A stretch of DNA of 45,650 bases from IMG/VR virus record IMGVR_UViG_3300020613_000010, one strand, 5' to 3'. Below, piece after piece: positions 1 through 45,650 of the stretch. Each line of letters begins with the position of its first letter. Position 1 is the stretch's first letter. This DNA is from a virus. A model generated the notes under the pieces. That model made no database searches and was not told where the DNA came from. It saw only the letters and a program-made list of their open reading frames with translations. Made by a program: the position numbers and the translations under genes.

Positions 1-55
1 AGGCGCTCTACGGCATGGGCGACCCCGACGCCACCGCGCCCGCCGGGACTCCGGG
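1..55. repeat. Terminal overlap: identical copy of 45596..45650 (circular-assembly overlap)
   Basis: A base-by-base comparison shows nt 1-55 equal to nt 45596-45650. The junction falls inside an ORF. Confidence 0.95.
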
Positions 56-62
56 CTACTGA
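1..62 (+). CDS. 3' end of the beta-helix minor tail protein that starts at 44692 (wraps around the circular junction)
   Basis: The reading frame from 44692 continues through the 55-nt overlap (..QALYGMGDPDATAPAGTPGY) to TGA at 60-62. Confidence 0.75.
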   Translation, partial: ALYGMGDPDATAPAGTPGY

Positions 63-70
63 CCCGCCCT

Positions 71-101
71 AGCGGCCCCCGCCCACACGGCGGGGGCCGC
101 T
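71..101 (+). terminator. Stem-loop after the tail operon
   Basis: Perfect 13-bp stem AGCGGCCCCCGCC / GGCGGGGGCCGCT with a 5-nt loop, directly after the stop at 62. There is no U-tract. Confidence 0.6.
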
Positions 102-123
102 CCCCACACCCTAGGAGGCCACC

Positions 124-600
124 GTGCCCGCCCGTCTATTCCCTTCGACAGCCCCGCCGATCCGTCTGGCCCTCGGCGCGCTGTCCCTGTACGCCGCCAC
201 CCGCGCCGTCGCGTACGCCGTGCCCGGGCGCGACGTCCAGGACCCCCTCATCGCGGCCTCGTTTGGTGGCCGTCTCCTCCCCCTCTATGTGGCGTTGTGG
301 GCCGTCGCCGCCATCCTCTGCCTCTGGGACATGCGACGCCCCACGATCACCGGGTGGGGGCCACGCGCCGTCGTCGGCATGATGGCGCTCTGGGGCACCG
401 CCTACGGGGTCGCCTGGCTTGTGGCCCTCGTGGGCACCGAGCAGTCCCCACTCTGGTGGCAGACCGCCATCACCTACCTCGGGCCAGCCATCGTCATCGT
501 GGCACTCCTGGCCGTCCTCCGCGTCGTCCTGCAGACCATCGCGGAGCACCTAGACGGGGCCGCACCGGAGGCCCACGAACCCGGGGAGGAGGCCGACTGA
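124..600 (+). CDS. Membrane protein (about 4 hydrophobic helices), first gene of the lysis cassette
   Basis: GTG start preceded by AGGAGG. The translation is rich in hydrophobic helices with an acidic C-terminal tail. It sits upstream of the endolysin. Confidence 0.7.
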   Translation: MPARLFPSTAPPIRLALGALSLYAATRAVAYAVPGRDVQDPLIAASFGGRLLPLYVALWAVAAILCLWDMRRPTITGWGPRAVVGMMALWGTAYGVAWLVALVGTEQSPLWWQTAITYLGPAIVIVALLAVLRVVLQTIAEHLDGAAPEAHEPGEEAD

Positions 601-864
601 ATGGACGACATGTACATTGCCAGCATCGCGGCAACGGTCGCGGGTCTGGCGGGCGTCGTCGTGTCGAAGTGGCTTCCACAGCGGGGGACCACGGAGGACG
701 CGCTCATCGGCCGGCTCGCCGCCCGCCTCGAGGATGTAGAGAGCCGTGTGGGGGTCCTCGAAGCCCGAGAACGCGCGCTCCTCGGCTACGTCAGCGTCCT
801 CCGCTTCCACATCGACTCCGGGAAGGGACCACCCGCCCCGGACTGGCCGGAAGGACTCGTGTGA
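601..864 (+). CDS. Membrane-anchored coiled-coil protein (lysis-associated, function unknown)
   Basis: ATG lies immediately after the upstream TGA. N-terminal TM segment IASIAATVAGLAGVVV followed by a heptad-like helix. Confidence 0.65.
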   Translation: MDDMYIASIAATVAGLAGVVVSKWLPQRGTTEDALIGRLAARLEDVESRVGVLEARERALLGYVSVLRFHIDSGKGPPAPDWPEGLV

Positions 865-943
865 TTGACGCCGCGACCCCGTACGCACTACACCACCGGG
901 AGGCCGACGCCTCCCACCACACCACCACCACCACGGAGGAACC

Positions 944-1849
944 ATGAGCATCCCCGGTATTGGCCGCGTCCTGAAGAACGCAGGCATTGAACACACCCTC
1001 ACAGACGGGTGGAAGGACCGCGTATGGGTCCGCGACGGCAAGCCGTTCGACTGGGATGAGATCCGAGCGGTAGTTACTCACACCACGGAATCATCCCCGT
1101 CCGCTTTCCAGCGTGGCGAGGACGCCCCCACCCTCCAGTGGGTCATCAACGGGCAGGGCTACCACACCTACTCGCTGCTCATCGGGCGCAGCGGCCACGT
1201 CTACGTCATCAGCGCCCACCCCGGCGCGCAGGCCGGATACGGCGTCTGGCCGCACACCGGCAACGTCGGCTCCGTCATCCCCGAGGACCAGGGCAACTCG
1301 TACAGCCTCGGCGTGTCCATGGACGCCTCTGTCCAGTACCCGCCCACCCGCGAACAGCTCGAAGCCCTCGCCCGCGTCCTCCACGCCCTCCAGAACGAAT
1401 GGGGCGGCGGGCTGGAGATCATCGGGCACGGCGAATACAATGGGTGGAAGGTCCGCACCGACCCCACCGGCGTCCCCGGCGGCATGGACGCTGTCCGCGA
1501 CGCCGCCAAGCGTGGCACCTGGGAGAAGCCCGCCCACACGCAGGCCGCACCCGCTACCGCTCTGTCCTACGTCGTGCGCCCCGGTGACACGCTCTACAAG
1601 ATCGGGCGGACCTTCAGAGTCCCCGCGACCGTCATCGCACGGGACAACAAGCTCACCAACCCGGACGAGATCGTGGTCGGCCAGGAACTCACCATCCGGC
1701 CCGGCGTCCGCGTCCACGTCGTAGACAAGGGCGAGAGTTTCTGGGGCATCGGGCGACGCTACGGACTCACCCCCGAACGTCTCGCCGCCCTCAACGGCAA
1801 GACGATCAAGGACACCATCTACCCCGGCGACATCCTCCGCGTCGCCTGA
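944..1849 (+). CDS. Endolysin: N-acetylmuramoyl-L-alanine amidase-like N-domain plus two C-terminal LysM repeats
   Basis: RBS GGAGGA. Two clear LysM motifs (YVVRPGDTLYKIGRTF...GQELTI and HVVDKGESFWGIGRRY...PGDILRV). The N-domain carries His/Asp motifs (VTHTTES, IGHGEY..TDP). Confidence 0.9.
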   Translation: MSIPGIGRVLKNAGIEHTLTDGWKDRVWVRDGKPFDWDEIRAVVTHTTESSPSAFQRGEDAPTLQWVINGQGYHTYSLLIGRSGHVYVISAHPGAQAGYGVWPHTGNVGSVIPEDQGNSYSLGVSMDASVQYPPTREQLEALARVLHALQNEWGGGLEIIGHGEYNGWKVRTDPTGVPGGMDAVRDAAKRGTWEKPAHTQAAPATALSYVVRPGDTLYKIGRTFRVPATVIARDNKLTNPDEIVVGQELTIRPGVRVHVVDKGESFWGIGRRYGLTPERLAALNGKTIKDTIYPGDILRVA

Positions 1850-1861
1850 ACGGAGCACACA

Positions 1862-2185
1862 ATGAACACCGCAACACACGTCCTCTGGCAGTCCATCCTG
1901 AGAACCATCATTCCCGTCGCGGTTGGCGGCATCCTCGGCTGGTTCGCGTCCGCCGGGATCGAGCCTGACCCAGAGCTGGAGTCCGCCCTTGTCGCGGCCT
2001 TCACCGCCGCCGGGACCGCCATCTACTACGTGGCCGTCCGACTCCTCGAGGTCTACGTGTCCCCCAAGTTCGGATGGCTCCTCGGCCTGGCGAAGTCCCC
2101 CGACGGCTACTCCGAAGGCCCGCCCCCCGTCGGCCAGGCAGACGACGAGGACAACTACGACCCCCGCCACCGCGTCGCTGACTGA
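1862..2185 (+). CDS. Holin (two TM helices, charged C-terminal tail)
   Basis: 107 aa with two hydrophobic helices, then an Asp/Glu/Arg-rich tail. Located immediately downstream of the endolysin. Confidence 0.8.
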   Translation: MNTATHVLWQSILRTIIPVAVGGILGWFASAGIEPDPELESALVAAFTAAGTAIYYVAVRLLEVYVSPKFGWLLGLAKSPDGYSEGPPPVGQADDEDNYDPRHRVAD

Positions 2186-2198
2186 CAAAGCCAAACAG

Positions 2199-2237
2199 AC
2201 AGACTAACAATGCACATTGACAAATGTGCAAGTCTGT
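2199..2237. promoter_or_regulatory. Large imperfect palindrome containing TGCACAT-TGACAA-ATGTGCA (candidate recombinase core site or operator)
   Basis: ACAGACT..TGCACATTGACAAATGTGCA..AGTCTGT. The inner 20-bp perfect palindrome is at 2211-2230. A TTGACA hexamer lies in its centre. Confidence 0.55.
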
Positions 2238-2384
2238 CATGCTGCCCCGACGTGTGATACACTGGCACCACGAGACCGCCCAAGCCTCTCCACGATGCTC
2301 AAATGCGGCGCGCAGGACGACCGGAACTGATCAACCGGAGACGCCTGCGGTGAGGCCCGGCGACCGTCATGCCCCGGGAAAACG

Positions 2385-2437
2385 AAGGCCCCCACGATGA
2401 CCGCCGCACTGGCATGGTCATCGTGGGGGCCTTTTTT
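2385..2437. terminator. Strong intrinsic terminator, probably bidirectional
   Basis: Roughly 18-bp stem AAGGCCCCCACGATGACC / GGTCATCGTGGGGGCCTT followed by TTTTTT on the + strand. It lies between convergent genes (holin on +, 2463-3029 on -). Confidence 0.8.
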
Positions 2438-2462
2438 CGTGCCCGGGGTCAGCTTGCCGCGA

Positions 2463-3029
2463 TCACTGGTCGTCCACCTTCCAGGTCGGGGCGGAGATGT
2501 GCTCTGGAAACATGGCGGAGAGTAGCCCGTCGCCCTCGGCCTTGCGCCAGGCCCCGTACCACCACCCATTCGCGCCGAGCACGGCCTCACGGGCGCGATG
2601 GGCGATCCCGTCCACCTCGGCCTTAATGAACTTGTGACCGTCATTGGCGACGATGACGGTGCCGCACTTGGTGGGGAGCTCCGGGACGGTGCGGTGAGGG
2701 TTCGCCCTGCGGAGGGCAGTCACACCTTGCCAGCCCTTGTTGTAGATGTGCTGGGACGCGTCGTCCCAGCCCTGCTCACGGGCGGCTTCCACGCGGGTCG
2801 CCGCCTCGTCTACGTGAACGTAGTCCGTGTGGTCGCACTCGAACAGCCCAGCCGCGTCGGGGTGGTTGAGGGCGGCGGTGAGGACAGCGCGGGCGTCCCG
2901 TCGGCAGCCCTCCTTGTGGCGCTCGCTGATGGAGTTCCAGCCCAGGATGCCCGGGTTGGCTTCCTCCCATGCGGAGGACGCCCCCGCCTCAACCATCGCG
3001 TCGGTCGGTTCGATCTTCTTCTTGCTCAT
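2463..3029 (-). CDS. Hypothetical protein (188 aa), reverse-oriented gene at the lysis/early-arm boundary
   Basis: Internal ATG at 3029 (MSKKKIEPTD..) is preceded by AGGAGA. The longer ORF upstream to 3266 translates as junk. The sequence looks protein-like and shows no recognisable motif. Confidence 0.75.
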   Translation of the reverse strand: MSKKKIEPTDAMVEAGASSAWEEANPGILGWNSISERHKEGCRRDARAVLTAALNHPDAAGLFECDHTDYVHVDEAATRVEAAREQGWDDASQHIYNKGWQGVTALRRANPHRTVPELPTKCGTVIVANDGHKFIKAEVDGIAHRAREAVLGANGWWYGAWRKAEGDGLLSAMFPEHISAPTWKVDDQ

Positions 3030-3066
3030 CGTGTCTCTCCTTGGGTGGTACTTCGGTGGCGTCTCC

Positions 3067-3095
3067 ACTCTAGCGCGCGGTCCACGGCAAGTGAA
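3067..3095 (-). promoter_or_regulatory. Candidate promoter for the reverse gene (TTCACT-17-TAGAGT)
   Basis: Hexamers read on the minus strand with 17-nt spacing, about 35 nt upstream of the ATG at 3029. Confidence 0.3.
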
Positions 3096-3109
3096 GACTA
3101 ATACGGCGA

Positions 3110-3140
3110 ATGCCACAACGGCATGATTCTGCGGTACGAT
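3110..3140 (+). promoter_or_regulatory. Inverted repeat ATGCC-N5-GGCAT followed by a -10-like TACGAT 7 nt before the ATG at 3148 (possible leaderless promoter and operator)
   Basis: IR at 3110-3124 and TACGAT at 3135-3140. No properly spaced SD precedes 3148. Confidence 0.35.
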
Positions 3141-3147
3141 CAGGGGC

Positions 3148-3405
3148 ATGACTACACACACCGACCCCAACGTCCAGATCATCGAGAACGCCCGCCCGGA
3201 AGACGTGCGGCCCGGCGACCACATCGTCTGGGAGCACACCGAGACGTTCCGCGGCGTGACCCGCACCGTCCGCCGCGAAGGTATCGCTCATCACCGCGAA
3301 CAACTACTAGACGACTGGGTGACCGGCGACGATGGGCTCATCACGGACGGCGAGGGCGAGGACATCACCCTCACGATCCGCCGCCCGATCACGAAGGAGG
3401 GCTGA
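3148..3405 (+). CDS. Hypothetical protein, paralog of 11932..12174
   Basis: Shares VQ(I/V)IENA..DVR(P/S)GDH.., EGIAHH and a ..LTIRRPITKE(G/N) C-terminus with the second copy. Confidence 0.8.
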   Translation: MTTHTDPNVQIIENARPEDVRPGDHIVWEHTETFRGVTRTVRREGIAHHREQLLDDWVTGDDGLITDGEGEDITLTIRRPITKEG

Positions 3406-3412
3406 CCGATGA
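3366..3412 (+). repeat. 47-nt direct repeat (44/47 identical) with 12135..12181
   Basis: CACCCTCACGATCCGCCGCCCGATCAC (27 nt, perfect) plus AAGGAG..CTGACCGATGA. It covers the gene end, the RBS and the start of the next gene in both copies. Confidence 0.9.
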
Positions 3413-5241
3413 GCGCCCACGTCATCCACGCCGACTGCCTCACCGCCCTCCGCGACATGCCCGACGCCTCCGTGGACGCCGTTGTCACGGACCCGCCCTA
3501 CGGCCTGTCCAACACCACCCCCGCGCAGGTCGCGGACACCATCACCCGCTGGGTGTCCGGTGACCGCGAGTACCTGCCTTCAGCAAGGGGCTTCATGGGC
3601 CACGAGTGGGATGGCTTCGTTCCCCCGGTCGCCGTGTGGGATGAGTGCATGCGCGTGTTGAAGCCGGGCGGGCACCTGCTCGCGTTCGCCGGGTCCCGCA
3701 CCCAGGACCTCATGGGCCTCGCCGTGCGGCTTGCCGGCTTCGAGATCCGCGACTCCGTGGCGTGGCTCTACGGGTCCGGCTTCCCCAAGTCTATGGACGT
3801 GTCCAAGGCGATTGACAAGCTCAACGGGCGGAAGTTTGAGGACCGCTACGCCCTCGGACGGCACATCCGAGAGCGGCGTATTGCACTCGGACTCACCCCG
3901 GCAGACGTGAACGCGTGGTTCGGGTACAAGGACGGGTGCCAGCACTGGGAGAGGCAGGACCCATCCGGTGCTCGCGTGCCCACCCTGGCCGACTGGGCGG
4001 TCCTCAAGCCTCGGCTTGGGCTGTCGGACGAACACCTTGCCCTCGTGGAGCGGGTGGAAGCGGAGCGCGAGATTGTTGGGCAACGCGACGTGCCTGTGGG
4101 CCACGCATTCGCCGGGGTCACCTATGGAGGTGACTCCGCGAACAAGACCGTATCGATCACCGCTTCCCGCTCGGACGAGGGCAAGCAGTGGGAGGGTTGG
4201 GGGACCGCGCTCAAGCCCGCATTTGAGCCGGTCACCCTGGCCCGTAAGCCCTTCCGTGGCACGTTGGCCGCTAACGTCCTGGAGTACGGGACCGGGGCGC
4301 TGAACATTGATGCAACGAGGATCAGCGCCTCCACTTCTCCGGGTGCGTCTCGTAGTAGTCGCGGTGGTAGCACTTCCGGCACATCCCCCGAGCGCGGAGG
4401 CGGCCAAACGCCCCGCACCGCGAGCACTCCGCTTCCGGCTTTGTCTGCATCTTCACGCGAGGATCGTAATGACCCTCCTGCCAGTGATGACGGAGGTGTG
4501 ACGAGTTGTCCACGACTTCCAGGTTCTCGGGCCGATTGTCCGTCTTCACCTTGTTCTTGTGATGAACATGCTCATTCGGCTTCAGCGGGCGTCCGAGCAT
4601 CTGCTCAGCCACGAGCCGATGCTCTCGGACCTGACGCCCTTCGTGGAGAAGGGAAATGTAACCAGAGGAATCAATCCATGCCATTCTCTAATGGTACAGC
4701 ACCCCATGTTGAAAATAAAGGCCGCTGGCCCGCGAACGTGGTGCTGGACGAGTCCCAGTCCGCCGAACTTGACCGGCAATCGGGAATCACCCGAAGCAGT
4801 GTCCGCAAGCCGACAGGCAAGGATGAGCGCGGTGTCTCCGACACCGCATCACGCATGACTATCCGCCGGAAGGACTCCGTGCAGCGCGGAGTTTCCGACT
4901 CCGGCGGCGCGTCCCGGTTCTTCTACGTAGCGAAGGCCCCGAAGTCTGAGCGGCCCGTGGTGGACGGCACCGCACACCCCACCGTGAAGCCCATCGCCCT
5001 CATGCGGTGGCTGGTCCGCATGGTCACCCCGCCCGGCGGGACCGTGCTGGACCCGTTCGCGGGGTCGGGGACCACCCTGGAAGCGGCCATGCTGGAAGGC
5101 TTCAACGTGACCGGGATCGAACGGGAGGCTGACTACCTGCCACTCATCCAGGCGCGTATCGACCGGGTCACCGCTGAACTGGCGGCGCGGGCCGAGGCTG
5201 AGGGCGACACGCTGTTCCCCATCGACGGGGCAGCGTCGTGA
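3409..5241 (+). CDS. Beta-class N6-adenine/N4-cytosine DNA methyltransferase with an approximately 125-aa low-complexity insertion
   Basis: RBS AAGGAGG. DPPY at aa 28-31, GTGALNIDATRI, GRWPANVVLD, and the AdoMet motif VLDPFAGSGTT near the C-terminus. Codons about 305-435 are Ser/Pro/Arg/Gly-rich and lie antisense to the HNH gene. Confidence 0.85.
   Translation: MSAHVIHADCLTALRDMPDASVDAVVTDPPYGLSNTTPAQVADTITRWVSGDREYLPSARGFMGHEWDGFVPPVAVWDECMRVLKPGGHLLAFAGSRTQDLMGLAVRLAGFEIRDSVAWLYGSGFPKSMDVSKAIDKLNGRKFEDRYALGRHIRERRIALGLTPADVNAWFGYKDGCQHWERQDPSGARVPTLADWAVLKPRLGLSDEHLALVERVEAEREIVGQRDVPVGHAFAGVTYGGDSANKTVSITASRSDEGKQWEGWGTALKPAFEPVTLARKPFRGTLAANVLEYGTGALNIDATRISASTSPGASRSSRGGSTSGTSPERGGGQTPRTASTPLPALSASSREDRNDPPASDDGGVTSCPRLPGSRADCPSSPCSCDEHAHSASAGVRASAQPRADALGPDALRGEGKCNQRNQSMPFSNGTAPHVENKGRWPANVVLDESQSAELDRQSGITRSSVRKPTGKDERGVSDTASRMTIRRKDSVQRGVSDSGGASRFFYVAKAPKSERPVVDGTAHPTVKPIALMRWLVRMVTPPGGTVLDPFAGSGTTLEAAMLEGFNVTGIEREADYLPLIQARIDRVTAELAARAEAEGDTLFPIDGAAS
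4322..4684 (-). CDS. HNH homing-type endonuclease nested antisense inside the methylase ORF
   Basis: 120 aa: GYISLL..EHRLVAEQMLGRPLKPNEHVHHKNKVKTDNRPENLEVVDNSSHLRHH plus C-terminal CSRCG..GMCRKCYH. The local GC content drops at its 5' end. Confidence 0.85.
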   Translation of the reverse strand: MAWIDSSGYISLLHEGRQVREHRLVAEQMLGRPLKPNEHVHHKNKVKTDNRPENLEVVDNSSHLRHHWQEGHYDPRVKMQTKPEAECSRCGAFGRLRARGMCRKCYHRDYYETHPEKWRR

Positions 5242-6041
5242 GTCTCCTGGAAGAGCACCTCGCCGCGCTCCGCCGTGACCGCTACTCCGAAGCCACCCTC
5301 GACGCCCGCGAACGAGTCCTCCGCAGCATCCCCGACCTCGAACACCCCACACGTGAGCAGATCATGGACTGGTGGGAGGCCCGGCAGACACGCGAGGACG
5401 GCACCACCCGGGCCGCGTCCTCACTAGCACAGGACGCATCCCACCTCCGCGCGTTCTACAGGTGGGCCATGCAGCAGGACAAGGCTGAACGCAACGCCGC
5501 CGACTGGCTGCCCCGCGTCCGGCAGAAGAAGCCGGCGCCCACCCCCGTCACCGAGGCCGACCTGTACCGGATCATGCAGGACGCCGACACGCCCATGCGG
5601 CGCATGATCGCGCTCGGATCAATGGCCGGGCTACGGTCCGCTGAGATCGGGGCCGTCAGGTGGGGCGACCTCGACCACGGCAATGGCGTGCTGTGGGTGC
5701 GTGAGGGCAAGGGCGGGAAGGACCGCTCGGTGCCGCTGTCCGCCGGGCTGCTGGCCGAGCTCGGGGAGCCGGGCCGCCCGGATGAGCCGATCATCGGAAA
5801 GCCCATGACGGGCAAGGCGGTGTCGCAGGCGATCTCCCGGCACATGCGGCGACTCGGCGTGGACCTGTCAGCCCACAAGCTGCGGGCCAGGTACGCGACC
5901 CGGTTCCTCGCCGCGACGGGTGATCTGAAGGCGGCGGCGGATGCGTTGGGGCATGCCGACTTGTCGAGCATCAGCAGGTACGTCATCGCGTCGTCGGACA
6001 CGATGCGGCGGGGCGCTGAGGCGGCGGGGCGGATTGGGTGA
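5238..6041 (+). CDS. int: Tyrosine recombinase/integrase (short, XerC/D-like, no obvious arm-binding domain)
   Basis: GTGA overlap with the methylase. Catalytic pattern R (AGLRSAE), GKGGKDR, HKLRARY, LGHADL and SRY near the C-terminus. Confidence 0.9.
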   Translation: MSLLEEHLAALRRDRYSEATLDARERVLRSIPDLEHPTREQIMDWWEARQTREDGTTRAASSLAQDASHLRAFYRWAMQQDKAERNAADWLPRVRQKKPAPTPVTEADLYRIMQDADTPMRRMIALGSMAGLRSAEIGAVRWGDLDHGNGVLWVREGKGGKDRSVPLSAGLLAELGEPGRPDEPIIGKPMTGKAVSQAISRHMRRLGVDLSAHKLRARYATRFLAATGDLKAAADALGHADLSSISRYVIASSDTMRRGAEAAGRIG

Positions 6042-6084
6042 GCGGGAATGTGACGCAGTGTGACGCGCCCACTCAATGCGCGAC

Positions 6085-6114
6085 TTGCTCAACCTGCGCA
6101 GGTACGCCTATAGT
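6085..6114 (+). promoter_or_regulatory. Candidate promoter TTGCTC-18-TATAGT, 6 nt upstream of the ATG at 6121 (leaderless)
   Basis: Hexamers read directly from the sequence. There is no SD before 6121. Confidence 0.4.
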
Positions 6115-6120
6115 CATCCC

Positions 6121-6294
6121 ATGACCAACACCTACCGAACAGCAGAAGCAGCACGGATGCTCGGAGTACACCCCAGCACCCTCCGCCGCTGGGACCACAA
6201 GGGCATCCTCACCCCCAGCTACCGGACCCCCACCGGAGAACGCCGCTACACCGACGCCGACCTCGACGCCGGACGCAAGAACCCCACCGCCTGA
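6121..6294 (+). CDS. MerR-family HTH protein (excisionase-like)
   Basis: YRTAEAARMLGVHPSTLRRWDHKGIL..P..T..GERRY is the MerR/Xis-type HTH signature. The ORF could alternatively start at 6076. Confidence 0.7.
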   Translation: MTNTYRTAEAARMLGVHPSTLRRWDHKGILTPSYRTPTGERRYTDADLDAGRKNPTA

Positions 6295-6300
6295 CAACGG

Positions 6301-6338
6301 CACCCCCGCAACACCCCCGACTAGAGCCCCGGCACTAG
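6301..6338. repeat. Short direct repeats CACCCCCG x2 and ACTAG x2 in the xis-downstream spacer
   Basis: CACCCCCG at 6301-6308 and 6312-6319. ACTAG at 6320-6324 and 6334-6338. Confidence 0.6.
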
Positions 6339-6361
6339 CGCAGACACAAAGGAGTACAGCC

Positions 6362-6607
6362 ATGCCCGAAAACACCCTCACCGGATGGAAGCGCCGCATC
6401 GCCGCCTACCTGGAAGCGAACGGCATCGAGAAGTCGCCCTCGGCCATCTCCCGGATGGCAACCAAGATCAACAAGCGGTTCGAGTGGTCTACCGCCAACA
6501 TCGACGCGACGGACTACGAGCTCGCCGAGACCGCCCTCCGCATTTTGGGCATCCACGCCGATCCCACCGCCCGCGACGCCGTCCAGAATATCGAAGCCGC
6601 CGCCTGA
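6362..6607 (+). CDS. Hypothetical protein
   Basis: RBS AAAGGAG and a protein-like translation. Confidence 0.7.
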   Translation: MPENTLTGWKRRIAAYLEANGIEKSPSAISRMATKINKRFEWSTANIDATDYELAETALRILGIHADPTARDAVQNIEAAA

Positions 6608-6634
6608 CGGGACTGTAACACACAAGGAGAGAGC

Positions 6635-6727
6635 ATGAACTTCACTGGTCGCGCGGATTGGGTCGCGTTTGTGGCTTGCGTTGCGCTTGTCGTCTTGTGC
6701 GTCGCGTACCAGGTGGCGGCGCTGTGA
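6635..6727 (+). CDS. Small membrane protein (30 aa)
   Basis: Strong RBS AAGGAGAGAG. MNFTGRADWVAFVACVALVVLCVAYQVAAL contains one TM segment. Too short to appear in the ORF track. Confidence 0.55.
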   Translation: MNFTGRADWVAFVACVALVVLCVAYQVAAL

Positions 6728-6894
6728 GACGGTCCACGGTTTACACGATCATCCTGGGCTGCTACACGGCTGTCCTCGCCATCCTGGGTGCGAGCCTCTG
6801 GCTGAACGATGAACGGCTGGCAGTGATCGGCCTGCTCCTCTTCACCGGCCTCTGTATCGTGTCCGCCGTCCTGATCACCCTCAACGAACACTGA
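6724..6894 (+). CDS. Small membrane protein (56 aa, two TM)
   Basis: GTG start in a GTGA overlap with the preceding small ORF. Hydrophobic segments are IILGCYTAVLAILGASLW and VIGLLLFTGLCIVSAVLI. Confidence 0.6.
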   Translation: MRRSTVYTIILGCYTAVLAILGASLWLNDERLAVIGLLLFTGLCIVSAVLITLNEH

Positions 6895-6912
6895 CCACCA
6901 CATAAGGAGAGA

Positions 6913-7059
6913 ATGATGAACCCCATCGAAGCGGCCGACCTGGCCCGCATCATCCTGGACGACACCGAGACCGACCGGCACATGGACCTGTACACCCTCA
7001 CCGTCATCGAAGCCCGCACCCTCGCCCGCGCCGTACTGAACGGAGAGACCCATGACTGA
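6913..7059 (+). CDS. Hypothetical protein (48 aa)
   Basis: RBS AAGGAGAGA. The C-terminus ..ARAVLNGETHD resembles that of the next gene. Confidence 0.6.
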   Translation: MMNPIEAADLARIILDDTETDRHMDLYTLTVIEARTLARAVLNGETHD

Positions 7060-7315
7060 CCCCGTGACCCTCGCCCGCGAAGTGCTGGACCTCACTCACG
7101 AGGACGAGACCGTCACCGTCTGCTCGGTCCCGGACAACAAGGTCGCCGCCCTCGCCCGCGCCGTGATCGACCTGACCGCCCGGCTTGACGCCGAGCGTTT
7201 CTCCCACGCGAACACCGCCGTCAAGGTCAAGAACGTGGAGGCGCTGGCGGACCGGCTGGACGACGGCCACCTCCGCTACCTGATCCGCGCCGCACTGAAC
7301 GGAGAGACCGCATGA
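7052..7315 (+). CDS. Hypothetical protein
   Basis: ATG overlaps the upstream gene. C-terminus is ..IRAALNGETA. Confidence 0.7.
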   Translation: MTDPVTLAREVLDLTHEDETVTVCSVPDNKVAALARAVIDLTARLDAERFSHANTAVKVKNVEALADRLDDGHLRYLIRAALNGETA

Positions 7316-8121
7316 TCCGCCATGACATGCCGGAGCGTGACTATCACGCACACCTGGCACTGAACGCCAGCACACTGAAAGCCGTTGCCACCAAGCCGCT
7401 CGCCAAGGTCCGTCACGACCTCGACAACCGGGCCGGCTACAACCCCGCGTTCACCATCGGACGCGCGGCGCACCGTCTCATCCTCGAAGGCAACGGGGAC
7501 GGGATCGTGCTGATCGACAAGCCCGACTACCGGACCAAGGAGGCAAGGGTCAGCCGGGATGCTGCACTCGCAGCCGGCAGCATCCCGCTTCTCCCCCACG
7601 AGCATGACCAGGTGGTCGCCATGTGCGCCGCCGTCAAGGAGGATGACACTGCCGGCCCGCTACTCACCGGGCACGCGCCCGAGGTCAGCGTGTTCGCGGA
7701 CTTGTACGGTCAGCCCTGCAAAGCCCGCCTCGACGCATGGCACGCAGACGACGGCACCGGACGGCCCCTCATCGTGGACTTGAAGACCGCGGCAGACGCG
7801 AACCCGGAAACGTTCGCACGCACAGCCATTACGTACGGCTACGACCATCAGATGGCCCATTATCGGGACATCCTGGAAGCGGAGACCGGCACCCTGCCGC
7901 GTTTCCTGTTCGTACTGGTCGAGAAGACGGCACCGTATCTCGTGTCCGTCGTGGAACTGGACGACCTGTTCTACGACCTCGGCAAGCAGAAGAACGAGAC
8001 GGCCGCCGCCAAGTGGTTGCGCGCCAAGGAGACGAACCAGTGGCCCGGCTATGAGGGCATCAACCGTGTCCTCGCCCCCATGTGGGCGCTGGACGAAATG
8101 GAAGAGGAGATCACCGAATGA
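7312..8121 (+). CDS. PD-(D/E)XK family nuclease (RecE/Cas4-like exonuclease)
   Basis: ATGA overlap with the upstream gene. Motifs D..H.. , LIVDLKT and YGYDHQMAHY are typical of phage PD-(D/E)XK exonucleases. Confidence 0.8.
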   Translation: MIRHDMPERDYHAHLALNASTLKAVATKPLAKVRHDLDNRAGYNPAFTIGRAAHRLILEGNGDGIVLIDKPDYRTKEARVSRDAALAAGSIPLLPHEHDQVVAMCAAVKEDDTAGPLLTGHAPEVSVFADLYGQPCKARLDAWHADDGTGRPLIVDLKTAADANPETFARTAITYGYDHQMAHYRDILEAETGTLPRFLFVLVEKTAPYLVSVVELDDLFYDLGKQKNETAAAKWLRAKETNQWPGYEGINRVLAPMWALDEMEEEITE

Positions 8122-8687
8122 ACGACATCGCACCAACGCTGGTAGGGGACAGCAACGTTCTCAGCAAGGCTGACCTCATGGATGGGCCGCAGACATTCAC
8201 CGTCGCCCGGGTTGACATCAACCTGTCCGACAAGAAGCGGCCTACCGCGATTCACCTTGTAGAGTCGCCCGGTAAGCCGTTCAAGCCCAACCTGGGGATG
8301 CGGAAGCTCATCGCCAAGGGGTGGGGGAAGTCCTCCAAGGAGTACGTCGGACGTCGCCTGACCCTGTTCCACAACCCCGATGTCCTGTGGCAGGGAAAGC
8401 GGGAGGGCGGGGTGGAGGTGTGCGCCATGTCCCATATTGAAGCACCGTTCACCATCCAGATCCCCGTCAACGCCAAGCAGGCAAAGACGGTCAAGGTCGA
8501 GGTGATCCCCGACTCGGCCCCCTCGCATGAGGTCCAGCCCGACTGGCAGGCCCTCATCGTGGAGGCCGGCGACGACGTTGCAGCCCTCCGCGCCATGTGG
8601 ACTGACGCACAAGCCCGGGGCGCATCCGAAGCCATCCTCAACGACATCAAGAACGCCGCAACCACGGCACAGAGCAAGGAGAACTGA
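8118..8687 (+). CDS. Hypothetical protein (189 aa) between the exonuclease and SSB
   Basis: ATGA overlap start (MNDIAPT..). No recognisable motif. Confidence 0.75.
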   Translation: MNDIAPTLVGDSNVLSKADLMDGPQTFTVARVDINLSDKKRPTAIHLVESPGKPFKPNLGMRKLIAKGWGKSSKEYVGRRLTLFHNPDVLWQGKREGGVEVCAMSHIEAPFTIQIPVNAKQAKTVKVEVIPDSAPSHEVQPDWQALIVEAGDDVAALRAMWTDAQARGASEAILNDIKNAATTAQSKEN

Positions 8688-8689
8688 AC

Positions 8690-8908
8690 ATGGCCGAGAA
8701 GGACGACATCATGAGCACCATCCGCGACGAGGCGCTGCCGCTCGGGGAATCCCTCAAGAAGTTCGGTGACGGGGCGTTCCAGGTGGCACTCACCATGATG
8801 GCGCAGGGCATCTGGTCTCCCGAGAACTTCACCAACGTCACCTGCGACGCAATCAAGGCGACGGCACCCCAGATCGACGCCGAGTTCAACAAGCTCAAGG
8901 AGAACTAA
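8690..8908 (+). CDS. Hypothetical protein
   Basis: RBS AAGGAGAA; 72 aa. Confidence 0.7.
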   Translation: MAEKDDIMSTIRDEALPLGESLKKFGDGAFQVALTMMAQGIWSPENFTNVTCDAIKATAPQIDAEFNKLKEN

Positions 8909-8910
8909 AC

Positions 8911-9150
8911 GTGGCAAGCATCAACACCGAGAGCAACGAGCCGGCTGGCGCCCTCCACGTCAAGGTAGTGCCCGACTTCGACGGCTTCACGGAGGCGCTG
9001 GAGAACGGACTGCGCGACGCCGAGGAGTCGGCGTCTCCCCTCCTCGCCATCCTGACCCGCATCGAGGACCACCTGCGCGTGATCGCCCGCGCACACCAGC
9101 CCATCACGGTGGGCCGCCACGAGTTCCGCACCCCCAAGAAGGAGAGCTGA
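8911..9150 (+). CDS. Hypothetical protein
   Basis: GTG start after GGAGAA; 79 aa. Confidence 0.65.
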   Translation: MASINTESNEPAGALHVKVVPDFDGFTEALENGLRDAEESASPLLAILTRIEDHLRVIARAHQPITVGRHEFRTPKKES

Positions 9151-9152
9151 GC

Positions 9153-9641
9153 ATGCCTATCCCCACCATTCAGGAGACCGCCGGAGTCCTGGCCGACCCG
9201 GAACTCAGGTTCACGCAGCAGGGCAAGGCTGTCCTGTCCATCCGGCTCGCGTTCAACGACTCCCGGTACAACGAGGAAACCCGCCAGTGGGAGAACACCA
9301 AGACGTTCTACGTGGACGCGACCGCCTGGGAGCAGACCGCCGAGCGTCTGGCCGATCAGATCCGCAAGGGTGACCAGGTGTACGTGTCGGGGCGGCTGGA
9401 GACGCAGTCGTGGGAGAAGGACGGTGAGAAGAAGTCGAAGCCGTCGCTGACTGTGCGGACCATGCGGAAGCTGGAGAAGAACGCCCCCACCCAGCAGCAG
9501 GGCGGCGGCAACTTCGCCCCTGCCCAGTCCGCCGGGTTTGGTGGTCAGCCTCAGCCGGCACCGTCCCAGCAGGACCCGTGGGCCGGCGGGCAGCAGCAGG
9601 CCGCGTGGGATGAGCCGTCCGCCAACGAGCCGCCCTTCTGA
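9153..9641 (+). CDS. ssb: Single-stranded DNA-binding protein
   Basis: OB-fold motifs (LRFTQQGKAV.., YVSGRLETQSWEKDG), a Gly/Gln/Pro-rich linker and an acidic tail ..DEPSANEPPF. Confidence 0.9.
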   Translation: MPIPTIQETAGVLADPELRFTQQGKAVLSIRLAFNDSRYNEETRQWENTKTFYVDATAWEQTAERLADQIRKGDQVYVSGRLETQSWEKDGEKKSKPSLTVRTMRKLEKNAPTQQQGGGNFAPAQSAGFGGQPQPAPSQQDPWAGGQQQAAWDEPSANEPPF

Positions 9642-9657
9642 CCCGCAAGTAGTAGCG

Positions 9658-9688
9658 AGGGGCCGTAGCCGTCGCGGTTGCGGCCCCT
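9658..9688 (+). terminator. Stem-loop after ssb
   Basis: AGGGGCCG / CGGCCCCT stem with no U-tract. Confidence 0.45.
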
Positions 9689-9716
9689 TGCCCCACTGAT
9701 ACGAAACTCGTAATAC
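9688..9716 (+). promoter_or_regulatory. Candidate promoter TTGCCC-17-TAATAC in an AT-rich spacer
   Basis: Hexamers read from the sequence, upstream of nrdH. Confidence 0.35.
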
Positions 9717-9738
9717 CTAACCTGAAAGAAGCAAAAAC

Positions 9739-9990
9739 GTGACCGTCCGTGTCTACACCACCCCGAACTGTAACCAGTGCGCCATGACCAAAATGTGGCT
9801 CGACAAGAAGGGCATCCACTACCAGACGGTGGACCTCGCAGACCCCGCCAACATGGGCGACTACGAGGCCATCCGGGCGCTCGGCTACAAGGCGGCACCC
9901 GTCGTCGCCATCGGCACCGACTACGAGGCCCATTGGTCTGGTTTCCGGCCCGACCTCCTCGCTGAGCACTGCCTCGACCCCGAAGACTGA
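9739..9990 (+). CDS. nrdH: NrdH-like glutaredoxin
   Basis: VRVYTTPNCNQCAMTKMWLDKKGI.. contains a CxxC redox motif; glutaredoxin-like length of 83 aa. Confidence 0.85.
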   Translation: MTVRVYTTPNCNQCAMTKMWLDKKGIHYQTVDLADPANMGDYEAIRALGYKAAPVVAIGTDYEAHWSGFRPDLLAEHCLDPED

Positions 9991-10013
9991 ACCACACGCA
10001 AAGGAGAGACCCC

Positions 10014-10235
10014 ATGGCACTTGCAGACCACAAGCCCGCACGTAAGCGCGGCCACCTCGAACACGTCATCACCACCCTCGACGCCGAGGACCAGGCCACC
10101 CTCACCGCGTGGCTCCACGACCCCACCTACACCGCCGCATCCATCGCCCGAATCCTCACCGAAGAAGGACACCCCACCGAGGGCCACCACGTCGTGCAGT
10201 GGCGCAACCGCAACGTCAAGGGAGCCAGCAAGTGA
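10014..10235 (+). CDS. Putative HTH DNA-binding protein
   Basis: RBS AAAGGAGAGA. YTAASIARILTEEGH resembles an HTH. Confidence 0.6.
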   Translation: MALADHKPARKRGHLEHVITTLDAEDQATLTAWLHDPTYTAASIARILTEEGHPTEGHHVVQWRNRNVKGASK

Positions 10236-11470
10236 GCCTCAAAGACGCATTCCTTCGCACCCGGCAGGCAGCCCTCGACATCGCCGTCGAACGCGCCCGC
10301 CCGAAGACGTGGAAGGCCGGCAGGGTCACACAGGACGGGGTCACTACGGTCACCACTGACCCGGTGGCAGCTGACACCCCGGACGGCACACACGCTGAGC
10401 TGCTGGAGGCGCACGGCTTCGACCCGGCCCGGTACCGCATCGTCGGCCCGATCCGGTCCACCCGGTGGACCGCATATCTGCCGAAGGAATACCGGACCAA
10501 CAGTGTCGAAGGTGAGCCGGTCGAGGATGCGTTCACGTTCCAGGCGAAGGCAAGCCGCTTCCAGGTGGTCGAACGGGCAGAGGGCGAACTGTCCATAGAC
10601 GAACTCGTGGAGGTTGTCAACAACTACCAGCCCGGCGAGCCGCCGACCCCCGCCGAGTTCATGGAACCCGGCGAGGCGTACGTGGTCGCTTTGGGCGACG
10701 CCCAGGCGGGTAAGCTCGAATCCCCCACAGAAGAACTCATCGGGCGGCTACTCGACTACATGCACAAGGCCGTGGAACCACTCCAGGGCCGCAAGGTCGA
10801 GCACATCCACCTCGCCTGGCTGGGCGACGCCTGCGAGGGCATGAACTCGCAGGGCGGGTCACTACGCTGGCGCACCACACTCACCATGACGGAGCAGGTG
10901 CGCCTCATCCGGCGTCTCATGCTGAAGCAAATCGAGATCCTGGCCCCCTACGCTGAACGGCTGACCGTCGTCAGCGTCGGAGGCAACCACGATGAGGGGT
11001 ACTCCCGCGACTTGAAGACGCGGGAGGACGACTCATGGGCGGTCGAGGCACTGAACATGGTCGCGGACGCGTTGGAGTTCAACCCAGCGTTCTCCCATGT
11101 TGAGTGCTATGTGCCCGGACCTGACGAGCAGGGCGTGGTCATGGACGTGGCCGGCACCGTGATCGCCCACGTCCACGGGCACAAGATCAAGCCCGGCAAG
11201 TGGCGTGAGTGGTGGGCCGGCCAGGCCCTCGGACGGCAGGCATACGGTGAGGCCGACCTGCTGCTCCAGGGGCACATGCACCACTGGCAGGTCAGTGAGG
11301 ATGGCGACCGTAAGTGGATCTGCGTTCCAGCGATGGAGAGCGGGTCAACGTGGTGGCGGGACTCGACCGGCACCTGGGGGTCGCCCGGCATCCTCACGTT
11401 CAAGACAAAGGACGGCAGAATCCGCGACATGACCAAGATCGAAGCTACCCCCGAACACAAGAACAACTAA
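10232..11470 (+). CDS. Metallophosphoesterase (calcineurin-like)
   Basis: GTGA overlap start. Motifs VVALGDAQAG, LGDACEG, GGNHDE, HVHGHK and GHMHH. Confidence 0.8.
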   Translation: MSLKDAFLRTRQAALDIAVERARPKTWKAGRVTQDGVTTVTTDPVAADTPDGTHAELLEAHGFDPARYRIVGPIRSTRWTAYLPKEYRTNSVEGEPVEDAFTFQAKASRFQVVERAEGELSIDELVEVVNNYQPGEPPTPAEFMEPGEAYVVALGDAQAGKLESPTEELIGRLLDYMHKAVEPLQGRKVEHIHLAWLGDACEGMNSQGGSLRWRTTLTMTEQVRLIRRLMLKQIEILAPYAERLTVVSVGGNHDEGYSRDLKTREDDSWAVEALNMVADALEFNPAFSHVECYVPGPDEQGVVMDVAGTVIAHVHGHKIKPGKWREWWAGQALGRQAYGEADLLLQGHMHHWQVSEDGDRKWICVPAMESGSTWWRDSTGTWGSPGILTFKTKDGRIRDMTKIEATPEHKNN

Positions 11471-11484
11471 CCCAAGGAGTAATC

Positions 11485-11637
11485 GTGAACGACACCAAGG
11501 CGCAGGCCGCGTGGCACCCGTACCGGAACGCGTGGGAGGCCGCGCAGGCCGAACGTGCCAAGCGGGAAGAAGAGGAACGACAGAAGCAGGTGGAACGCAT
11601 GACCCGCCTCATCGCCAAGCGGGGGGCCTGGACATGA
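11485..11637 (+). CDS. Hypothetical protein (50 aa, charged helix)
   Basis: GTG after AAGGAGT. Confidence 0.55.
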   Translation: MNDTKAQAAWHPYRNAWEAAQAERAKREEEERQKQVERMTRLIAKRGAWT

Positions 11638-11909
11638 GCGCCGACGCGGCCGCCGTATTCCGCTACATCGAGCACGAGGCCGGGCAGCTCATCCGCAAAG
11701 CCCGCACCGAACGCGACAAGGCCTGGCAGGAAGTGGCGGCAACCCACGCTGCTTCCCGCCAGAAGGACGAACAGATCCGCAAACTGACCCGTGACTTGCG
11801 GGCAGCAGAAGGACGGGCCAGACGCGCCCGCCGGCAACTCGGCCAACTCGAAGCAAGCTACGACGCACTCCTCATGCGCCACGCCTTCGAGAACGCCAGA
11901 ACCAACTAA
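11634..11909 (+). CDS. Hypothetical coiled-coil protein
   Basis: ATGA overlap start; Arg/Glu/Ala-rich helix. Confidence 0.65.
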   Translation: MSADAAAVFRYIEHEAGQLIRKARTERDKAWQEVAATHAASRQKDEQIRKLTRDLRAAEGRARRARRQLGQLEASYDALLMRHAFENARTN

Positions 11910-11931
11910 CCTGCACTACCACAAGGAGAGA

Positions 11932-12174
11932 ATGATGAACGACCAGAACATGCAGGTCATCGAGAACGCCACCCGGAACGACGTGCGCTCCGGAGACCAC
12001 CTCACCTGGAAGTGGGTGCAGGAGATTGACGGCGTGACCGTCAGGTCCTCCCACGAGGGCATCGCGCACCACCAGGACGAATACGGCGCCTGGTGGACCG
12101 AGGGCGGCATGTGGCTCACGTCCGTCGGTGCCGGCACCCTCACGATCCGCCGCCCGATCACTAAGGAGAACTGA
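11932..12174 (+). CDS. Hypothetical protein, paralog of 3148..3405
   Basis: RBS AAGGAGAGA. MQVIENATRNDVRSGDH.., EGIAHH and ..LTIRRPITKEN. Confidence 0.8.
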   Translation: MMNDQNMQVIENATRNDVRSGDHLTWKWVQEIDGVTVRSSHEGIAHHQDEYGAWWTEGGMWLTSVGAGTLTIRRPITKEN

Positions 12175-12181
12175 CCGATGA
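12135..12181 (+). repeat. Second copy of the 47-nt direct repeat (see 3366..3412)
   Basis: 44/47 identical, including a 27-nt perfect run. Confidence 0.9.
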
Positions 12182-12459
12182 TTAGCACAACCGAACTGGT
12201 TTATGCGCTTCAAGGGTGGGCGTCGGAGGGCGGCATCCCGGAGCGTGACGCCCCCGTGATCCGCGCGTTCCTGACCGGGATGCGCGGCACGGAGAAGGGC
12301 CGTGAGCACGTCTACGACGCGTTGGTGGCCGCGAAGGAATGGTCCTGGGTTGACGCTGACGCGGCTACCTGTGACGTGGACGAGGCCCGCACATTCCGGC
12401 GCGCCGAGAAGTCCGCCGCCGCCCGACTCGCCACCATCTGCGAAAAGGTGATCGCATGA
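12178..12459 (+). CDS. Hypothetical protein
   Basis: ATG after AAGGAGAA; 93 aa. Confidence 0.7.
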   Translation: MISTTELVYALQGWASEGGIPERDAPVIRAFLTGMRGTEKGREHVYDALVAAKEWSWVDADAATCDVDEARTFRRAEKSAAARLATICEKVIA

Positions 12460-12923
12460 CCGCCACCACGACCCTCCAGAAGGCTCTCGCCGCGCAGGTT
12501 GCCCTGCCACTGGCCCAACTGCCCGAGACCGCCGGCCACTGCCCGGCATGGATCGATTCGAAGGGCGCAGAGTGCAAGCGCCCGGCCACGGATGGGCTGT
12601 TGTGTCGTCGTCACCACAACGTCGCGGAACGCCGCCTGGCAGCTGCTATCGAGAAGCGTCAGGCCGAGGCCGTGAAGGCCAGGGAGAAGGCTCCGGCCCG
12701 ACGCGCCCGCCTCGCCTCCATCGAGGAGCGGATCGCCCTCCTTCAGTCCCGTCTGTCCCACCCGGACACCACGGACATGGCGGCGTATGGGGGTGCGGTG
12801 AACATCCGCATCCAGGCCCGTCGTGAGGCCGCGATGGTGCGGGACGTGGAGACGGGTGCGGAGCTGCACCGGCTGACCCGTCAGGCCGAGTCCCTGCGGT
12901 CCTTGCTGGGGGTGACGGCATGA
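12456..12923 (+). CDS. Hypothetical protein with a Cys/His cluster and coiled coil
   Basis: ATGA overlap start. HCPAWIDSKGAECKRP..LLCRRHH. Confidence 0.7.
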   Translation: MTATTTLQKALAAQVALPLAQLPETAGHCPAWIDSKGAECKRPATDGLLCRRHHNVAERRLAAAIEKRQAEAVKAREKAPARRARLASIEERIALLQSRLSHPDTTDMAAYGGAVNIRIQARREAAMVRDVETGAELHRLTRQAESLRSLLGVTA

Positions 12924-13252
12924 CCCGCATGGCCGGACACAAGATCAGCGACGACGGAACCCGCATCGTCTGCACCGCCCCACCTAATGCCGCCTGCCGT
13001 GCCAGGCCAGACTGCGACACCGAAGGCTGGGATGACCGGGGATGTGGTGACCACGACCCGCGCCACCCCAACACCCCCGGACACGACTGCTGGGCCGTCG
13101 AGTGGACCAACGCCCCCGGTCGCTTGGACTACACCTGTGGCGACGACCCCGACCCCACCATCCACCCTGGCCGTGCCGTTGCCCTCACCTGGCAGGGCAG
13201 TGACATCGGCATCACCTGGGTCTACCGCATCAGCGCCAAGGAGGAAACATGA
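12920..13252 (+). CDS. Hypothetical Cys-rich protein
   Basis: ATGA overlap start; 110 aa. Confidence 0.7.
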   Translation: MTRMAGHKISDDGTRIVCTAPPNAACRARPDCDTEGWDDRGCGDHDPRHPNTPGHDCWAVEWTNAPGRLDYTCGDDPDPTIHPGRAVALTWQGSDIGITWVYRISAKEET

Positions 13253-13617
13253 GCACCCCGCACCGCATTCAACGTCAGCGCACGAAAGGCTGGCGGATGC
13301 CCGAGAACACGGTTTACGTGGGCCGGGGAACAAAGTGGGGCAACCCGTGGAAGGTCACCCCACATGAGGATGGCCGGGCAACGGTGACAGACCCGATCAG
13401 CTGCACCGCATTCGAGTCAGTACCCGCCGCCAACGCGCACGCCACCGGATCATTCCGTTGGCAACTGCTCAATCACCCCAATGTCCTCGGCTTCACCGAG
13501 ACGGAGGCCAGCGCCGAGCTGGCTGGGAAGAACCTGGCGTGCTCGTGCCCACTCGATCAGCCGTGCCACGCGGACGTGCTACTCGAAATCGCTAACCGAG
13601 AGGAAGAGGCAGCATGA
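13249..13617 (+). CDS. DUF4326-like protein
   Basis: RIQRQRTKGWRMPENTVYVGRGTKWGNPW ... LACSCPLDQPCHADVLLEIAN matches the DUF4326 pattern as I remember it. Confidence 0.7.
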   Translation: MSTPHRIQRQRTKGWRMPENTVYVGRGTKWGNPWKVTPHEDGRATVTDPISCTAFESVPAANAHATGSFRWQLLNHPNVLGFTETEASAELAGKNLACSCPLDQPCHADVLLEIANREEEAA

Positions 13618-13895
13618 CCCGCCGCCCACTGATCCTGGACCTGCTGCCCGATTTCCACGGAGCCACCATCACCGACGTGACCTACTGGGGCACCGGCGAG
13701 GCCGAACGGTTCAAGTCGGCCACCCGGGACGATGACGGTGTGTGGTCGGCCTCAGCGTGGATCGGGCTCCGGCCCCTGAACCTGCACTACATCACCGAGT
13801 TCACCGTTCACCAGGGCGACGACACAACCACCTGGACTGAGGGGTCCCACCCGAACCACTGGTCCTGCACCGTCGAGCGCAAGGATGAACGATGA
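13614..13895 (+). CDS. Hypothetical protein
   Basis: ATGA overlap start; 93 aa. Confidence 0.7.
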   Translation: MTRRPLILDLLPDFHGATITDVTYWGTGEAERFKSATRDDDGVWSASAWIGLRPLNLHYITEFTVHQGDDTTTWTEGSHPNHWSCTVERKDER

Positions 13896-14113
13896 CCCGT
13901 CGCCCTCATTTGAGCGTCACCCCCACGGGCCTCGCTTACATCTCCGGTGACTGGCACGACCGGGACAGCGCACACCACGCCGAAGCAGCTTTGCGCACCA
14001 TCTGGGCGGACCTCGACCGCGCCGGCCTCACCGCCACACTCAACGCCGAACGCGCCATCCACCAAGCCCGAGCCGAACAGATGCTCGACACGATCGTAAG
14101 GAACCAGGAATGA
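13892..14113 (+). CDS. Hypothetical protein
   Basis: ATGA overlap start; 73 aa. Confidence 0.65.
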   Translation: MTRRPHLSVTPTGLAYISGDWHDRDSAHHAEAALRTIWADLDRAGLTATLNAERAIHQARAEQMLDTIVRNQE

Positions 14114-14442
14114 CACGCCCCATGCCCTACACGGAAGCGCCGCCACACCCCGGACGATCACCGAAGTTCTCGGGGGATGACGTGGGCCACGAGGAAAGGC
14201 TGGCCGCGAGAGAAGCGTGGGATGACGCCCGGTGGAAATACACCGAGAGCATCGTGGTCGGACGGGACAAGCGCCTCACGGACGCCGAGTGCGCCGCCCA
14301 CTACTGGCAGGCATTATGCTATCGCGCCCGCGCCCTATCCGAAATCATCAACCTGCCACCGCATGAGGCGAGGCGAATCGTCAAGGAATCCGACACCTGG
14401 CACCGCTTCGGCACCCATCACCACGCCCTGGAGGAAGCATGA
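14110..14442 (+). CDS. Hypothetical protein
   Basis: ATGA overlap start; 110 aa. Confidence 0.7.
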   Translation: MTRPMPYTEAPPHPGRSPKFSGDDVGHEERLAAREAWDDARWKYTESIVVGRDKRLTDAECAAHYWQALCYRARALSEIINLPPHEARRIVKESDTWHRFGTHHHALEEA

Positions 14443-14669
14443 CCGAGGCCCGCCGTATCCGCACCACCAACGCCGACCCGCTCAACAGTTGGAAGCTGCC
14501 CATCGGCCACGACATGCCGCGCGCCACCACTGAACACAACCGTGCCGCAGCCGCAGCATGGCTCGAAGCGCGACGACGCCGAACCGGACGCGTCGGAGAA
14601 ATCGACCTCGACGACCTGCGCGCCGGCAGACTCGGAGTGCGGCCCTTTAATCGGCCCGCCAGTGAGTGA
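14439..14669 (+). CDS. Hypothetical protein
   Basis: ATGA overlap start; 76 aa. Confidence 0.65.
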   Translation: MTEARRIRTTNADPLNSWKLPIGHDMPRATTEHNRAAAAAWLEARRRRTGRVGEIDLDDLRAGRLGVRPFNRPASE

Positions 14670-14690
14670 CCCGCGTGCACATTCGGATTA

Positions 14691-14717
14691 GGACATTTGT
14701 CCGATTCGGGCTATAAT
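14691..14717 (+). promoter_or_regulatory. Perfect -10 TATAAT (14712-14717) preceded by the palindrome GGACA-TT-TGTCC (14691-14702)
   Basis: AT-rich island in the 136-nt spacer. The palindrome occupies the -35 region. Confidence 0.45.
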
Positions 14718-14734
14718 GGTGGGCAACAGAAGAC

Positions 14735-14768
14735 GGCCCCGGAGAGCGCGCCAACACTCTCCGGGGCC
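14735..14768 (+). promoter_or_regulatory. 12-bp perfect stem-loop in the putative 5' leader
   Basis: GGCCCCGGAGAG-N10-CTCTCCGGGGCC, located between the TATAAT and the RBS of 14806. Confidence 0.55.
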
Positions 14769-14805
14769 TAGCCGCTCACTTGACACAGACAAGGAGGGCG
14801 TACAC

Positions 14806-15015
14806 ATGAGTGTACCCAACGAGGACCGCGCCACCCTTGCGCGCGAGTTCCTGCGCATGGCGCACAAGAACTACCAGACGCACTACGCCCAGCGCGTCTA
14901 CTTCGCCCGCATCTCCCGCGAACACGGCCTCACCAACAAGGAGATCGCCGACGCCTATGAGATGACCGAATCCGGCGTCCGCAAGATGCTCGAACGTGCG
15001 GAGGTGGCCGACTGA
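14806..15015 (+). CDS. HTH DNA-binding protein (sigma-70 region 4/LuxR-like)
   Basis: RBS AAGGAGGG. GLTNKEIADAYEMTESGVRKMLERA. Confidence 0.75.
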   Translation: MSVPNEDRATLAREFLRMAHKNYQTHYAQRVYFARISREHGLTNKEIADAYEMTESGVRKMLERAEVAD

Positions 15016-15473
15016 TGCCCCGCTTCGACGTAAGTAGCGACTTCGCTAGCCACCCCGCCGCACAGGGCCTCACCCTGCACCAGATCGGCATCTGGACCAT
15101 GTGCGGGTCATGGAGCGCCAAGCACCGCACCGCCGGGCGAACGCCAATCGCCGTGGCGCGAAACTTCGGCGCATCGGACAAGGACATTGCAGCCCTTGTC
15201 GAATGCGGCCTTTGGGCCGTCGTAGGCGACGACGTGACGTATGCCCACGCAGACCTGTGCCGCTTCATCGCGGGAGACTGGCGACCAAAAATCCCCAGTC
15301 GCATCCGCGCCACCGTCATCCTTCGGGCGGGCGGCATGTGCGCCCAGTGCGGCTCCACCGACGAACCGCAGATCGACCACATCAAGCCCTGGTCAAAGGG
15401 TGGAACGCACAGCCTGGACAACCTCCAGCTCTTGTGCGGCCCGTGCAACAGAGCAAAGGGGGACCGCTGGTGA
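15015..15473 (+). CDS. HNH endonuclease
   Basis: CAQCGS..IDHIKPWSKGG..DNLQLLCGPCNRAKG. Confidence 0.85.
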   Translation: MPRFDVSSDFASHPAAQGLTLHQIGIWTMCGSWSAKHRTAGRTPIAVARNFGASDKDIAALVECGLWAVVGDDVTYAHADLCRFIAGDWRPKIPSRIRATVILRAGGMCAQCGSTDEPQIDHIKPWSKGGTHSLDNLQLLCGPCNRAKGDRW

Positions 15474-16201
15474 GCGACCGCAGACTGTGGGTGAAGATCG
15501 ACCGGGGCTACCTGGACAACCCGAAGATGCTCGACATTTTGGATGTCAGTAGCACTGCACCTCTCATGCATCTTGCATCCATCCTCTACTGCTCCCAGCA
15601 CCTCACGGACGGGCATATCAACCCGTCCGTGGCGCGCCGAAAGGTGGGCGGCACTAAGGAGGATGAGCGCGCGCTGATCGAGGCGGGCATGTGGCACGAG
15701 GCTGGGCATGGGTGCGAGAGGTGCCCGCAGCCCGCCGAGGGCAAGGTATACGTCCACGACTACCTGGAGCACAACCAGACCGCGCGCCAGGCAGAGCACG
15801 TTTCTCAGAAGCGATCCGAAGCCGCGCAGAAGCGGTGGGGGGGCTCTTCGGGTGTGCAAAGTGCATCCAAGGTGGATAGCAAGGCGGATGCAAATCAGAT
15901 GCAGAGAAGAGAAGAGAAGAGAAGAGAAGACGAGAGCAAGTTCGCGACCTGGTATGCCGCCTACCCGAAGAAGGTTGGCAAGGGCGCGGCGGAGAGAGCA
16001 TTCAAGGCGGCCTTGAAGAAGACCGACCTTGACACGCTCATCGCAGGCCGAGACCGCTACATCGCAGCCACCCGCGGCACTGACCCCAAGTTCATCGCCA
16101 ACCCCGCAACGTGGCTCAACGGGGAACGATGGGCAGACGAGACCCCCGCCCCATCCAAGGCCACACCCCCGCACCGCATCACCGGACGAATGGACTTCTG
16201 A
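15470..16201 (+). CDS. Putative replisome organiser / DnaD-like replication protein
   Basis: GTGA overlap start. The C-terminal FATWYAAYPKKVGKGAAERAFKAALKK...ANPATWLNGERW motif is common in phage replication-initiation proteins. It sits upstream of the helicase. Confidence 0.55.
   Translation: MSDRRLWVKIDRGYLDNPKMLDILDVSSTAPLMHLASILYCSQHLTDGHINPSVARRKVGGTKEDERALIEAGMWHEAGHGCERCPQPAEGKVYVHDYLEHNQTARQAEHVSQKRSEAAQKRWGGSSGVQSASKVDSKADANQMQRREEKRREDESKFATWYAAYPKKVGKGAAERAFKAALKKTDLDTLIAGRDRYIAATRGTDPKFIANPATWLNGERWADETPAPSKATPPHRITGRMDF
15904..15930 (+). repeat. Pentanucleotide microsatellite (GAGAA) x5.4 inside the coding sequence
   Basis: Counted directly from the sequence; it encodes ..RREEKRRED.. 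Confidence 0.9.
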
Positions 16202-16202
16202 C

Positions 16203-17426
16203 ATGACACCAGAGCAGATGCTCATCGCCACCTGCCTCGCCTACCCCGACGCCGTCACCCTCACCCGTGGCCGCGCCGACGCCGAGGACTTCATCGACCC
16301 CCGCTACCAGCACCTCTACACGGCCATCCTCACCGAGTACGCCGAAGCGGGGACCGTAAACCCGATCACCGTGCACCAGCGGGCCACCACCGCCGGCCTG
16401 CGGGGCGTAGACCTCGTGGACCTCTACCGGTGGCAGGAAGCCATCAGCTCCGCCACCGTCGCCCCCACCCTCGCCGACCAGGTCCGGGACGGGGCACTCC
16501 GCTACCGTCTCGGCCTCATGGTCGGGCAGATGCACCAGCGGATCTCGGACACCGGCACCCCCGTCGCTGACTCTGTGTCCGAGATGCTGGCCGCGCTCAC
16601 GCAGATCCGGGACGGGGCGACCGGCGGCACCACCCTGGCCGCTAAGACGCTCCGCGAGATCCTGGAAACGGAGGACGAACCCGAGGACTGGGTCATCCCC
16701 GGACTGTTCGAACGTGGGGACCGGCTGATCCTCACCGGCTATGAGGGGCTGGGCAAGACGACGTGGCTCCGGCAGATCGGCATCTGCGCAGCCGCCGGCC
16801 TCAACCCCGTCACCCTCGACCAGTTGGACCGTCAGATCCGGGTGCTGTTCGTTGACGTGGAGAACTCCGAACGTCAGTGGCGGCGTGAGACCCGGGGAAT
16901 CGCTGTCGTCGCCGAACGCGGTGGCCTCGGTTCCCCCCGCGACTACGTCCACGTCCACACTGGGGCGCGCATGGACCTTCGCAAAGACCGCGACCTGGGG
17001 CTCGTGCACCGGCTCGTGGACCAGTACCAGCCCGAGATCCTGGTCATTGGCCCCCTGTACCGGCTCACCCCGAACGGCATCAACAACGACGAGGAAGCCG
17101 CCCCGCTGATCGCCGCACTGGACACACTCCGGGACCGGGGCCTCGTGCTCGCGATGGAAGCTCACGCCCCGAAGGGCAGCATGGGGGAACGCAACCTGGC
17201 CCCTCGCGGGTCGGCGGCGCTCATGGGCTGGCCCGAGTTCGGTTTCGGGCTGGCCCCGAAGGACCAGGACGAGACGGGCCGCATCCAGACCGCCGAGGTC
17301 GTCCGCTGGCGTGGAGACCGTGACCGTGGCCGCCGTTGGCCGAAGATGTTGTGGGCTGGCGGCCCGTTCCCGTGGACGGCGGACGAGGTTAGCAACAGCA
17401 CACGACAAGCCCTGTACGCCCGCTAG
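16203..17426 (+). CDS. DnaB-like / RepA-like replicative helicase (RecA-fold ATPase)
   Basis: DnaB-N-like MLIATCLAYPDAV..DFIDPRYQHLY, Walker A GYEGLGKTT and Walker B-like RVLFVDVEN. Confidence 0.8.
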   Translation: MTPEQMLIATCLAYPDAVTLTRGRADAEDFIDPRYQHLYTAILTEYAEAGTVNPITVHQRATTAGLRGVDLVDLYRWQEAISSATVAPTLADQVRDGALRYRLGLMVGQMHQRISDTGTPVADSVSEMLAALTQIRDGATGGTTLAAKTLREILETEDEPEDWVIPGLFERGDRLILTGYEGLGKTTWLRQIGICAAAGLNPVTLDQLDRQIRVLFVDVENSERQWRRETRGIAVVAERGGLGSPRDYVHVHTGARMDLRKDRDLGLVHRLVDQYQPEILVIGPLYRLTPNGINNDEEAAPLIAALDTLRDRGLVLAMEAHAPKGSMGERNLAPRGSAALMGWPEFGFGLAPKDQDETGRIQTAEVVRWRGDRDRGRRWPKMLWAGGPFPWTADEVSNSTRQALYAR

Positions 17427-17527
17427 GAAGCCCGCAACCACCAGTCAGGTCCCGGACTGCCACCAGGGCCACAAACCCGCCCCAAAACGGCGCACAAGGA
17501 GAGAGCGTGCCTCGCAGATGATGGGAG

Positions 17528-17556
17528 TTGCATCCCGTACCTACGCCATGTAGGCT
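17528..17556 (+). promoter_or_regulatory. Candidate promoter TTGCAT-17-TAGGCT
   Basis: Hexamers with 17-nt spacing, 30 nt upstream of the ATG at 17586. Confidence 0.45.
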
Positions 17557-17585
17557 GTGGGTACACACCAAGGAGAGGAAAGACC

Positions 17586-17930
17586 ATGAACACCACCGCC
17601 ACCATCCAGAACCGCACCACCCGCAACTACCTCGGCCGCGAGCGCCTGACCTTCGAGTTCGCCCTGTCGAACACGATCCACGCCCGCTACACCACCGTTG
17701 ACGACTACGGCTACACCGGACACGACATTCACCTCGACCGCGTCCAGGTCATGGTCTGCAAGGGCCAGAACGAGACCACGTACGTGATCGTGAACGAGAA
17801 TGGCCGTCGCCTCGAAATCCAGGGCGCCGCCCGCCTCGACGGCGAGTTCCGCCAGTTCCGCAAGCCCGTCAGCGACAACCAGGACGAGGCCCGCGCCGCG
17901 AAGGTCCTCGCCAAGTGGCTGGCCGCCTGA
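17586..17930 (+). CDS. Hypothetical protein (114 aa)
   Basis: RBS AAGGAGAGG. Protein-like translation with no recognised motif. Confidence 0.75.
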   Translation: MNTTATIQNRTTRNYLGRERLTFEFALSNTIHARYTTVDDYGYTGHDIHLDRVQVMVCKGQNETTYVIVNENGRRLEIQGAARLDGEFRQFRKPVSDNQDEARAAKVLAKWLAA

Positions 17931-17933
17931 CCC

Positions 17934-18065
17934 ATGGCAACCCCACTCAGGAACTTCCGGCTCGACGACGAAACCTGGCGACGGCTCAAGGAGCGCGCCG
18001 AAGAAGAAGGGTCAGACGCCTCGACGCTCATCCGCACACTCATCACCCGCTATCTGTCGAAGTGA
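17934..18065 (+). CDS. Ribbon-helix-helix (CopG/Arc-like) protein, 43 aa
   Basis: MATPLRNFRLDDETWRRLKERAEEEGSDASTLIRTLITRYLSK shows the classic RHH pattern. Too short for the ORF track. It starts 3 nt after the upstream stop. Confidence 0.7.
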   Translation: MATPLRNFRLDDETWRRLKERAEEEGSDASTLIRTLITRYLSK

Positions 18066-18070
18066 CAGAT

Positions 18071-18100
18071 GCAGGGGCGCACCCAATGGTGCGCCCCTGC
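18071..18100 (+). terminator. Perfect 13-bp stem-loop
   Basis: GCAGGGGCGCACC-CAAT-GGTGCGCCCCTGC, located 5 nt after the RHH stop. Confidence 0.7.
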
Positions 18101-18120
18101 CCGCACAAGGAGAGAACACC

Positions 18121-18798
18121 ATGACCCGCCCCCGCCTACTCGACCTCTACAGTTGCGCCGGAGGAGCCGCAGTCGGCTACCACCGTGCAGGCTTCGACGT
18201 CGTCGGCGTAGACATCGCCTTCCAGAAGAACTACCCCTACGAGTTCCACCAGGGTGACGCGCTCGCCTACGTCGCCGAGCACGGCCACGAGTTCGACGCC
18301 ATCCACGCATCCCCGCCATGCCAGGCATTCAGCAAAACCCGCACCCTGCACAACAACGAACACCCCGACCTCGTCGCCCCGACGCGGGAGGCCCTGGAAG
18401 CCACCGGCAAGCCCTACATCATCGAGAACGTTGTCGGCGCACCCCTGATCGACCCGCTCATGCTGTGCGGCACCGAGTTCGGCATGACGGCCCTCGACGT
18501 GGACGGTGTGCCCCTCAAAGTGCTCCGCCACCGCCTCTTCGAGTCGAACATCCCCCTCACCCGACGCGGCGAATGCGACCACGACCCCTCCATCCTCACC
18601 GCCTCGATCTACGGGGCCGGCGGAGGATGGACGCCCGAGCATCGCGACAGCCCCACACGGCGCGGCGGCTACGTCCCCCACACCGACGTATGCCGGGAAC
18701 TGCTCGGCGTGGACTGGACCACCAAACACGAGCTGTCACAGGTCGTCCCGCCCGCATTCACCGAACACCTCGGCAAGCAGCTCATCCAGCACATCTGA
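18121..18798 (+). CDS. DNA (cytosine-5) methyltransferase (short form)
   Basis: RBS AAGGAGAGA. LDLYSCAGGAAVGY (motif I), SPPCQAFS (motif IV) and ENV (motif VI). Confidence 0.85.
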   Translation: MTRPRLLDLYSCAGGAAVGYHRAGFDVVGVDIAFQKNYPYEFHQGDALAYVAEHGHEFDAIHASPPCQAFSKTRTLHNNEHPDLVAPTREALEATGKPYIIENVVGAPLIDPLMLCGTEFGMTALDVDGVPLKVLRHRLFESNIPLTRRGECDHDPSILTASIYGAGGGWTPEHRDSPTRRGGYVPHTDVCRELLGVDWTTKHELSQVVPPAFTEHLGKQLIQHI

Positions 18799-18818
18799 AC
18801 CACACCCAAGGAGAGAAC

Positions 18819-19250
18819 ATGAACACCCTGCCAGCCCGCTTCACGCACCCCCACGCGGAAGTCCCGACCCGCGCGCACCCGACCGACGCGGGCCTCGACC
18901 TCGCCGCATCCGAGACCACACACATCGCACCCGGCGTCGTGACCCTCGTGCCCACCGGCATCTCGGTCGCCATCCCCGAAGGACACGTCGGCATCCTCGC
19001 CGCCCGCTCCTCACTCGCCGTCAAGAAAGCCATGACCCTCGCCAACGGGGTCGGCATCATCGACGCCGACTACCGGGGCGAAATCAAGATCCCCATCATC
19101 CCCCTCGACGGCTGCCACAACCTCATCCAAGCCGGCCAGAAGATCGCGCAACTCATCATCATCCCCATCGCACTACCCACCGTGGAAGTCGTCGCCGAAC
19201 TGCCGGACAGTGAACGCGGCCACGGCGGATTCGGGAGCACCGACGCATGA
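18819..19250 (+). CDS. dut: dUTP diphosphatase
   Basis: AGLDL, ARSS, GIIDADYRGEI, KIAQLII and ERGHGGFGST motifs. Confidence 0.9.
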   Translation: MNTLPARFTHPHAEVPTRAHPTDAGLDLAASETTHIAPGVVTLVPTGISVAIPEGHVGILAARSSLAVKKAMTLANGVGIIDADYRGEIKIPIIPLDGCHNLIQAGQKIAQLIIIPIALPTVEVVAELPDSERGHGGFGSTDA

Positions 19251-19456
19251 ACGACCCCATCAACCCGGACCACTACCGCCGCCACGGCATCGAACTCATC
19301 GACCTCATCGAACACATGCCCTTCTCACGCGCCAACGTCATCAAGTACGTTGCCCGTGCAGGCCACAAGAACCCGGCAACCGAACTCGAAGACCTCCGCA
19401 AAGCCGCCTGGTACATCAACCGCGAAATCGCACGACTCGAAGGAGAGAACCAATGA
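19247..19456 (+). CDS. DUF3310-like protein
   Basis: INPDHYRRHGIELIDLIE..ANVIKYVARAG.K....EDLRKAAWYI. Confidence 0.75.
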   Translation: MNDPINPDHYRRHGIELIDLIEHMPFSRANVIKYVARAGHKNPATELEDLRKAAWYINREIARLEGENQ

Positions 19457-19845
19457 CTGACCTCACCCCCAACCACCCCGCCGTCGAAGCGGCGCATACC
19501 GCGTCGCAAGCATGGATGGATGACGTGGCCTGCAAACTCCCGCGCGACGAGATGGTCTACATCCTCACCGCCGCCATCCCGCACCTGGACGCCGACGACC
19601 TCCGCAACACCGATGCCGCAGAGGAAATCCGCACCGAGGGATGGCTGCAGGGCTGGGCCGCTGGACGTGACCTGGACGGCGACGAGGACGCGATCCCGTA
19701 CCTCCGCAACACCCCCGCCGGACGCGCACTCATGGCCGAAGGATGGGACGCGCTGATCGAAAGCATGTCCGCATCCGGCGAGTTCCACGACGTAGACCTC
19801 CGAACCATGCAACGTCTGAACCCCTACCGGAAGGCCGACGCATGA
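19453..19845 (+). CDS. Hypothetical protein
   Basis: ATGA overlap start; 130 aa. Confidence 0.7.
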   Translation: MTDLTPNHPAVEAAHTASQAWMDDVACKLPRDEMVYILTAAIPHLDADDLRNTDAAEEIRTEGWLQGWAAGRDLDGDEDAIPYLRNTPAGRALMAEGWDALIESMSASGEFHDVDLRTMQRLNPYRKADA

Positions 19846-20237
19846 GCCGAACGTGGACGCTGACCATCGACGCGCCAACCCACCACACCCGTGACGGCAA
19901 AACACGGGTCCTGTGGATCAACGCGAACTCACGCGAGCACTACATGGCGAGGGCACGGAAAACCAAGCTGTGGCGGACAGCGGCATTCGAAGCCGCACGA
20001 CGCAGCCCCATCCCGCCCCTCGACAAAGCACGCATCACCGTCACCATCCACAAAACCCGTGGAGGACGATACGATCCGGGCAACCTAGCCCCTACGGCCA
20101 AAGCGGCTGTAGACGGCATAGTAGACGCCAACATCCTCCCCGACGACGACGCCGAACACCTCGAAGGCCCCGACATGCGCGCCGGCACCAAAGCCGACCA
20201 CCCCCATATCACCATCACCATCCGCGAAATCGGATGA
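19842..20237 (+). CDS. rusA: RusA-like Holliday junction resolvase
   Basis: ..GGRYDPGNLAPTAKAAVDGIVDANILPDDDAEHL.. is the RusA signature. Confidence 0.85.
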   Translation: MSRTWTLTIDAPTHHTRDGKTRVLWINANSREHYMARARKTKLWRTAAFEAARRSPIPPLDKARITVTIHKTRGGRYDPGNLAPTAKAAVDGIVDANILPDDDAEHLEGPDMRAGTKADHPHITITIREIG

Positions 20238-20259
20238 ACCGAACACTAAGGAGAGAACC

Positions 20260-20484
20260 ATGAGTTCAACCGAAATCTACGGGCACCACATCAACCTGCC
20301 CGAACCCAACCCCGGCGGCATGGTCACCGACGTCATCGTGCTAGCCTGGATCGTGCACATGGACGGCGCACAAACCCGCGACATGCTCGCCATGTCCGCC
20401 ACAACCCAAACCACCGGCATCGTGCAGCTCGGAATGATCTCCGCAGCTGGGGCCTCATGCTCCGAATGGGACGAAGAAGACTGA
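20260..20484 (+). CDS. Hypothetical protein
   Basis: RBS AAGGAGAGA; 74 aa with an acidic C-terminus. Confidence 0.65.
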   Translation: MSSTEIYGHHINLPEPNPGGMVTDVIVLAWIVHMDGAQTRDMLAMSATTQTTGIVQLGMISAAGASCSEWDEED

Positions 20485-20503
20485 ACCACCACAAGGAGAG
20501 ACC

Positions 20504-20752
20504 ATGAACACCGCATACCCTGCATTCGAGATCATGACACCCGGCCTCGTCGGGTCCGCCATCACCCTCCGATCCGCCAACACCCAGGTCACAGGACTCC
20601 TCACCGGCTTCCACGTTGACGGGTGGACCACACGCACCCACGACGGCACCACCACGGTTGAGGACATCAGCGTGACCGCCCGCTTCGACCGCAACGGGGA
20701 CGACTGGGACGTGCCCGTCACCCCAGACATGACCCTGGAAGTCCACCCGTAG
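20504..20752 (+). CDS. Hypothetical protein
   Basis: RBS AAGGAGAGA; 82 aa. Confidence 0.65.
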   Translation: MNTAYPAFEIMTPGLVGSAITLRSANTQVTGLLTGFHVDGWTTRTHDGTTTVEDISVTARFDRNGDDWDVPVTPDMTLEVHP

Positions 20753-20768
20753 ACTGTCCACCACCACC

Positions 20769-20801
20769 CAGCGGCCCCCAGCACAAAGCCGGGGGCCGCT
20801 G
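20769..20801 (+). terminator. Stem-loop
   Basis: CAGCGGCCCCC-N11-GGGGGCCGCTG. Confidence 0.55.
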
Positions 20802-20820
20802 GAACACGCAAGGAGACCCG

Positions 20821-21540
20821 ATGACCTGCACTGTGCCCCACTGTGACACGCCCACCGCAGACGGCATCCACCTCTGCGACCCGCATGAAGGGTCGTTGTT
20901 CACCCTCCTCGGGCAGATCCCCGACACCCTCGCCGACGCGCAAGACACCATCGCCAGACTCGACACGCGGCAGAACAGCGGGCGGGCCAGCACCACGCCC
21001 GGCACGCCCATCAACCTGGAAGCATCCGAGCGCGTGTCCGAGCTGAATGGGCTGCTCGTGTCCTGGTCGCAGATGCTCCACGAAGCAACCGGCGAACCAG
21101 GCGACGCAGGGGCCGACTACCTGCGCGCCAACCTGCGCCACATCACCCACCACGACTGGGCCGGCGACATGCTTGACGAGCTGCAACGAGCACACCGGCG
21201 CGTCATCCAAGCCATCGACACGGCACCAGACTGGCGCACCTACGGCCCATGCCACATCGAAGGATGCACCGGACTCATCCGGGGCAAGGTGGGCGACGTG
21301 CTAGCCCGATGCCGGACCTGTCACGAGCCCTACGACGCGACCGAACTACGCGACAACGCCCTAGCCAACGCATGGGAAGAAAGCGCACCCCTCGCCTCAG
21401 TCATCCGCGCACTCAACGCAACCGGCATCAAGATCAAATACGACCGCGCGAAGAAATGGGTGGAGCGTGGCAAGCTCGCCCCCGACGACCACGGCAACTT
21501 CACAATGGCCCAAGTGATAGAAGTTCTCCGCAAGACTTGA
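20821..21540 (+). CDS. Hypothetical protein with Cys clusters (zinc-ribbon-like) and a C-terminal HTH-like helix
   Basis: RBS AAGGAGA. CTVPHCD..LCDPH and CHIEGC..RCRTCH. It is the last gene before the packaging region. Confidence 0.7.
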   Translation: MTCTVPHCDTPTADGIHLCDPHEGSLFTLLGQIPDTLADAQDTIARLDTRQNSGRASTTPGTPINLEASERVSELNGLLVSWSQMLHEATGEPGDAGADYLRANLRHITHHDWAGDMLDELQRAHRRVIQAIDTAPDWRTYGPCHIEGCTGLIRGKVGDVLARCRTCHEPYDATELRDNALANAWEESAPLASVIRALNATGIKIKYDRAKKWVERGKLAPDDHGNFTMAQVIEVLRKT

Positions 21541-21573
21541 CACGGGGCGCAACTGTCACCTACCGTGTGTTTA

Positions 21574-21606
21574 GGTCGCCCGTAGACTCAAGAGTACGAG
21601 GCGACC
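21574..21606 (+). terminator. Stem-loop (11 bp with one bulge)
   Basis: GGTCGCCCGTA..TACGAGGCGACC. Confidence 0.45.
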
Positions 21607-21615
21607 AACAACCAA

Positions 21616-21644
21616 CGCCCGCTAACCGTTGTGGTTAGCGGGCG
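21616..21644 (+). terminator. Perfect 12-bp stem-loop followed by a T-containing tail
   Basis: CGCCCGCTAACC-GTTGT-GGTTAGCGGGCG, then AAGACTTTCCC. Confidence 0.65.
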
Positions 21645-21770
21645 AAGACTTTCCCAGACCACCACGAGGGGCGCTCCTCTCCTTGCGCCAAACCCGTGGT
21701 GTGCCCCGCCGTCGAGCCGCCCCCGAGGTGCGCTCCGGCGGGGCTGTACAACTTAGGCAGGGAGGCAGAC

Positions 21771-22100
21771 ATGGCACGCGCCAAACGCATCTGCCCCAAA
21801 CCCGGATGCCCACACGTCGCCGTAGGCCGCTACTGCCCCCAACACAACCGCGAATACGAACAGAAGCGCGGCACGAAACTGGAGCGCGGCTACGACGCAC
21901 GCTTCCGCGAGCTACGCAGGATCGCCCTCGACAAAGTAAACGCAGGCGGCGTCAACTGCTGGAGATGCGGGAAGCCAATCGAGGCAGGCGCACCATTCGA
22001 CCTAGGCCACGACGACCACGACCGCACCATCATTCGCGGGCCCGAACACCCGCGATGCAACCGAAGCGCAGCCGGTCGAGCAGCTCACCTATACTCGTAA
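21771..22100 (+). CDS. HNH endonuclease (terminase-associated type)
   Basis: RBS GGGAGG. CWRCGKPI..FDLGHDDHDR..EHPRCN. Confidence 0.85.
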   Translation: MARAKRICPKPGCPHVAVGRYCPQHNREYEQKRGTKLERGYDARFRELRRIALDKVNAGGVNCWRCGKPIEAGAPFDLGHDDHDRTIIRGPEHPRCNRSAAGRAAHLYS

Positions 22101-22112
22101 CAACAAAGAAGC

Positions 22113-22143
22113 GCCCCCGCGATGACTGCAATCATCCGGGGGC
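22113..22143 (+). other. Stem-loop between the two HNH genes
   Basis: GCCCCCG-c-GATGA-CTGCAA-TCATC-CGGGGGC. Confidence 0.5.
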
Positions 22144-22169
22144 ATGGCCGAATCTCAGGAGGATTCGAC

Positions 22170-22940
22170 ATGACCCAGCGTACATGCGAACACCCCGGAT
22201 GCAACAAGCCGCACCGGGCGCGCGGGCTCTGTGCCACGCACTACAACCAGGTGCACGCACCCAACCGGCACAAGAAGAAGCCGGTTGAGTGCTCCTTCTG
22301 TGGGGAAACAGTCATGAAGGATGGCGGCGAGCGCCGAGGGCGCCGGCCAACCTGCTCGAATGAATGCAGGTCGTGGCTCACCCGCCCTTACTGCCGCCTG
22401 CCGCATGACCACTGGGCGCTCTGGTACGGACGAACTTGCAAGCTTCCCGTTCCGAGGGTGCGCCGCGACGAGGTCGTCCCTTGCGCATGGTGTGGGGAGT
22501 GCTTTCACGCGACCCGCACGGCCTCCAAGTACTGCAAAGAAACCTGCTCGCGCAAAGCGGGCAAGGCTCGGCGCAGGGCGCGGGAGGCTTCAGCGCCTGG
22601 CGAGTTCGCGTGGTCTGAGGTTATGCGGATTCACCTAATGGCTGAGCGTCGCTGTTCGTACTGCGACACGGTCACCGACCAGCCCGACCCTGACCACGTT
22701 GTCCCGCTAAGCCGAGGCGGGCGCAACGACATCGGCAACATCCTTCCATGCTGCAAGCAATGCAACGGAGACAAAGGCGACATGACGCTGGCCGAATGGG
22801 CTGAGTACCGAGGGCGCCGAGGCAAGGCGCAGGTCAGGGTTGAGTTCAATCGAAGCGAGGCTAGATTCCGTCACCTGATCGAAGGCGTTGCGACGGGGTC
22901 GTCACACCGACTCAAAATCGAGTTCGAGCGGGCGGCTTAA
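22170..22940 (+). CDS. HNH endonuclease with N-terminal multi-zinc-ribbon region
   Basis: RBS AGGAGG. CSYCD..PDHVVPLSRGG..NILPCCKQCNGDKG, with several CxxC pairs upstream. Confidence 0.85.
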   Translation: MTQRTCEHPGCNKPHRARGLCATHYNQVHAPNRHKKKPVECSFCGETVMKDGGERRGRRPTCSNECRSWLTRPYCRLPHDHWALWYGRTCKLPVPRVRRDEVVPCAWCGECFHATRTASKYCKETCSRKAGKARRRAREASAPGEFAWSEVMRIHLMAERRCSYCDTVTDQPDPDHVVPLSRGGRNDIGNILPCCKQCNGDKGDMTLAEWAEYRGRRGKAQVRVEFNRSEARFRHLIEGVATGSSHRLKIEFERAA

Positions 22941-23091
22941 CCTAAGCAACCCCCACCGGGCGGGGGCGGAGGCCCCCCTCTGCCGTAACCCGCTGGTGAG
23001 GTCTCTGTTTGGCGCGGAGGGATCAGAGTTTCCTGGAGTGCGATGCTCCGGGTTGTCAAGAGGTGGGCGCGAGGCCCCCAGGAGGCATGTT

Positions 23092-23553
23092 ATGGCGCGA
23101 GGTGGAGCACGTAATCGTTCGGGGCCCCAGCCGGACCCTATGTCGGGCCGGTCTGATGCTCGTGGGTTGAAGTTTGACCAGTTGCCGGCGGAGGGCTATG
23201 GCGGCGAGTTCCCGGAGTTCGGTTTGCCGGGTGCGACTGAGCGCGAGTTGGCGGTGTGGGAGAAGTTGTGGCGGACTCCGCAGGCTGCGGCGTGGGCGCG
23301 TGAGCCGTGGCGTCACTCGGTTGTGGAGAGCTACACGCGCTGGGTGGTTCGTTCGGAGGACCCGGAGGCTTCTGCTGCGATTATGGCGCAGGTGCACCGG
23401 CTTGGCGATCAGCTGGGGTTGACTCCGGCGGGTTTGCGTGAGAATGGGTGGTCCATCGTCCGCGACGAGGTTGCTCCCCGTCGAGAGGCGCACGAGTCGG
23501 TGCCCGCTAAGGCATCGCCTCGGCGGCTGAGGGCCGTTGGCGATGGTGCATAG
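23092..23553 (+). CDS. terS: Terminase small subunit
   Basis: RBS AGGAGG. The position immediately upstream of terL and the FGLPGATERELAVWEKLWRTPQAAAW pattern resemble P27-family small terminases. Confidence 0.75.
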   Translation: MARGGARNRSGPQPDPMSGRSDARGLKFDQLPAEGYGGEFPEFGLPGATERELAVWEKLWRTPQAAAWAREPWRHSVVESYTRWVVRSEDPEASAAIMAQVHRLGDQLGLTPAGLRENGWSIVRDEVAPRREAHESVPAKASPRRLRAVGDGA

Positions 23554-24622
23554 TGCTCGCGTTGGTGTTGTCGATTTCCCAACGCTAGGCGACCTGCTGG
23601 ACGCCTGGTATGAGCAGCATTGCACGATCCCGAACAAGCTGGGTCAGCGCGTCCCGTTTCGTCAGTCTGACTGGCAGTTTTGGTGCTCGGCGAATCACTA
23701 TCGCGTTAAGGAGTCCGCGAAGTGGGACCCGGAGTCGCCGCTTATGGCGCAGGCGTTCGTGTATCGCCGGTCGATGGTTGTTGCGCCGCAGAAGACGGGT
23801 AAGGGTCCGTGGTCTGCTGCTGTGACTGCTGGCGAGGCGGTCGGCCCGGTGATGTTCGCTGGCTGGGCGAAGGCTGGTGACGCGTATCGCTGTGCCGATA
23901 ATGGCTGCTCGTGCGGTTGGGAGTTCTATTATGAGCCTGGGGAGGCGATGGGGCGTCGTCGCCCCGGGCCGTTGATCCAGCTGCTTGCAACGTCGGAGGA
24001 GCAGGCGGCGAATGTCTACGGGCCGCTTTCCACGATCATCATGGATGGCCCTCTGACGCGGCTTATGGCGACTCGTGAGGGCTTCATTCGCATTCTTGAT
24101 GGGGATGGTGGCCCGAAGTCGAATCGTATCGACGTTGTCTCGTCTTCCGCCCGTTCTCGACTCGGCAACCCGATCACGTTCGCGGTCCAGGACGAGGTCG
24201 GGCTGTATACGGTGCAGAACAAGATGATCGAGGTGGCGAACGCTCAGCGTCGCGGTCTCGCGGGTATGGGTGGTCGCTCGATTGCGACGACGAATGCGTG
24301 GAATCCGGCTGAGAACTCGGATGCGCAGCGCACGTTTGAGGGCAACCATAAGGACGTGTTCACGTTCTATCGTCAGCCCCCTGCGGACTTGTCCTACACG
24401 AACAAGCGGGAGCGTCGGAAGATCCATGCTTTCGCCTATGCGGGGTCACCGTGGGTTGATCTGGATGACATCGAGGGCATGGCGGCCGAGCTGATGGCGA
24501 ATGACCCGGCTGAGGCCGAGAGGTTCTACGGTAACCGGCTTGTGTCGGGTTCCGGTGCGTGGCTTCGAGACGGGGTGTGGGATGCAGCTTACGCAGGTCG
24601 AGTGGTTGCCGAGTCCCCCTGA
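23543..24622 (+). CDS. terL: Terminase large subunit, N-terminal ATPase part (frame ends at TGA 24620-24622)
   Basis: Walker A VVAPQKTGKGPW and Walker B-like ITFAVQDEVG. The start could be TTG 23537, ATG 23543 or GTG 23546. Confidence 0.85.
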   Translation: MVHSARVGVVDFPTLGDLLDAWYEQHCTIPNKLGQRVPFRQSDWQFWCSANHYRVKESAKWDPESPLMAQAFVYRRSMVVAPQKTGKGPWSAAVTAGEAVGPVMFAGWAKAGDAYRCADNGCSCGWEFYYEPGEAMGRRRPGPLIQLLATSEEQAANVYGPLSTIIMDGPLTRLMATREGFIRILDGDGGPKSNRIDVVSSSARSRLGNPITFAVQDEVGLYTVQNKMIEVANAQRRGLAGMGGRSIATTNAWNPAENSDAQRTFEGNHKDVFTFYRQPPADLSYTNKRERRKIHAFAYAGSPWVDLDDIEGMAAELMANDPAEAERFYGNRLVSGSGAWLRDGVWDAAYAGRVVAESP

Positions 24623-25196
24623 CGGGTCCAAGGTCTGTTTGGGTTTCGACGGTTCGGAGAACCACGACCACACGGCCATTCAGGGTGAGACTATCGACGG
24701 GCTCACCTTTACGCCGCGTTACGGGCCGGATAGTCGCCCTACCGTTTGGAATCCGGAAGAGTGGGGCGGGCAGATCCCACGCGGGGAAGTGGCCGCTGCC
24801 GTGGATGAGCTGTTCGCCCGCTATTCGGTGGCGCGAATGTATGCCGACCCTCACGACTGGTATTCCGAGATTGGCGACTGGGCGCTCCAGTATGGTGAGG
24901 AGCATGTGTTTGAGTGGAACACGTCGAGGATTGCCAAGATGTATGACGAGATCCGCCGTTTCGAGGTGGACTTGCGTGAAGGTCGCATGACGCACGACGG
25001 CTGCCCGATCGCCGCCCTGCACGCGGCTAACGCGCGTAAGGTCGCCAAGCCGGGCCAGAAGTACATCCTGGGGAAGCCGGCCGCTCACCAGAAGATCGAC
25101 GCCATTATGGCGCGCATTCTCGCCCATACTGCCGCGTCTGATGCGCGTCTTGATGGCTGGGGAGAAGTAACCGATAACCGTATGTGGTGTTTCTAG
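24621..25196 (+). CDS. terL: Terminase large subunit, C-terminal nuclease part (+1 frame relative to the N-terminal part)
   Basis: ..KVCLGFDGSENHDHTAI.., MYADPHDW.. and HQKIDAIMA are RNase H-fold terminase nuclease motifs. This frame is open from 24501 and there is no plausible independent start. Confidence 0.8.
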   Translation, partial: DGSKVCLGFDGSENHDHTAIQGETIDGLTFTPRYGPDSRPTVWNPEEWGGQIPRGEVAAAVDELFARYSVARMYADPHDWYSEIGDWALQYGEEHVFEWNTSRIAKMYDEIRRFEVDLREGRMTHDGCPIAALHAANARKVAKPGQKYILGKPAAHQKIDAIMARILAHTAASDARLDGWGEVTDNRMWCF

Positions 25197-25207
25197 GAGG
25201 TGCTGGT

Positions 25208-26554
25208 ATGTCCCTGTTGCCCCTGGATGAGTCTAAGCTGGTTGACGACCTGAGTCGTCGGCTGTTCACCTCGTATACGGACGATCAGCGGTTTGATCGC
25301 TACTACGAGGGCACCCAGCGTCTTGCCCATATTGGTCTCGCTGTGCCGCCGGAGTTGCGGAAGTTTGAGACGGTGCTGAACTGGTGCCGTACTGTGGTCG
25401 ATTCGGTGTCGGATCGTATGCGGATGAAGGCGTTCTATCTTCCGGGTGAGGATCGGGCGTCTGAGGCGTTGCGTGAGTCGTGGGACTATAACAACCTGGA
25501 CTCCGAGTCAATCGCTCACCATCAGGAGATGCTGATTCTTGGGCGTGGGTTTGTGTCTGTGGGCGCGAATGAGGAGGACCCGGAGTTCCCGCTGATTCAG
25601 GTGGAGAATCCGCGTGAGTTGGCGGTGGACATTGACCACCGTCATCGTCGTCTGCGGGCTGCGGTGCGGGTGATGCCGTCTGAGAATGATGCGCCGGGCA
25701 CGCCGTCTAATGCGGTGCTGTACCTGCCTGACTCCACGATGCGCTTGAAGCGGCATCAGGGCCGGTGGGTGGTCGAGGATAGGGACGACCACGGGCTGGG
25801 GCGTGTGCCTCTAGTGATGTTCTTGAACCGTCGCCGTGTGGGCCAGTGGACGGGTGTGTCGGAGATGGTGGACGCGATCCCTCTGGTTGATGCTGCGGCC
25901 CGGTCGCTGACGAACTTGCAGCTCGCGGGTGAGACGCATTCTGTGCCTCAGAAGTACGTCCTTGGCATGTCTAAGGGCGATTTTGTGGACGCGGAGGGTA
26001 AGCCGATCCCGGCGTGGGAGGCGTATTTCAACGCGATTTGGGCGAACCAGAACAAGGATGCGAAGGTTGGTCAGTTCGCGGCGTCGGACCTGTCGAACTT
26101 CCATAACACGGTGGACCATTACGCGTCGAAGCTGGCTGGCCTGTACGGTCTGCCGGCCCGCTATGTGGGTATCACGAGTGTGAATCCGGCGGCTGAGGGT
26201 GCGATTCGCGCTGAGGAGGCGCGTCTGATTCTGAACGTCGAGAAGAAGGCCGCTCTGGCCGGCGACGGCTGGGGTTGGGTGATGGGCCTGGTTGAGCGGT
26301 TCCGCACTGGCGAGTGGGTTTCTGGGTCGCGGATCAAGACGGACTGGTTTGATGCTGGCACTCCGACGTATGCGCAGCGGGCGGACGCTCTGACGAAGAT
26401 GTACAACAGTGGTCAGGGCATCCTTTCTCGTGAGGGCGTGTGGGAGGAGCTGGGCTGGTCTGAGGCGCGCATGGAGCGTGAGCGGTCCAGGTTCGAGGCT
26501 GAGGCGCGCGCCGGTCTGGTCGCGCTGGAGAAGGTCGTGGACGAGGGCGCATGA
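25208..26554 (+). CDS. Portal protein
   Basis: RBS AGGAGG. 448 aa located immediately after terL, with SPP1 gp6-like sequence character. Confidence 0.9.
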   Translation: MSLLPLDESKLVDDLSRRLFTSYTDDQRFDRYYEGTQRLAHIGLAVPPELRKFETVLNWCRTVVDSVSDRMRMKAFYLPGEDRASEALRESWDYNNLDSESIAHHQEMLILGRGFVSVGANEEDPEFPLIQVENPRELAVDIDHRHRRLRAAVRVMPSENDAPGTPSNAVLYLPDSTMRLKRHQGRWVVEDRDDHGLGRVPLVMFLNRRRVGQWTGVSEMVDAIPLVDAAARSLTNLQLAGETHSVPQKYVLGMSKGDFVDAEGKPIPAWEAYFNAIWANQNKDAKVGQFAASDLSNFHNTVDHYASKLAGLYGLPARYVGITSVNPAAEGAIRAEEARLILNVEKKAALAGDGWGWVMGLVERFRTGEWVSGSRIKTDWFDAGTPTYAQRADALTKMYNSGQGILSREGVWEELGWSEARMERERSRFEAEARAGLVALEKVVDEGA

Positions 26555-27741
26555 GCACCCCGGAGACTGCGGTGAAGCATTATCGGGCGATGTTGCGGTT
26601 GCAGCGGTCGGCTAGAGCTGCTGCTGCTGTGGCGTGGTCGTCGTTGTCGGCGGCTTATCTGTCTGAGTCGTGGGGTGGTGTGTCGCCGGCGTTGGTCGCG
26701 GCGGTGTCTAAGCTCCAGCTTGACGCGGCCACGCGCGGCGCAGGTTACGGCGGGAATACGCTGGCGGATCAGGGGCTGTATGAGGCCCCTGAGGCGTGGG
26801 TGGACCCGTCGTCTTTGGCCGGCGTGTCTTCGCGTGGCGCTTCGTTGGGTGCGGCCCTGTATTCGGCTATCCCGCACACGAAGGACCTGATTGCTGGCGG
26901 GATGCCGGAGCGTGTGGCGTTGGCTCGTGGCCGTGAGGTGTTGCAGATGTCGGCGGCCACTCAGGTGGCGGATGCTGGGCGTACTGCGGCGGGGTTGGAC
27001 ACGTTCGCCCGCCCGAAGGTCGGCTATGTGCGGATGTTGAATCCGCCGTCGTGTTCACGGTGCGCGGTTCTTGCGGGCCGTTTTTACCGGAACAATGAGG
27101 GTTTCCAACGGCATCCGCGCTGTGATTGTGTGCATGTGCCGACGACGCGCACTGAGGCGGCTTCGAGTGAGGGCCTGGTCCATGACCCTTATGCGTATTT
27201 CGAGTCGTTGAGTGAGTCCGCGCAGGATAAGACGTTCGGTAAGGCGCAGGCGCAGGCTATCCGTGATGGGGCCGACTTGTTTCAGGTCGTGAACGCCCGC
27301 CGTGGGATGTCCTATGCGGGCGTGTCGGCGGATGGGTCGCGGCGGGGCCAGAAGGTGGCCTCGGACTTCACCCGTGAGGGCACGACTAGGCGCGCGCTAT
27401 GGGGTGGCGCTAACCCGAGGGGGAAGCGCCTGACGCCGGACGCGATCTACGCCCAGGGGCTGCCGCGTGAGGAGACTTTGGTTCTGCTCGCCAAGCACGG
27501 CTACCTGCTCCCGCAGGGGCAGGTTGCTGAGGGCGCGATCCGTGGCGCTGGCCCTGTGGTCCCACGTTCGGACCTCACTGCCGCTGAGAAGCGTCTCCAG
27601 ACCGCGCGTTTGCGGTGGGAGGCGGTCCAGGATGGCCGCAACCCGCATGGGCACGGCCCGTTGACCCCGGAGGTCGCCGCCCGCGTGGAGGCCGACTACC
27701 GGCGCTGGCTGGCATCGAACGGCCAGATTCACACTGATTGA
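26551..27741 (+). CDS. MuF-like minor capsid / head morphogenesis protein
   Basis: ATGA overlap start. MLNPPSCSRCAVLAGRFYR....HPRCDCVHVP is the MuF motif. Confidence 0.85.
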   Translation: MSTPETAVKHYRAMLRLQRSARAAAAVAWSSLSAAYLSESWGGVSPALVAAVSKLQLDAATRGAGYGGNTLADQGLYEAPEAWVDPSSLAGVSSRGASLGAALYSAIPHTKDLIAGGMPERVALARGREVLQMSAATQVADAGRTAAGLDTFARPKVGYVRMLNPPSCSRCAVLAGRFYRNNEGFQRHPRCDCVHVPTTRTEAASSEGLVHDPYAYFESLSESAQDKTFGKAQAQAIRDGADLFQVVNARRGMSYAGVSADGSRRGQKVASDFTREGTTRRALWGGANPRGKRLTPDAIYAQGLPREETLVLLAKHGYLLPQGQVAEGAIRGAGPVVPRSDLTAAEKRLQTARLRWEAVQDGRNPHGHGPLTPEVAARVEADYRRWLASNGQIHTD

Positions 27742-27796
27742 CTCCCGTCGTGCGCGATGCACGGTCCGGGTTCCACCTACCGCGATGGAGGGCAAA

Positions 27797-28291
27797 ATGT
27801 CGGACGCCGACAACACCACCGAACCGACCCAGGTTGAGGCCGCTGAGACTCCCGTTGAGGAGCAGCAGGCGGAGGAGACCCTGGGTGATCCGGGGAAGAA
27901 GGCGCTGGCCGCTGAGCGCGATGCTCGTAAGGCTGCTGAGCGCCGTTTCGCTGAGGCTGAGGCCCGCCTGAAGGAGATTGAGGACGCGAACCTGTCCGAG
28001 CTCCAGAAGGCGCAGCGTGACGCTGAGGAGTACCGCTCCAAGCTTGCAAGTCTCCAGGTCGAGAACGCTCGTTCCCGGATCGCTCTGGAGAAGGGTGTCC
28101 CGTCCGACCTTATCGAGTTCATCGTTGGCGAGGACGAGGAGCAGATGGCCGCGAAGGCTGACCTGCTGATGTCCCGCCTGAACTCTACCCCTTCCACCCC
28201 CAAGCCGGACTTCACGCAGGGTGCTTCTAGCACGCCTGCCCCGGCAACGCGCCCCGGCGCTGACACGTTCGCCGCCGGGGTTCGACTCTGA
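27797..28291 (+). CDS. Scaffolding protein
   Basis: Acidic, Ala/Glu-rich coiled coil directly upstream of the major capsid gene. GGAGGG precedes the ATG at 27797 (alternative start 27785). Confidence 0.8.
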   Translation: MSDADNTTEPTQVEAAETPVEEQQAEETLGDPGKKALAAERDARKAAERRFAEAEARLKEIEDANLSELQKAQRDAEEYRSKLASLQVENARSRIALEKGVPSDLIEFIVGEDEEQMAAKADLLMSRLNSTPSTPKPDFTQGASSTPAPATRPGADTFAAGVRL

Positions 28292-28315
28292 ACCTTCTAA
28301 CAGAAAGGCCGAACC

Positions 28316-29227
28316 ATGGCCGTCACTCTTGCCCAGGCTGCCGCACTGGAGCCGTCGCCGCTCCGTCGCGGCACCATGGAGATGTTCTCTCAGGTGTCCA
28401 CCGTTTTTGACCGTCTCCCGCTGGAGTCGATCAACGGTGCCGCCTACGCCTACTCGAAGGACAAGGTGCTTCCGGGCACCGCGTTCCGTACCGTCAACGA
28501 GGCTTACGTCGAGTCCACCGGCCTCGTGAACCAGGACACCGAGTCTCTGGTGATCCTGGGCGGTGAGGCGCACGTTGACACTTTCATCGAGCGCACGATG
28601 GACTCCACCCCGGAGCTTCTGCTCGCCGGCCAGACCCGCATGAAGGTCGAGTCGCTTCAGGCCACGTTCGTTGACTCCATGTTCAACGGTGACACCACCG
28701 TTGACCCCAAGGGTTTCGACGGCCTGCGTAAGCGTCTTGTTGGCGCTCAGGTCATTGACTCTTCCGCGCCGACCAACTCTGAGGGGTTCCTGGATGAGCT
28801 GGACGAGCTGTTCGGCCAGGTCCAGGGCGGTATCCCCGATGTGGTGTACGCGCCCCAGGCTGCTATCGCCAAGCTTAAGTCGCTGGGCCGTAAGGTCGGC
28901 GGTGCTGACTACATCAACTCGGAGATCACGGGCAAGCGCGAGTTCACCTGGAACGGTGTGCCGTTCGTGGACCCGGGCGAGCACTGGTCTGGTCGTCCCA
29001 TTCTCCCGGCGAACGCTGAGGATGGTTCGGACTTCTACGCGGTGAAGTTCGCGTCCGGTTTCGATGACGTGGGCGTGCTGGGCTTCACTAACGGTGGAGT
29101 GCAGGTCAAGCAGCTGGGGGAGCTTCAGGAGAAGCCTGCTCTGGGTGTCCGTATCGAGTTCTTCGTCGGTCTGACCGCGCAGGGCGGCAAGGCCGCTGCC
29201 CGCCTCAAGGGCGTCAAGAGCGCCTGA
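28316..29227 (+). CDS. Major capsid protein (HK97 fold)
   Basis: 303 aa. Called from its position after the scaffold and a typical actinophage MCP N-terminus (AVTLAQAA..PL..G). Confidence 0.9.
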   Translation: MAVTLAQAAALEPSPLRRGTMEMFSQVSTVFDRLPLESINGAAYAYSKDKVLPGTAFRTVNEAYVESTGLVNQDTESLVILGGEAHVDTFIERTMDSTPELLLAGQTRMKVESLQATFVDSMFNGDTTVDPKGFDGLRKRLVGAQVIDSSAPTNSEGFLDELDELFGQVQGGIPDVVYAPQAAIAKLKSLGRKVGGADYINSEITGKREFTWNGVPFVDPGEHWSGRPILPANAEDGSDFYAVKFASGFDDVGVLGFTNGGVQVKQLGELQEKPALGVRIEFFVGLTAQGGKAAARLKGVKSA

Positions 29228-29244
29228 TTCTAGGAGGAAACAAC

Positions 29245-29556
29245 ATGGCAACTCGCCCCAAGACGACTCGTCTTTCGAACGATGTTACTAAGCCCCAGCC
29301 GACCGCCACGGGGGATGCCCCGGCGGATACCTGGGACCCTGCTGAGCGGGCGACTTCGGTGCGCCCGGACAAGGCGGCTGCTGCTGCTGCCGGCCATCAG
29401 ACGGTGAACGCCGTTGTGAAGGTCGGGGAGTACCGGCCTGCCGAGCTGACTGGCACGCGAACGGAGACCTATGAGGTGCTTTCGCCGGACGGTAAGCGGC
29501 TCACCGTGACTCACAACTACGACACCGGGGTTACCAGCACCGCGCCTGCGGAGTGA
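29245..29556 (+). CDS. Hypothetical head-region protein
   Basis: RBS AGGAGGAA; 103 aa. Confidence 0.65.
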   Translation: MATRPKTTRLSNDVTKPQPTATGDAPADTWDPAERATSVRPDKAAAAAAGHQTVNAVVKVGEYRPAELTGTRTETYEVLSPDGKRLTVTHNYDTGVTSTAPAE

Positions 29557-29604
29557 CCCTACCAACCGGCGCGGTTCGCGTCGTAGCTGAGGGGAGGTCA
29601 GGGC

Positions 29605-30039
29605 ATGGCCCTTGTGACTGCTGATGATGTTCAGGTTCGCCTGGGTCGTGACCTGACTGTCTCCCAGCGCGCTCAGGTGGATGCGTGGTTGACGGACCTG
29701 GAGGCGTTGGCTGAGGCTCGCGCCCCTGGGTTCGTTGCCCGGTCTTTCAACGGTTCGCCGTCGTTGGAGGTTGTGCGGGCGGTGTTCGCGCAGGCTGTGC
29801 GGCGGATCATGCTGAATCCGGAGGGGTTGCGGCAGGAGTCCCGCACGATTGATGACTACACGGAGTCTCGCACGTTCGATTCGGCTGTGTCGGCGTCGAG
29901 TGTGGGGTTCACGGATGAGGAGTGGGCGCAGTTGATGCCTGCTTCGGCGTCTGCGGCGTTTTCGATTCGTGCGTCTGGTGCCCCGGATGATGTGCGCGGT
30001 GTTTGGTCTACGTCTACGTCATGGCGGTGGCCGGTGTGA
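29605..30039 (+). CDS. Head-to-tail adaptor (connector)
   Basis: MALVTADDVQVRLGRDLT..QV..WL is typical of gp6-like adaptors, and the position fits. Confidence 0.7.
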   Translation: MALVTADDVQVRLGRDLTVSQRAQVDAWLTDLEALAEARAPGFVARSFNGSPSLEVVRAVFAQAVRRIMLNPEGLRQESRTIDDYTESRTFDSAVSASSVGFTDEEWAQLMPASASAAFSIRASGAPDDVRGVWSTSTSWRWPV

Positions 30040-30428
30040 GTGCGGATGAGTTGACGGCCCGTGGCCGTCGTGCTGCTGAGTCGTTGATGACGGATCTTGT
30101 GCGTGTGTCGAGGGCGTCTGGCGGTCCGGTGACTGACCCGGTGACTGGTGTGGCTTCTGTCCCGTCTGTGGTCGTGTATGAGGGCATTGGGCGGGTGCAG
30201 GGTCGCGCGACTGAGGCGAAGACGGTGGACGGCGTTCAGGTGTACATCCTGTCCGATCTGACTGTGCAGCTTCCGGTGTCCGTTGAGCCGGTGGTGGATG
30301 ACGAGGTGCGGGTGGTTGAGTCGTTGACTGAGCCGCACCTGGTGGGGCGGACGTTTCGCGTGAAGTCGGCCCCGCGTAAGTCTCACGCAACGATGACGCG
30401 GTGTGAGGCGGAGGAGGTGGCCGCGTAG
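30036..30428 (+). CDS. Head closure / head-tail stopper protein
   Basis: GTGA overlap start (alternative ATG at 30021). Called from synteny. Confidence 0.6.
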   Translation: MSADELTARGRRAAESLMTDLVRVSRASGGPVTDPVTGVASVPSVVVYEGIGRVQGRATEAKTVDGVQVYILSDLTVQLPVSVEPVVDDEVRVVESLTEPHLVGRTFRVKSAPRKSHATMTRCEAEEVAA

Positions 30429-30823
30429 TGGCTATCGACAACAAGGAGTTGTACGCTCTCGCTTCGGACCTGGGAAAGATGCCGCAGGTTATGGCACGCA
30501 AGTCCAAGCCGATCTTCCGGCGCACGGCGCTGGAGGTGAAGAACGGCATGCAGGCTGACCTCCGCGAGTCCAGGCACTTCAAGCAGGTCGCCCAGTCCGT
30601 TGACTATGACGTGACGGAGGGCGGCGTGCTCGGCGCGTTGTCGATGTCGGCGGAGATCGGCCCGAACGCTGAGCGCAACAGTTCTGCCCCGCTTGCCGGT
30701 ATCGCCTATTTCGGTGGCGTCAATGGCGGTGGTGGGACGGTCCGTGACCCGGTATTCCATGCGGTGGAGCAGGGTTCACGGATGGTCGGGTACATCAAGG
30801 ACGCGGCGGAGGGGTTGCTGTGA
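30428..30823 (+). CDS. HK97 gp10-like head-tail joining protein
   Basis: GTG start. L..L..MP......K...RRTALEV pattern plus synteny. Confidence 0.7.
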   Translation: MAIDNKELYALASDLGKMPQVMARKSKPIFRRTALEVKNGMQADLRESRHFKQVAQSVDYDVTEGGVLGALSMSAEIGPNAERNSSAPLAGIAYFGGVNGGGGTVRDPVFHAVEQGSRMVGYIKDAAEGLL

Positions 30824-31248
30824 TTGAGTTCATCGCCGCCGCTGCCGCCCGTGTCCCGTTCCGGGCGCACGAGATGGGCGCTGACCTGCCCGACCGTCCG
30901 ACACCCCAGGACTACCCCTATGTTGTGCTGTGGTCCGACCTGGGGCTGGAGTTCTCTGGGGATCAGCCTGGGTGGGATGACTCGTTGGCGGATCTGCCGG
31001 ACGCCCTGGAAGTGAACATCCGTGCGACCTATGTGGGGTTGTCCAAGGAGTCTGTGGCGGTTCTCGCGCGCCGGACTAGGGCAGCCCTGAACCGTGCCGT
31101 GCTGGAAGTCGAGGGGTGGACGTGCGCACCGCTACGCCAAGCCCCACTGGCCGGCATCGCCGCCGATGAGTCCGTGCAGATAGAGCAGATGCATCCCCAT
31201 TTCGCGGTCGATGAGTACCGCCTGATTGCTACCAGGGAGCTGACATGA
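30820..31248 (+). CDS. Tail terminator
   Basis: GTGA overlap start. It sits immediately upstream of the major tail region. Confidence 0.6.
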   Translation: MIEFIAAAAARVPFRAHEMGADLPDRPTPQDYPYVVLWSDLGLEFSGDQPGWDDSLADLPDALEVNIRATYVGLSKESVAVLARRTRAALNRAVLEVEGWTCAPLRQAPLAGIAADESVQIEQMHPHFAVDEYRLIATRELT

Positions 31249-31430
31249 CCGAGAAGGTTGACGTGCAGGACACCGAGACCGGGCGGAAGTATACGATCCC
31301 GGCCCATTGGCTTGAACTGGACCACCCTCAGTTCAAGCGTTTCAAGAAGACCGCCCGCCAGTCGAAGGCGGACGAGACCAAGGGCCAGACCGCCGGGTCG
31401 GCCTCTTCCCCTAAGACCAAGGAGGACTGA
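31245..31430 (+). CDS. Hypothetical protein (61 aa)
   Basis: ATGA overlap start. Confidence 0.6.
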   Translation: MTEKVDVQDTETGRKYTIPAHWLELDHPQFKRFKKTARQSKADETKGQTAGSASSPKTKED

Positions 31431-31432
31431 CC

Positions 31433-31948
31433 ATGGCGAAGATGATCGCTGACGGCAAGACCAAGTTCACTATCCTGACTGCTGCCCCGGCTAACCCGGA
31501 GGCCCCGACCGCCACTGAGCTGAACGCGGGCATCGACATTTCGTGTGACGTGCTCGCCTCCGACTTCACCTGGGGTGCCGGCGACTCGAACACTGTCTCC
31601 GAGCAGGCGCTGTGCGACGAGACCGCCGCTGAGGTGATGACCTCGTCCGTGTTCAACGGCGGCTTCACCATCTGGCGTCAGTTCGCCACGGGCGGAGGCT
31701 TCGATGGCACCTCGCAGGCCGAGGCCGCCATGGAGGTGCTGAAGGTCAAGGGCACCACGTTCTGGGCTTACGCGCGCCAGACGGATAAGCCGGCGCGCGA
31801 GGACTGGGCTGCGGGTGATGAGATCTACCTGGGCGGCGAGGTCATCAACGATAACCCCGCCCGCACGGACGGTTCCGGCTTCATTAAGTACCGGGTGCCG
31901 CTGAAGGTGCAGAAGGGCTACCCGTTTATCGAGGTCGCCGCCGCCTGA
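31433..31948 (+). CDS. Major tail protein
   Basis: RBS AAGGAGGA. 171 aa, followed by a strong terminator and the chaperone pair. Confidence 0.85.
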   Translation: MAKMIADGKTKFTILTAAPANPEAPTATELNAGIDISCDVLASDFTWGAGDSNTVSEQALCDETAAEVMTSSVFNGGFTIWRQFATGGGFDGTSQAEAAMEVLKVKGTTFWAYARQTDKPAREDWAAGDEIYLGGEVINDNPARTDGSGFIKYRVPLKVQKGYPFIEVAAA

Positions 31949-31954
31949 TAGACC

Positions 31955-31998
31955 CCGTGGCGGGCGGACGGCTCACCGCCCGCCACGGCCCCACTTTT
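31955..31998 (+). terminator. Intrinsic terminator after the major tail gene
   Basis: 13-bp stem CCGTGGCGGGCGG / CCGCCCGCCACGG followed by CCCCACTTTTT. Confidence 0.8.
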
Positions 31999-32020
31999 TG
32001 AGCCGCCTAAAGGAGAAGGC

Positions 32021-32536
32021 ATGGGTAAGAACACCCCTAAGGATTTTGACGTGGACGCGTGGCTGGATGGCCTGTCGCGTCCTCAGCGTTCGGTGCGCGT
32101 GTATCAGCGCGGCGACATTATGGCGCAGCTGGACGACCTGGCCGCGCAGATCGAGAACGCGGACTCGGTTGATGACGGCGAGCGTGGCCTGGTTGATGCG
32201 TCGCCGGCGTCGCTGCGTGCCCAGTATGCGCAGCTGGCCGAGGAGATGAAGGCGGCGTCGCTGCTGGTGACGGTGCAGGGCCATGACCGGGATGAGAAGG
32301 TGGCGGCGCTGAAGGGTGCGGAGGACGCTTCCCCGGTGGAGGTGGCCCGCACCCTGATCTTTGATGCGCTGGTGTCCCCGAAGATGAACCGTGAGCAGTT
32401 CGACCGGTTCATGTCGGGTATCGGGCCGGCGCAGCAGGATCGTGTGGCTGAGGCTTACACGCGGGCGTGTGGTGAGGTGCCGGAGCCGAGCGCAGATTTT
32501 TTGCCGCAGCTTTCCACGCCGGACGGGGAAGGCTGA
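32021..32536 (+). CDS. Tail assembly chaperone (G-like)
   Basis: RBS AAAGGAGAA. Located between the major tail and tape measure genes. Confidence 0.85.
   Translation: MGKNTPKDFDVDAWLDGLSRPQRSVRVYQRGDIMAQLDDLAAQIENADSVDDGERGLVDASPASLRAQYAQLAEEMKAASLLVTVQGHDRDEKVAALKGAEDASPVEVARTLIFDALVSPKMNREQFDRFMSGIGPAQQDRVAEAYTRACGEVPEPSADFLPQLSTPDGEG
32497..32503 (+). promoter_or_regulatory. -1 programmed frameshift slippery heptamer U_UUU_UUG
   Basis: gaT TTT TTG in the zero frame of the G gene. The -1 frame is open from here to 32913. Confidence 0.75.
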
Positions 32537-32913
32537 CGCTTTCCGCGTTGCGGGCGTGTGAGAAGTGGTCCCGTCCCCCGTCCGCGCTGTTGGGTGGCAC
32601 GGAGTGGGGTGAGCGGGACCATCTGCTGATTCTCGCCTATCAGAGGTACTTGGACACGACATGCAGCGAGTGCGGCGGGTACGTGCTGGAGTGCCGCAAC
32701 CCGGACAACAACGGCGTGTACACGGTTGTGGACGACACGTACTGCTACCGGGCTGCTGAGTTGCACAGTGTGACGCGGGCGGACGGTTTCAAGCCGGACG
32801 ACGGCCAGCTGTTGTACGTGGAGGAGATCGATGCGGATGTGGTGACGCGCCCGCCGCTCTCACTTTTCGAGGGCGGCGAGGATCTGCTGTCCGAAGCCGA
32901 TGCCGGCGAGTAG
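32503..32913 (+). CDS. Tail assembly chaperone frameshift extension (GT product: join 32021..32503, 32503..32913)
   Basis: -1 frame ORF with no plausible independent RBS or start. This is the canonical G/GT arrangement. Confidence 0.75.
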   Translation, partial: AAAFHAGRGRLTLSALRACEKWSRPPSALLGGTEWGERDHLLILAYQRYLDTTCSECGGYVLECRNPDNNGVYTVVDDTYCYRAAELHSVTRADGFKPDDGQLLYVEEIDADVVTRPPLSLFEGGEDLLSEADAGE

Positions 32914-33060
32914 CAGGCCGAGGACGGCGATCCATCCGAGGACGGCGTTTCCGCCTGCCGCGATGGTGACTACGGCGAGTAGGACGCCGATGCCGATGAG
33001 GAGAAGTCCGAAGCGGGTCAGGGTGGAGCCGGGGCGCTGTGCGTTCGTGTTTGCGTTCAT
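32860..33060 (-). CDS. Small membrane protein (66 aa, two TM) on the reverse strand inside the tail operon
   Basis: MNANTNAQRPGSTLTRFGLLLIGIGVLLAVVTIAAGGNAVLGWIAVLGLLLAGIGFGQQILAALEK. The third codon position is GC-rich, as in the real genes here. A TATACT hexamer lies 6 nt upstream of the ATG. Confidence 0.6.
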   Translation of the reverse strand: MNANTNAQRPGSTLTRFGLLLIGIGVLLAVVTIAAGGNAVLGWIAVLGLLLAGIGFGQQILAALEK

Positions 33061-33066
33061 GGGAAC

Positions 33067-33072
33067 AGTATA
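33067..33072 (-). promoter_or_regulatory. -10-like TATACT for the reverse membrane gene (leaderless configuration)
   Basis: Read on the minus strand, 6 nt upstream of the ATG at 33060. There is no SD. Confidence 0.35.
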
Positions 33073-33082
33073 GGGGTGTGCG

Positions 33083-36000
33083 GTGGCTGATCGTCGCGTA
33101 AAGGTCGGGCTTGAGCTTGAGGCGTCCGGGTTTGAGGCTGGGGCGAAGCGTGCTCAGCGGGCGGCTGAGGGCCTGGGGTCTGCCACCGAAAAGGTGGGTG
33201 AGGACGCTAAGAAGGCTGCTGCCGCGTCTGAGCGGGCGTCGCAGCAGATGGCCGCAGCCCAGGAGAAGGCCCGGATTGCGCAGGACAAGGCCGCTGATGC
33301 TGTGGGCCGTCTTAGGGTGGCTCAGGAGCGCCTGGAGGCGGCGCGCGGGTCTGGTAATGCCGCGAGGATTGCTGCGGCCGAGGAGGCTGTGGCTAAGGCC
33401 CAGCGTGACGTGGAGTCTACGGCACGGCGGGCTGCGGACGCTCACGCCGCTTATGAGGATGCGGCGGGCCGGGCTGAGGTTGCGGCGCGTGAGCTTGGCG
33501 ACGAGATGGATAAGGCGTCCTCGAAGAGTGGTCGCTTTGCTGAGGGCATCCGCTCGAATAGCGCGGACCTTCAGACGGCTGGCACTGCCCTGGCGGCTGT
33601 TGGGGCGGGCCTGACTGCTGCTTCTGTGGGCATGGGCAAGGCGGCGATGGACTGGGAGTCCGCGTTCGCCGGCGTGAAGAAGACTGTTGACGACTCCGCT
33701 GAGGGGTACGCGCAGCTCGAAGGGGAACTCCGTAACCTGGCGACGACGCTGCCGGCCTCTCATCAGGAGATCGCCGCCGTCGCTGAGGCTGCCGGCCAGT
33801 TGGGTGTGAAGCGCGACGACATTGTCGGGTTCACGTCCACAATGGTCGATCTGGGTGAGACCACGAACCTGACCGCTGATGAGGCCGCGACGGCTATCGC
33901 GCAGATCTCGAACGTCATGGGCACCATGGACCGTGAAGGGGCTGAAGGGGTCGAGCGGTTCGGTGCCACCCTGGTGGAGCTGGGCAACAACGGCGCGTCC
34001 ACGGAGTCTGAGATCCTGGAGATGGCGCAGCGTATTGCTGGTGCCGCGAAGACTGTGGGCGCGTCTGAGTCGGATGTGTTGGCCCTGTCGAACACTCTTG
34101 CCTCGATGGGTGTCCGGGCTGAGCAGGGCGGCGGTGTTGCTACCCGTGTGATCTTGAAGATGAGTGCTGCCGTGGACGAGGGCGGCGAGTCCCTGGAGTC
34201 GTTCGCGCAGGTCGCGGGAACGTCGGCGGAGGAGTTCGCGGCGAAGTTCCGGTCGTCCCCCATGGAGGCGCTGGACCTCGTCGCACAGGGCATTGGCCGG
34301 GTGAACGCTGAGGGCGGCAACGTCACCGCCACGCTCCAGGAAATGGGCATCAAGGGCACCGAGGAGACTCAGGTCATGCTCGCCCTGGCCTCCGCTGGCG
34401 ACCTGTTGTCCGAGTCTCTGAGGATGGGCGAAGAGGCGTGGGCGTCCAACTCGGCACTGGCGGAGGAAGCCCAGAAGCGGTATGAGACCGCCGAGGCTCG
34501 TATCCGGATGGCTTGGAACGGCATTATGGATGCGGCCATCGACGCGGGCGGGGCAATCCTGCCAGTTGTGGCGAACATCGCTGAGGGTGTTGCCGGTGCT
34601 GCCGACACTTTCACGTCCCTGCCTGGCGCTGTGAAGGGCGGCGCGGGCGCGCTCACTGGACTCGCCGGGGTTGCTGCTACGGCTGGCGGTGCTCTACTTC
34701 TGCTGGCCCCCCGCGCCATGGACACCTACGACGCTTTCCGCCGCCTGGCCCCGGAGGGGTCCAAGGCCGCTGGGGCGATCGGCAAGGTCGGCAAGGCCGC
34801 TGGCATCGCCTCAGCCGCGCTCGTCGGCTTTTCGGTGCTGAAGGGGTGGGCGAACGATGCCGCCCCTGCGACGAAGGGCCTTGAAGAGACCGCGAACGCG
34901 ATGCTCCGCCTCAAGGACGCCGCAGAAGGTGACTTCACCGCCCTGGACGACCTGTTCTCCTCGGGTGAGTCCATCCGGGATCTCGGGGACGCGATCCGGT
35001 ACGCGGACCCGTCCGACATGGACGCGCACATGGAGTCGTTCGGTTCCACTGTGCTCGGCCTGGAGACGCCAGCAGCCCGGGCGCGGGAGCAGTTCGACAC
35101 GCTCGGCAAGACGCTTGCCACCATGGACGCCGAGTCTGCGGCTGAGCAGTTCCGCAAGCTGCGGGACGCGGCCGAGGCCGAGGGGTCCACCATGCTCTCC
35201 ACTTGGGAGGGTGTGAAGGAGTACATGCCCGCGTATGCGGAGTCTGTGGAGGCGGCGTCGAATGCGACGGGCAAGGCTGCTGATGAGGCGACCTTGTACG
35301 GGATCGCCATGGGGCACCTGCCCGACTACATGCAGCCGGCGCAGGACGCCACTGAGGGTGTTGCTACGGCGGCTGAGGACGCGACCGAGTCCCTGGGCGC
35401 ACTGGGGCAGGTGGACGCGGGCTCGAACGTGGGTGGCATCGCTGAGGCGATGGGCGTGCTCACGGATGAGGCCACAGAACTGGACGACAAGCTTGACGGT
35501 GTGCTTGACGCTCTTACCCGTATGGGCGTGCTGGAGTCCAACGCGATTTCCGCCACGATGGGCTACCAGGAGGCGCTGGAGAATCTGGCGACTACGGCGG
35601 CAGAGAACGCCGCCACGCTGGATCTGACCACGGAGGCGGGCCGCAACAACATGTCGGCGCTCCAGGGCCTCGCAGATGCTGGCCGGGAGCTGCTGGACGC
35701 GAACGTGCGTGCTGGCGAGTCTCAGGGCACTCTCCGTGACGGGCTGATCGACACGTACAGCACTCTGGTGGAGAACGCTCAGGCGATGGGCCAGTCTGCC
35801 ACGGAGGCGGACGCGCTGGCCCGGAAACTCATGGGCATCCCGGCCAACGTGGACGTGGAGACGTACCTGTCTGACGCGGCCCTGGTCGCCGCTGAGGCGA
35901 CGGGTAATGCGATTGAGGCGATCCCGGGCTACCGGGGTGTCACGGTCGCAGTCACCGAGGACGGGACTGTGGGCGAGGTCCAAGCGTCGATTGATCAGGT

Positions 36001-36745
36001 GGACGGCAAGACCGTCTACATGTACGTCACGACGGATGGCACCAAGGAGCGGGTGCAGCAGGAGATCCGTGAGATCAACGGCAAGCAGGTGCCGGTGTGG
36101 GTGACCGACAACGGCACTGTTGTTGGTACGCAGGAAGACATTTTCGCCATCACCGGCAAGAACGTTGACGTTACCGCTATCCCCCATACGAGCGCGGCCG
36201 AGAACGCACTGAACTACGCGGCCCGTACCCGGTACGCCGAGGTGGTCCTGACCGCCCGGTACGGGGACAGCACGCAGAAGGCGGCGCCGGGCTACAGTCA
36301 GGCGTTCGCCTCCGGTGGTGTGGCGCGGCTGCCTGGCTACTCGTCGGGCGGTCGTCTGCCGTATACGGGTCTGGGCACGGATATGATCCTGGGTGTGACC
36401 GGGGCTGGGATGCCGATTGCCCGGGTGGATGACGGCGAGTGGATCATCAATCAGAAGGCGTCGAAGCGGTTCCACGGCGTGTTGTCCGCGATCAACCGTG
36501 GCGACCCCAGTGTCCGGCATCTTGCCGGGTATGCGGGGGGTGGCAGGCCGGGCCGTGAATGGTCCGCTACCAGCATCAACCCGGTCGTGAACGTGAACAC
36601 GCCCGCCGGGCAGGGTATCAACCCGGGCGAGCTGGAAGCAGCTGTCGCAGCAGGCATGGCCCGATACCGGCCCGTCTTCAAGATCGGCAGCTACGAGGTG
36701 GCCGGCGTCATGCGTGAGGCACAGGACTACATGGGCGGATGGTGA
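33083..36745 (+). CDS. Tape measure protein
   Basis: 1220 aa, Ala/Gly/Glu-rich, with a conserved TMP core (AFAGVKKTVD..IAAVAEAAGQLGV..), downstream of the G/GT pair. Confidence 0.95.
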   Translation: MADRRVKVGLELEASGFEAGAKRAQRAAEGLGSATEKVGEDAKKAAAASERASQQMAAAQEKARIAQDKAADAVGRLRVAQERLEAARGSGNAARIAAAEEAVAKAQRDVESTARRAADAHAAYEDAAGRAEVAARELGDEMDKASSKSGRFAEGIRSNSADLQTAGTALAAVGAGLTAASVGMGKAAMDWESAFAGVKKTVDDSAEGYAQLEGELRNLATTLPASHQEIAAVAEAAGQLGVKRDDIVGFTSTMVDLGETTNLTADEAATAIAQISNVMGTMDREGAEGVERFGATLVELGNNGASTESEILEMAQRIAGAAKTVGASESDVLALSNTLASMGVRAEQGGGVATRVILKMSAAVDEGGESLESFAQVAGTSAEEFAAKFRSSPMEALDLVAQGIGRVNAEGGNVTATLQEMGIKGTEETQVMLALASAGDLLSESLRMGEEAWASNSALAEEAQKRYETAEARIRMAWNGIMDAAIDAGGAILPVVANIAEGVAGAADTFTSLPGAVKGGAGALTGLAGVAATAGGALLLLAPRAMDTYDAFRRLAPEGSKAAGAIGKVGKAAGIASAALVGFSVLKGWANDAAPATKGLEETANAMLRLKDAAEGDFTALDDLFSSGESIRDLGDAIRYADPSDMDAHMESFGSTVLGLETPAARAREQFDTLGKTLATMDAESAAEQFRKLRDAAEAEGSTMLSTWEGVKEYMPAYAESVEAASNATGKAADEATLYGIAMGHLPDYMQPAQDATEGVATAAEDATESLGALGQVDAGSNVGGIAEAMGVLTDEATELDDKLDGVLDALTRMGVLESNAISATMGYQEALENLATTAAENAATLDLTTEAGRNNMSALQGLADAGRELLDANVRAGESQGTLRDGLIDTYSTLVENAQAMGQSATEADALARKLMGIPANVDVETYLSDAALVAAEATGNAIEAIPGYRGVTVAVTEDGTVGEVQASIDQVDGKTVYMYVTTDGTKERVQQEIREINGKQVPVWVTDNGTVVGTQEDIFAITGKNVDVTAIPHTSAAENALNYAARTRYAEVVLTARYGDSTQKAAPGYSQAFASGGVARLPGYSSGGRLPYTGLGTDMILGVTGAGMPIARVDDGEWIINQKASKRFHGVLSAINRGDPSVRHLAGYAGGGRPGREWSATSINPVVNVNTPAGQGINPGELEAAVAAGMARYRPVFKIGSYEVAGVMREAQDYMGGW

Positions 36746-36749
36746 TCGT

Positions 36750-37583
36750 ATGGGTGGCCTTCTCGGGCCGGCCGGTGGGCTGAAGGAAATCAAGTGCGCT
36801 TCACGGCTGGACGCTAGCCCAGTTGCGGACACGGTCCTCCAGGTCGCCTCCGGTCTCGACTACGAAACCGAGTGGGTGCAGCTCAGGGCCGGGCGACCAG
36901 CCCGCACCTGGACCGTGGACGTGGTCTCGGCTGAGCCTGCGGACATGGACGTGCTGGCCGAGTTGGAGGAGTGGCAGCGACTCGACCGCACGCTGTTCGT
37001 CTACTACTCGGAGGCCGCGCAGCTCGACAACCTGCTGGACCCGGAGGCGTCGATGATGCGTCCGGGCCGGTGGGTGGGTGTGCAACGCGGCGGTTCGTCC
37101 ATTGAGCCGGACGCGACGGGGCCGGTGTTCATGCACTCGGCGTCCGGTCCGCCGGATGGCGGGTGGGTGCATCTCGCGGGTGTGCCGGTGCCTCACTGGC
37201 GGACGGTCACCGTGTCAATGCTGCTGAGCGCCTACGAGGGGCAGACGGCCCGGCTTGTGGTGACCGAGGTGGGCATCGACGGGACGGACGGTCCTTCCCG
37301 TGAGGTGTCCACCTCAGGCGTCCGTGAGCGTGTGACTACCACATTCCGCACTTCGGGTGAGACCGTGTCCCTGCGGTTCGCGGTCCAGGGTGCGGTGACG
37401 ATTGCCCGCCCGCAGGTGACGCTCACCGATGGGCCCCGCGATTGGGTGCCCGGCCAAGGGTGCCGGCACGCGGTGCTTGTTGGCCCGGCGGGTGAGGCCG
37501 TTCAACTCGCCATCCCAGAGAGGTCGTGGGGGCGGCGGTCTTCTTATGGGTGGTCGATCCGTGAGGTGCGCCGCCCCGACTAG
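36750..37583 (+). CDS. Minor tail protein (distal tail protein position)
   Basis: First gene after the tape measure. The start is the internal ATG at 36750, after the TMP stop. Confidence 0.7.
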   Translation: MGGLLGPAGGLKEIKCASRLDASPVADTVLQVASGLDYETEWVQLRAGRPARTWTVDVVSAEPADMDVLAELEEWQRLDRTLFVYYSEAAQLDNLLDPEASMMRPGRWVGVQRGGSSIEPDATGPVFMHSASGPPDGGWVHLAGVPVPHWRTVTVSMLLSAYEGQTARLVVTEVGIDGTDGPSREVSTSGVRERVTTTFRTSGETVSLRFAVQGAVTIARPQVTLTDGPRDWVPGQGCRHAVLVGPAGEAVQLAIPERSWGRRSSYGWSIREVRRPD

Positions 37584-37608
37584 TCAACCGTGAAGAGGAG
37601 GCCCCATC

Positions 37609-40600
37609 GTGCCGATGCTGTTGTCTGAGGTTCAGGCGGAGGTCCAGTCGTGGGCGAACTCTGTCAACGGAAAGTACATCGATTTCGATGGTGCCTACGG
37701 GGCGCAGTGCGTGGACCCGATTTTGCATTACGGTGCGACCGTCCACGGATATCCGCGCATCCTGGGGCATGGCGCGTTCCTGGCCGGAAACTACATTTCC
37801 AAGTACAACTGGGGTGACATCTCCGCCAAGCGGATGCAGCCCGGCGACGTGGTTTCCCTGAACTGGGGCGGGTACTACGGGCACGTCCTGGTCCTCCTGG
37901 CGAAGCTCTCGGATGGCCGTTGGCGGATTCTGGACCAGAACTCCAGGGGCACGGGGGACAATCCGTCCGGGCCGTGCGAGATCCGCACCGTGTCCCTGTC
38001 CTCGGGGGTGCTGCGTGTGGCCCGTCCGCCCCGGTATATGGGGGCCACGTCGTCTGCGCCCAGCCCCTCCCCGACCCCTACGCCCGAGCCTGAGCCGAAG
38101 CCGGTTCTGACTTCCGCGCAGATCCTCTCGGGCAAGGGCGACCTAGATTCTGACCTGATCCTGTTCAACGCGGACGCACTGGTGCGGGCCGCTAAGCGGG
38201 CCGGGGTGCCGCTGCATTTGGCGGCGGCGCTGATCCGTCAGGAGTCGTCCGGCCGGAACGTTTACGGCAACGACTGGGGCGGCATTTACGGGACGGACGA
38301 GAATACCCCGGCGTCCTACAACAAGACGGTCACGGACGCGAACTACCAGACGTTCCTGTCCCTGTTGCTGCGCGAGGACGGCACCTGGACGGGCCGCACC
38401 TCCAACGGTGTGGGCCCCGCTCAGATCACCTACTGGGCCTTCCACCGGGATGCTCGCGGCGAGGGCCTGAACCTCGCCAACCCGGAGGACAACATGTTCT
38501 TCGGGTTGCGCCTGTTCGCTGAGGCGCTGGGCGGCGACTACTCGGAGACCTCCGTGAAGCGTGCCGCCACCCAGTACAACACCGGGTCTGGTGTTGGTGC
38601 GCCGAACGCTTACGGGATCAAGGTGTGGGACTGGTCTGTCCGGTACCAGGCAGCCCTCGCGGGGGCGGCGGACACGGGCGGCACCACGCCCACACCGCCG
38701 TCTGAGCCGACCATCCCGCCCCTTCCCGGCGTGGAGGTCACGGACGACCCCGGGCCGCTGCCGGACCTTCTTGCAATGGCCGACACTCCGCCCCCTCCCC
38801 TGCCCGACCCGGCCCCCGGTGCGGCGCTCGCCCGCGATACCGTTTCTGCACCGTTGGCGCGCATCCGCTTCCGTGACACCCTGTGGTCGCCCCTGCGGAT
38901 GGAACTACGGCGGGCCTTGCAGATCCCCGGCCCCGACCAGTCCCCGCTCGGTGCGCCCATCGTGGCCGCCACGGGCGAGATCGTGCTAGCCCGGCCCGTG
39001 CCGGTATCAGACCGGGGCTGGTCCATGTGGCACGACGACCCGCCCCGCGACGGTGAGCCTGTCGTGGTGGAGGTGTCCGACGACGGCGGCTGGACCTGGC
39101 GAACCAAGTTCACCGGATCAGTGCGTGGCGTGACCGGGTCCGTCTCGGAGCGCGGTATTTCCGTGGAGGTCGTGGACAAGTCCAGGAAGCTGGCTCGCCG
39201 GTTCTCCCATTTCCCGCTGAACTTCCGGATGCCGTCCCCGACCGACGGCATGCAGTACATGAGGCTCGGTCTGCACCCGGCGTTCTACGCGAACCTCGCC
39301 GCACGCCGGGCCGGTTTCTACTCGACGCCGCCGATGGTGGGCGGGACGACGATGGTGTCCGCCCCGATGGTCGGGTCCATGTGGCCTGAGCGGGGCACCA
39401 TCAACCTTTCCCGCACGCTGAACGCGAAGGGGAAAACGGAGGGTGTGCCCTCGGACTCCCCGGAGTATCGGCGCACCTGGTGGGGGTTGTCCGTCCACAA
39501 CGTGTTCGCGGTGTACCGGCCTCAGAAGGTTCAGTCGTGGGCTGGCCGGATGACGACGCCGCATGGCGTGCGCGCCCTGGTGGGGCCTGTCACGTCCACG
39601 ATCTCGGCTGTCGAGTTGTGGTGGGACCGGGTCTCGATCACCACGATGATTTCGACCGCTGGTGTGGCCGTGGAGATCCAGGCCGGCTGGAACGCGGATG
39701 GTACGCGTCGCAAGGCGTGGGAGCGCATTCGTTCACTCACGCCGGAGCAGATCGCCAACGGCTTTGAGCTGAAGGTGTGGCTGCTCCCGGACGGCGTCAT
39801 CACCATTGACGTTGGCGGGGAGAAGACCGTTCACACGGCGATCCCGGGGTGGCCGCGTGAGACCCGCGAAGAGGACATGTCCGACGTGCGTATCCTGGCC
39901 CCGGCCAAGGGTGCCCCGCTGGGCGGTGTCCAGGTCGTGGGCGACCCCACAGAGGGCTCGTTCGGGCCGTGGGAGCGGGACTTCATTCTCGACGCCGACC
40001 CGGATCACATGATCTGGGGCATGTCCGCTTTCGAGAAAAGGTCTGGGCTGGAGATTCTGTCTGAGATGGCGGAAGCTGCGTTGGACTCCACATGGGTGGA
40101 TGAGGACGGGCGGCTGTGGTATGTGTCGCGCGCCCGCATGGACGCCCGGGAGTCGGTTCGCACGCTGGGCCTCCCCGACTTGCAGACTGCCCCAGCCAAG
40201 ATGGCCCCCGACTCGGTGCACGCCGAGGTCGAAGTCACCCGCATGCAGCCTTCCCTGTTCCAGACGCGCATGAACTCGCGTGCGTGGGCGCAGGTGTGGG
40301 AAGGCCCCAGGGACACCCTGGAGCCTGGCGGCAAGTGGGAGCAGATCGTCCGCACCCCGGACAACGAGGACTGGTTCCATGTGGACGGGTCCTTCGAGGA
40401 CGTGGTCGCGTCCTCCGTGGCGAACGTCAACCGGGGCATCGGCTCGTGGGTGGGCGGGACCGTGCTCAAAGAGACGGATGACGGTGGCACCGACGAAATC
40501 CCGGCCCCGCGTTCCTGGTTCTACGGGGAAGCGGACCGGGTCACGCCCCGCTCGTACAGGGTCGCGTTCGGGTACACACCGCCCTCCGGGGCGACATCCG

Positions 40601-41016
40601 AGCTGGCCCTGTCCAACCCGGACCTGCCCGGGCTGGCAAAGCGCCGTGAAGGTAACGGGCCGATCATGCGTGCCCGTGGGCTGCAGACCTGGGAGGACAT
40701 GGACCCGGTGACCGTGAAGACGGGTGCCCGCCAGGTGGACCCGTCCACCTACACGCACGAGGGCGGGCGGTGGGTCCAGTCCACCCTGTTGGCCCGCCGT
40801 ATCGCTAACCGGCTCGCCCCCATGCTCGCGCAACCGATCCCCGCGTGGGGGCCGGTGCTCATGGGCCGTCCGGACCTCAGTCTCCGGCTGGGGGACACCA
40901 TCACTCTCGACATGTGGGGCACGAAGCGGCCTCAGCGTTTGGCCGGCGAGGTCCTGTCGTTCTCCCCGGACGACGGCCTCACACAGACGCTCACGCTCCG
41001 TCAGCTCCGCCCCTGA
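37609..41016 (+). CDS. Tail-associated lysin / minor tail protein with N-terminal CHAP and lytic transglycosylase-like domains
   Basis: RBS GAGGAGG. CHAP motifs: YGAQCVDPI and ..YYGHVLVLL. Pro/Thr linker. SLT-like motifs: AAALIRQESSGRN..NGVGPAQITYW. A long C-terminal Tal-like region follows. Confidence 0.85.
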   Translation: MPMLLSEVQAEVQSWANSVNGKYIDFDGAYGAQCVDPILHYGATVHGYPRILGHGAFLAGNYISKYNWGDISAKRMQPGDVVSLNWGGYYGHVLVLLAKLSDGRWRILDQNSRGTGDNPSGPCEIRTVSLSSGVLRVARPPRYMGATSSAPSPSPTPTPEPEPKPVLTSAQILSGKGDLDSDLILFNADALVRAAKRAGVPLHLAAALIRQESSGRNVYGNDWGGIYGTDENTPASYNKTVTDANYQTFLSLLLREDGTWTGRTSNGVGPAQITYWAFHRDARGEGLNLANPEDNMFFGLRLFAEALGGDYSETSVKRAATQYNTGSGVGAPNAYGIKVWDWSVRYQAALAGAADTGGTTPTPPSEPTIPPLPGVEVTDDPGPLPDLLAMADTPPPPLPDPAPGAALARDTVSAPLARIRFRDTLWSPLRMELRRALQIPGPDQSPLGAPIVAATGEIVLARPVPVSDRGWSMWHDDPPRDGEPVVVEVSDDGGWTWRTKFTGSVRGVTGSVSERGISVEVVDKSRKLARRFSHFPLNFRMPSPTDGMQYMRLGLHPAFYANLAARRAGFYSTPPMVGGTTMVSAPMVGSMWPERGTINLSRTLNAKGKTEGVPSDSPEYRRTWWGLSVHNVFAVYRPQKVQSWAGRMTTPHGVRALVGPVTSTISAVELWWDRVSITTMISTAGVAVEIQAGWNADGTRRKAWERIRSLTPEQIANGFELKVWLLPDGVITIDVGGEKTVHTAIPGWPRETREEDMSDVRILAPAKGAPLGGVQVVGDPTEGSFGPWERDFILDADPDHMIWGMSAFEKRSGLEILSEMAEAALDSTWVDEDGRLWYVSRARMDARESVRTLGLPDLQTAPAKMAPDSVHAEVEVTRMQPSLFQTRMNSRAWAQVWEGPRDTLEPGGKWEQIVRTPDNEDWFHVDGSFEDVVASSVANVNRGIGSWVGGTVLKETDDGGTDEIPAPRSWFYGEADRVTPRSYRVAFGYTPPSGATSELALSNPDLPGLAKRREGNGPIMRARGLQTWEDMDPVTVKTGARQVDPSTYTHEGGRWVQSTLLARRIANRLAPMLAQPIPAWGPVLMGRPDLSLRLGDTITLDMWGTKRPQRLAGEVLSFSPDDGLTQTLTLRQLRP

Positions 41017-41030
41017 CCAGGAGGTCACTT

Positions 41031-42812
41031 ATGGCACTCGGCAACATTTCCGGGATTTCGTATGTGGTGCCGGATGACCCCGGGCATCCGACGGTCACCC
41101 CGGAGGACACTGAGGGGATCGCCAAGTCTATTGCGGCCCGTCTGCGGGAGTGGGGGTTGCGCCTCACTGAGCGGGTGGACACCCTGACCGCCCGCGTGGA
41201 CTCCATCGCCGGCGCTGTGGGGCTTGCTCCGGGCTCTCCGGGCGACTCTGCGGTGTCGGCGTTCATCCTCGACTCATCCTCGCGGACGCGGGCGGCCGTG
41301 GACTCCGTCGTGGGCTCAGCGATGCGTCCAATCCTCGACACAGGCCCGGTGCACATCTCCCGGTTCGGTGCGGTGGGCGACGGTGCCACCGATGACACCG
41401 CCGCCCTGGTCGCTGCTGGCGCGTCGGGGCGGGAGGTGCATTTCGACGCAGACCGGACGTACAACTTCGTCGGCCCGGTCACCCTCACGGCGGGCACCCG
41501 GTGGCTGACCCACGGCGCACAGTTCTACCTGACCGCCGCCCGTGACGCGTCGAACGTGCTCATCGAGTCAGACGTGTACATGGACCAGCTGAAGCTCTCG
41601 TTCGTGGGCGGTGACGCGGACCGTGGTGTCACGATCCGGGGCTCGGACGTGCAGATCGACGCGATGCGTCTGGTGGCACGCACCCCGTCCACGGTCCGCA
41701 ACTACCGGCGGCGCGCCCTGAACGTCGGGGTGGAAGGCTCCGGTACGTCGAACGTGCGGCTCGGGCATGTGCGGGTTGAGGGCTGGTTGGACGCGGTCGC
41801 CTGCTGGCAGTCCACGGACGTGGACTTTGAACGGCTGACGATCCGCGGCTACGTCCAGGGCCTGCTCATGCGTGACTGCGCCCGCGTGCATGTGCAGTCC
41901 GGGTCCGCGAAGAACCCGAACACGGTGATGACCAAGGGCAACCCTGGCGAGAACGGGATTCTCGTGGAGGACTACGACGAGAACCGGGAACGCGGGGACC
42001 TGCATTTCGGGGACTTCCATGTGGATGGGTCCGGGGAGCACGGGTTCCGTGTGGGCGGGCAGCTGCCGATCACGGGCATCCACTTTGATGGGTGCTCCAC
42101 GTCGGGAACGGGTGCCGGTTCGGTGGAGAAGCACGGCGGGTGCGGGTTCAAGGTGTTGGGCGCGACGACGAACCCGTCCCCGACTGCCCGGCACGAAAAT
42201 GTGCGGTTCACGAACTGCACAGTGGAGGATGTGACCCCGGGCATGGCGTCAGGCAACTTCTCCGGCTTCAACATCGGCAAGTCCAGGAACGTGGTACTTG
42301 ACAACTGCATTGTTCGCAAGGTCAATGGGCCGTCGTCGGCGGCTTACGGGTTCGCGCTGCTCGGCTCCGAAAACGTGTCGATCATCAATCCGACCGTGGA
42401 GGACACGGTGGGTGCGGCGATCAGACTGTATTCGGAGGAGACGACGGCGGATTACCAGTTCGGTGGCGCGGCCACGGACATTCATATCACGGGCGGCACC
42501 CTCCGGCGCACGACTGCCGGCCTGCTGATTAATGGCGGCGGGGCCACGATTCGGCGTATCACGATGGACGGGACCACGATTGACGGTGGCGCGCATGCCG
42601 TGGCCGTGTACTCGTCGATCCTGAACCGGTGTTCCTTCGATTTCTTGGCGGCTGGTATCACGACGGAGACGTTGCTTGGGTGCGAGACGGCGATGGTGTC
42701 AGGGCGGGGCGATCTCGTGGGGGCCTCCGCCGCCCGTGGCGGGTCCACTTTCCTGGACTACGCCTCGTACCAGACGAAGGTGTACCGCTCGGGTGGGTGG
42801 GCTGCTATCTGA
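41031..42812 (+). CDS. Minor tail protein with pectate-lyase-like right-handed beta-helix (tailspike/depolymerase-like)
   Basis: RBS AGGAGG. ISRFGAVGDGATDDTAAL is the Pectate_lyase_3-type signature, followed by repetitive beta-helix-like turns. Confidence 0.8.
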   Translation: MALGNISGISYVVPDDPGHPTVTPEDTEGIAKSIAARLREWGLRLTERVDTLTARVDSIAGAVGLAPGSPGDSAVSAFILDSSSRTRAAVDSVVGSAMRPILDTGPVHISRFGAVGDGATDDTAALVAAGASGREVHFDADRTYNFVGPVTLTAGTRWLTHGAQFYLTAARDASNVLIESDVYMDQLKLSFVGGDADRGVTIRGSDVQIDAMRLVARTPSTVRNYRRRALNVGVEGSGTSNVRLGHVRVEGWLDAVACWQSTDVDFERLTIRGYVQGLLMRDCARVHVQSGSAKNPNTVMTKGNPGENGILVEDYDENRERGDLHFGDFHVDGSGEHGFRVGGQLPITGIHFDGCSTSGTGAGSVEKHGGCGFKVLGATTNPSPTARHENVRFTNCTVEDVTPGMASGNFSGFNIGKSRNVVLDNCIVRKVNGPSSAAYGFALLGSENVSIINPTVEDTVGAAIRLYSEETTADYQFGGAATDIHITGGTLRRTTAGLLINGGGATIRRITMDGTTIDGGAHAVAVYSSILNRCSFDFLAAGITTETLLGCETAMVSGRGDLVGASAARGGSTFLDYASYQTKVYRSGGWAAI

Positions 42813-42886
42813 CCCGCCCTACCCAAACATTTTTACCCCCACGGTTCGGGTCTAGCCCCTCACCACCACTAACTTAGGAGGACCCC

Positions 42887-44695
42887 TTGTCTGAGACCCC
42901 TATCCTCAATGCTCCCGTCTATGAGCACGGGTACGTGACGGGCCGCTATCTGACGGCTGTCGCGGACGGCCCGGACGATGACCACCTCATGGATTTCACC
43001 CCCGCGAAGGGGAAGGTGATTTTCACCCCTGAGACGGTGATCCGCCGCCATGAGGGGCCGTCCCCTGCCCTGGTGGTGCAGCGGCCGGTGGAATGCCCGA
43101 TCAACTCGCAGGGCTACTTGACTAGCCCGGACGGTTGGCGTGGCGTGTCCCTGATCGTGGGTATCTACTCGGTGCGTTTTGAGGTGCAGGGCGCTCAGGT
43201 GCCCGGCCCGAAGCGTATCCAGGTGAAGGCGTCGCACACGCAGGACGCGCCCCTTGACCTGGTGCTCAGTATGCCGGAGGTTGTGCCGCCTGGTTCTGTG
43301 GTGGTGGTGGATGAGACCACTGCTCAGCGGGCGGAGGCTGCTGCTGCCCGTGCTGAGGCTGTTGTGACGAACCTGGAGTCTGAGGTGCGGGCGGTGGTCC
43401 TCGCGTCCCCCGAGCTGAAGGGCGAACGGGGGGAGCCCGGCGAGAAGGGTGATCCCGGTGCGCCGGGTGCTGTCCCCACCTCGTCGGACTACCTGATCGT
43501 GGGGCCGGGTCGCCCGGACCAGCCCGCGACCACGAACGGGGTCATCACCGGGGACGAGCCGGTCGGTGCCGAGTACCGGTCCACGGACGGTGCGGGCGCG
43601 GGCCTCTTCGACTGGATGAAGCGCCCCACCGGCTGGGAAATCGCAGGCGGCGGGTCCGGTATCGAGGAGGTGTTGGTCACCGCCCCCTCTCTGTCGGTGT
43701 CTGAGCCAGGTGATTTTCTGGCCGACGTGGCGACCACGCTGGTCCTCCCGGATGCTTCGACGGTGACGCTCATGGCCGGTGAGGTCGCGGCGGTCCGTCA
43801 TTTCGCGGGCGCATGGCGGGTGTTCACGGCCACCCCTGGCGCGGTCGTCAAGGATGAGACCGCCCCGACTGCGGGCACGCTGGCTGTGACCGTGGCCCCG
43901 ACAATGGCCACGCTCACGGTCACTGGGGCACTGGATGACGTGGCACTTCACGCCCTGCCTTACGCCTATTCGAAGGACTCGGGCGCGACGTGGACCGACT
44001 GGACTGACGCCACCACCTACCAGTACACGGGTCTCGCCCAGCAGACGTCTTACGGGTTCCGCCATAAGGTCCGTGACGCCGCCGGGAACGAGCGGCCAGG
44101 CACCACGGTCACCAAGTCCACGCCGAAGGTGCCCGGGTTCGCCGTGGTCGGTAAGGACACCTTCACCGCCGCCGACGGGACGAACGTCGCGGGCCGGACC
44201 ACGGAGGTCGGCGGCTTCACCACGCAGGGCACCGGCACGATCCTGAACAACCGGTTCGAGCAGGGGCAGGTCACCACCTCCGTCGACGCTAAGTTCCCGG
44301 CCCCGACTGGCACCGTCAAGAACCCGACGCGAGTCACAGCGGCCTACAGCGTCGGAACGTACCACGGCTCCAATGTGCGCCTCGCCATGTGGACCAATAC
44401 CGCCGGGTCGAACACCATTAGCATCGTCGTGAACCAGTACGGGAGGCTGGGCTTCGACGGCGCCACGAACCCGCCCTGGGCCGTCACCTGGGCGGGCGGC
44501 TCGAATCCCACCGTCGCCACCTCCGGCACCATGTCTATCGAGGCCGACACGACCAACGGCTCCGGCAAGATCGTCGTCAACGGAGAGCAGGTCGGCACCA
44601 TCTCCGGCCCGACCACGCAATCCGCCTACGGCGCGACGGCCGTCCTCACCCGTGAGGGCTGGATGGACGACCTGACGATCGAGGTGGCCTCGTGA
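42887..44695 (+). CDS. Minor tail protein with a short collagen-like G-X-Y segment
   Basis: TTG start after AGGAGGA. GERGEPGEKGDPGAPG is encoded at 43421-43468. Confidence 0.75.
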   Translation: MSETPILNAPVYEHGYVTGRYLTAVADGPDDDHLMDFTPAKGKVIFTPETVIRRHEGPSPALVVQRPVECPINSQGYLTSPDGWRGVSLIVGIYSVRFEVQGAQVPGPKRIQVKASHTQDAPLDLVLSMPEVVPPGSVVVVDETTAQRAEAAAARAEAVVTNLESEVRAVVLASPELKGERGEPGEKGDPGAPGAVPTSSDYLIVGPGRPDQPATTNGVITGDEPVGAEYRSTDGAGAGLFDWMKRPTGWEIAGGGSGIEEVLVTAPSLSVSEPGDFLADVATTLVLPDASTVTLMAGEVAAVRHFAGAWRVFTATPGAVVKDETAPTAGTLAVTVAPTMATLTVTGALDDVALHALPYAYSKDSGATWTDWTDATTYQYTGLAQQTSYGFRHKVRDAAGNERPGTTVTKSTPKVPGFAVVGKDTFTAADGTNVAGRTTEVGGFTTQGTGTILNNRFEQGQVTTSVDAKFPAPTGTVKNPTRVTAAYSVGTYHGSNVRLAMWTNTAGSNTISIVVNQYGRLGFDGATNPPWAVTWAGGSNPTVATSGTMSIEADTTNGSGKIVVNGEQVGTISGPTTQSAYGATAVLTREGWMDDLTIEVAS

Positions 44696-45650
44696 GTATT
44701 CTCGCCATGATCGCGGCCATGCAGACCAACGGCGGGCCGCCCCCCGCACCCGTGGACCCGCGCCCCGCGCCCCTGGATGACGTGGTGGCGGCCATGCGCC
44801 CCACCGGGCGCGTCATCTTCACGGCCACCGTCGCCCAGGACGGGAGCGGGGACTACTCGACCATCTCCGACGCCATCACGGCGGCTCACACGGCCCAGGC
44901 CGACCGCATGGCCGCTGAGGGCGTCGCCAAGGTCACCCCGAACTACGCGACGCGGCTCATCATCAGCCCCGGCGAGTACCGAGAACCGGTGGGCGTTGGA
45001 CACGTCCCGTGGATACAGCTCTACGGGGCGGGGACCGACAAGACGATCATCCTCCCGCCCGGCGACGGCACCGCCCATCGCGGCGTGCTGGAAGCCGCCG
45101 GGCGGCTCTACGTCGAGGGGCTGACGTTGCGCCGCGACGTGTCCAACGCGGACAAGACCCGGCCCGTCTACCCGGTTCACACCAACAACCTCGGCACCTC
45201 GATCTACGCTGACGTGTTCTTCGACAACGCCCTCGGACCTGGCGGCTCCGCCTTCGGGTCGGACGGGTCGCCGGATGGTGCAACGTACCTCTACCGGTGC
45301 CGCCTCACGGGCGGCATGAACGCTCACGGGTGGGCGGACATGAACGCCGAACAGCGCATGTCGATCATCTCCACCACGGCAACCGGTCAGGTCGGCTGGA
45401 CCACGATGAACGACACGTCCCCGGCGGACGTGTGGATCGTCGGCGGCACCTCCGGGGCGATCAGGGCAGACGGATCGTCCGCACGGCTCCACCTCGACCC
45501 CGCGCACGTCACCTCCGGGACGATCACCGCACCCGGCCCCCGCGACGCCGACACCCGCTGGCCGATCCCGTTCGGGGGCCTGTCCCCGTGGGACCAGGCG
45601 CTCTACGGCATGGGCGACCCCGACGCCACCGCGCCCGCCGGGACTCCGGG
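44692..45650 (+). CDS. Minor tail protein, pectinesterase-like beta-helix (continues at 1..62 across the circular junction)
   Basis: GTGA overlap start. The frame is open to the window end. VAQDGSGDYSTISDAI..RLIISPGEYRE..LYGAGTDKTII resembles the CE8 pectinesterase N-terminal pattern. Confidence 0.75.
   Translation, partial: MSILAMIAAMQTNGGPPPAPVDPRPAPLDDVVAAMRPTGRVIFTATVAQDGSGDYSTISDAITAAHTAQADRMAAEGVAKVTPNYATRLIISPGEYREPVGVGHVPWIQLYGAGTDKTIILPPGDGTAHRGVLEAAGRLYVEGLTLRRDVSNADKTRPVYPVHTNNLGTSIYADVFFDNALGPGGSAFGSDGSPDGATYLYRCRLTGGMNAHGWADMNAEQRMSIISTTATGQVGWTTMNDTSPADVWIVGGTSGAIRADGSSARLHLDPAHVTSGTITAPGPRDADTRWPIPFGGLSPWDQALYGMGDPDATAPAGTP
45596..45650. repeat. Terminal overlap copy (identical to 1..55)
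   Basis: Exact 55-nt identity with the window start. Confidence 0.95.

What the first reader, a model, noticed from the sequence alone, without database searches (positions are those of the whole stretch)
4300..4725. HNH homing-type endonuclease gene nested antisense inside a DNA methyltransferase ORF that stays open
The 610-codon beta-class methylase ORF (DPPY at aa 28-31, DPFAGSGTT near the C-terminus) has no stop codon. Between its conserved GTGALNIDATRI block (ends at 4321) and the GRWPANVVLD block (starts at 4720) it translates into about 125 aa of Ser/Pro/Arg/Gly low-complexity sequence.

That same segment on the opposite strand encodes a well-formed 120-aa HNH endonuclease (4684 to 4322) with EHRLVAEQMLGRPL, HVHHKN, DNRPENLEVV, SSHLRHH and a C-terminal CxxC..CxxC.
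- The HNH stop codon (4322-4324) abuts the last conserved methylase codon.
- GC content visibly drops at 4560-4720.
- An in-frame + strand ATG (4678-4680) lies 1 nt from the HNH start (4684-4682).

This looks like a free-standing homing endonuclease inserted precisely into a permissive loop of its host gene in reverse orientation. The host gene may tolerate it as an in-frame linker, or it may be expressed as two halves. Phage genes are known to be split by free-standing homing endonucleases (for example nrdA in a T4-like Aeromonas phage). I do not know of a described case of an antisense, frame-preserving insertion in a methylase.
Basis: partly seen in the sequence, partly recalled or inferred. 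Interest (0 to 1): 0.82.

Follow-up and report, generated by a model that had tools for sequence, protein, structure and literature searches.

The report
Antisense HNH gene hidden in methylase
A tiny selfish homing-endonuclease gene, apparently with its own promoter, sits backwards inside a loop of a phage DNA methylase gene and never puts a stop codon into the methylase reading frame; it is an antisense, new-site variant of the "hidden HNH / ShiLan domain" insertions first described in 2025.

Summary
The 610-codon beta-class methylase ORF (3409-5241, +) is open. Codons 306-437 (4324-4719) are an insertion whose opposite strand encodes a 120-aa HNH_3 endonuclease (4684-4322).

Close methylase homologues have an empty site: NIDATRI-GGPP-GRWPANV. 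The same cassette sits at the same site, antisense, in about 18 distinct loci, including Mycobacterium phage MKC-IRE-02, where it is unannotated.

- **HNH frame:** under purifying selection (dN/dS 0.08-0.31).
- **Methylase frame across the insert:** no amino-acid constraint (apparent omega above 1), yet zero stops in every copy, including genomes of 35-46% GC. For free-standing relatives the same frame is stop-free in 10 of 72 loci (Fisher p = 3e-12).
- **Splicing:** no intron or intein signal.
- **Expression signal:** TANNNT-N6-ATG is conserved upstream of the HNH start (TTGACT-17-TATAAT-6-ATG in one relative). This suggests a dedicated antisense promoter giving a leaderless mRNA.

Best reading: a mobile, read-through HNH cassette that the methylase tolerates as a disordered loop.

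The kind is already published for same-strand, out-of-frame HNHs in this methylase family (Arsenault et al. 2025). I did not find the antisense orientation, this site or this promoter architecture described, so I rate it a new variant of a known kind.

The parts
3409..5241 (+). Host gene: 610-aa beta-class N6/N4 DNA methyltransferase ORF, open from ATG to TGA through the insert.
   Evidence: ORF list. PF01555 E=1e-27 and phrog_67 E=5e-70. The AF2 core matches CcrM, M.BceJIV and RsrI.
3490..3501 (+). Motif IV, DPPY (aa 28-31), the catalytic motif of the methylase.
   Evidence: Invariant D28 P29 P30 Y31 in 65 homologues.
4294..4323 (+). Left flank of the insertion site: codons G296-I305 (GALNIDATRI), one of the most conserved blocks of the family and the presumed half of the homing target.
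   Evidence: Invariant or near-invariant columns. Junction comparison with empty alleles L101 and L103.
4324..4719 (-). Inserted cassette: 396 nt, codons 306-437 of the methylase frame. It replaces 12 nt (GGCGGACCGCCT) of the empty allele, a net gain of 384 nt or 128 codons. In the methylase frame it reads as a Ser/Pro/Arg/Gly-rich peptide.
   Evidence: Empty versus occupied junctions. No Pfam family in the + frame. pLDDT is about 30 with no secondary structure over residues 305-444. The insert is 95.5% identical to the L098 copy, while the alignable flanking segments of the host gene are 83-88% identical.
4322..4684 (-). HNH homing-type endonuclease ORF, 120 aa plus a TGA stop that overlaps the host Ile305 codon. 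It carries the HNH core (H41/H42, N54, H63) and a C-terminal CxxC...CxxC.
   Evidence: PF13392 E=2e-12. Clade alignment with invariant H, N and C residues. dN/dS 0.08-0.31. AF2 pLDDT 88, top PDB hit I-HmuI 1u3e.
4691..4696 (-). -10-like hexamer TACCAT (TANNNT), exactly 6 nt upstream of the HNH ATG. This is the geometry of an actinobacterial leaderless transcript.
   Evidence: TANNNT-N6-ATG is kept in all ten copies aligned, although the 6-nt gap varies. L019 has TTGACT-17-TATAAT-6-ATG, matching 11 of 12 consensus positions. The generic sigma-70 scan does not call a promoter in the window itself.
4697..4713 (-). Conserved 17-nt block TTCAACATGGGGTGCTG, lying in the position of the promoter spacer. 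Its function is unknown; it may be an operator or a promoter element.
   Evidence: It is conserved in all copies of the 120-aa clade aligned, and in L019 and L020.
4714..4719 (-). Hexamer TTTATT at the -35 position, a weak match, directly abutting the host Gly438 codon. This is the right end of the cassette.
   Evidence: Read from the sequence. L019 has TTGACT at the equivalent position.
4720..4740 (+). Right flank: codons G438-V444 (GRWPANV), a conserved methylase block.
   Evidence: Invariant G438 R439 P441 N443. Junctions.
5050..5076 (+). Motif I, DPFAGSGTT (aa 548-556), the SAM-binding motif. It is intact downstream of the insert and in frame.
   Evidence: Invariant P549 F550 G552 S553 G554 T556. 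PDB profile alignments.

Best explanation
The segment 4324-4719 is a minimal mobile cassette. It consists of a weak -35, a conserved spacer, a TANNNT -10, a leaderless ATG and a 120-aa HNH endonuclease. It has homed, in reverse orientation, into the conserved GALNIDATRI | GRWPANV junction of a phage orphan beta-class DNA methylase.

The cassette is not spliced out at the RNA or the protein level. Its sequence is instead constrained so that the host reading frame contains no stop codon and stays in phase (+128 codons). The methylase is therefore translated straight through, and the antisense read-out forms a disordered surface loop at a site where loop length is naturally variable.

The endonuclease would be made from its own antisense transcript. 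It presumably cuts insert-free alleles during co-infection or in a prophage state, so that repair copies the cassette in.

- **Shown:** the insertion and the empty site; that the HNH is a conserved, selected protein; stop avoidance in the host frame; patchy distribution, with the cassette more conserved than its host gene.
- **Inferred:** promoter use and a leaderless mRNA; methylase activity with the loop; endonuclease cleavage specificity and homing.
For: 1. **Empty and occupied alleles.** They differ by exactly the cassette, at nucleotide resolution.
2. **Recurrence at one site.** The same cassette lies antisense at the same site and in the same relative frame in about 18 distinct loci. Their methylases are only 40-60% identical to this one. 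They include Mycobacterium phage MKC-IRE-02 and IMG/VR, JGI, ENA and Logan contigs.
3. **Mobility signature.** Window versus L098: the insert is 95.5% identical, the flanking segments 83-88%. The closest methylase, L101 (89-95% identical over the N-terminal 256 codons), lacks the insert.
4. **Selection on the HNH frame.** dN/dS is 0.08-0.31 with pS of 0.52-0.77 between diverged copies. Variable columns by codon position are 49, 44 and 97 of 120. The methylase frame across the insert shows apparent omega of 1.25-3.5 but no stops. The other two antisense frames carry stops in most copies, about 10 per copy in one of them.
5. **Stop avoidance.** Synonymous shuffles expect 1.6-5 stops per copy, with P(0) between 0.13 and below 0.001. 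The lowest values are in genomes of 35-46% GC. Natural control: 18 of 18 nested copies are stop-free against 10 of 72 free-standing relatives, p = 3.5e-12.
6. **No RNA structure.** Rfam gives no intron match. RNAalifold gives no conserved structure: -19.5 kcal/mol over 560 columns, covariation term +1.3. The + frame peptide has no Pfam domain.
7. **Permissive loop.** AF2 gives pLDDT around 30 with no secondary structure for residues 305-444, between confidently folded core segments. Natural loop length at this site ranges from 6 to 74 aa in homologues.
8. **Promoter-like signal.** TANNNT-N6-ATG is conserved in every copy aligned, and L019 has a near-consensus promoter.
9. **Homing-endonuclease fold.** The best structural match of the HNH model is I-HmuI.
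10. **Published precedent.** Same-strand out-of-frame HNHs occur in the same methylase family (PMC11855218).
Against: - There are no expression data. The generic sigma-70 scan finds no promoter in the window's own copy, because its -35 is weak.
- For the window alone, the open frame has P of only 0.04-0.09.
- The copies are related by descent, so the multiplied or Fisher probabilities overstate independence.
- Activity of the methylase with a 132-residue loop is untested. The insertion lies in the family-specific middle region, probably target-recognising, which does not align to solved structures. It could therefore impair function.
- The open frame could be maintained for translational coupling or to avoid polarity on the overlapping downstream gene (GTGA overlap at 5238-5241), rather than for methylase activity.
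- One relative (L108) has a stop elsewhere in the methylase.
Confidence: 0.8

Rival explanations
1. The methylase is effectively dead or dispensable after the insertion. The frame is kept open only because premature termination would uncouple translation and cause polarity on the overlapping downstream gene, or because each copy is a recent arrival in a fresh allele.
For: The downstream 267-aa tyrosine-recombinase-like ORF starts at 5238 and overlaps the methylase stop. The same gene order is seen in L098 and L106. The cassette is younger than its host allele in the window/L098 pair. L108 carries a stop elsewhere in the methylase. The published paper notes that the methylase is non-essential.
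Against: Both halves stay in phase. All catalytic motifs (DPPY, FxGxG, HPTVKP) are intact in every insert-bearing copy aligned. Stop avoidance also holds in loci with different downstream genes, in contigs of very different GC content, and at the other insertion sites. The AF2 core is undisturbed.
Confidence: 0.12
2. The insert is a group I or group II intron carrying an antisense homing-endonuclease gene, and it is removed from the methylase mRNA by splicing.
For: Phage HNH genes often ride in group I introns (established knowledge; PMC3984707 and PMC3428280 appear). Antisense HEGs in introns are known from nuclear rDNA introns (my own recollection).
Against: Rfam gives no intron hit even at E of 10 or below. 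In 10 diverged copies RNAalifold finds no conserved fold and the covariation term is positive. Of the 396 nt, 360 are HNH codons and the remaining 36 are the promoter-like region, which leaves no room for a ribozyme core. An intron gives no reason for the universal open, in-phase host frame. The same conclusion was reached for the sister ShiLan element.
Confidence: 0.03
3. The insert is an intein, or an intein remnant, with an antisense-encoded endonuclease, and it is removed by protein splicing.
For: Related HNH genes do occur antisense inside a genuine intein: the L008 terminase intein, CLAGDQKV...HN|S. Antisense HENs in actinophage inteins are reported in bioRxiv 10.1101/2025.01.02.630785. 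This methylase family does host an intein at another site (PMC9957025).
Against: The + frame peptide has no Hint or intein domain. It starts with Ser306 and ends ...VENK|G, so it lacks a C-terminal His-Asn and a Cys/Ser/Thr at +1. The 132 residues are entirely accounted for by the HNH antisense sequence and the promoter-like region. The peptide evolves without amino-acid constraint and is predicted to be disordered.
Confidence: 0.02
4. The HNH is not selfish but a domesticated partner of the methylase. Possible roles are a nuclease whose antisense transcription regulates methylase dosage, or a restriction-like activity paired with the methylase.
For: Convergent antisense transcription inside the methylase gene must interfere to some degree. 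The conserved 17-nt block in the promoter spacer suggests regulated expression. The 2025 paper speculates about co-option.
Against: The distribution is patchy. The nearest methylase alleles lack the cassette. The cassette is found in distantly related methylases and is more conserved than the host gene. Different HNH, Vsr-like and LAGLIDADG elements occupy other sites of the same gene. This is the pattern of parasites, not of a fixed partner.
Confidence: 0.03

Closest known systems
ShiLan domain: the 'hidden' out-of-frame HNH insertion in actinophage DNA methylases (Gosselin et al. 2023, PMC9957025; Arsenault, Gosselin & Gogarten 2025, PMC11855218)
   Same: The host is the same PF01555 methylase family: the Starcevich and Mantra methylases are 53-76% identical to the window's in the flanking blocks. 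The HNH_3 is related, at 41-47% identity over aa 3-91. The insertion adds no stop codon in the host frame, shows no intron or intein signature, is predicted to form a loop, and has a patchy, horizontally transferred distribution.
   Different: ShiLan is on the same strand, in the third frame, about 202 codons long, encoding a 195-aa HNH with N-terminal zinc fingers. It is inserted about 25-35 codons upstream, at the KPAFEPV...ARKP block, with a duplicated flank. The window's element is antisense, 128 net codons, encodes a 120-aa HNH, and lies at the NIDATRI|GRWPANV site. Being antisense, it cannot be translated from the methylase mRNA, so it needs the promoter-like signal found here. For ShiLan, how the HNH is translated was left open.
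Inteins whose homing endonuclease is encoded on the antisense strand or out of frame (bioRxiv 10.1101/2025.01.02.630785); also L008 found here
   Same: An endonuclease ORF lies antisense inside an in-frame insertion of a phage gene, and the host frame is kept open.
   Different: Those insertions have Hint splicing domains and are excised from the protein. The window's insert has none and must remain in the methylase.
Free-standing HNH and GIY-YIG homing endonuclease genes of T4-like phages (mobE, seg genes), and genes split by them such as Aeromonas phage Aeh1 nrdA (established knowledge; PMC2790892 and PMC2988022 listed)
   Same: A promoter plus an ORF with no intron or intein, mobile by cleavage of a conserved target in a homologous genome, with co-conversion of flanks.
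   Different: Those elements sit between genes or split the host gene into two polypeptides. Here the gene is not split but read through, with the HEG on the other strand.
I-HmuI, the HNH nicking homing endonuclease of Bacillus phage SPO1 (PDB 1u3e)
   Same: It is the best structural match of the AF2 model: probability 1.00, TM 0.49 over 121 columns. Both belong to the PF13392-type HNH group.
   Different: I-HmuI is intron-encoded and 174 aa long, with a C-terminal helix-turn-helix. The window protein is 120 aa with a CxxC...CxxC tail. Sequence identity is only 21%.

Membership tests
HNH / His-Me finger endonuclease (Pfam PF13392 HNH_3) | Profile match above the curated threshold | tested here: met
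   46.9 bits against a cut-off of 24.8, E=2e-12. 15 PHROG HNH families match.
HNH / His-Me finger endonuclease (Pfam PF13392 HNH_3) | Catalytic His...Asn...His/Asn residues conserved, with a beta-beta-alpha-metal fold | tested here: met
   H41, H42, N44, N54, H63 and H67 are invariant in 41 homologues. The AF2 model (pLDDT 88) has strands 38-42 and 55-59 followed by helix 60-70, and matches I-HmuI.
Homing endonuclease gene (mobile, selfish) | Presence/absence polymorphism at one precise site in a conserved host gene | tested here: met
   Empty alleles L101, L103 and P0060, against occupied alleles in about 18 loci at the same junction.
Homing endonuclease gene (mobile, selfish) | Element history decoupled from host-gene history | tested here: met
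   The insert is 95.5% identical where the flanks are 83-88% (window versus L098). The nearest methylase lacks it. The same cassette occurs in methylases only about 50% identical.
Homing endonuclease gene (mobile, selfish) | Site-specific cleavage of the insert-free allele, and gene conversion | not testable with these tools
   This needs purified protein and a co-infection assay.
ShiLan-type hidden HNH insertion (PMC11855218) | Insertion in a PF01555 phage methylase that adds no stop codon in the host frame and encodes an HNH in another frame | tested here: met
ShiLan-type hidden HNH insertion (PMC11855218) | HNH on the same strand, in the third frame, at the ShiLan insertion site (GTG 18 bp into the insert, ending TAAC) | tested here: not met
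   The window's HNH is on the opposite strand and about 25-35 codons downstream of the ShiLan site. It has an ATG start and a TGA stop that overlaps the host Ile305 codon.
Group I / group II intron | Conserved ribozyme core (covariance-model match, conserved helices with covariation) | tested here: not met
   No intron family at E of 10 or below. Alifold gives -19.5 kcal/mol over 560 columns with a covariation term of +1.29.
Intein | Hint domain blocks; N-terminal Cys/Ser; C-terminal His-Asn followed by Cys/Ser/Thr | tested here: not met
   No Pfam hit for the + frame insert. It ends ...HVENK|GRW and is predicted to be disordered.
Beta-class N6/N4 DNA methyltransferase (host gene) | Motif IV (DPPY) N-terminal to motif I (FxGxG); PF01555 match; Rossmann-like core | tested here: met
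   PDB profile hits to CcrM, RsrI, MboIIA and PvuII. Foldseek hits to CcrM and M.BceJIV.
Beta-class N6/N4 DNA methyltransferase (host gene) | Methyltransferase activity of the insert-bearing protein | not testable with these tools
   This needs a methylome or an enzyme assay.

The most novel reading that the evidence does not exclude
Read-through 'stealth' insertion may be a general third lifestyle of homing endonuclease genes, alongside introns and inteins. It would work on either strand and in any frame.

In this one methylase family I see hidden endonuclease ORFs at five positions:
- before aa 58 (a Vsr-like ORF);
- in the aa 256-304 segment (the ShiLan site);
- aa 305 (the window's site);
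- in the aa 438-457 segment;
- in the aa 504-523 segment.

They lie in the +1, +2 or antisense frame, always with the host frame open, in genomes from 35 to 75% GC.

The antisense form would carry a self-contained promoter for a leaderless mRNA. Its conserved 17-nt spacer block loosely resembles the host ALNIDA target sequence. It might act as an operator through which the endonuclease represses itself, as I-TevI does (my own recollection). Antisense transcription might also tune methylase expression. If this is right, many 'low-complexity linkers' in phage proteins would be unannotated endonuclease genes.
Probability: 0.3. Interest if true: 0.8.

Novelty: new variant of a known kind. Interest (0 to 1): 0.6.

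Why it matters
- **How HEGs persist in coding genes.** The element shows that a homing endonuclease gene can live inside an essential-looking coding sequence without any splicing machinery. The only requirements are no stop codon in the host frame, an insert length that is a multiple of three, and a tolerant loop. It can do this even in reverse orientation.
- **A question the 2025 paper left open.** For the ShiLan elements, how the hidden nuclease is expressed was unresolved. An antisense copy must have its own transcript, and a conserved -10/leaderless arrangement is visible here.
- **Overlapping-gene evolution.** The two frames of one DNA segment are under different regimes: purifying selection on one strand and pure stop avoidance on the other. 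The contrast is measurable across 35-75% GC.
- **Annotation.** Gene callers report either the methylase or the HNH, never both. GenBank MKC-IRE-02 annotates only the methylase. Such genes are therefore systematically missed, and fused 'long methylases' are mis-described.

Tried and rejected
- **Megablast against 50,697 phage records.** The methylase gene found only MKC-IRE-02. The two halves of the window found five further records, none informative about the insert. The window is a novel actinophage-like genome.
- **Metagenome DNA scan with the HNH alignment.** The patterns were too generic, so most of the 80 loci were distant free-standing HNHs. I reused them as the natural control.
- **GTDB genome scan.** One distant hit only.
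- **Transposon-like ends.** There are no terminal inverted repeats or target duplications around 4324-4719. I rejected an IS or MPME-like element.
- **Intron.** The Rfam scan at permissive E-values and RNAalifold on 10 copies were both negative.
- **Intein.** No Hint domain and no splice-junction residues.
- **Two-halves expression from the in-frame ATG at 4678 with an upstream AGAGGA.** Both derive from the HNH codons for M-A-W and S-S-G. They are absent in L001, L005 and L018. I rejected this as a conserved feature.
- **Target mimicry.** The conserved promoter-spacer block shares AACATTG...TGC with the host left flank in inverted orientation. The similarity is short and I could not show it exceeds chance, so I leave it as speculation.
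- **Generic sigma-70 scan.** It finds no promoter in the window's own copy. The promoter claim rests on cross-copy conservation and on L019.
Full report
**1. The observation**

The window contains a 610-codon ORF on the + strand (3409..5241) and, nested inside it on the - strand, a 120-codon ORF (4684..4322) (sequence).

The long ORF is a beta-class N6/N4 DNA methyltransferase. It matches PF01555 (E=1e-27) and phrog_67 (E=5e-70), with DPPY at aa 28-31 and DPFAGSGTT at aa 548-556. The short ORF is an HNH_3 endonuclease: PF13392 at 46.9 bits against a curated cut-off of 24.8, plus 15 PHROG HNH families.

The + frame translation of 4321-4719 matches no Pfam family. GC content drops to 0.50-0.56 across the 5' half of the HNH gene and its upstream region.

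**2. It is an insertion, and the empty site exists**

A search with the methylase returned thousands of homologues. In the alignment, P0003, P0007 and P0060 read NID..RIGG(PS/PP/D)GRWPANVVLDE. Other homologues have a variable 30-70-aa loop there. P0005, and the methyltransferase of Mycobacterium phage MKC-IRE-02, carry the same roughly 130-codon insert as the window.

At the DNA level the empty allele reads ...CGC ATC GGC GGA CCG CCT GGC CGT TGG.... The window reads ...AGG ATC | 396 nt | GGC CGC TGG.... The net gain is 384 nt, or 128 codons. The HNH stop codon is the complement of 4322-4324 and overlaps the host Ile305 codon.

There are no terminal repeats or target duplications.

**3. The cassette recurs at the same site, antisense, in many unrelated contigs**

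DNA-level searches with the HNH protein do not depend on how anyone called genes. Together with contig look-ups for the HNH clade, they gave about 18 distinct loci. In each, this HNH lies antisense between the NID..R and GRWP blocks of a homologous methylase, always in the same relative frame.

The HNH proteins form a tight clade: 16 database clusters at 63-94% identity, then a drop to 49% or less. In GenBank, MKC-IRE-02 annotates only a 517-aa 'methyltransferase' over the region. In the protein collection, the window's 610-aa methylase is present but its HNH is not. Where a gene caller did call the HNH, it broke the methylase into pieces.

**4. Which frame is under selection**

Between diverged copies, the HNH frame has dN/dS of 0.08-0.31 with near-saturated synonymous sites (pS 0.52-0.77). 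Variable columns by HNH codon position are 49, 44 and 97 of 120.

Read in the methylase frame, the same nucleotides give an apparent omega of 1.25-3.5, so there is no amino-acid constraint, yet there are zero stops in every copy. The other two antisense frames carry stops in most copies, about 10 per copy in one of them.

The HNH is therefore the protein being conserved. The only visible constraint on the methylase frame is 'no stop, stay in phase'.

**5. Is the open frame more than chance?**

For the window alone, only marginally. Keeping the HNH protein fixed and shuffling or resampling synonymous codons gives about 1.9 expected stops and P(0) of 0.04-0.09.

Across the family it is decisive. 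Every nested copy has 0 stops where 1.6-5 are expected. This includes contigs at 35% GC (L028/L029, P of 0.001 or less) and 46% GC (L056/L060, P about 0.001-0.009).

As a natural control I used 72 HNH loci not flanked by this methylase. In them the same antisense frame is stop-free in 14% of loci (23% at GC of 0.58 or above). Comparing 18 of 18 nested copies with 10 of 72 free-standing ones gives Fisher p = 3.5e-12. The copies are related by descent, so these values overstate independence. Synonymous sites are nonetheless saturated between most of them.

**6. Not an intron, not an intein**

- **Intron.** Rfam finds nothing intron-like, even at E of 10 or below. RNAalifold on ten diverged copies gives -19.5 kcal/mol over 560 columns with a positive covariation term.
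- **Space.** The 396 nt are fully used: 360 nt of HNH codons and 36 nt of upstream signal.
- **Intein.** The + frame peptide has no Hint domain and ends ...VENK|G, without the His-Asn plus Cys/Ser/Thr junction.
- **Structure.** AlphaFold2 with a 65-sequence alignment predicts residues 305-444 as structureless (pLDDT around 30). They lie between confidently folded core elements that match CcrM, M.BceJIV and RsrI.
- **Natural loop length.** Homologues have from 6 to 74 residues at this position, which marks it as a permissive loop.

**7. How the endonuclease is probably expressed (inferred)**

On the minus strand, every copy aligned keeps TANNNT, then exactly 6 variable nucleotides, then ATG. 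Examples are:
- window: TACCAT-TAGAGA-ATG
- L001: TACACT-CGACGC-ATG
- L018: TATGCT-GAGGAC-ATG
- L110: TACAAT-GGGGGC-ATG

This motif is preceded by a conserved 17-nt block (TTCAACATGGGGTGCTG in the window) and by a hexamer at the -35 position that abuts the host Gly codon.

In the lower-GC relatives L019 and L020 this region is a near-consensus promoter, TTGACT-17-TATAAT, followed by 6 nt and ATG. This is the geometry of a leaderless mRNA, which is common in actinobacteria (established knowledge).

The generic sigma-70 scan does not call the window's own copy, because its -35 is weak. The promoter is therefore an inference from conservation, not a demonstrated fact.

The in-frame + strand ATG at 4678 and its AGAGGA are by-products of the HNH N-terminal codons. 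They are not conserved. Together with the lack of any stop, this argues against expression as two halves.

**8. Mobility**

Between the window and L098, the cassette is 95.5% identical. The adjoining methylase segments are 83-88% identical, and the variable segments 46-59%. The most similar methylase overall (L101, 89-95% identical over the N-terminal 256 codons) lacks the cassette. MKC-IRE-02 carries it in a methylase only 53% identical.

The insertion point lies between two of the most conserved blocks of the family, which is the classic choice of a homing endonuclease. The AF2 model of the HNH (pLDDT 88) finds the homing endonuclease I-HmuI as its only convincing PDB match. Cleavage and gene conversion themselves remain untested.

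**9. What is already known**

This methylase family was shown in 2023 to carry three insertion elements: an intein, an in-frame LAGLIDADG domain and the 'ShiLan domain' (PMC9957025).

In 2025 the ShiLan domain was shown to hide a 195-aa HNH in the third frame of the same strand. It adds no stops in the methylase frame, has no intron or intein features and is predicted to form a loop (PMC11855218). My loci L002 and L004 (Starcevich, Mantra) are those published cases, and L106 is a metagenomic one.

That paper contains none of the words reverse, antisense, opposite strand or complement, and does not mention MKC-IRE-02. Further searches found no description of an antisense version in a methylase. 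A 2025 preprint does report antisense LAGLIDADG and VSR-like endonucleases inside actinophage inteins.

The window's element is thus a new variant: opposite strand, different site, smaller, with its own promoter-like signal. It belongs to a recently described kind, not to a new category.

**10. Wider pattern seen on the way**

Close homologues of the window's methylase carry large in-frame insertions in four segments: aa 256-304, 304-438, 438-457 and 504-523. The ones I opened each hide an endonuclease ORF in another frame:
- L106: +2 frame, 192 aa.
- L105: +1 frame, 265 aa.
- L104: +2 frame.
- L026, at 37% GC: two nested HNH ORFs inside one open 807-codon methylase.
- L109: an antisense HNH plus an antisense Vsr-like ORF.

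Same-strand nested copies are also stop-free in the host frame far more often than free-standing relatives (9 of 9 against 3 of 72, p = 8e-10).

**11. Verdict**

The best explanation is a mobile, antisense, read-through HNH cassette that the methylase tolerates as a disordered loop (confidence about 0.8).

The main residual alternative is that the open frame serves translational coupling or polarity avoidance rather than methylase activity (about 0.12). Splicing explanations are very unlikely.

Novelty: new variant of a known kind. Interest: about 0.6.

Noticed in passing
L008:693-3233 (-) and L008:2291-2887 (+): An 846-aa terminase-large-subunit ORF carries a canonical-looking intein (CLAGDQKV ... 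NYIIDGLPNHN|SGKS). The middle of the intein is low-complexity and encodes, on the opposite strand, a 198-aa HNH of the same HNH_3 family. The preprint on actinophage inteins lists antisense LAGLIDADG and VSR-like HENs, but only in-frame HNHs.
   Followed up: partly
L109:1-1835 (- strand methylase), L109:83-445 (+), L109:813-1481 (+): One methylase ORF, open for 611 codons to the contig end, runs through two antisense nested endonuclease genes. One is the HNH at the window's site. The other is a 222-aa DUF559/Vsr-like ORF with zinc-finger repeats, lying between methylase aa 47 and 58.
   Followed up: partly
L026:1566-3989 (+), nested ORFs 2174-2704 and 3044-3448 (+): In a 37% GC contig, an 807-codon methylase ORF stays open across two same-strand, +2-frame HNH ORFs of 176 and 134 aa. 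The first insert is flanked by a degenerate duplication of the host block (YEPVLTCFKP ... YEPILVAMKP), as reported for ShiLan.
   Followed up: partly
L104:1187-2065, L105:1348-2145, L106:951-1529 (all +, inside methylases P0060, P0006 and P0009): Methylases whose best local match to the window's is 50-85% identical carry other large in-frame inserts, in the aa 504-523, 438-457 and 256-304 segments. Each hides an HNH ORF in the +2, +1 and +2 frame respectively. P0060's insert is flanked by a duplicated GGASRFFY / GDSSRFMY.
   Followed up: partly
window:4697-4713 (-) versus window:4297-4312 (+): The conserved 17-nt block in the HNH promoter spacer (TTCAACATGGGGTGCTG; TTCAACATTGGGTGCAG in L018) shares AACATTG..TGC with the host left flank CTGAACATTGATGCA (ALNIDA codons), in inverted orientation. 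There is also an 8-bp inverted repeat GGCGCTGA/TCAGCGCC at 4296-4303 and 4322-4329. It could be an operator or target mimic, or it could be chance.
   Followed up: partly
L108:3129-3746 and 1878-2357 (-): This insert-bearing methylase has an in-frame stop in the variable region upstream of the HNH cassette, while the frame through the cassette itself is still open. It may be a decaying host gene or a sequencing error.
   Followed up: no
L006, L108, L111 (alignment A5, columns 445-540): These copies keep a native loop of about 30-35 aa (e.g. VLGKGLGAGTQ in L006) between the HNH promoter end and GRWP. The cassette therefore lands immediately after the RI codon, whatever the loop type of the recipient allele.
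   Followed up: partly
window:5238-6041 (+): A 267-aa tyrosine-recombinase-like ORF starts with a GTG that overlaps the methylase stop (GTGA). The same methylase-to-Phage_integrase order occurs in L098 and L106. This bears on the polarity rival explanation.
   Followed up: partly
window:17800-19250 (+): A second DNA methyltransferase region is about 76% identical over some 270 nt to the DNA methyltransferase of Mycobacterium phages Pukovnik, Jaan and Landor. The terminase region 23564-23988 is about 79% identical to Arthrobacter phage Tiff81. Otherwise the window has no close relative among 50,697 phage records.
   Followed up: no
L009, L011, L012, L013 (HNH hits starting at 1092 in L009 and at 2501 in the others): Like L008, these 'free' HNH loci have zero stops in the antisense frame and 0-1 in the same-strand +1 frame. 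They are probably nested too, perhaps in terminase inteins as in L008. I did not check them individually.
   Followed up: no
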